Of a DNA stretch of 34,637 nt, positions 1-34,637 are shown one piece after another; within the stretch, counting starts at the first letter, position 1; every line of letters begins with the position of its first letter. A model generated the notes under the pieces. That model worked only from the letters and a program-made list of their open reading frames with translations. It did not search any database and had not been told where the DNA came from. Origin of the DNA: an uncultured Planctomycetales bacterium (lineage in GTDB: Bacteria > Planctomycetota > Phycisphaerae > UBA1845 > G020352895). A program made the position numbers and the translations under genes. Where the stretch lies: the NCBI GenBank assembly GCA_964571825.1, contig CAZNDQ010000002.1, forward strand, positions 1-34,637. Reading direction: 5' to 3'.

Positions 1-1
1 C

Positions 2-865
2 GTCAGTGCGCAGGACAGCGGCGTGCTGAGCTGCATCGACACCCGCGACGGCACACGCCTCTGGCAGGTCGAGCCCCAACTCGCTGCGCGCGACGAACAC
101 CTTGCCGCCGGCGATGAATTCGTCGTCTACCACGCGCTCGCAGGACAGGGCCGACACGTCTATCCCGTCCTCGACGTACGAACAGGCAAACTGCTGCGCA
201 CGCTGCAACCGCCGGAAACCGAGTCGGCGCTGGCCGGTAGTTCGCCGGTGCGGCTGCACCTGCTGCCGGAAGGCCTGGCTTTGATCTTCGGCACACGCAG
301 CGTCCAGTGCTATGACGCCGCCACCGGCCAGTTGATCTGGCACACGGTCAGCGAGGACCGGCTCGTCCCCGCCACGATTCAGTTCGACATTGACGGCGTG
401 CTTTACAGCGACGACGGAGAGCGGATGATCAAGCGCTCCCTCTACGGCGACCAGATCCTCTGGGCGTCGCCGTCCGTGCACCTCGGCGGCGGGCGCATCG
501 AGGGCATGGGCGCTGAACTACAGGAGGACATGTTGTTTGTCTGGGGTGAGTCCCTCGCCGCCGCGCTCGACCCGCTCGACGGCCGCGTCCTGTGGGAGGA
601 TTCACCCGGTCGCGGCGTCCGCTACCTCTTCCGACGGTCCACGCGCGACAGTCTCGTCCTGCTCGATGTGCAGGACCTCGACCGCGCCTCGACCCAGCAC
701 CGCATCCGCGCCGTGTTCTATCCGCGCGATGGCGCCGAAGCCGGCCGGGCCGAAGAGCGGGACATCGGCGAGTTCGGCTTTCTGCGCTACCTCGGCGTTC
801 GTGACCGCGCCGTCCTCATCGTCGACGCGCAGACGCTTTCCGCCTGGGTGGATCAGACGCCTTGA
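2..865 (+). CDS. PQQ-like/BamB-like beta-propeller repeat protein, 5' end cut by the window edge
   Basis: The frame is open from nt 2, with no stop upstream of the GTG at 23. TGA at 863-865. Recurrent blade-like motifs (CIDTRDGTRLWQ, CYDAATGQLIWH, LDPLDGRVLWED) are typical of PQQ-type propellers. Composition matches the flanks. Confidence 0.6.
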   Translation, partial: VSAQDSGVLSCIDTRDGTRLWQVEPQLAARDEHLAAGDEFVVYHALAGQGRHVYPVLDVRTGKLLRTLQPPETESALAGSSPVRLHLLPEGLALIFGTRSVQCYDAATGQLIWHTVSEDRLVPATIQFDIDGVLYSDDGERMIKRSLYGDQILWASPSVHLGGGRIEGMGAELQEDMLFVWGESLAAALDPLDGRVLWEDSPGRGVRYLFRRSTRDSLVLLDVQDLDRASTQHRIRAVFYPRDGAEAGRAEERDIGEFGFLRYLGVRDRAVLIVDAQTLSAWVDQTP

Positions 866-1002
866 GCCGTCCACGCTTCGCGGTTAGCATGACCGAACCG
901 CGGTCGTGATCACCGCTGGATGGTCTCCCCGAGTGAGTGACGCCCGAGTTACGGCATTCCGGACCGCCGCGGCCCCGCGCCAAGAATAGACTGCTCGAAA
1001 CC

Positions 1003-2766
1003 ATGCGCTTCACCCCGATTGTCGCCGCCCTCGCTGCCGTGTTCGCCGTCGGTATCACGGGCTGTCTTGACCTGTTCGAGAAAGACAAGGGCATCCAGCG
1101 CGACGAGACCGACGAGGAACTGCGCCGGGTCGCCGAGCGACTCGAAGCGCGCGCCGACTCCCTCGCCGTCAAGGACACGGTCGGCAGCGTTGCCTGGATT
1201 CAGGGTCAGTTCCCGCTCAAAGTGCGCGGCTACGGCATCGTCGTCGGCCTGGGCAGTAACGGCAGCAAGGAGTGTCCGCCGGACATCCGCAAACGCCTGA
1301 CGCAGGAAATGCGCAAGTACCACAACCTCGGTACCACGTCGCGCGGACTCAAGGAGCTTCAGCCGGAGGCGCTGCTCACGGACCTCGATACGGCCGTGGT
1401 CATCGTCGAGGCGGGCATTCCGGGCGCCGCCGTCAAGGGCACGCGCTTTGACGCCGTGGTCACGGCGCTGCCTGGAACGCAGACCAAATCGCTTGAAGGC
1501 GGATTCCTCTGGCGCTGCGAACTCCAGCGCTACCGAGACGTCGGCACCGGCGGCGCGAGCTTGCAGGGTGAGACGCTGGCCTTTGCCGAGGGTCCCGTCT
1601 TCGTCAATCCCTTTCCCGCCGACGGCGAGAACCCAACGCCCGTCGATCTCAAGCGCGGCGTGACGCTCGGCGGTGCCGTCGCCACCAAAGAACGCAGCGT
1701 CCGGCTCGAAATCCGCAACCCGTCGTTCCAGACGGCGATGCAGGTGGCGCGGCAGATCAATGAACGATTCACTGACGAGCACCAGACTGCCGAAGCCATC
1801 AGCCCTGCGACCATCCGCCTCCACATTCCCAAATCGTACGGCGAGCGGCGCGACCGCTTCCTCGACCTGGTGACGCACGTCATGCTCCGCTCGGACGCCT
1901 CCTTCCGCGAGGAGCGTACGGCCGAACTGGCGAAAGAGCTGCTCGATCCGGGCGCGCCTCACGATGACATCGGGCTGGCGTGGGAAGTGCTCGGGCGCAA
2001 CGTGCTGCCCGAGGTGCGCAAGCTCTACGGCGACACGCGCCCCTACGTCAGCTTCTTCGCCGCGCGCACCGGCATCCGCCTGCACGACGACTCGGCCGTA
2101 CCAGTCCTGCGCCGTCACGCACTGAACGTGACCAGCGAATACCAGCGCGAGGCAATCATCGAACTGGGCGACGCACAAAATCTCCCCGAAGCCGCCGACG
2201 CCCTCCGCCCCCTGCTCTCCCACACGGACAAGCGCGTCCGGATCTGGGCCTGCGGCGCGCTGCGCCGACGCGGAGATCGCTACGTCGAATCCGTACGCGT
2301 CGGCGAACCCAACTTTTCGCTCGACCTCGTGCGCAGCGACGCGCGGCCGCTCATCTACGCGCGCGTCGCTGGCGCGCAGACGCTGGCCCTCTTTGGACCC
2401 GATATCTGGCTCCGGCCGCCGCTCCACTACGAATCATCCGACGGCGTGCTCAACCTTTACGCCGCAGACGGCGACCGTGAGGTCAAGATCATCGCCCGCT
2501 CGCCCGGCGGAAGAATCATTGGCGCGCCGCAGGTCTGCCCGCTCGATTTGCAGACATTGCTCTCACGTCTGGGAAGCGAGCGCCGCGCACTGCCCGACGG
2601 AACGGTCACCGGCTACGGCCTGCCGTACTCCTGCATTGTCCGCGCGCTGAAAGAACTCTGCGCGGCGCGTGCCATCCCCGGCGAGTTTCAGCTCGAGAGC
2701 CCGGAGGTCACCGACATCGAGGGTCCGCTCGAGGAGCCCGGCCGGCCGGAGACGGAACTCGAATAA
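1003..2766 (+). CDS. Lipoprotein with FlgI (P-ring)-like domain interrupted by HEAT-like repeats
   Basis: ORF 937..2766. The ATG at 1003 gives MRFTPIVAALAAVFAVGITGC, a signal peptide with lipobox ITG|C. Downstream VRGYGIVVGLGSNGS, AVVIVEAGIPG, KSLEGGFL, TAMQVARQINERF and ATIRLHIP follow the FlgI family pattern as I recall it (GYGLVVGLxGTGD...). The central LLSHTDKRVRIWACGALRRRGD is HEAT/PBS-lyase-like. The C-terminal SCIVRALKELCAARAIPGEFQLE resembles the FlgI C-terminus. TAA at 2764-2766. Confidence 0.7.
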   Translation: MRFTPIVAALAAVFAVGITGCLDLFEKDKGIQRDETDEELRRVAERLEARADSLAVKDTVGSVAWIQGQFPLKVRGYGIVVGLGSNGSKECPPDIRKRLTQEMRKYHNLGTTSRGLKELQPEALLTDLDTAVVIVEAGIPGAAVKGTRFDAVVTALPGTQTKSLEGGFLWRCELQRYRDVGTGGASLQGETLAFAEGPVFVNPFPADGENPTPVDLKRGVTLGGAVATKERSVRLEIRNPSFQTAMQVARQINERFTDEHQTAEAISPATIRLHIPKSYGERRDRFLDLVTHVMLRSDASFREERTAELAKELLDPGAPHDDIGLAWEVLGRNVLPEVRKLYGDTRPYVSFFAARTGIRLHDDSAVPVLRRHALNVTSEYQREAIIELGDAQNLPEAADALRPLLSHTDKRVRIWACGALRRRGDRYVESVRVGEPNFSLDLVRSDARPLIYARVAGAQTLALFGPDIWLRPPLHYESSDGVLNLYAADGDREVKIIARSPGGRIIGAPQVCPLDLQTLLSRLGSERRALPDGTVTGYGLPYSCIVRALKELCAARAIPGEFQLESPEVTDIEGPLEEPGRPETELE

Positions 2767-2786
2767 CTTCACTCGCGGAATCGCGC

Positions 2787-3653
2787 ATGATTCAGATTGG
2801 CCGCTATGAGATTTACAGCATCGAGACCGGGCGCTTCCGCCTCGACGGCGGCTCCATGTTCGGTGTCGTGCCCAAAGCACTTTGGCAGAAGGCTGCCCCC
2901 TGCGACGAACAGAACCGCATCTTTCTCAGCATGCGCACGCTCGTTGCTCTCGATCGCCGCGGCGGCCGCGTCATTCTCGTCGACACCGGCGCCGGCGAAA
3001 AATGGAGCGACGCCGAAATCGACCGCTTCGCCTTCGAGATCAGCGGCGACCGGCTTGGCGCCGGCCTGCGCGCGCTTAGTCTGCGCGACGAAGACGTAAC
3101 CGACGTCCTTGTGACACACCTCCACTTCGACCACAACGCCGGGCTGACGCGCTGGGTTGATCCCGCTGAACAGCGCGCCGCCCCGCGCTTCCCTATTGCG
3201 CGACACTGGCTCCATCAGCGTCACTGGGATTACGCGCAGCACCCGACAGAAAAGGACCGCGCCTCCTTCCTCCCCCGCGACTACGACAGTGTTTTCGCCG
3301 CCGGCCTCTTCACCTTCCTCGACGGCGATGAGCCGGCCAGCCCCTTCGACGACATCCGCCTGTTCGTCGCCAACGGACATACGTCCTGCCAGATGCTCCC
3401 CTGGTTCCACGACGGCGAGCGGGAAATGCTCTACGTCGCCGACATGATCCCCACCTTCGCCCACCTGCCTGTACCGTGGGTCATGGCCTTCGATAATTTT
3501 CCCCTCCAGACCATTGAGGAAAAAAAGCTCGTCTACGCTGCCTGCCGCGAACGCGGGCTCTGGATCGCCTCCGAGCACGACCCCAATTTCGCGGGCGCTA
3601 AGATCGCCTTCGACGGCCGGCGCCCCGTCGTCGCCGAACCGCTCGATCTATGA
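2787..3653 (+). CDS. MBL-fold metallo-hydrolase
   Basis: ATG at 2787. HxHxDH zinc motif (THLHFDHNAG) with a later His/Asp (ANGHTS, VADMIP). 288 aa, typical for the family. Confidence 0.85.
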   Translation: MIQIGRYEIYSIETGRFRLDGGSMFGVVPKALWQKAAPCDEQNRIFLSMRTLVALDRRGGRVILVDTGAGEKWSDAEIDRFAFEISGDRLGAGLRALSLRDEDVTDVLVTHLHFDHNAGLTRWVDPAEQRAAPRFPIARHWLHQRHWDYAQHPTEKDRASFLPRDYDSVFAAGLFTFLDGDEPASPFDDIRLFVANGHTSCQMLPWFHDGEREMLYVADMIPTFAHLPVPWVMAFDNFPLQTIEEKKLVYAACRERGLWIASEHDPNFAGAKIAFDGRRPVVAEPLDL

Positions 3654-3689
3654 TCCGCCGCGGCATGCCGCCGCCTTGCAGGAGGACCC

Positions 3690-4178
3690 ATGAACGCCAA
3701 AGACCTCTTCAAACACCAGTTCACCGTCGGCCGCGAAGTGATCTCGCGCATGATCGCCGACCTCACCGATGAAGACATGCTCGTCGCGCCCGCGCGCGGC
3801 GGAAACTTCCCGCTCTGGATCATCGGCCACCTCGCCTACAGCGAGGCCTTCGTCCTCCACGTGCGCATCAAGGGTGGTGCCAACCCGCTGCCGCAATGGG
3901 AAAGAACCCTCGGCCGCGGCAGCCAACCCGTCCCCGGCGGCGCCGGTTACCCGCCGCGCCAAGAACTCTGGGCCGCCTTCCTCCAGCGCCGCAATGAACT
4001 CGTCGCCTTTGTCGAAGCCCAGTCCGACGCCGACTTCGACCGACCCACCGGCGCGGAGAACCCCTTCTTCGGCACCGTCGGCAAGGTCCTCGGTATGCTC
4101 GCCACCCATCAGTTCTTCCACGCCGGCCAAATCGCCGATGTACGCAGGCAACTGGGCCGCCCGCCCGTATTTGGTTGA
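3690..4178 (+). CDS. DinB-family (DinB_2) four-helix-bundle metalloprotein
   Basis: ATG at 3690 preceded by GGAGGA (3681-3686). N-terminal helix followed by GHLAYSE, and C-terminal HQFFHAGQI, match the DinB His-triad layout. 162 aa. Confidence 0.8.
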   Translation: MNAKDLFKHQFTVGREVISRMIADLTDEDMLVAPARGGNFPLWIIGHLAYSEAFVLHVRIKGGANPLPQWERTLGRGSQPVPGGAGYPPRQELWAAFLQRRNELVAFVEAQSDADFDRPTGAENPFFGTVGKVLGMLATHQFFHAGQIADVRRQLGRPPVFG

Positions 4179-4371
4179 TGGCTGCGCCCGCATGTGCGTC
4201 CGATGAGACTGGCCAAGCCGCCGCCGCACCGGTACGCTCTCTCGTTCGGCGCGCGGACGCGGCGAGATGTTCCGGCCCCGGCCGGGCCGTGTCCCCGGCA
4301 GGGGAATCCGCCGCCGGGTCTGCGCGACCTCGACCTATTCCCCGGGCCCCTGCGCCCTGGAGGTATTGTCC

Positions 4372-6183
4372 GTGTCCTTGCCCTATCACCAGCGTACCCA
4401 CTCGTGCGGCCAGCTCCGCCGCGAACATCAGGGGCAGCCCGTCCTCCTCGCCGGCTGGGTCAACTCCTACCGCGACCACGGCGGCATGGTCTTCATTGAC
4501 CTCCGCGACCGCGACGGCTTGACCCAGATCAAGTTCAACCCCGACACCGACCCCACCGCGCACAAGACCGCGCGCGCACTGCGCAACGAATTCTGCATCT
4601 GCGTTCGCGGCGACGTCGCCCTGCGCGGCGAGAACATCAACCCGAAGCTCCCCACCGGCGAGGTCGAGGTCAACGGCCGCGAAGTCGAGATCCTCTCGAA
4701 GAGCGACACGCCGCCCTTCGAGATCGCCGACCATGTCGACGCCAACGAGGACCTGCGACTCAAATACCGCTTCCTCGACCTGCGCCGGCCCGTCAACCAG
4801 CGCATGTTCCGCCTCCGCCATCGCATCACCAAATCGATGCGCGACTACTTCGACGAAAACGGCTTCATCGAGATCGAAACGCCCTTCCTCACCAAGAGCA
4901 CCCCCGAGGGCGCGCGCGATTACCTCGTCCCCTCGCGCGTGCAGCAGGGCTCCTTCTACGCCCTGCCCCAGTCGCCGCAGCTCTTCAAGCAGCTCTTCAT
5001 GATCGCCGGCTTCGACCGCTACGCGCAGATCGTCCGCTGCTTCCGCGACGAAGATCTCCGCGCCGACCGCCAGCCTGAATTCACCCAGCTCGACCTCGAA
5101 ATGTCCTTCTGCCAGTCCGACACTGTCATGACCACGGTCGAGGGCATGGTCCAGCGATTGTTCCAGGACGCCCTCGGCGTGCACATCTCCCTGCCGCTTC
5201 CGCGCATGAGCTACGCCGAAGCCATGGACCGCTACGGCATCGACCGCCCCGACCTGCGCTTCGGCATGGAACTCGTCGACGTGACGGACATCGTGCGAAG
5301 TACCGACTTTGCCGTCTTTCGCTCGGCCGTCGAGTCCGGCGGCGTCGTCAAATGCCTCGTCGCCAATGGCGGCGAGACGCTCACGCGTAAGGTCACTGAC
5401 GGCCTCGCCGAAGAGATCAAGGGCATCGGCGGCGGCGGCCTGCCCGTCACCAAGATCGTCCAGGGCGCCGGCGGCCCCGAGTTCTCCACCGGCGTCGCCA
5501 AGTTCATGCAACCGTTCTTCGCCGCCCTCTGCGAGCGCACCGGCGCCGCCGTCGGCGACGCCATCTTCTTCATGCCCGGCTCCTACGACGCGGTCTGCAA
5601 ACACCTCCACTACGTCCGCACCCGCCTCGCCGAGATCATGAAACTCATCCCCGACGGCGTCTGGAACCTCCTCTGGGTCGTCGACTTCCCCCTCGTCGTC
5701 TGGGACGCCGAGTCGAAGCGCTGGTTCAGCACCCACCACCCCTTTACCGCGCCACTCGACGAGGACCTCGACCGCATCGAGTCCGACCCCGGCAATGTCC
5801 GCAGCAAGGCCTACGACCTCGTCCTCAACGGCCTCGAAATGGGCGGCGGCAGCATTCGTATTCACAACCGCGATGTGCAGCAGCGCGTCTTCAAGCTCCT
5901 CGGCATCAGCGAGGACGAAGCACACGAGAAATTCGAGCACCTCATGGAAGCGCTGCGCTTCGGCGCCCCGCCCCACGGCGGCCTCGCCTTCGGCCTCGAC
6001 CGCTGGGCGATGATGCTCGGCGGCGGGCAGAGCCTGCGCGACGTGATCGCCTTCCCCAAGACCCAGCGCGCCGTCTGCCCGCTCACCGGCGCGCCCGCCC
6101 CCGTCCACGACGAACAACTCCGCGAACTCGGCCTCGACCTGCCCCCGGCCGTCCGCGCCCGAATGTCTGGACCCAATCGCTAG
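4372..6183 (+). CDS. aspS: Aspartate--tRNA ligase
   Basis: Full-length class II AspRS pattern: RTHSCGQLR, GWV..YRDHGGMVFIDLRDRDG, FLTKSTPEGARDYLVPSR, QSPQLFKQLFM, RCFRDEDLRADRQPEFTQLD, GGGSIRIH, PPHGGLAFGLDR. I prefer the GTG at 4372 (VSLPYHQRTH...) because GGAGG sits at 4360-4364. The track start at 4267 adds an Arg/Pro-rich extension that is atypical for AspRS. Confidence 0.95.
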   Translation: MSLPYHQRTHSCGQLRREHQGQPVLLAGWVNSYRDHGGMVFIDLRDRDGLTQIKFNPDTDPTAHKTARALRNEFCICVRGDVALRGENINPKLPTGEVEVNGREVEILSKSDTPPFEIADHVDANEDLRLKYRFLDLRRPVNQRMFRLRHRITKSMRDYFDENGFIEIETPFLTKSTPEGARDYLVPSRVQQGSFYALPQSPQLFKQLFMIAGFDRYAQIVRCFRDEDLRADRQPEFTQLDLEMSFCQSDTVMTTVEGMVQRLFQDALGVHISLPLPRMSYAEAMDRYGIDRPDLRFGMELVDVTDIVRSTDFAVFRSAVESGGVVKCLVANGGETLTRKVTDGLAEEIKGIGGGGLPVTKIVQGAGGPEFSTGVAKFMQPFFAALCERTGAAVGDAIFFMPGSYDAVCKHLHYVRTRLAEIMKLIPDGVWNLLWVVDFPLVVWDAESKRWFSTHHPFTAPLDEDLDRIESDPGNVRSKAYDLVLNGLEMGGGSIRIHNRDVQQRVFKLLGISEDEAHEKFEHLMEALRFGAPPHGGLAFGLDRWAMMLGGGQSLRDVIAFPKTQRAVCPLTGAPAPVHDEQLRELGLDLPPAVRARMSGPNR

Positions 6184-6291
6184 CGCGCAACCACCGCGCC
6201 CGACCCGCGCCGCAGTGCGCGCTGCGCCGCCGCGAATCTCTCTCTTACGTCGTCCGTTGGAAAGCCGTGGAATTGCCCGACGCGCGCCGCT

Positions 6292-6558
6292 TTATTCGGC
6301 GACGCCAGTCTCATCGGAGGGTTCGTTCGATTCGACGGCCGCCTCGCCGGCCTCAATCTGCTGCGGCGAAGCGCGCCGCTGAATCTCCAGCGCCCGCACC
6401 TCACGCAGGCGCCCCGGCACAAACAACCACACCAGCAACACGATGAAGAAGATCGACAGCACGGCCGTGACGAACACCGGAAACGACGCCTCGTCGTGCG
6501 CGCCGGCCGGGCGTGCGTCGTTGATCGAGTCGATGCGCGGCTCCTTCTCTTCGTGCAT
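6292..6558 (-). CDS. Small single-pass membrane protein, function unknown
   Basis: ORF 6292..6660 (-) contains one clear TM helix (FPVFVTAVLSIFFIVLLVWLFV) and an acidic tail. It lies directly downstream of the CRTAC1-like pair on the same strand. The start is uncertain: ATG at 6558 (MHEEKEP...), ATG at 6618 or GTG at 6660. Confidence 0.4.
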   Translation of the reverse strand: MHEEKEPRIDSINDARPAGAHDEASFPVFVTAVLSIFFIVLLVWLFVPGRLREVRALEIQRRASPQQIEAGEAAVESNEPSDETGVAE

Positions 6559-6705
6559 GTCGGCCTCGTCGGGGTGCAGACTCGCCGCCCGCGCCCGCGC
6601 GGACGGATGCCGATACATCGGCACCCTCGACGAACGAGTGCAGATCGCTCGCGCCGGCACGCTTCGTTGTGCTCCGCCGCTGTGCCAATGTCGAATGGAA
6701 ACCCG

Positions 6706-9700
6706 TTATCGGTCGGATGTGCGCGCTGGATCGTGCACCGGCAGCTGCCCCACCGCATGCACGTCCCCCACCGTCGGCCGTGCTGCCCGCGTATTGTACG
6801 CCCGTCGCCACGCCTCCAGGTCCGGCGTCCGCGGAAATTGCTCCCCCGCAGGGTACGGATAGCCGCTCATCCCATGAAACGGCAGCGGCTCCACCGTCCC
6901 CGAGTAGGTTGTGTTCAGATCGCCGTCCTTCACCCAGCCCACGGCATAGAAGACGAACGAGCGCCGCCACCCCTCGCGTAGCGCCGGCAGCCCCCGCGCA
7001 TCAAACCGCATCGCCAGCTCATCCCCCGGCCCGAAGATCACGTAGCGGTTATCCGCCGCGCCGAGCAGCTCCGTTACCTCCCCGTACCGCGTCAGCATCC
7101 CCTGCGGCGGGCTCCAGTTCCCCACCGGGCTCACCTGCTGGTAGTCAAACGTCTCGAATCCCCGCTCGTCCCGCTGCATCCGCGAAAAACCGCGATAGCG
7201 CAGCTCGGCCGCTGCCACCGACAATCGCGTCTCGATGCACTCGGCTGCGCGGTCATCCAACCCGACGAACACCCGATCAAAGTACACGCACAAATTCGTC
7301 GACAGCCGCACGCGATAGTCATTCGCCGACAGGAACCGGCCAGTCAGTTCTACCGGCACCACCAGCCCCTTGCTTGTCGGCAGCCCGACCGACTCGATCG
7401 CCGTCGTCCACGCCCCATCCTCCCCCGGCACCTCCAGCGACAACGGCCGGATCGCATACCGCGAATCCTGGTCCAGCGCCATCACCGTGCTCGACTCCGG
7501 CCAGTAGATCCACCCGTCGAGGTACAGCATGATGCGCTCCGCCCCGCGCAGGTCGCCGAGGTCGAGCGTCAGCGCGTGCGGCTCCGCAATACCCTCGTAC
7601 GCCGCCAGCGGAAACTCCACTACCCGCCCGTCGCGCTCGCGCACAAGCGGCAGCACGTCGCGTCCGCGCTCGTCCGCCGCCGCCCGCGGCGCCACGCGCG
7701 TCCCCGGTGCAAAGAACTTGTCCTCCGGAAACGGCGGCGCCGTGAAATACTCGTTCGGCGCAATCTCCGTGCCGGGCGGATGATCGATCACGCGCAGCTC
7801 GAACCGGTCCGCGTACATCGTTTCGCGCAGCTCCTCCGTCAGCCGCAGTTCGTAATACCCCTCGCGCGCTGCAAGCTGTTCCCCCGTGATCAGCGTCAGC
7901 TCTGTGCTGTCCGGCTGATGGTAAACCCCCGGTGCCATCGGCACGCCCAGCGGCCCGATCCCCAGAATCTCGTTGACGAGTTCGAACCGCGCGCCGTTCC
8001 ACGCATACAGGAACCCGCACGAGGCCGAGACCTTGACCACCTCTTCCACGTCGATGCGTTGATCGATTCCCGGCTGAATGACGTTCTGCACCACACCGTT
8101 CGGCCACGTGATACGCACCACATCCACCCGCTCCACCGACCCGAGGCAGAAGTGCACCGCCTCCCCGCGCGCCGTCTGCCGCTGATAATGCCCGCCGCCG
8201 ACGATCTCCGCCGTCGCCCCCACACCGCTGCGATTACTCTTCTTGCCCGTCAGTTTCACTGCCAGCGAGTGCCGCTTCTCGCCCGCGGCATCGCGCCACA
8301 GCTCGACGCCTCCGCCGCGCCGCTTGACGACCAGGTCGAGCCGGCCGTCCCCATCCACATCACCGACCGCAAACGCCGCGATCGACCCGCGCTGCTCGCC
8401 CTTGGGCGCCAGCGCCATCGCGTGCGGCGCGGCAAATTCCTCCGCCCCGCCCGGCGCCGCCAAACACATCGTCTCCCCTTCCCCATCCAGCAGTAGTAGA
8501 TCGCCCCACCCATCGTTCCCCAGATCGGCCACGACGATCTGCGCCACGCCTTTCGTTCCCAGCGCCTCCGGCAGCTTCGCCGCGCGGCCCTCGAACCGAT
8601 TCCCGCCGCGATTGACGTAGACCCGCAGTTCGCTCCCCGCCGCGACGATGAGGTCCGCGCGCCCGTCGCGGTTCACGTCCGTCTCCGCGGCCGCGCGCCC
8701 GCCCTCCGGCAGCGCCGGCGAAAACTCCCCGCCCGCCGCATACACGCCCAGACGCTGATTCGTGAACAGTGTCCCCGCCGCGTCCGCGTTAAGCACGAAC
8801 AGGTCCGTATCCACGTCTCCGTCGAAATCCGCGTAGATCGCCGCCCGCGACCGCGCCACGTCGATCAACAGCCCCGCCTCATCCGTCCGGTCCGTGAACG
8901 TCCCGTCCCCGTTGTTCCGCAGCAGCGTGTTTACCGCGCCGCCCAGGTCATCCGGCACGCGCACCATTTCGCGCTCTGGCGCCTCCGCAAAGTCCGCGTC
9001 ATTCGCAATGAACAGATCCAGATCGTTGTCGTGATCGTAATCAAACAGCACGGCCGCCCCGCCGCACTGCGGCTCATTCACCCCCGCCCGCGCTGAGACA
9101 TCCTCGAACGTCCCATCCCCCTTGTTGCGATACAGCACGTTCGCCCCGCAGTTCACCACGTACAAGTCGGCGTGCCCGTCGTTGTCATGGTCGCCGAACG
9201 TCGCCGCCATCCCCGCGCCCGCATCACCCACCCCAGCCTTGCGCGTCACATCCGCGAACCGCCCCTTCCCGTTGTTTCGCCACAACCGATTCGCCGATCG
9301 CCCCTCCTCTTCCGCCGCGTTTACCTCGTAAATATCGAGGTCGCCGTCGCCGTCGTAGTCCCCCAACACCACGCCCCCGCCCAGCGACGCCGCGTACACC
9401 CGCCCGGCCCGCGCTGACTCATACTCCGCCCGCGGAATCGTCAGCGCCCCCGCCGCAGACTTGCCGCGCTCCCCACCTCCCAGCCCCGCCTCCTTCGTCG
9501 CCTCCACCAGCTTCGGCGCTGCACCGCTCACCGCGTTCGGATCGGCCCCGTGCCGTGGCAGCTCGATCAGCGCCGAGTACGCGCTCCGCTCCAGCGCCTC
9601 TGCCGTCTTCTCCGACGCATCGATCGTGTCCTTCACCCGGTTGTAAATCTCCGCGTGCCGCTCCGCTTCCTCCGCCAGACCCGCCCGCCGCGCCAGCACC

Positions 9701-10275
9701 AGCAGTTGATAGTGCGAACTCGGATGCCCCGGCTCCACCGCGACGGCCGCGCGGAACGCCGCCAGCGCCTTGTCCACCTCGTCCAGATGACGGTAACAAT
9801 CCCCGAGGTTGTAATACGCCCCGCGCGAGCCCTTGTCACGCTCGACGACGTACTCCAGATCACGCACGGCCGCCGCGTAGTCCCCCGTCCGCTTGTTCAC
9901 GATCCCCCGCAGGTAGTGCACCCCCAGCAGCGTCGGATCGAGCGCCCGCGCCTTTTCCAGCTCCGCCAGCGCCGCGTCATACTCCGTCATGCGCAGCAAC
10001 ACGATCGCCAGGTTGTAGCGGTCCGGTGCTGACTCCGGTGCCAGCTCGACGCACCGCCGGAACTCCCCCTCGGCTGCGCGAAAATCATCATTCTCGTACT
10101 GCGCCCGCCCCAGCGCCCGGTGCAGGTCGAGCTGCGCCGTCACAGTTGCCGCAGTCGCCTCGGCCGTCGTCGGTCCCTCCGCCGACACGCCTTGCGCGCA
10201 AAGGCCCACCGCCGGCGCCGCACACGCGCACAATGCCCACGCCCGCAGGAATCCCCCGGCGCGATATCGGTTCAT
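6706..10275 (-). CDS. Secreted TPR + FG-GAP/VCBS repeat + ASPIC/UnbV protein (CRTAC1 family) with a 444-aa uncharacterised C-terminal domain
   Basis: The ATG at 10275 gives the signal-like MNRYRAGGFLRAWALCACAAPAVGLCAQG. TPR-like helices follow. Next come repeated D.DGD.DL....... LyRN.GdGtF.DV units and an UnbV-like block (SNRSGVGATAEIV...RITWPNGVVQ). TAA at 6706-6708. Confidence 0.9.
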   Translation of the reverse strand: MNRYRAGGFLRAWALCACAAPAVGLCAQGVSAEGPTTAEATAATVTAQLDLHRALGRAQYENDDFRAAEGEFRRCVELAPESAPDRYNLAIVLLRMTEYDAALAELEKARALDPTLLGVHYLRGIVNKRTGDYAAAVRDLEYVVERDKGSRGAYYNLGDCYRHLDEVDKALAAFRAAVAVEPGHPSSHYQLLVLARRAGLAEEAERHAEIYNRVKDTIDASEKTAEALERSAYSALIELPRHGADPNAVSGAAPKLVEATKEAGLGGGERGKSAAGALTIPRAEYESARAGRVYAASLGGGVVLGDYDGDGDLDIYEVNAAEEEGRSANRLWRNNGKGRFADVTRKAGVGDAGAGMAATFGDHDNDGHADLYVVNCGANVLYRNKGDGTFEDVSARAGVNEPQCGGAAVLFDYDHDNDLDLFIANDADFAEAPEREMVRVPDDLGGAVNTLLRNNGDGTFTDRTDEAGLLIDVARSRAAIYADFDGDVDTDLFVLNADAAGTLFTNQRLGVYAAGGEFSPALPEGGRAAAETDVNRDGRADLIVAAGSELRVYVNRGGNRFEGRAAKLPEALGTKGVAQIVVADLGNDGWGDLLLLDGEGETMCLAAPGGAEEFAAPHAMALAPKGEQRGSIAAFAVGDVDGDGRLDLVVKRRGGGVELWRDAAGEKRHSLAVKLTGKKSNRSGVGATAEIVGGGHYQRQTARGEAVHFCLGSVERVDVVRITWPNGVVQNVIQPGIDQRIDVEEVVKVSASCGFLYAWNGARFELVNEILGIGPLGVPMAPGVYHQPDSTELTLITGEQLAAREGYYELRLTEELRETMYADRFELRVIDHPPGTEIAPNEYFTAPPFPEDKFFAPGTRVAPRAAADERGRDVLPLVRERDGRVVEFPLAAYEGIAEPHALTLDLGDLRGAERIMLYLDGWIYWPESSTVMALDQDSRYAIRPLSLEVPGEDGAWTTAIESVGLPTSKGLVVPVELTGRFLSANDYRVRLSTNLCVYFDRVFVGLDDRAAECIETRLSVAAAELRYRGFSRMQRDERGFETFDYQQVSPVGNWSPPQGMLTRYGEVTELLGAADNRYVIFGPGDELAMRFDARGLPALREGWRRSFVFYAVGWVKDGDLNTTYSGTVEPLPFHGMSGYPYPAGEQFPRTPDLEAWRRAYNTRAARPTVGDVHAVGQLPVHDPARTSDR

Positions 10276-12980
10276 GGATCGATCACCCAGATTCGCGACA
10301 GGTCCGTATCGACCGGATCCTCCAGCCCCCGCTCCCGCCCCACCCAGTCGATCAGCTTGTCCGGCGTCGCCGCCAGCATCTCCAGCCGCGCCTTCAGTTC
10401 CGGCGTATCCGGATACGCCGCCAGTCCCGCGTTCCACCACTCCCGCGCCCGCGCCACGTTCGCGTCCGTCCCGCTATCACATCCCTTGATATACGCATCA
10501 CCCAGCGCCACATACACGTCCACCAGCGTCCCCGGCCGCTGCTCGCTTGGCAGCGCCTGCTGCATCTCCAGCACCCGCTCGAAGTCCGCGATCGCGCTCG
10601 GCAGGTGATTCAGCTTTCGCGGCCAGTGCAGGTGGTTCATCCCGCGGATGAACACCGCCTGCCAGCACCCGGGATCGAGTTCCAGCACACGGTTCAACTC
10701 GTCAATCGACTTGTTGGACAGCGTCCCCTGACTGACGATCCCCGTCTCCGGCGAGGGCATCTTGTCCACGTAGGCCAGTGCCTTGTTGATCCGCACCGCT
10801 ACCGATTGCGGATGCGCCTCCGCAAGCTCCTCAAAAAACCGGATCGACCGGTCGAAGTAGGTGTATCCGTACGCGCGGATCATCGTGCGATAGATGTTCA
10901 TGTAGCGCATCGACTCCGGCGCCAGGCCGGTCGCCTTTTCCAGCTCCGCCAGCGCTGCACTGCGCCGCCCACCCCGGTCCAGCACCATCGCAAACTCAAA
11001 GCGCAGCTTCGCATCGTCCGGCGCCTTCGCCACGGCCGTCTTGAGCCGCAAAAAATCCTTCTTGAACCCCGCCGATGCGCCCCAATCCGTCTCGACCTCA
11101 GCCGCCTCACCCGTCCCATTCGTTTTTTCCGTGCCCGCCTTCTCCTCCCGCGCCGTCCGCGCCGCCGCCAGCATCGCTTCGCGCCACTTCCGCCGCTCGG
11201 CCAGATGGCTCTCCGGCGTTTCCTCCGTCACCGTGATGATCTTGTTCGCCTCGACCCCCTCGACGCGTTGCACGAATCCGCACGGCCAGCGCACCTCCAG
11301 CGACTCGATCGACTTGCGCGCCCCCAGCCCGAAGTGCAGCCGATACGGATTCTGGCAATGGTCCGCGTTTCCCCCGTCCATCTCGCGGATCTGCGTCAAC
11401 CCCTCGCTTCGCAGCGTCACCCGCGCGCCGATCGCAAAACGATTGCAGTCCTTGCCGCGCAGCTCGACCTGCAGCCAGTTCCCCGCGCTTGGATTCACAT
11501 TGCGATACAGCTTGCCCGGCTGGCCCTGATTGGACACGTACACGTCCAGCCGCCCGTCATTGTCGAAGTCGGCTGTCGCCAGCCCGCGCCCATCCCCCCG
11601 ATCGTCCAGACCGATCTCCGCCGCCACCTCGCGGAACACCTCGCCGCCCTCGTTGCGCCATACGCGCATCGTTTCGTAGCCGGCGAAGCTCTTGTTGCCG
11701 ATCCGCGGCCAGTTGGCTGCGTCCGTCGGATCGAACCCCGGCTGCGTCACCGTCATCGCCAGGTCGGTGAAGTACTCCCCTTCGCCCGCCGAGATGTAGC
11801 CGTTGGCGCAGATCAGATCGAGGTCACCGTCATTGTCGTAATCCCAGAACTTCGCGCTCCACGCCCACCCCGCATCATACACGTTCGCCTCGAACGAGAT
11901 ATCCGTGAACGTCCCGTCGCCCATGTTGCGGTAGAGCTGGTTTCCCTCCTGCACGTACTCCCGCGTCCAGATATTCGTAATGTACAGATCGAGCCAGCCA
12001 TCATTGTTATAATCACCGAAATCGACGTTCATCCCCTTGTACGTGTCCCAGCCGATCACCTCGTCCGTCACGTTCGTGAACGTCCCGTCGCCGTTGTTGC
12101 GGAAGACGCGGTCGTGTCCGAAGTCGTTCGCCAGCACGATGTCTTGGTCGCCGTCGTTGTCGTAATCGGCGCAGCCCACGTCCAGCGTCCAGCCCGGATC
12201 GTCCACCCCCAGCTCCGCCGCCACGTTCGTGAACGTCCCGTCGCCGTTGTTGCGATAGAGCACGTTCCGCCCTGCGTTTCGCGCCATCTCGAAGTCGTTG
12301 TGCATGATCCGTGTGTTCTCGAGGTTCCACAGATCGACGTAGGGAAAGTAATTCCCGATGTACAAATCGAGATCGTTGTCGCCGTCGTAATCGACCCACA
12401 CCGCTGCGTTGCCGTTGCCCGGATCGCCCGTCCCCGACTCCGCCGTCACGTCCGTGAACGTCCCGTCCCCGTTGTTGCGATAGAGGATGTTCCGCCCCCA
12501 TTTGACAACATACAGATCGAGGTCGCCGTCGTTGTCGTAGTCGCCGAACACCGCGTCCATCGACACGCCGTGCTCGCGGTTCGCCTCCGCCACGCCCGCC
12601 TTGCCCGCCACCTCCTCAAACGTCCCATCCCCCTTGTTGCGGCACAACGCGTTCGGCTTGCCCACGGCCGAGTTCGTCAGATACAGATCGATGTGCCCGT
12701 CGAAGTCGTAATCCACCGCCGCCACTGACGCCCCCACCGACGCCATCCACGGCATGATGTTGTCCAGCTTCGCGTCGAGCACGCACTTGTGGTGTACGTG
12801 CCGAATGCCGGCGGCCTGCGTCACGTCTTCGAACAGTTTTGCCTTCGCTTCCGCTTGCCCCCGCTTTCGACCGGATGTCGCCTCCCCCCCGCGCGCGCCC
12901 GCTGTGCACACCAACAGCACGACCGCTCCACTCAGCGCAAACCGGCACACACGCGACCCGACACCCGCCCGCCTCGACAT
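10272..12980 (-). CDS. Secreted FG-GAP/VCBS repeat + ASPIC/UnbV + C-terminal TPR-like protein (CRTAC1 family)
   Basis: The ATG at 12980 gives MSRRAGVGSRVCRFALSGAVVLLVCTAGARG. About 8 units of DYDNDGDLDLY..N.....LYRNNGDGTFT.V follow, then an UnbV block (NRFAIGARVTL...LEVRWPCGFVQ) and then a helical TPR-like region. The TGA stop (10272-10274) overlaps the ATG of the next gene (ATGA at 10272-10275). Confidence 0.9.
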   Translation of the reverse strand: MSRRAGVGSRVCRFALSGAVVLLVCTAGARGGEATSGRKRGQAEAKAKLFEDVTQAAGIRHVHHKCVLDAKLDNIMPWMASVGASVAAVDYDFDGHIDLYLTNSAVGKPNALCRNKGDGTFEEVAGKAGVAEANREHGVSMDAVFGDYDNDGDLDLYVVKWGRNILYRNNGDGTFTDVTAESGTGDPGNGNAAVWVDYDGDNDLDLYIGNYFPYVDLWNLENTRIMHNDFEMARNAGRNVLYRNNGDGTFTNVAAELGVDDPGWTLDVGCADYDNDGDQDIVLANDFGHDRVFRNNGDGTFTNVTDEVIGWDTYKGMNVDFGDYNNDGWLDLYITNIWTREYVQEGNQLYRNMGDGTFTDISFEANVYDAGWAWSAKFWDYDNDGDLDLICANGYISAGEGEYFTDLAMTVTQPGFDPTDAANWPRIGNKSFAGYETMRVWRNEGGEVFREVAAEIGLDDRGDGRGLATADFDNDGRLDVYVSNQGQPGKLYRNVNPSAGNWLQVELRGKDCNRFAIGARVTLRSEGLTQIREMDGGNADHCQNPYRLHFGLGARKSIESLEVRWPCGFVQRVEGVEANKIITVTEETPESHLAERRKWREAMLAAARTAREEKAGTEKTNGTGEAAEVETDWGASAGFKKDFLRLKTAVAKAPDDAKLRFEFAMVLDRGGRRSAALAELEKATGLAPESMRYMNIYRTMIRAYGYTYFDRSIRFFEELAEAHPQSVAVRINKALAYVDKMPSPETGIVSQGTLSNKSIDELNRVLELDPGCWQAVFIRGMNHLHWPRKLNHLPSAIADFERVLEMQQALPSEQRPGTLVDVYVALGDAYIKGCDSGTDANVARAREWWNAGLAAYPDTPELKARLEMLAATPDKLIDWVGRERGLEDPVDTDLSRIWVIDP

Positions 12981-13113
12981 GAGTCTCCCCGCTCTAAGCC
13001 GACGGGCGCTCGCACACCCGCGCTCGCCGGCGTTGACGCCCCGTTCATCTTGCCCGATCATTCAACCCGTTACGGGCCTCTCGTGCAACCGTCCTCCGCA
13101 CAGGTGATCCCGA

Positions 13114-15525
13114 GTGCAGCGCTACTTTCGCTTCGTCACCGCGCACCCGCTTCCCGTCCTCATCTGCTGTGGGCTCCTCGCGCTCGCCACCGGCGCTTTC
13201 ATGCTCCGCCTCACCCGGGACACCAGCCCCGACGCCTTCATCCCACCGCATCACCCCGCGCTGCAACTCAAGCGAGACGTCGACGCGCGCTTCCATCTCC
13301 GCGAACCCATCGCCGTCGGCATCTTTCGTGACGCCGAGGGCGGCATCTTCGTGCCTGACACCCTCCGCCTCATCCGCGACCTGACGCGCGACATCATGCA
13401 GCTCGCGGGCGTGCAGCCCGACGAGGTCATCAGCCTCGCCACCGAGTCCGGCGTCTACTTCGACGACAACAACGAGCCCGGCTTCGAACTCCTCATGCCC
13501 GATATCCCGACTGACCCGGCTGTGCTGGCGGACCTGCGCGACGACATCCTCGGCTACGAACTCTACCGCGGCACCCTCGTCGCCGCCGACGCCTCCGCCG
13601 CCGCCATCATCATCCGCCCGGCCGATGAGCAGCTTGCCGGCCGCATCTACGCCGAGATCGCCGCGCTCCTGCGCGATTACCCCACGCACGGCGAGCGCCT
13701 CGTCGTCGCCGGCGAAGCGGCTGTGCGCGAATACATGGGCCTGGCCGTCTCCGACGATGCCCTGCGCATGAACTTCATCTGCCCCGTCGTCATGATGCTC
13801 CTCATCCTCCTCGCCTACCGCACGCTCCGCGGCACCGTCCTGCCCATGTGCGTCGTCGGCGGCGGCGGTGCCATGGCCATGGGCCTGATGGCCGCGGCCG
13901 GCGTCCCTGTCTACATCGTCACCAACGGCATCTTTGTCGTGATCATGGCCCTCGGTGTGGCGGACTCCCTCCACCTCCTCGGCCAATACTACGAAGAACA
14001 GCTCGCCCCCGCCGGCCGCTCGCGCAACCAGATCATCGTCGACGCCTGTTCCACTCTTTGGTTCCCCGTCCTCGTCACCTCCCTCACCGACCTCACCGGA
14101 TTTCTCTCACTCTATCTCGGCGGCGAAATGCCCCCCATCCGCTGGTTCGGCCTCTTCACCTGTGCCGGCGTCCTCGGCTGCCTCATCTTCACCTACGCTC
14201 TGCTCCCCGCCGGCCTGGCGATTCTCCCCCTCCGCCGCAGCCCTGTATTCACACAACGTGTCACCTCGCCCGACGGCCACGTCGCCGCCCTCGATTCCAT
14301 CGGCCGCGCCCTCGGATCGCTCGGCACGATCACTTATTGCCGCCCCGTCGCCGTGCTCATCTGCGGCGCGCTCGTCCTGGCCACTGCTGCCCTGGCCGCC
14401 AACCGCCTCACCGTCAACGACGCCCGCATTCTCGCCTTCCGCGACGATCACCCCCTCGTCGTCGCCACCCGCGCCCTCAACGAACACTTCGACGGCACCA
14501 CTCAGCTCAACGTCGTCGTCACCGCCGACCGGCCCGGCGAGTTCACACAGCCCGACGCGCTACACCGCATCGAAGACCTCGAGGCCTTCACCGAAACGCT
14601 CCCCCACGTCGGCGGCACGCACTCGATCGTCGGCTGGGTCCGCCGCGCCCACCAGAAAATGCACGACGAAGACGAAGCCTACTACGCCATCCCCGACGAC
14701 CCCGCCGAAACGCGCTTCTATCTCGACGTCCTCAGCGCCGAGACCTCACCGATGTCCGCGCTGCTCGCCGAAGTCGTCGACCGCGACTATTCCGCTGTCA
14801 ACCTTATCGTCCGCCTCCGCAGCAGCGAATATGTCCACGAACGCGCCGTGGTCGACGCCCTCGAAGCGTACCTCGCCGAACACTTCTCCACCGGCCCGCT
14901 CCGCGCTGAACTCTCCGGCCGCGTCCACCTCGACTACCACTGGCTCCGCCTCATTCTCAAGAGCCACCTCCGCAGCGCCGGCCTCTCCGCCGCGGCCGTC
15001 CTTCTCCTGACCGGCCTCATGTTCCGCTCGTTCGTCGCCGGCACGCTATGCACGCTCGTCGTCGCCGCCGCCATCCTCATCAACTACGCCCTCATGGGTC
15101 TGCTCGGCATTCCCCTCGGCGTCGGCACCTCCATGTTTGCCAGCATCGCCATTGGCGCCGGTGTCAATTTCCCCATTCACATGCTCGAGCGCATCCGCGT
15201 CGCCCTGCGCCGGCCCGGCGCCGACCCCGCCGCCGTCTTCCGCGACGCCTGCGCCTTCACCGGCCGCGCCCTCTTCTTCACCACCTTCGTCCTCGCTGTC
15301 GGCTTCGGCCTGCTCCTCGTCTCGCAGTTCCGCACGCTTTCCGAGTTCGGCCTGCTCGTCGGCGCCAGCATCACCTCCTGCTTCGTCGTCAGTCTGACGC
15401 TGCTCCCCGCCGCGCTCGCCGCCCTCCGCCCGCGGTTCATCTTCCCCCATCCGCCCATTCCGCCGGCAACTGCGCAAGCGTCGCCAGTCCCAGGTGCGCG
15501 ATCCGATAGCCAAAGTCCGACCTGA
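13114..15525 (+). CDS. MMPL/RND-superfamily exporter (two 6-TM halves)
   Basis: GTG at 13114, 803 aa. N-terminal TM, a periplasmic loop, then a TM cluster (ICPVVMMLLILLAYR...). This arrangement is duplicated in the second half (LLLTGLMFRSFVAG...). The layout is typical of predicted RND/MMPL exporters such as the HpnN-like group. TGA at 15523-15525. Confidence 0.85.
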   Translation: MQRYFRFVTAHPLPVLICCGLLALATGAFMLRLTRDTSPDAFIPPHHPALQLKRDVDARFHLREPIAVGIFRDAEGGIFVPDTLRLIRDLTRDIMQLAGVQPDEVISLATESGVYFDDNNEPGFELLMPDIPTDPAVLADLRDDILGYELYRGTLVAADASAAAIIIRPADEQLAGRIYAEIAALLRDYPTHGERLVVAGEAAVREYMGLAVSDDALRMNFICPVVMMLLILLAYRTLRGTVLPMCVVGGGGAMAMGLMAAAGVPVYIVTNGIFVVIMALGVADSLHLLGQYYEEQLAPAGRSRNQIIVDACSTLWFPVLVTSLTDLTGFLSLYLGGEMPPIRWFGLFTCAGVLGCLIFTYALLPAGLAILPLRRSPVFTQRVTSPDGHVAALDSIGRALGSLGTITYCRPVAVLICGALVLATAALAANRLTVNDARILAFRDDHPLVVATRALNEHFDGTTQLNVVVTADRPGEFTQPDALHRIEDLEAFTETLPHVGGTHSIVGWVRRAHQKMHDEDEAYYAIPDDPAETRFYLDVLSAETSPMSALLAEVVDRDYSAVNLIVRLRSSEYVHERAVVDALEAYLAEHFSTGPLRAELSGRVHLDYHWLRLILKSHLRSAGLSAAAVLLLTGLMFRSFVAGTLCTLVVAAAILINYALMGLLGIPLGVGTSMFASIAIGAGVNFPIHMLERIRVALRRPGADPAAVFRDACAFTGRALFFTTFVLAVGFGLLLVSQFRTLSEFGLLVGASITSCFVVSLTLLPAALAALRPRFIFPHPPIPPATAQASPVPGARSDSQSPT

Positions 15526-15611
15526 TCGCACCGCACGTCCGGTACGTTCATTCCGCGCTCGGGTTGCCGACCGACGGAGCGCAGCGCGGCGCCTCGCGTT
15601 ACAATTCGCAG

Positions 15612-16790
15612 ATGGACTTTCACGCGACGGGCACGCTGCGGGTGGTCTGCGCTCCGGGGCTCGCGCCGTACCTGGCGGCTGAACTGGAGGCGCTCGGCCA
15701 CCTCCCCGCCGACGCGCAGGAGACGGGCGTCGAGCTGCCCGGCACGCTGCTCGACGCGATGCGGCTCAACCTGCACCTGCGCACCGCGCAGCACGTGCTC
15801 TATCTCCTGCGCGAGTTCGCCGCCGCGACGCCCGACGACCTCTATCGCGCCGCCTCGCTCATCGCCTGGGAGGAGATCATCCCGGCCGACGGCTACGTCA
15901 GCGTCGTCGCGCGCGTCGACACGCCGGCGATCCGGCACTCCGGGCTGCCGGCGCTCAAGCTCAAGGACGCGATCGTCGATCGCATCGCGGCCCGCCGCGG
16001 GCGCCGGCCGGACTCCGGCCCCGAGCGCGACCGGGCGGTGGTCCACCTCTTTTGGCACGGCCCGCGCGCTCGCATCCTCCTCGGCACTACCGGCCGCAAG
16101 CTCTCCGACCGCGGCTATCGCAAGATGCCCGGCAAGGCCCCGCTGGCGGAGACCCTCGCTGCCGGGATCCTGCTGGCGGCCGGGTACGAGGGGCGGGGGC
16201 CGCTCGTGCTGCCGATGTGCGGCAGCGGCACGCTGGCGATCGAGGCCGCGCTGATCGCCACCGGCCGGGCGCCGGGGCTGCTGCGGAGCAATTACGGCTT
16301 CATGCACGTCGTCGGGTTCGAGGACGCCGAATGGCAGCGGCTGCGGCGCGAAGCACATGCGGCCGCCCACCGCGTCAAAGTCATACCGCGGATCATTGCG
16401 ACGGACATCGATCCGCGCATGGTCGAGGCGACGCAGCGCAACGCCACGACGGCCGGGGTCCAGCACCTCATCGACACCGGCGTCTGCGATTTCTTCGAGA
16501 CCCCCGTGCCGCCCAGCCCCGGACTCGTCATCCTCAACCCCGAGTACGGTGAACGGCTCGGCGAAATGCAGGCGCTGGAGTCAACCTACAAACGCATCGG
16601 CGACTTCTTCAAGCAGCGCTGCCCCGGCTACACCGGCTGGGTCTTCACCGGCAACCTCGACCTCGCCAAGCGCATCGGCCTCCGCGCCTCGCGCCGCATC
16701 CCCATGCACAACGCCAAAATCGACTGCCGCCTCCTCCGCTTCGAACTCTACGCCGGCACCCGCGAACCGCGCGACGGCGAGCAGACGTAA
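15612..16790 (+). CDS. THUMP-domain class I SAM-dependent RNA methyltransferase (UPF0020/RlmL-like)
   Basis: ATG at 15612 (MDFHATGTLRVVC...). THUMP-like N-terminal half. SAM motif I is PMCGSGTLAIEAA, followed by ATDIDPRMV and the catalytic NPEYGERL (NPPY-type). TAA at 16788-16790. High GC like the flanks. Confidence 0.85.
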   Translation: MDFHATGTLRVVCAPGLAPYLAAELEALGHLPADAQETGVELPGTLLDAMRLNLHLRTAQHVLYLLREFAAATPDDLYRAASLIAWEEIIPADGYVSVVARVDTPAIRHSGLPALKLKDAIVDRIAARRGRRPDSGPERDRAVVHLFWHGPRARILLGTTGRKLSDRGYRKMPGKAPLAETLAAGILLAAGYEGRGPLVLPMCGSGTLAIEAALIATGRAPGLLRSNYGFMHVVGFEDAEWQRLRREAHAAAHRVKVIPRIIATDIDPRMVEATQRNATTAGVQHLIDTGVCDFFETPVPPSPGLVILNPEYGERLGEMQALESTYKRIGDFFKQRCPGYTGWVFTGNLDLAKRIGLRASRRIPMHNAKIDCRLLRFELYAGTREPRDGEQT

Positions 16791-16935
16791 CCGTGCGACG
16801 CATCACGTTGCATTATTCGCGCTTGGATCGACCGCTGAGTTCGGATACAGTGGTAACCTGGTTGTTCGGGGCTACGTGCTGGACGAATGTGTAGCCGCAC
16901 TAGGTTGTTTGGTCATTGTCGATTGTCGCAGCAAC

Positions 16936-17670
16936 ATGCCAAGACTCATGAATCCGGGTGACATGCGAAAGGCGAGCAGCCTTCCCTTCTGCTACATCTG
17001 CGGCAGAGCGTTCGCCAAGGGCGAGTCAATCAACCGCGATCATGTTCCACCAAGAAACATGTTCCCGGAGGGTAAGAGGGACAACCCCCTCGTACTCAAG
17101 ACACACATGCACTGCAACGAGGCATCGTCGGATTCCGATCAACTATGGGGCGAATTTATCTCGCTACTGCATTCGGCAAACCGACGACGCCAAAAGCTCA
17201 CACAACATGTAACCAGAGGATCGTCGGGCCGCGGTGCATACCTACGAGATGCTCTCCCCGAAAGATTCATCCGGCGCATTGTTCGAGCGTTTCACGCAGC
17301 ACTGTATCGGGAGTTCCTTCCGGACAACGAGAACTGTTTCAGCACTTTCCCGCCACTTCCACGATTCAAGAACTCATTTCGAGACCCGGTACTTTGCGAG
17401 ACAGATACTCGACGATGGCACATATATCAGGTATTATTGGCTAATTGTCTGCTCGGAAATGTGGACGCAATCCGCTGCTACTCTGGGCAGTGTCGGTACA
17501 CGTGTGTATGGAGTACGCTCAGAAGGGGTGCGCGGCCAATATGTCTGTATGGACTTGAAATCTGCCACTGGGAGCAACTCAGCGTTAAATGTCTTCCGCC
17601 ACGCCCATGTGTCGGCGGATATTGGGGAGTCTCATGCCCAGCTAACGCGTCGCGCGAGCGAGGAGGCTGA
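16936..17670 (+). CDS. Orphan HNH (His-Me finger)-like nuclease-domain protein with Cys/Trp-rich C-terminal region
   Basis: Only the low-GC part of track ORF 16357..17670 is credible. From the ATG at 16936: C19-x2-C22-G, D35-H36-V-P-P, N50-P-L and H57-M-H-C-N61. This matches the HNH layout CxxC...DH.xP...N..L...H/CxxC-N. The last 85 aa hold 9 Cys and 4 Trp. No signal peptide. The start is uncertain (in-frame GTG at 16876 and TTG at 16909 are also possible). TGA at 17668-17670. Confidence 0.6.
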   Translation: MPRLMNPGDMRKASSLPFCYICGRAFAKGESINRDHVPPRNMFPEGKRDNPLVLKTHMHCNEASSDSDQLWGEFISLLHSANRRRQKLTQHVTRGSSGRGAYLRDALPERFIRRIVRAFHAALYREFLPDNENCFSTFPPLPRFKNSFRDPVLCETDTRRWHIYQVLLANCLLGNVDAIRCYSGQCRYTCVWSTLRRGARPICLYGLEICHWEQLSVKCLPPRPCVGGYWGVSCPANASRERGG

Positions 17671-17729
17671 GGAGGTGTGCTCAGCGTTCGCTGATGGTGT
17701 CACTGTGGCAGCCAATCGTACGGAAAGGA

Positions 17730-17848
17730 CTATTGCAATTCGTCGACATATCCACGTGCAGATACGAGTGTGCAATCTATCTTTGCGTTCTTTGGGATTT
17801 CCCGGTACAAGGGCAGGGCGATCTGCTGGGTGGTCAATGACTCAATAG
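17730..17848 (-). pseudogene. Displaced 3' end of the IS-interrupted membrane-anchored protein gene
   Basis: Removing 17849-19197 plus one ATAG copy joins 19202 to this segment in frame. The frame then reads ...VPETT-I-ESLTTQQIALPLYREIPKNAKIDCTLVSARGYVDELQ, ending at TAG (complement of 17730-17732). Low GC like the rest of the islet. Confidence 0.45.
17845..17848. repeat. Target-site duplication ATAG (left copy)
   Basis: ATAG immediately outside the left IR. An identical ATAG lies immediately outside the right IR at 19198-19201. Confidence 0.6.
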
Positions 17849-17876
17849 CAGGCCGCTAAAGAACTCCGTTTTTTCG
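17849..17876. repeat. IS left terminal inverted repeat (IRL)
   Basis: 16 nt perfect match with the reverse complement of IRR. After a 2-nt indel it extends imperfectly (CGTTTTTTCG vs CGTTGTTTTG). Confidence 0.8.
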
Positions 17877-17934
17877 TTCCCGTTTTCCAGATTTGTCGTA
17901 TACTGCATCGAACATCCGTCACGGAGGACATTCG

Positions 17935-19065
17935 ATGCGTGGTCAAGTCGATCATCAGGGCACGGTGTTTCATGTATTCCACGTCGAGGACCTGATTCCA
18001 GCGGCTCATCCGCTGCGGGCGGTCAAGGCGCGGGTCGACGTGGTGCTGGCGTCGATGTCGACGCGGTTCGCGCGGGCCTACGGGCGGACCGGGCGGCCGA
18101 GCATCCCGCCGGAGCGGCTGATCAAAGCGCTGCTGCTGCAGGCGCTCTACAGCATCCGCAGCGAGACGCAGCTCTGCGAGCAGATCTCGTACAACATGCT
18201 CTTCCGCTGGTTCCTCGACATGCAGCCGTCGGAGTCGTCCTGGACACCCGAGGTGTTCAGCATGAACCGCAAGCGGTTCGACAAACACGGCTTCGTGCGC
18301 GACTTCTTTGACCGCGTGGTCTCCGACGCGCTGCTCAAGGACCTCGCCAGCCCGGACCACTTCAGCGTCGACGGGACGCTGATCCAGTCGTTCGCCTCGA
18401 TGAAGAGCCTGCGGCCGCGCGGCAGCGCCGATCGGCGCGTCCGCGATGGATCGGACGACGACGACCCGGGCAACCCGACGGTCAACTTCCGCAAGGAGAA
18501 ACGAACGAACGCGACGCATCGCAGCCTCGTCGACCCGCAGGCGCGGCTGGCGCGCAAGGGATCGGGCAAGCCGGCGCTGCTCAGCCACAGCGCGCACGTG
18601 CTGATGGAGAACCGCAACGGGCTGTGCCTGGACGTGAGGGTGGACGCGGCCGACGGCCGCGCCGAGCGCCGCGCCGCGCGGCGGATGCTCAATCGCACGC
18701 TGAGCCGTCACCGGCTGCTGCCCAAGACGCTGGGGGCCGATGCCGGCTACCGCGCCGGCGCGTTCCTGTTGTCGCTGGAGGAGGACGGGACGAAACCGCA
18801 CGTGCCGATGGGTGAGCCGTGCATCCGCGGCAAGAGCGAGAACGCCGAGGCGCGGCACCGTGCGGTGCGGCGCATGCGGACCAAGGGGTACGCCGTCAGT
18901 CAGCGGATTCGCAAGCGGGTGGAGGAGATCATTGGCTGGTGCAAGCAGGTGGGCGGGCTGGCGCGGGCACGGTTCGTCGGAAGGTGGAAAATCAAGCAAC
19001 AGGCGGAGATCGCCGCCGCCGCCTACAACCTGCTCCGACTGGCCCGACTGGCGCCCGCGATCTGA
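17935..19065 (+). CDS. IS5-family DDE transposase (InsH/DUF772-type N-terminus)
   Basis: ATG at 17935 preceded by GGAGGA (17923-17928). N-terminal IPPERLIKALLLQALYSIRSETQLCEQISYNMLFRWFL is the DUF772/IS5 signature. Candidate DDE residues are in FSVDGTLIQS, LGADAGY and RKRVEEIIGWCK (R-3-E-6-K). TGA at 19063-19065. Confidence 0.9.
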   Translation: MRGQVDHQGTVFHVFHVEDLIPAAHPLRAVKARVDVVLASMSTRFARAYGRTGRPSIPPERLIKALLLQALYSIRSETQLCEQISYNMLFRWFLDMQPSESSWTPEVFSMNRKRFDKHGFVRDFFDRVVSDALLKDLASPDHFSVDGTLIQSFASMKSLRPRGSADRRVRDGSDDDDPGNPTVNFRKEKRTNATHRSLVDPQARLARKGSGKPALLSHSAHVLMENRNGLCLDVRVDAADGRAERRAARRMLNRTLSRHRLLPKTLGADAGYRAGAFLLSLEEDGTKPHVPMGEPCIRGKSENAEARHRAVRRMRTKGYAVSQRIRKRVEEIIGWCKQVGGLARARFVGRWKIKQQAEIAAAAYNLLRLARLAPAI

Positions 19066-19151
19066 ACCGACCGCGAGCGAAAACCGAGCAGACGCCGAAA
19101 AACGACAACTCAAGGCCAACGGCAAACGCTCCAATGACCCCGCGCCGAACA

Positions 19152-19631
19152 TCAAAAAACAATCCAACCCTCAAAACAACGGTTCTTTAGCGGCCTGATA
19201 GTAGTCTCTGGTACAAGAACATAGCTGCGTGCCGCGAGGCCCGACGGTGTTGTCGCATCTGGTGCCGACACCGCCACAGTCACTTGGGTTAACCTGATGG
19301 GTGATCCGTTATAGATGGCGACATAAGCAGATTCGAGAACATATTTGGCATCGATCTCGACAAGTGATAACTGACGACCGTCAAGGTCACGCACGCGGCT
19401 AGATGGTCGCGCAAGCATTGTCTGTGTGTACACCGGAGTCCATTGGAGTTCCATGTCTTCATTCGTAAGCGCGAGTCTTTCAATGTTTCCCGAAATACGG
19501 CCAATTCGTAGTACTAGCCCTTCCGCTGACGACACGATCAGGTATGGCGTCGCGAGATAGCAGGTCACTGCCGCGGCGAGACCGGCCACGAGTAGGACCA
19601 CGAGCATCCAAGCGAACGAGACGGTTCGCAT
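19152..19631 (-). CDS. N-terminally membrane-anchored protein of unknown function, with its 3' end replaced by IS sequence
   Basis: ATG at 19631 with GGGGAG 7 nt upstream. TM anchor is FAWMLVVLLVAGLAAAVTCYL. Low GC. The last 14 codons (RPLKNRCFEGWIVF) and the stop are encoded by the IS right end (19196-19152), so the present ORF is a chimera. Confidence 0.55.
   Translation of the reverse strand: MRTVSFAWMLVVLLVAGLAAAVTCYLATPYLIVSSAEGLVLRIGRISGNIERLALTNEDMELQWTPVYTQTMLARPSSRVRDLDGRQLSLVEIDAKYVLESAYVAIYNGSPIRLTQVTVAVSAPDATTPSGLAARSYVLVPETTIRPLKNRCFEGWIVF
19170..19197. repeat. IS right terminal inverted repeat (IRR)
   Basis: Reverse complement of 19182-19197 equals 17849-17864. Sub-terminal A-rich AAAACAAC-like motifs are mirrored at the left end. 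Confidence 0.8.
19198..19201. repeat. Target-site duplication ATAG (right copy)
   Basis: Identical to 17845-17848 and directly abuts IRR. Confidence 0.6.
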
Positions 19632-19740
19632 GATCCTGCTCCCCTAGGCAACCACCTAATGAGCTGCGCGATTTATCGCACCGAACGCACTATACGTCAA
19701 GCGTTGAAACGAGTGAAAACGGCGCGCCGTCAAAGATGGA

Positions 19741-20448
19741 TCAGCTTAACTTCCCCTTTTTCCCCTGCTGCGTAATCACCGCCTGTTCACGGTCGAGGAT
19801 GAGCTGGAGGACTTCTTCCTCGTCTTCCGTCTCGCGCAAGGCGGCCAGCGTCGTCTCGTCGAGCATGCGCATCAGCCGCGCGAGGACTTGCAGGTGCTGG
19901 CGGTCATCGTGGCTGAGGAGGAGGAAGAAGAGGTCGGTCAGCACGCCGCCGGGGGCGTCGAAGACCACGCCGGCCTGCACCCGCCCGATGCAGACCAGCG
20001 GCTCGCCGGTGGCGTAGGGCATCGGCTGCCGCGGGTGGGGGATGGCGATGCCGTTGGGCAGTCCCGTCGAGCAGAGCCCCTCGCGCTCCTGCAGCGCCGC
20101 CAGCAGCCCGTCCTTGTCCCAGACCAGTCCGGTGCGCTCGGCCAGCCCGATCAGCTCGCGCAGAACTGAGGGCTTGGACCGCGCGTGCAGGTGCATGTCG
20201 ATGCCCTCGGCGCCGAGGCGGGCCCCGACGATGCTCTGGTCGTCGCCGTCGCCCATGGCCCGGTCGAGGCTCTCGAGCTGGGCCTGGGTCAGCGTATGGG
20301 CCTCCTGTTGCAGCCACTCCGTCACCTGGGCGCGGTTGACCCGCCACTGCCCGCTGACCTTGTGTCCGGGTAGCTTGCCCTTGTCGGCCAGCTTGGCCAC
20401 CTCGCGCACATCCATGCCGATGTGCCGGGCCAGCTCCTCGAGTGTCAT
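19741..20448 (-). CDS. HTH (excisionase/MerR-like, HTH_17) fused to a PTS EIIA(Ntr/Fru)-type domain
   Basis: ATG at 20448 (MTLEELARHIGMDVREVAKLADKGKLPGHKVSGQWRVNRAQVTEWL is an HTH_17 pattern). A GTG at 20463 is also possible. The EIIA core includes the phospho-His motif GLPNGIAIPHPR and LFFLLLS...HLQVLARL. TGA at 19741-19743. Confidence 0.85.
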   Translation of the reverse strand: MTLEELARHIGMDVREVAKLADKGKLPGHKVSGQWRVNRAQVTEWLQQEAHTLTQAQLESLDRAMGDGDDQSIVGARLGAEGIDMHLHARSKPSVLRELIGLAERTGLVWDKDGLLAALQEREGLCSTGLPNGIAIPHPRQPMPYATGEPLVCIGRVQAGVVFDAPGGVLTDLFFLLLSHDDRQHLQVLARLMRMLDETTLAALRETEDEEEVLQLILDREQAVITQQGKKGKLS

Positions 20449-20584
20449 GCTGCGGTAGGGCACGGCTGATCCTCGTCCCGGCCGGACCGTCCGACCTGTC
20501 CAATTCTACCGCCGCCGGGAGTCGGGGGCGCCACGACCGGCCGGAATCGCACCTGCGGCGGTCGGCGTCCAATTGTCCGCGCGG

Positions 20585-23500
20585 CTAACGATCCCGGCGC
20601 GGCGCCGGATCCGATGGCTCGCCGGGCGGCATCGCGGACATGCGGACGATGTCTTCGCGGAGCCGGCGGAGGGCGGCGGAATCGGGCCGGCGGCGGAGGG
20701 CGGCGTCGAGGTAGTGGAGGAAGTCGGCCGGGTCGTGCGGTTCGTCGAGTCGGAGCAGCGTGTGCAGTACGGCCACCAGTGCTTCGTCGTCTCCCCGTTG
20801 CAGGTTTAACTCCGCGGCAGCCCAGTGGGCCCGGGGCGAACCGGGAGCGAGCTGGTGCGCGCGGTCGATGGCGCGGCGGGCGTCGTCGAAGAGTTCGTCG
20901 CGGCGCAGGTCGGGCGCCTCGGATGGCGGCTCAGCCGCCGAAGCGACGAGCGGCTCATCCGGGGCGGGTTTGGTCTCGGCCGGTGCGGACTCGGGCGATT
21001 CAGGCTGCGTCGCGGCCGGCGCCGAATCGGGCGGCGGCGTGTTGCGCGCCAGACCGAGCAGCACCTCGGCGAGCGCAGCATACGAATCCGCAAGCAGCAG
21101 CGGCAGTTCGTCGTCGGTGATGCCGGGGGCGACGAGCCGCCCCCAGTTGCGGGCTTCATCCTCGTTGCCGGCGGCCAGAGCGAGCGTGAGGAGCTGGCCG
21201 TAGATGGGGCGGCTCAGTTCGTCGCGGCGGCCGATGGGCGGCATCGTTTCGAGGGCCTCTTCGGCGAGACGGCGCGCAGCGTCGGGTTCGCGGACGGACA
21301 TCAGCCAGGTGTAGCGCGCCTGTTCGAGGAGGGTGAGGGCGCGGGGGATGGGGAGGAAGTGCACATTGCGTCCGGCGTTGTAGAGGGTGACGGCGCGGGC
21401 GGCGAACTGCGCGGCGACGGCGTAGCGACCATGCATCCCTTCGATCGCGGCGGCGAGGCGGAAGGCCTCGGGGGCGAAGAAGACGCGCCAGGCGGCGGGG
21501 TCGTCGGGGTGCGGGTCGTGGTGTGCGGCGGTGACGAGTTCGCGCAGGGCATTAAGAAACTCGGGGCGCTGAGAGAGCTGCTGGACGGCGGCGAACATAT
21601 CGGGGATGCCGGACTCGGCGCGGAGCGGGCCGCAGAGGGCCTCGATCTGCTCGTGGGCGGGAATGTCCGCGGCCGAGGCAACGTACCGCAGGGCGAGGGC
21701 GAGGTTGTCACGCTGGCGCACGAGTTCGGTCTTGAGGGCGTCGACGGCGCGGGCGCGGAGGGGGCCGGCGGTCTCCGCAACGTCACCGCCTTCGTGTCGG
21801 TCGAGTTCGAGGAGGAGCGCGCAAAGGTTGGCTTCGGCGAGGCCGGCGCCATACAGGCCGGGGCAGATGCGGCGGAGGCGCTCGGCCAGGTCGAGGCCGC
21901 GCTGGATCGAGGGCTCAGCGCGGGCGAAGTCCTCGACGATAAGCGGCCGGGCGATGTCCTCGGCGGTCTGGCCGGCGGCGACGCGCTGGGCGCGCTGCTG
22001 CGCGCGGGCGACGTGGCGGGCGGCAGTGGCGGTATAGACGTCGAGCAGCAGGCCGTGGGCGTCGAGCCGGCGGAGCGGGTCGAGGCGGGCGCGGGCGGCG
22101 AACTCGGCGCCGAGGATGGCGCGGTCGTGGTCGGCAGCGCGGAGCTGGTCGGCGGCCTGGACCTCGGCGCGGGCGCCCTGCCAGTCGCGGGCGAAGAGGC
22201 CGACGAGGGCGACGGCAAAGACGGCGACGACCACGGTGACGAGGCGGCGCAGGCCGGGCGAGGGACACCAGACGTGCGCTTCCTCGCCGAGTTCGTTGTT
22301 GGCGGAGAGTGCCCATATCAGGCCCAGCAGGGTGAAGAAAATGCCGGGCAGGCCGGGGATGCGCAGGCCGACGTTCGCGGATTCCTCGACGATGAGGCCG
22401 ACCAGCGCGGCCAGCAGCGCGGCGAGGATCGCGCGGGAGAGGGTGTCGGGCTGGCGGTGGACGGCGCCCGCGCCGGCGATGAAGGTGAGCAGCAATCCGC
22501 CGACGAGGACGGCCAGGCCGATGGTGCCGAGGTCGGCCCAGGTTTCGATCCATTCGTTGTGGGCGTGGGCGAGGCGGCCGCGCATGGCGATCGGGTCGAT
22601 CATCGCGTCGCGCCCGGCGAGGTCGGCGTTGTTGGCGAGGAGGGCATAGCCGCCCTGCCCCACGCCGGTGAGCTTGCGCTGGCCGATCATGTCGAGGGCG
22701 TAGGACCAGGCATAAAGTCGCAGGCGGACGGTGGCCCCGCGGCCGAACTCCTGCATGCTCTCCCAGCGCGGGATCAGCGCCAAGGCGAGAATCAGCAGGG
22801 CGCCGGCGCCGACGCAGGCGAGGATGATCTTGCCGCGGCGGCGCAGGAGGAAGAATGGAAGGGCAAAGGCGGCAGAGGCCAGGCCGAGCAGCGTAGCGCG
22901 GGGGCCGACGTTGAGGATGCCCCTCAGCCAGGCGAGCGGGCCCTGCGGCGCGGCCGGGGGCGTGCCGGTAAGCATGATGCCCCACCAGATCACGACGGCG
23001 CAGAGGCCGGCGACGACGATGACGGTGATCGCGCGGGCGGAAATTCGCGCGGGCAACCGGATGAGTTGGGCGCCGAAGAGCGTCAGCGCGAGGACCAGGC
23101 CAGGCAGGAGCACGGCCGCGAGGAACAGCGGGTTGCCGACCGGATACTTGGCGCGGAAGGCAGGGTTACGCTCGTAGAAATACCAGACGGCCAGCGCCGC
23201 AGTGAGGGCGAGGACGACGAGGAGCATCCAGGCGGCGATGCGGGCGGCGCGGGGGTTAAGGCCGCGGCCGAGGGCGACGGCCCAGGAAATGTGCGCGGCG
23301 AGGATGACCGAGCCGCCGAGGGAGAAGGTCGGGGCGAAGGACCAGTTGGCGCTGAAGAAGGAGAAGGCGACGAGGATGAGCAGCAGGAGCTGGGCGCCGG
23401 AGAGGGCGGACATCTGCGCGGGGCCGGTCGGGGGCGGCGTGCCTGCGGTGGGCGAGGTGGCTGTCGGCGGGGCCTGTGGGCCGCGCGCGGTGCAGGCCGC

Positions 23501-23758
23501 ATTCCAGCCGACGAGTGCGACGAGCATGGCGGCGCCAGTGCAGAGGCCGAAGACGAGCGACTTGATCTCGACGCCGAGGGGAGTCGGCGCCGCATAGTGC
23601 AGATTGAGCAGCTCGACGATGGCACGGAGTGCGGAGTGGGCGGACCAGGGACGGGCGCCCTCCATCTCGCCGTGGCCGCTGCTGGTGAGCAGGCAGGTGC
23701 CGACAAGCATCGCGGCGACGAGGACGAGGAGGACGACGTGGACGTTTTGGATGCGCAC
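20585..23758 (-). CDS. Polytopic O-antigen ligase (Wzy_C/WaaL-like) family protein fused to a ~530-aa all-alpha (TPR-like) C-terminal region
   Basis: GTG at 23758, 1057 aa. About 12 or more TM segments, with the family signature LAHAHNEWIETWADLGTIGLAVLVGGLLL. The C-terminal half is Ala/Leu/Arg-rich and helical. TAG at 20585-20587. Confidence 0.85.
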   Translation of the reverse strand: MRIQNVHVVLLVLVAAMLVGTCLLTSSGHGEMEGARPWSAHSALRAIVELLNLHYAAPTPLGVEIKSLVFGLCTGAAMLVALVGWNAACTARGPQAPPTATSPTAGTPPPTGPAQMSALSGAQLLLLILVAFSFFSANWSFAPTFSLGGSVILAAHISWAVALGRGLNPRAARIAAWMLLVVLALTAALAVWYFYERNPAFRAKYPVGNPLFLAAVLLPGLVLALTLFGAQLIRLPARISARAITVIVVAGLCAVVIWWGIMLTGTPPAAPQGPLAWLRGILNVGPRATLLGLASAAFALPFFLLRRRGKIILACVGAGALLILALALIPRWESMQEFGRGATVRLRLYAWSYALDMIGQRKLTGVGQGGYALLANNADLAGRDAMIDPIAMRGRLAHAHNEWIETWADLGTIGLAVLVGGLLLTFIAGAGAVHRQPDTLSRAILAALLAALVGLIVEESANVGLRIPGLPGIFFTLLGLIWALSANNELGEEAHVWCPSPGLRRLVTVVVAVFAVALVGLFARDWQGARAEVQAADQLRAADHDRAILGAEFAARARLDPLRRLDAHGLLLDVYTATAARHVARAQQRAQRVAAGQTAEDIARPLIVEDFARAEPSIQRGLDLAERLRRICPGLYGAGLAEANLCALLLELDRHEGGDVAETAGPLRARAVDALKTELVRQRDNLALALRYVASAADIPAHEQIEALCGPLRAESGIPDMFAAVQQLSQRPEFLNALRELVTAAHHDPHPDDPAAWRVFFAPEAFRLAAAIEGMHGRYAVAAQFAARAVTLYNAGRNVHFLPIPRALTLLEQARYTWLMSVREPDAARRLAEEALETMPPIGRRDELSRPIYGQLLTLALAAGNEDEARNWGRLVAPGITDDELPLLLADSYAALAEVLLGLARNTPPPDSAPAATQPESPESAPAETKPAPDEPLVASAAEPPSEAPDLRRDELFDDARRAIDRAHQLAPGSPRAHWAAAELNLQRGDDEALVAVLHTLLRLDEPHDPADFLHYLDAALRRRPDSAALRRLREDIVRMSAMPPGEPSDPAPRRDR

Positions 23759-23956
23759 GGGCGGATCGTAGCGCGATGTGGGAATGGCTGCAATGGGCGA
23801 TCAGATGTCGGATGTGAGAATTGTGGAATGCTGAATGACGGGAGAATTGCGGATTGCGGAATACAGGCGTCTGTAAGCTGGTCGGCGTGCTGGAAAGCCT
23901 GTGTGATCAGAGGATCTTCGCTGGCGCTCAGGATGACGCCCTTGAGCGACTATTGG

Positions 23957-24520
23957 CTATTGGCGCGGGGACCAGATGGTGTCGGGGACGTTGGCGCGGG
24001 CGTTGGCGAGGCGAGCCCAGGCGAAGAGCAGGTCGCCGAGGCGGTTGAGGTAGAGCAGCACGTGGTGGTTGATGCGGTCGCTGTGCTGAAGCGCGACGAC
24101 GAGGCGTTCGGCATCGCGGCAGGCGGCACGGGCGAGGTGGATGCGGCAGGCGAGTTCGCAGCCGCCGGGGAGGATGAAGCTGCGCAGGGGCGGGAGTGCG
24201 TCACAGGCTTCGTCGATCCAGTGTTCGAGCTGCACCACCTGCGCAGCAGAGATGCGCGGGACGGCGCGCGGCGGCGCGGCCGCGCCGGCGGCGGGTTCGG
24301 GTGTGGCGAGGTCAGCGCCGGTGTCGAAGAGTTCGCGCTGAATCTGTTCGAGGTGCGCGGCGAGATCGTCGTGGGTGCAGACAGCGCGGGCCGAGCCGAG
24401 GAAGCTGTTGAGCGCGTCCACGGCGCCGTAGGCGCAGACGCGCGGGTGGTCCTTGGGGACGCGCGAGCCGTCGAAGAGGCCGGTCTCGCCGCTGTCGCCC
24501 GTCTTTGTGTACAGCTTCAT
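23957..24520 (-). CDS. ATP:cob(I)alamin adenosyltransferase, PduO type
   Basis: MKLYTKTGDSGETGLFDGSRVPKDHPRVCAYGAVDALNS... is the canonical PduO/MMAB N-terminus. 187 aa. ATG at 24520, TAG at 23957-23959. Confidence 0.9.
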   Translation of the reverse strand: MKLYTKTGDSGETGLFDGSRVPKDHPRVCAYGAVDALNSFLGSARAVCTHDDLAAHLEQIQRELFDTGADLATPEPAAGAAAPPRAVPRISAAQVVQLEHWIDEACDALPPLRSFILPGGCELACRIHLARAACRDAERLVVALQHSDRINHHVLLYLNRLGDLLFAWARLANARANVPDTIWSPRQ

Positions 24521-24658
24521 GCGGTCAGTCTATGATGCCCGCCTGGGGAATTCCAGATACGGGAGGAGCGGCGCCGCGGAGTGCGCCGCGGCGCGGAACT
24601 GGCGGCGCAGAGACGCGCCCGGAGAGTCCGCGACCCAGGTTTTCGGGAGCCGACGACG

Positions 24659-26086
24659 GTGTTCGAGTCTCTGACAGAACGGTTCAACGACGTCTTTCAT
24701 CGCCTGCGCGGGCGCGGGCGGATCACGGAAGAGAACGTGCGCGAAGCGATGCAGCAGGTGCGGACGGCGCTGCTGGAGGCGGACGTGCACGTCGAGGTGG
24801 CGCGGAAGTTCTGCGACGACTGCCTGCAAATGGCGCTGGGCGAGAACGTCATCAATACGCTCAAGCCGGACCAGGTGATGGTCAAGGTGGTGCACGACGA
24901 ACTCGTGCGGCTGATGGGGCCGGTGGATCCGCGGATTCCGTACGTCAGCCCGGGGCCGACGGTGCTGATGCTGGCGGGGTTGCAGGGGTCGGGCAAGACG
25001 ACGACGTGCGCGAAGCTGGCGAACTTCGTGCTCAAGAGCGGCAAGCGGCCGCTGCTGGTGGCGGCCGACCTGAAGCGCCCGGCCGCCATCGACCAACTCG
25101 AAGTGCTCGGCGGGCAGCTCGGCGTGCCGGTGCACGCGGAGCGGGACCACCAGAACCCGGTGAAGGTCTGCCGCAATGGCATTCTGGCGGCGCGGAAGAC
25201 GGACCGCGACGTGGTGATCCTCGACACGGCCGGCCGACTGTCGATCGACGAAGAGCTGATGCAGGAAGTGGCACAGGTGGCGCAGGCCACGACGCCGCAG
25301 CAGATCTACCTCGTGCTGGACGCGATGACAGGTCAGGACGCGGTGAACACGGCCAGGCGCTTCAACGAGCGGCTGGAGCTGGACGGGCTGATCCTGACGA
25401 AGTTCGACTCGGACACGCGCGGCGGGGCGGCGCTCTCGGCGAAGCAGGTGACCGGCAAGCCGATCAAGTTCATCGGCGTCGGCGAAAAGATCGAGAACCT
25501 GGAGGCGTTTCATCCGGACCGGATGGCGTCGCGCATCCTTGGCATGGGCGACGTGGTCAGCCTCGTCGAGAAGGCGCAGGAACAGTTCGATCAGCAGGAG
25601 GCGGCCAAGCTCGAACAGCGGATGAAGAGCGGGCTGTCGCTGGAGGACTTCCTCGCGCAGCTCCGCAAGATGCAGAAGATGGGGTCAATGCGCGACCTGC
25701 TGAAGATGATCCCCGGCATGGGCAGCGAACTGAAGAACATGGAGGTGGACGATGATGAGCTGTCGCAGGTCGAGGCGATGATCCTCTCGATGACGAAGAA
25801 GGAGCGGGCGAACCCGACGATCATCGACACCTCGCGGCGGCGGCGGATCGCGCGCGGGGCAGGCGTCGAGCCGCAGGACGTCTCGGGGCTGGTGAAGAAC
25901 TTCATGCAGATGCGCGAGATGATGAAGGCGATGTCGGGGATGAGCATGATGGACCGGATGCGGTTCGGGACGCAGTTCTCGAAGGCGGCCGCGACGGGCA
26001 TGATGCCGCAGTTCAAGATGAAGAAGGCCCAGCCGGTGCGGAAGCTGACGCAGAAGGACAAGCGGAAGCGGCGCAAGCGGCGATAG
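24659..26086 (+). CDS. ffh: Signal recognition particle protein Ffh
   Basis: The GTG at 24659 gives (M)FESLTERFNDVFHRLRGRGRITEENV, the canonical Ffh start, with GGGAG 8-9 nt upstream. G-domain motifs are GLQGSGKTTT, DTAGR and TKFDSDTRGG. Met-rich M domain and a basic tail. The track start at 24581 adds an atypical extension. Confidence 0.95.
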   Translation: MFESLTERFNDVFHRLRGRGRITEENVREAMQQVRTALLEADVHVEVARKFCDDCLQMALGENVINTLKPDQVMVKVVHDELVRLMGPVDPRIPYVSPGPTVLMLAGLQGSGKTTTCAKLANFVLKSGKRPLLVAADLKRPAAIDQLEVLGGQLGVPVHAERDHQNPVKVCRNGILAARKTDRDVVILDTAGRLSIDEELMQEVAQVAQATTPQQIYLVLDAMTGQDAVNTARRFNERLELDGLILTKFDSDTRGGAALSAKQVTGKPIKFIGVGEKIENLEAFHPDRMASRILGMGDVVSLVEKAQEQFDQQEAAKLEQRMKSGLSLEDFLAQLRKMQKMGSMRDLLKMIPGMGSELKNMEVDDDELSQVEAMILSMTKKERANPTIIDTSRRRRIARGAGVEPQDVSGLVKNFMQMREMMKAMSGMSMMDRMRFGTQFSKAAATGMMPQFKMKKAQPVRKLTQKDKRKRRKRR

Positions 26087-26101
26087 CGGCCGGCGCCTCG
26101 C

Positions 26102-28834
26102 TCACGTCACCTGCATGGCGTCGATGACGTTATTTCGCGCGGCGTAGCGGGCGGGGATGATTCCGGCAATCAGGCACATCAGCAGGGTCAGGCCGGCGCC
26201 GTAGCCGACCCAGTCCCAGGGGACAGCCCAGGAAATCTGCATGCCGGTGACGCGCATCGTCGTAAAGTTGGACTGCGCGCCGAGATGAAAGCCCAGACCC
26301 AGGCCCAGCGCGCAGCCGAGCACGGCGAGGATGACCGCCTCGCCGATGACGAGTCGGACGAGCTGCCAGCGCGTGGCGCCGACGGCGCGGAGAATGGCGA
26401 TCTGCCGCGCGCGGGCGTGCACGTTGGCCATCATCAGGTTGGCCACGCCGAGCGCGGCGATGACCAGCGCCAGCGTCGGGATCGCCGTGAGGATGCGCGT
26501 CAGGCGGCGCAGCTCGCGGTCGATAATCGTCTTGAGCATGCTGACGCTGCCGTAGTTGGAGCTGGGGTCGTCGACGTGGCGCAGCACGGCGGCGAAGACG
26601 TCCCCCTCGCGGTGCCGCCGCCAGGCGCTTTCGAGCGTCTCGGCGTCGCCGTCGGCGAGCGGGCCGGCGGCGGGAATGCCGAGCTGCTCGGCGCGGGCCA
26701 GGCGAAACCCCTCCGGCACCTCCTGCGGCGGCAGATCGAAGTCAAAGATGAGGAGCTTGAACTCCTCGCGGCCGAAGTGCTCGCGCGCCTGGTCCATCGT
26801 GCCGATAATCGAACCGACGGCCATGAACTGGAACTCGCCGCCGGCCTGGAAGAAGCTGACCGCGATGTCGATGGCGGGGCTGGCGACGACGGCGGCGACG
26901 GTGAACGTCGCCTTGCGGTCGCGGTACTCGACGGTGATCTCGTCGCCGACGTGGCGATCGAAGGTCTGCGCGTATTCGCGCGTGAGCAACACGTGCGTCC
27001 CGGCGGCAAGCTGCCTCAGCGCGGTCGCCTCGTCGCCCTCGAGATATTCGAGGCGGACGATGCGCGGAAACTCTTCGAGTTCGGCGCAGACGAAGCGCTG
27101 ATTCGCCTGCAGCAGGCGATACAGTCCGCTCCGCGCCTGGTCGATGCGGCAGGAGAACTCGTTGATCGCCAGGACGCGGCGGACGCCGGGCGTGCGCCGA
27201 ATGGCGTCGAGTCGTTCGAGCGGCGAGCTGCGGAACGAGTAAATAAACGCCTCGGGAATCTCGCGCGGGAACTGCCAGCCCTGCACGACGCTCTCGCCGT
27301 GCACCAGCAGGCCGACGATCAGCGAGAGCCCGACCATCAGCCCCGAGCAGATCATCCCGCCGCGCCACGGTGCACGGCTGACCTGATCGCGGAGAAGCTG
27401 CCAGCGCAGGCCGAGCAGCCGGGCAATGCCCCAGACGCCCGGACCGCCGACGAGCCGCACGAGCAGCGGCGCCAGCAGCGCATACCCCATGTAGAGAACG
27501 AGTTCGCTGCCGACGGCATACTGGACGTAGCGCTCGTTGTCGGGGGAGAGGCTGCGGATGGCAATCGTCTCGGCGACGATGATGACGACGCCGACGCCCG
27601 CCGCGAGCCAGTCGAACCAGCCGCGATGCAGCGCCGACTCCGGTCGCGAGGCGGCCAGCGGCGAGATGCCGATGGCGCGGAACATCGGGACCATCGCGCC
27701 GAGCAGCGCCGTGGCGATGCCGCCAAAAACAGCCAAAAGAATGCCGAGGCGGCTTACGGTGATCTGCTGCACATAGTCGGGCACGGCGCGGATGGTCATC
27801 GCCAGCAGCGCAAAGCCGAGCGGCACACCGAGGATGACGCCGGCGACGCCTAGCGGCAGCACCTCGGCCGGCACCATCGCCGCGAGCTGGGCCCGCGTCG
27901 TGCCGAGGCAGCGCATCATGCCCATCTGCCCGATCCGCTCGACCATGCCCATGCTCAGCGTGCTGAGGATGATGAAGAACGACGTGAGAAAGGCGACACC
28001 GGAAATGAGCGAGAGGACGAGCCGCATCTGGCCCTGCGCGCGGTTGAGCTGCCGCAGCTTGGCCTCGGCCGTGGAGACCGAGACCGCCGCGTCGACGCGC
28101 CGCGCCGCCTGCAGGATACGCAGCCGCTCCTGCTCCAGCCGGTCGACCGAGCCGTCGCGCAGGCGCAGGTCGACGACGGTGGTCCGTTCGCCGAACCGCA
28201 GTAGGTCGCGCATGTCGGCAATGTGGATGTAGACGTTGGGCCGCTGGAACTGGCTGATGCGGCGGCGGCGGATCGAGCCGACGATCTCGAACGGGCGGAC
28301 GATCGAGCTGTCGTCGCCGGCCGAGAGATAGAGAACGTCGCCAAGCTGGAGCGACTTGTCGCGCAGCACGGAGTCCTCGACGACGACCACGCCGCGATCA
28401 TCGGGGGCGATGAGCCGGCCGCTGATAAGGTTCCGCGCCATGTCGCGGAAGACGTACTCGGTCTCGGGTTCGATGCCGGTGCTGTCGAGTTCGTAGCGAT
28501 CGACCGGCGGAACGTGGGCCGACTGCTCGTCGATGGCCCCGTGCAGGCGCCACCAGAAGCGCGAGGTACTCGCCGCCACGGCCGGGTCGTCGCGGACGGC
28601 GTCGGCCACGTCGGCGGAAAAGTGCCCCCACTTGCCGAGGGGCGATTCGATGTTGAGGTGCGAGCGCCCGACCCACTCCAGCACCCAGTCCTGCACCGTC
28701 CGCCGCACGGACTCGTAGCAACACGTGATCCAGACGACGGTGCCGACGCCGAGGGCGATGGCCATCACCGTCGCCGCCGTGCGCCCGGGCCTAGCCGACC
28801 AGTTTCTGGTAGCGAGTTGCAACCAGTGCCGCAT
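26102..28834 (-). CDS. ABC transporter permease with two FtsX domains (MacB/YbbP-like)
   Basis: ATG at 28834 (MRHWLQLATRNWSARPGRTAATVMAIALGV is a MacB-type N-terminal TM). There are two FtsX cores (LSLISGVAFL...MMRCLGTTRAQLAAMV and LALVIAALGVANL...LRAVGATRWQLVRLV). TGA at 26102-26104. Confidence 0.85.
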   Translation of the reverse strand: MRHWLQLATRNWSARPGRTAATVMAIALGVGTVVWITCCYESVRRTVQDWVLEWVGRSHLNIESPLGKWGHFSADVADAVRDDPAVAASTSRFWWRLHGAIDEQSAHVPPVDRYELDSTGIEPETEYVFRDMARNLISGRLIAPDDRGVVVVEDSVLRDKSLQLGDVLYLSAGDDSSIVRPFEIVGSIRRRRISQFQRPNVYIHIADMRDLLRFGERTTVVDLRLRDGSVDRLEQERLRILQAARRVDAAVSVSTAEAKLRQLNRAQGQMRLVLSLISGVAFLTSFFIILSTLSMGMVERIGQMGMMRCLGTTRAQLAAMVPAEVLPLGVAGVILGVPLGFALLAMTIRAVPDYVQQITVSRLGILLAVFGGIATALLGAMVPMFRAIGISPLAASRPESALHRGWFDWLAAGVGVVIIVAETIAIRSLSPDNERYVQYAVGSELVLYMGYALLAPLLVRLVGGPGVWGIARLLGLRWQLLRDQVSRAPWRGGMICSGLMVGLSLIVGLLVHGESVVQGWQFPREIPEAFIYSFRSSPLERLDAIRRTPGVRRVLAINEFSCRIDQARSGLYRLLQANQRFVCAELEEFPRIVRLEYLEGDEATALRQLAAGTHVLLTREYAQTFDRHVGDEITVEYRDRKATFTVAAVVASPAIDIAVSFFQAGGEFQFMAVGSIIGTMDQAREHFGREEFKLLIFDFDLPPQEVPEGFRLARAEQLGIPAAGPLADGDAETLESAWRRHREGDVFAAVLRHVDDPSSNYGSVSMLKTIIDRELRRLTRILTAIPTLALVIAALGVANLMMANVHARARQIAILRAVGATRWQLVRLVIGEAVILAVLGCALGLGLGFHLGAQSNFTTMRVTGMQISWAVPWDWVGYGAGLTLLMCLIAGIIPARYAARNNVIDAMQVT

Positions 28835-29525
28835 CGGGTTTCCCTTCGTTGCGAAACTCGCCGGCGATCCGGCCGTCGCGCAGCACGACGACGCGGTCGG
28901 TGTGCGCGCCACCGTCGGCCTCGTGCGTGACCATCAGCACCGTGCGGCCCGGCTCCCGCGCCAGCCGCGCGAGCAACTGCCAGATCTCGTGCGAGTGGAC
29001 CGAGTCGAGGTTGCCCGTCGGCTCGTCGGCGAGAATGAGCGCCGGATCGTTGAGCAGGGCGCGGGCGATGGCGACGCGCTGCTGCTCGCCGCCGGAGAGC
29101 GCGGCCGGGCGGTGCGACGCGCGCCCGGTCAGGTGCAGCATGCTCAGCAGCTCGCGCGTCCGTGCATCGTCGTGGTTGCGGCCGGCGAGCAGCGCCGGCA
29201 GCGCGATGTTTTCGGCGGCCGAGAGCGTCGGCAGCAGGTTGTAGGCCTGAAAGACGATGCCCAGCCGGTCGCGGCGAAAGAGCGTCCGACCCCGGTCGTC
29301 CATTCGCGTGATGTCGTGACCTTCGATCAGGATCGAGCCGGCGTCGGGAGCGTCGAGCCCGCCGATCAGGTGCAGCAGCGTGCTCTTGCCGGAACCGGAG
29401 GCGCCCATGATGGCGACGAACTCGCCGGCGGCGACGGTCAGGTCGATGCCGCGCAGGGCGTCGACACGATCGTCGCCGTCGCCGTAGTGCTTGGAAATGC
29501 CGGATACCTGGAGGATTTCAGCCAT
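28791..29525 (-). CDS. ABC transporter ATP-binding protein (MacB/LolD-like)
   Basis: Walker A GASGSGKST, Q-loop, signature LSGGEQQRVAIARAL, Walker B LILADEPTGNLD, H-loop VTHE. ATG at 29525. Confidence 0.92.
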   Translation of the reverse strand: MAEILQVSGISKHYGDGDDRVDALRGIDLTVAAGEFVAIMGASGSGKSTLLHLIGGLDAPDAGSILIEGHDITRMDDRGRTLFRRDRLGIVFQAYNLLPTLSAAENIALPALLAGRNHDDARTRELLSMLHLTGRASHRPAALSGGEQQRVAIARALLNDPALILADEPTGNLDSVHSHEIWQLLARLAREPGRTVLMVTHEADGGAHTDRVVVLRDGRIAGEFRNEGKPDAALVATRYQKLVG

Positions 29526-29637
29526 TTGCCATGCTGCTCCGCCCCTTCATTAGCGACCGCCGCCGCTGGATGTTATCCTCTGGCTGTGCATTAGGACAGA
29601 ACCCGACCGTCCGGCTGACGGGCACAGGGGCACGTCC

Positions 29638-30516
29638 GTGAAGCTCGCCGTCACTGCTGATCTTCATTTCAACGTGCCGCGAAGCACGGAGCCCGCGGCG
29701 GCCGTCATCGCGCAGATCAGGCGGGTGCGGCCGGACGTCGTGCTGCTGGTGGGCGATACGGCGGCCGACGACCTGGCCGTCCTGAGCGAGTGCCTGCACC
29801 TGTTCGACGGCTGCGCCGCGCACAAGCTGTTCGTCGCCGGAAACCACGAGCTGTGGACGGCGGACGAGGACACGCTGCGGCGCTACGAGCGCGACCTGCC
29901 GCGCGCGGCGGCCGAGGCGGGCTTTCACTATCTCGACGGCGGGCCGACCGTCATCGACGGCGTCGGGTTCGTCGGATCGGTCGGCTGGTACGACTATTCC
30001 TTCCGGACGCCGGGGCTGGACCTCCCGACGCGGTTCTATGAGGCGAAGGTGGCGCCCGGCGCGGCGCGCGTGCTGCCCGAGCACCAGCACCTGATCGGGT
30101 CGGCGGAGGACATCCCCGAGGAGCTGATGTCGCTCGGCACGCGCTGGATGGACGGCGTGCGCGTGCACCTGCCCTACAGCGACGAGGAGTTCACCGAGCG
30201 CCTGGCACAGAAACTTGAAACGCATCTGTGCGAGATCGAGGGACGGGCGGAGACGATCGTCGCAGGCATTCACCATCTGCCGTTCCGCGAGCTGGTCGAG
30301 TATCGCAATGAGCCGCGCTGGGACTTCGCCGCCGCGTTCATGGGGAGCGAGCGCTTGGGCGAGGTGCTGCGACGCCACAAGAAAGTGCACTTCCTGTTCT
30401 GCGGACACTCGCATCTGGCGGCGCGGACGCAAGTGGGGCACGTACGGTGCGTCAACATCGGCTCCACGTACGAAGTGAAACGCTTCGAGGTGGTTGAACT
30501 TCCGGCGCCCGGCTGA
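29638..30516 (+). CDS. Calcineurin-like metallophosphoesterase
   Basis: GTG at 29638. Motifs are ADLH, GDTAADD, GNHE, a later His (IHHLP) and GHSH. 292 aa. Confidence 0.8.
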   Translation: MKLAVTADLHFNVPRSTEPAAAVIAQIRRVRPDVVLLVGDTAADDLAVLSECLHLFDGCAAHKLFVAGNHELWTADEDTLRRYERDLPRAAAEAGFHYLDGGPTVIDGVGFVGSVGWYDYSFRTPGLDLPTRFYEAKVAPGAARVLPEHQHLIGSAEDIPEELMSLGTRWMDGVRVHLPYSDEEFTERLAQKLETHLCEIEGRAETIVAGIHHLPFRELVEYRNEPRWDFAAAFMGSERLGEVLRRHKKVHFLFCGHSHLAARTQVGHVRCVNIGSTYEVKRFEVVELPAPG

Positions 30517-30549
30517 CGCGCGGCAGGCGGGCGGGCATAATGGGGGGCA

Positions 30550-32493
30550 ATGCCAGCCGCGGAGCGTGCGACTGAACCCACCGATACGGCCGCGCCCTGT
30601 CACATTCTGGGCACGGCCGGGCACATCGACCACGGCAAATCGACGCTGGTCCGCGCGCTGACGGGGGTCGACCCGGACCGGCTGCCCGAGGAAAAGCGGC
30701 GCGGGATGACGATCGAGCTGGGCTTCGCCCCGCTGCGCATCGGTAAGCATCTGTTCGGCATCGTCGACGTGCCCGGACACGAGCGCTTCGTGCGGACGAT
30801 GGTCGCGGGGGCGACGGGCATCGACCTCGCCATGCTGCTGGTGGCGGCCGACGACGGCGTGATGCCGCAGACACGCGAGCATGCGCAAATTCTCGACCTG
30901 CTGGGCGTGACGAGCGGGGTGGTGGTGATCAGCAAGACGGACGCCGCGGCGCCGGAGCGGATCGCGGAGGTGCAAGGTCAGATCGACGCGCTGCTGGCCG
31001 GGACGGCGCTGGAGCGTTGGCCGCGCTGCGCGGTGTCGGCGGCGCGGGGCGAGGGACTGGACGCGCTGCGGGCGGAGCTGGTGCGCCGCGCCGAATCGCT
31101 CGCGCGGCGGCGGACGTCGTCGGTGTTTCGCCTGGCGATCGACCGCGTGTTCACTGTACACGGACGGGGGACGGTGGTGACGGGCTCGGTGCTGTCGGGG
31201 CGTGTGGCGGAGGGCGACACGCTGGAGCTGCTGCCGCGCGGGCAGACGGTACGGGTGCGCGAGGTGCAGTCACACCACGAGGGGGTGGGCGCGGCGGCGC
31301 TGGGGCAGCGCGCGGCGATCAATCTGGCCGGCGTGAAGAAAGAGGAAATCGAGCGCGGCTGGGAGCTGGCGACGCCGGGATACCTTGCGCCGACGCGGTA
31401 TTTCGACGCGAGCCTGCGCGTGCTGCCGGATCTGGCGCGGCCGGTGGAGACGCACACGCTCGCGCGGCTGAGCATCGGGACGAGCGAGGTGATGGCGGTC
31501 GTCGTGCTGCTGGAGGACGTGCGAGCCGCGCCCGGGCGCGAGGTGCCGGTGCAGTTGCGCCCGGAGGAGCCCGTCGTCTGCGAGTATGGGCAGCGGTTTA
31601 TCTTGCGGCAGGAGACGGCGGCGTACACGATCGGCGGCGGAGTCGTGCTCCGGCCGGTGGCGCGGCGCGGGACGGAGCGGACAGGGGAGGCATGGGAGCG
31701 CTTGGCGCGGCTGCGCGACGGAGAGCCGCAGGAACGGGTCAGCGAGGTGCTGCGCAGCGCGGCGTTCGAGCCGGTGACGGATTTCGCGGTGGCATGTCGC
31801 GCCGGAGTGGAGCCGCTGGAAGTACCCCGACTCCGTGAAGCGCTGCGCGAGAGCGGCGTGCTGGTGGAGGTCGGGACGGGAGGTCCGGTGCTACACGGTG
31901 AGGCCCTGCGCGAGATGGAGACGCGCGCGACCGATTACCTGCGGCAGTGGCACGATCGGCACGCGAGCGAGCCGGGCTTTCCGCAGGATCGGTTCATGAA
32001 CTGGCTGGCGCGGCGGACCGCGCCAGAGATGGCGCGGGCGCTGCGCGACCATCTGCTCGGCCGCGGACGGATCGTGCAGCGCGGGGCGTTCGTCTGTCAT
32101 CCGGCGTTTGCGCCGGCGCTGTCGGGAGAGGATCAGAAAACGCTGGAGGCGCTGCTGGCGCGATTCGAGTCGGCGGCGATGTGTCCGCCGACGCTGGGCG
32201 AATTGAAGAAGGAGATGGGGCGGGCGTTCGCGCGGGCGGAGCGGATGATCGAGCAGGCGGAGGCGAACGGGCAGTTGGTGCGAATCGACGCCGACCTGCT
32301 GCTGCACGCACGCTGCTATGAGGAAATGAAGCAGACCGTACGGAAGTTGATCGAGCGCGACGGGCCGGTGACGCTCAGCGCGATGCGCGAGGCGCTGGGC
32401 TCGACGCGGAAGTTCGTCGTGCCGATCGCCGAGCATCTTGACAAGATCCGCTTCACGCGACGGCGCGGAGATCTGCGGACGCTGGCGACGTAG
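30550..32493 (+). CDS. selB: Selenocysteine-specific translation elongation factor SelB
   Basis: GTPase motifs are [18 protein letters not shown] and SKTD. Beta-barrel domains II/III are followed by a long C-terminal winged-helix extension. 647 aa, and it sits immediately next to selA. Confidence 0.92.
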
Positions 32494-32510
32494 ACGAGAG
32501 CGGGAAAAGG

Positions 32511-33932
32511 ATGCGAGCAATGAACGAGGCGCGCGGGGAGATGTTGCAGCGGCTGCCGTCGATGACGGAGTTGCTGGCGCGCGCGCAGGGAGAGGAGTGG
32601 TCGCGGCGCATTTCGCGCGAGCGGCTGAGCGTCGCGCTGCGCACGGCTGTGGAGCGGGCGCGGCAACGCGTGCTGGACGGCAGCGCGACGGCGGCGCCGA
32701 CGGCGGAGGAGATCGTCGCCGACGCGCAGGCGGCGCTGGCGCGGTCGATGGCGGCAAACATCCGGCCGGTGATCAACGCCACGGGGATCGTGCTGCACAC
32801 GGGGCTGGGACGGGCGCCGCTCGCGCCCGAGGCCGTTGATGCCCTGCTGCAAATCGCCGGCGGCTACTGCAACGTCGAGCTGGAGTTGGCAAGCGGGGAG
32901 CGCGGGCGGCGGACGGCGATCGTGGCGGAGCTGCTGCGGGAGCTGACCGGGGCGGAAGCGGCCACAGCCGTGAACAACAACGCCGCGGCGACGATGCTCG
33001 TACTGAACACGCTGAGCGAGGGGCGCGAGGCGGTTGTCTCGCGCGGGCAGTTGATCGAGATCGGCGGGTCGTTCCGCCTGCCCGACGTGATGAACAAGAG
33101 CGGCGCGGTGCTGCGCGAGGTGGGGACGACGAACCGCACGCGCGCGAGCGACTACGCCGAGGCGATCGGCGAGCGGACAGGCGTGCTGGTGCTCGTGCAC
33201 ACGAGCAACTACCGCGTCGTCGGGTTCGTCGAAGAGGCGCCGCTGGCCGAGGTGGTCGCGCTGGGGCGGGCGCGCGGCGTGCCGGTGTTTCACGATCTGG
33301 GAAGCGGCGCGTTGCTTGACCTGGGCGAATTCGGCATGGGCGGCGAGCCGGTGGTACGCGATTCGCTGGAGGCGGGGGCGGACGTCGTTGCGTTCAGCGG
33401 CGACAAGCTGCTCGGCGGGCCGCAGTGCGGCATCGTCGCCGGCCGCGCGGAGATCATCGCGCGGGTCGAGCGGAACCCGCTGATGCGCGCGTTCCGCCTG
33501 GACAAGCTGACACTGGCGGCGCTCGAGGCGACGCTGCGGCTGCACCGCGACGGGCCCCGTGCAACGGAGCAGGTGCCGGCGCTGCGGATGCTTACCGAAC
33601 CGGCCGAGTCCGTTCGCGCGCGGGCGGAGCGGCTCGCGGAGGCTCTGCGGCAGGTTCGGCCGGGCGACATCGTCGAGTTGGCGCCCGAAGAGACGTACGC
33701 CGGCGGCGGGTCGCTGCCGACGGTCAGGATTGCCACCTGGACGGTGTGCTGGCGGCCCGTCGGCGGCTCGGCGGAGGCAACGGCCGCGGCCCTGCGCCGC
33801 GCGGAACCGCCCGTGATCGCGCGGCGGCACGACGACGCCGTGATCTTCGACTGCCGCACGATCGGCGAAGAGGAGTGGCCGGTCGTTGTCGAGGCCGTGC
33901 GGCGGATCGGGCAAGAGGGGCAAGGGAGCTGA
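32511..33932 (+). CDS. selA: L-seryl-tRNA(Sec) selenium transferase SelA
   Basis: N-terminal LQRLPSMTELL. INATGIVLHTGLGRAPL, NNAAATMLVL, and the PLP-lysine motif FSGDKLLGGPQCGIVAGR. 473 aa. TGA at 33930-33932. Confidence 0.93.
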   Translation: MRAMNEARGEMLQRLPSMTELLARAQGEEWSRRISRERLSVALRTAVERARQRVLDGSATAAPTAEEIVADAQAALARSMAANIRPVINATGIVLHTGLGRAPLAPEAVDALLQIAGGYCNVELELASGERGRRTAIVAELLRELTGAEAATAVNNNAAATMLVLNTLSEGREAVVSRGQLIEIGGSFRLPDVMNKSGAVLREVGTTNRTRASDYAEAIGERTGVLVLVHTSNYRVVGFVEEAPLAEVVALGRARGVPVFHDLGSGALLDLGEFGMGGEPVVRDSLEAGADVVAFSGDKLLGGPQCGIVAGRAEIIARVERNPLMRAFRLDKLTLAALEATLRLHRDGPRATEQVPALRMLTEPAESVRARAERLAEALRQVRPGDIVELAPEETYAGGGSLPTVRIATWTVCWRPVGGSAEATAAALRRAEPPVIARRHDDAVIFDCRTIGEEEWPVVVEAVRRIGQEGQGS

Positions 33933-33934
33933 AC

Positions 33935-34637
33935 GTGGCCGAGGCGGGGGCGGAGATTCCGTGGGACGAGTACAGCCGGGCGTTCGCCGCACAGCGGCTC
34001 GACGATGCGGGGCACATCGACGAGTGGCTGCACCGGTTCATTCAGTGCGGGCGGATCGAACGCGGCATGACCGTCGCCGACGTCGGCTGCGGCGTGGGGC
34101 GCTATGCGCTGCCGCTGGCCGAGCGGGCGGGTGTGAACGTCGTCGCGGTCGATGCGTCCGCCGAAATGCTCGCGGCGCTGGCCGCGCGGCGAACGACGCA
34201 GCCGGTACGCGCGATCCGCGCCCGCGCCGAAGCGCTGCCGCTTGCGGACCAGCGTGTTGACGCCGCGCTGCTCTCCATGTCGCTGCACCAGTTCGACGAT
34301 CAGCAGCGCAGCCTGCGCGAGGTGTTTCGCGTGCTGCGCCCCGGCGGGCGGCTCGTGCTGCGCACGACAACGCAGGGGCAGATCAACCGCATGGAGACGC
34401 TGGAGTACCGCTACTTCCCGGCGGCGCGGCGCATCGACCGCCAGCGCATGCCGAGCATGGGCGTGCTGGCGGCAATGCTCGATCGCGCCGGGTTCGGACG
34501 CATTGATGTGCACCACGTGCGCGAGTCCACCGCGCGGCGCGGCGGAGAGTGGATCGCGCAGTTTGCCGCCCGGCCGTGCTCGACGCTGCATCTGATCCGT
34601 GCGCAGGAGTTCGTATGCGGACTCGATCGGATGCGCG
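33935..34637 (+). CDS. Class I SAM-dependent methyltransferase (Methyltransf_11/UbiE-like), 3' end cut by the window edge
   Basis: Not in the supplied track because there is no stop before the window end. I translated it by hand. The GTG at 33935 lies 2 nt after the selA stop, with AAGGGAG at 33922-33928. The frame is open for 234 codons. Motif I is VADVGCGVGRYALPLA, then VVAVDASAEML, and the post-I/II block is FRVLRPGGRLVL. Confidence 0.8.
   Translation, partial: MAEAGAEIPWDEYSRAFAAQRLDDAGHIDEWLHRFIQCGRIERGMTVADVGCGVGRYALPLAERAGVNVVAVDASAEMLAALAARRTTQPVRAIRARAEALPLADQRVDAALLSMSLHQFDDQQRSLREVFRVLRPGGRLVLRTTTQGQINRMETLEYRYFPAARRIDRQRMPSMGVLAAMLDRAGFGRIDVHHVRESTARRGGEWIAQFAARPCSTLHLIRAQEFVCGLDRMR

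Follow-up and report, generated by a model that had tools for sequence, protein, structure and literature searches.

In the window, i.e., the entire 34,637-nucleotide stretch of an uncultured Planctomycetales (Phycisphaerae) contig analyzed here, positions 16,791 to 19,740 form a low-GC islet between two host genes, one for an RlmL-like methyltransferase and the other for an EIIA (PtsN-like) protein. The islet contains two convergent open reading frames, denoted orfA and orfB, and an insertion sequence (IS) that sits inside orfB and cuts off its 3' end. The features, in order of position, are as follows.

15,564-16,790, plus strand: left flank, host THUMP/RlmL-like rRNA guanine methyltransferase gene (GC 0.71, GC3 0.92; Pfam UPF0020, RlmL_1st and THUMP)
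16,791-16,935: low-GC spacer (0.545) 5' of orfA, without ORF or repeat
16,936-17,670, plus strand: orfA, 244 aa, cytoplasmic, stand-alone; N-terminal HNH core (residues ~16-62) and alpha/beta domain (~63-244)
17,730-17,848, minus strand: displaced 3' end of orfB, 36 codons and stop (reconstruction with the IS and one duplication copy removed)
17,845-17,848: left copy of the 4-bp target-site duplication, ATAG
17,849-19,197, plus strand: IS5-family IS, 1,349 bp, GC 0.66, GC3 0.88, with perfect 16-bp terminal inverted repeats (CAGGCCGCTAAAGAAC) at 17,849-17,864 and 19,182-19,197
17,893-19,065, plus strand: IS transposase, 390 aa (Pfam DUF772 and DDE_Tnp_1)
19,198-19,201: right copy of the 4-bp target-site duplication, ATAG
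19,202-19,631, minus strand: 5' part of orfB, native codons 1-143 and part of 144; an ORFan with a predicted TM helix (~6-26) and a beta-rich remainder
19,632-19,740: low-GC spacer (0.541) that separates the stop of the EIIA gene from the start of orfB, including a minus-strand match to a sigma-70-like promoter (19,717-19,689)
19,741-20,463, minus strand: right flank, host HTH_17 and PTS_EIIA_2 (PtsN-like) gene, kept across Phycisphaerae

Composition, limits and flanks of the islet

The compositionally foreign character that a sequence-only reading had ascribed to this segment was borne out: all six of its 60-nt G+C counts (32, 30, 24, 26, 45 and 40) were reproduced exactly, and the non-IS part of the islet has a GC content of 54% compared with 68.4 +/- 3.5% elsewhere, representing the sole stretch of the contig below 60%. 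In 300-nt bins, the islet shows GC values of 0.52-0.55, about 4 standard deviations under the rest of the contig (mean 0.684 +/- 0.035, minimum 0.597), and no 600-nt bin elsewhere in the 34.6-kb contig has a GC content below 0.61. The drop is even over the coding and non-coding parts of the islet (0.541 in orfA, 0.517 in the spacer between orfA and the IS, 0.547 in the body of orfB, and the values listed above for the two outer spacers). The GC3 values are 0.80-0.92 for the host genes and 0.88 for the IS transposase, as against 0.56 for orfA and 0.55 for orfB.

The limits of the islet coincide with two stop codons, that of the methyltransferase gene (TAA, 16,788-16,790) and that of the EIIA gene (19,741-19,743), and without the IS the islet measures 1,597 bp (1,058 bp to the left of the IS and 539 bp beyond it), in agreement with the earlier estimates of both its edges and its size (~1.6 kb). 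The reported lack of an integrase, tRNA and att site was likewise reproduced: no tRNA gene, no integrase ORF and no direct repeat of at least 8 nt across the islet edges were detected, and no Rfam family was found within the window. The islet thus resembles classical genomic islands and integrative elements in its sharp compositional break and accessory gene content but differs from them in having no integrase, tRNA target or flanking direct repeats and in its size of only 1.6 kb.

The left-flank methyltransferase matches the N-terminal half of the NCBIfam RlmK/RlmL model (E 8e-87); exact-protein look-ups for the flanking genes, with three alternative starts, returned no match. When the EIIA protein was searched against 185,579 species genomes, 59 loci from Phycisphaerae and other lineages were recovered, in none of which an RlmL-like gene, orfA, orfB or the IS adjoins the EIIA gene. 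In its closest orthologues (67-71% identity), the neighbours on both sides are different, and those at 69-71% identity lie between genes for an arginyl-transferase and an ECF sigma factor.

The strand GC skew changes polarity at the islet, the plus-strand GC3 skew being negative in all 9 host genes to the left and positive in all 8 to the right, irrespective of gene orientation.

The orfA protein and its family

The assignment of orfA to HNH-like proteins is upheld by an invariant CxxC...DH...THxxCN motif, a modelled beta-beta-alpha core, and sub-threshold matches to Pfam, PHROG and BFVD entries that are consistent with one another. The core (beta-beta-alpha-metal) includes C19, C22, D35-H36, H57, C60 and N61, of which C19, C22, D35, H36 and H57 are invariant in the family, and C60 and N61 are conserved in at least 90% of the members, resulting in a CCHC variant of the zinc quartet. 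In the AlphaFold model (pLDDT 92, pTM 0.91), a predicted strand at residues 32-36, which ends at D35-H36, is followed by a strand at 53-57 and a helix at 58-62, and both hallmarks of the HNH superfamily, the predicted beta-beta-alpha-metal topology and the metal-ligand Asn with the zinc quartet, are found. Of 49 family members searched against Pfam, 16 produced a weak match to HNH_5 (PF14279; best E 4.4e-4) and 6 to HNH (PF01844), all below the gathering scores, and there was no Pfam HNH match for the window's own protein. The latter matched four PHROG HNH families (338, 9645, 5718 and 6050) over residues 16 to ~90 with E values of 0.006-0.07, and a Foldseek search of BFVD gave local matches only, to small HNH domains from phages (best probability 0.94, E 0.13). 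None of the HNH profile matches attains a curated threshold, but the weak matches to HNH_5, HNH and the PHROGs consistently cover residues ~16-90 and share the CxxC ... DH ... CN beta-beta-alpha-metal core. The orfA family differs from these in its second pair of zinc ligands, HxxC rather than CxxC, and in a conserved C-terminal domain of 180 residues that is absent from the HNH_5, HNH and phage HNH families. The N-terminal ~60 residues of orfA carry an intact HNH/His-Me-finger signature, in which C19, C22, H57 and C60 would bind a structural zinc, H36 would be the general base, and N61 would bind the catalytic metal.

The window's orfA keeps all family-invariant residues and a full-length reading frame. 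It lacks, however, the last ~20 residues (the ...LDPF tail) that most relatives carry and, judging from the sequence, could be impaired as a consequence. A hidden frameshift masking the tail was considered and rejected: no ...LDPF-like motif is present in the other frames beyond 17,670.

The view of orfA as an orphan did not hold. Homologues were detected (53 at 28-40% identity), and a profile search expanded the family to 1,101 clusters at 50% identity with E<1e-3, of which 276 with E<1e-30; nearly all members are single-domain proteins of ~260 aa. The family is large, has a sporadic distribution and has yet to be annotated, with no named counterpart in Pfam, NCBIfam or PADLOC; a full-text literature search on HNH proteins, Type IV enzymes and surveys of uncharacterised domains yielded general reviews, none tied to the orfA family by name. 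The closest homologues, at ~40% identity, come from unrelated metagenomes, and none was found among the 59 EIIA loci. Among 2.9 million viral contigs, there was no homologue, a further difference from phage HNH endonucleases. The islet itself is ordinary accessory DNA, but it draws attention to a family of stand-alone HNH-type proteins that is sizeable and entirely without annotation.

The conserved C-terminal domain (~180 residues), in which invariant His, Asp, Trp and Tyr and conserved Cys residues abound, showed no fold match at E<0.001 in Foldseek searches of PDB and BFVD and no match to Pfam; a weak test, an hhalign comparison with a single HNH_2 protein of locus L149, also gave none. No SRA, SBD, EVE/ASCH or McrA N-terminal reader domain was recognised in orfA against PDB, BFVD and Pfam. 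The larger domain of the family accordingly represents a confident predicted structure without a known relative. The lone match from a sequence-profile search of PDB was discarded as a chance zinc-ribbon.

For 59 dereplicated lineages, we surveyed the genes around the orfA homologue, both the immediate neighbours and those within about +/-2.6-3 kb. By BLASTP clustering of ORFs, phmmer (with the immediate neighbours compared together with orfB), Pfam and PADLOC (the latter two applied to 146 neighbours), no neighbour family shared across the lineages was found. No Pfam family recurred more than twice among the 146 neighbours, and ten tightly coupled upstream genes showed no common Pfam family. 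Methyltransferases adjoin the homologues in only a few of the 59 lineages, i.e., there is no cognate methyltransferase. The contexts include an ICE-like element, a HipA gene beside a DISARM-like block and a C5 methylase, and many are plain housekeeping neighbourhoods (trigger factor, tRNA ligase, rRNA dimethylase). The GC content of the host loci spans 38 to 67%, and in 26 of 33 loci the homologue has a lower GC content than the host flank (median difference -4 points).

Putative role of orfA

Given the absence of a cognate methyltransferase or immunity partner and the occurrence in ICE-like, DISARM-like and low-GC contexts, the most likely role for the orfA family would be that of a single-protein DNA nuclease acting in genetic conflict. 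The protein would work in the manner of a Type IV (McrA-style) restriction enzyme, with the host DNA spared by virtue of the enzyme's own substrate specificity. The C-terminal domain would choose or sense the substrate.

The comparison with McrA-type/Type IV HNH enzymes (E. coli McrA, ScoMcrA and TagI) reveals several parallels: like these, the members of the orfA family are single polypeptides (~260-280 aa) in which an HNH core is joined to a second, non-catalytic domain, are encoded alone, without a cognate methyltransferase, and are found in mobile elements and variable regions. In contrast, the domain order is reversed, with the HNH core of orfA at the N-terminus, the second domain has no SRA, SBD, EVE or other known reader fold, and McrA-family models are not matched significantly at the sequence level. 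Possibly, orfA is a Type IV-like defence enzyme. The more specific proposal that the family constitutes a new class of single-protein immune nuclease, with the HNH core under the control of a C-terminal sensor of an unseen fold, is tentative and appears somewhat unlikely. In that proposal, the invariant His/Asp and an aromatic/Cys cluster of the sensor might recognise a modified base or some other mark of the invader, and the gene would be carried as cargo by ICEs and defence islands. Should the family turn out to act in restriction or defence as a self-sufficient nuclease, the Type IV repertoire would gain a new sensor domain, and a new reagent for reading DNA modifications might follow.

Alternatively, orfA could be a selfish, free-standing homing-type HNH endonuclease that propagates through cleavage of empty sites, the islet being its footprint. 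The sporadic distribution over hosts of 38-67% GC with a GC content below that of the host, the solo gene at intergenic positions and the fact that the closest weak matches in both sequence and structure are phage HNH endonucleases are all consistent with homing. However, association with phages is not observed in the viral contigs, there is no intron or intein context, the contexts being cellular or ICE-like, and the insertion sites show no conservation. For the C-terminal domain, no counterpart among solved or viral structures was detected and hence no known homing-endonuclease DNA-binding module. Taken together, these observations render the homing origin unlikely.

Origin of the islet and the relation between orfA and orfB

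The islet probably represents a small patch of horizontally acquired DNA amid core genes of a Phycisphaerae chromosome, rather than a two-gene system, with orfA as a stand-alone member of an unannotated family. It is the composition that suggests acquisition through insertion.

A different origin, in which the islet is not a discrete insertion but filler at a rearrangement junction, or at an origin- or terminus-type switch point that gathers foreign or decaying DNA, is suggested by the location of the GC3 skew switch at the islet, the uniformity of the skew over 20 kb in those EIIA loci of relatives that are strongly skewed and the different neighbours on both sides of the closest EIIA orthologues. 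Against this, no DnaA box (with at most one mismatch) occurs anywhere in the window, origin marker genes are absent from it, and a single 34.6-kb contig does not separate an origin from an inversion endpoint. Furthermore, the IS retains an intact target duplication and therefore did not mediate a rearrangement. We consider such a junction improbable as the source of the islet; it is compatible with the best explanation of the gene content.

The IS is an ordinary member of the IS5 family, ~1.35 kb long, in which a DDE transposase gene is combined with short terminal inverted repeats and a 4-bp duplication; the transposase scores 205.8 bits against NCBIfam transpos_IS5_4 (cut-off 140), which places it in the family. 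The IS is of note here only for the splitting of orfB and for a composition that, at GC 0.66 and GC3 0.88, matches the host as opposed to the surrounding DNA. The present orfB ORF (19,152-19,631) encodes 159 aa, with the final 13 codons derived from the IS; removal of the IS restores a 182-aa orfB that ends at 17,730. This host-adapted element would have entered the 3' end of orfB later, by simple transposition.

The inference that orfB is membrane-anchored agrees with the predicted N-terminal membrane helix. Among 5.8 billion proteins, the sole match of orfB is orfB itself, and no match was found in PDB, Pfam, PHROG or PADLOC; a single-sequence AlphaFold model was unusable (pLDDT 41.6). If it represents a gene in the first place, orfB is most likely an unrelated lineage-specific ORF.

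The proposal of a module of nuclease and membrane protein found no support: homologues of orfA and orfB never co-occur, and for this reason the two do not form a module. Defence systems do include pairs of a nuclease and a membrane protein, both ORFs share the foreign composition and make up the entire islet, and the insertion into orfB might be a sign that a costly gene was selected against, which would fit a defence, abortive-infection or toxin module since inactivated by the IS. Nevertheless, orfB has no homologue in the 5.8 billion proteins, no conserved partner or orfB-like neighbour accompanies orfA homologues in the 59 lineages, the two genes are convergent rather than co-transcribed, and the suggested link to defence systems is without a PADLOC match (best E 0.05 for orfA, none for orfB). 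Such a module is thus very improbable, and a nuclease plus a membrane protein in a low-GC islet are insufficient for calling a defence module. In this islet, orfA and orfB have no shared history, and the acquired patch most likely comprises a solo accessory gene for a putative nuclease, orfA, beside an unrelated, disrupted ORFan.

The least credible alternative, that the region is ancestral and drifted to low GC as non-functional, decaying pseudogenes, accounts for the disrupted orfB, the missing C-terminal tail of orfA and the tendency of non-coding DNA in high-GC genomes towards lower GC, but conflicts with the full-length orfA frame with every invariant residue kept and with the affinity of orfA to ~40% identical proteins from unrelated metagenomes rather than to any of the EIIA loci, and acquisition accounts better than decay for an even GC drop of 14 points that is sharply delimited by two stop codons.

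No excess of terminator-like sites was observed, and only three promoter-like sites were seen compared with 1.0 +/- 1.0 expected.

Composition and content of the islet

The window is one complete, high-GC contig of 34,637 bp, and the islet lies among core genes, namely those for aspartyl-tRNA synthetase, an MMPL/HAE3 transporter, an RlmL-like THUMP methyltransferase, an HTH_17 + PTS-EIIA (PtsN-like) protein (hereafter EIIA), a Wzy_C-domain membrane protein, a PduO-type adenosyltransferase, Ffh, SelB and SelA. The last two, whose products serve selenocysteine incorporation, are adjacent to each other at the right contig end (30550-33932). Elsewhere, a 1057-aa ORF (9555-12728, plus strand) and a 929-aa ORF (10272-13061, minus strand), both very long, overlap, and the GC content of 9555-13061 is slightly lower (0.61-0.65). 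The islet and its borders comprise the following features.

15564-16790, plus strand: RlmL-like THUMP methyltransferase gene
16936 (ATG)-17670, plus strand: orfA, 244 aa; the start lines up with the N-termini of relatives
17849-19197: insertion sequence (IS), 1,349 bp; inverted repeats perfect over 16 bp (CAGGCCGCTAAAGAAC); target duplication ATAG
19152-19631, minus strand: orfB in its present form, 159 aa, the last 13 residues IS-encoded
19741-20463, minus strand: EIIA gene

The six GC counts made by hand in the sequence-only reading proved exact when recomputed, and the islet is indeed compositionally foreign: its non-IS bins are at 0.52-0.55, versus a mean of 0.684 +/- 0.035 (minimum 0.597; 300-nt bins) outside 16791-19740. 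Every sub-part of the islet, coding or non-coding, falls within 0.517-0.547, and the contig contains no second stretch of such low GC. By GC3, the DNA falls into three classes (host genes at 0.80-0.92; the transposase of the IS at 0.88; orfA and orfB at 0.56 and 0.55), so the IS is at home in the host lineage and the recipient DNA is not. The edges are, as had been noticed, the stop codons of the two flanking convergent host genes; likewise, the islet has no tRNA or integrase, and direct repeats of at least 8 nt spanning its boundaries are absent. No Rfam match was found in the window. The islet is ordinary accessory DNA.

The IS is an ordinary IS5-family element, the 390-aa transposase of which scores 205.8 bits against the NCBIfam model IS5_4 (cut-off 140), and the intact ATAG duplication indicates arrival by simple insertion, at a point inside orfB. 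Removal of the IS and one ATAG in silico restores a 182-aa orfB ending at 17730, convergent with orfA and located on the same strand as the EIIA gene, 109 bp downstream of it. A search of 5.8 billion proteins retrieved no homologue of orfB other than itself, and there was no match in Pfam, PADLOC, PHROG or PDB. The codon-position GC of orfB (0.62/0.48/0.55) is coding-like. The membrane anchor proposed from the sequence agrees with a predicted transmembrane helix at residues ~6-26, the only confident part of a single-sequence AlphaFold model (pLDDT 41.6 overall). In sum, orfB is a true ORFan and at most a putative gene. An independent short-read assembly from the same population (L144; Logan SRR9016297, 1273 bp) corresponds to 18573-19845 of the window and is 100% identical to it across the IS-orfB junction; it stops within the IS, which would be expected of an element present in several copies in that genome or community.

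The orfA family

The sequence-only reading had taken orfA for an orphan, which it is not. A word-seeded search yielded 53 homologues (28-40% identity, all ~260 aa and all annotated as hypothetical), and a profile search of 1.84 billion cluster representatives yielded 1,101 at E<1e-3, of which 276 at E<1e-30; nearly all of these span the full ~260-aa profile, without extra domains. No model in Pfam, NCBIfam or PADLOC covers the family. In the alignment, the (nearly) invariant residues form a first block with the pattern CxxC ... DH ... HxxCN (L16, F18, C19, Y20, C22; D35-H36-V-P-P; H57..C60-N61; D68) and a second one that includes an 'FHAALY' helix (R114, F119, H120, A122, L123, Y124) followed by P140, R171, D177, Y188, C190, W192, C203, Y210, W212, C225, G227 and Y229. 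The orfA of the window keeps all invariant residues of the family and is without the terminal stretch of ~20 residues (the ...LDPF tail) found in most relatives.

The AlphaFold2 model built from the family alignment (pLDDT 92.1, pTM 0.91) shows a strand at 32-36 with H36 at its end, a strand at 53-57 and a helix at 58-62 bearing C60 and N61, a predicted strand-strand-helix that is the beta-beta-alpha-metal arrangement. Three further signals, independent but weak, point the same way: Pfam matches in the family (HNH_5 in 16 of 49 members, best E 4.4e-4; HNH in 6 of 49), matches of residues 16-~90 of the window protein to four PHROG 'HNH endonuclease' families, and local Foldseek matches to small HNH domains among viral models (best probability 0.94, 57 columns). 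All are below the curated threshold, so the HNH assignment, in line with the 'HNH-like' label of the sequence-only reading, is probable rather than proven. For the remaining ~180 residues, Foldseek found no match in PDB (best E 0.28, TM <0.2) or in BFVD. This is a large, unannotated HNH-type family, a probable variant within a known superfamily, with a second domain that is confidently predicted yet unmatched, and the exposure of this family is what makes the islet of interest.

The site of the islet

Across Phycisphaerae, the protein with HTH_17 (excisionase-type) fused to PTS_EIIA_2 (PtsN-like) is conserved, with 237 sequences at E<1e-60. MAGs of Phycisphaerae supply all of the closest EIIA orthologues, which places the genome of the window in that class. 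At the loci of these orthologues (69-71% identity; among L005-L061, L145 and L146), the gene has an arginyl-tRNA-protein transferase gene on one side and an ECF sigma/anti-sigma pair on the other, which argues that the window contig is rearranged on both sides of EIIA. An RlmL-like gene is absent from the vicinity of EIIA in all 59 related genomic loci; because none shares the RlmL-EIIA junction, the islet site is a synteny break relative to all of them, and they offer no example of an empty site.

The coincidence of the islet with a switch in strand skew is the second point of interest. The plus-strand GC skew at third codon positions is negative (-0.21 to -0.62) in each of the nine host genes left of the islet and positive (+0.03 to +0.55) in each of the eight right of it, independently of gene orientation; the switch falls between 16790 and ~20500, with the cumulative minimum at the islet (~16.8-17.4 kb). 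Where related Phycisphaerae loci have a skew of similar strength, it is uniform over 20 kb around EIIA. A minus-to-plus switch has origin-type polarity; the window, however, contains neither DnaA boxes nor origin marker genes. Two explanations, which look alike on a 34.6-kb contig, are (i) an origin-type polarity or (ii) an inversion endpoint. The switch may be the reason for the presence of foreign DNA and an IS at exactly this position.

Neighborhoods and possible role of orfA

The orfA-homologue loci comprised 80 metagenomic ones and nine further ones with gene calls, the first two sets being dereplicated to 59 lineages. When all ORFs within 3 kb were clustered, the groups of shared neighbors only reflected near-identical loci; phmmer among the immediate up- and downstream genes and orfB gave a single marginal pair and left orfB without a match; and among 146 neighbors no Pfam family occurred in more than two members and no PADLOC family in more than three. 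Ten tightly coupled upstream genes are mixed (Macro domain, DUF6868, TaqI_C, tRNA-ligase C-terminus, Schlafen/AlbA_2 and unknowns). The homologues reside in hosts of 38 to 67% GC, fall below the GC of the host flanks in 26 of 33 loci (median -4 points), and were not detected among 2.9 million viral contigs.

Individual neighborhoods are diverse. One homologue (L148:1-15550) is cargo of an ICE-like/conjugative element, with a DUF3363 relaxase on one side and a TraG-type coupling protein on the other; also close by are an integrase, an RPA-family replication initiator (PF10134), ParA and an IS91-family transposase. Another (L149:6100-16876) directly follows a HipA kinase toxin gene, adjoined by an HNH_2 protein and a DISARM-like block (SNF2 helicase, DEAD + MZB/DUF1998 helicase, Eco57I/N6-methyltransferase). 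A third (L004, a 95-kb contig) has a C5 methylase and a HATPase_c protein on one side; on the other, ~3.5 kb away (L004:1-4485), are a family-B DNA polymerase and a Herpes_ori_bp/AAA_30 helicase, and this contig may be a self-replicating mobile element. Genes for a ribonucleotide reductase and a small nucleotidyltransferase adjoin one homologue, another belongs to a block of hypothetical genes that is low in GC and bordered by housekeeping genes, and further neighbors are plainly housekeeping. As a set, the homologues of orfA look like a sporadically transferred, self-contained accessory gene, sometimes carried as defence-island or mobile-element cargo.

Taken together, the islet is probably a foreign patch that carries a solo HNH-family nuclease with a conflict-type role and does not constitute a two-gene system. 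From the intact HNH-type motif in a confidently predicted beta-beta-alpha setting, the conserved second domain and the solo, sporadic character of the family, we infer that orfA would be a metal-dependent DNA nuclease, in which C19, C22, H57 and C60 might hold zinc, H36 could serve as the general base and N61 as a ligand of the catalytic metal, and the C-terminal domain may contribute substrate recognition or regulation. As no cognate methyltransferase or immunity gene accompanies it, the host would be spared either because the nuclease is specific in itself, like the McrA-type Type IV enzymes, or because it is tightly controlled. A specifically Type IV-like defence mechanism is a tentative proposal of rather low probability.

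A selfish homing-type endonuclease, to which the solo, sporadic occurrence might also point, appears unlikely. Slightly less probable is that the islet fills a junction, at a point of rearrangement or of a replication switch; the synteny break and the skew switch are consistent with this, which is compatible with the solo-nuclease explanation. The nuclease and membrane-protein pair suggested by the sequence-only reading, perhaps a defence module, fails: in the loci surveyed, homologues of orfA and orfB were not seen to co-occur, an observation which that reading had named as one that would refute it, and an original two-gene module is accordingly highly improbable. In-situ decay of ancestral DNA would have to account for the uniformly low GC of a single, sharply bounded stretch with an orfA that keeps its family motifs, and is the least credible of these alternatives.
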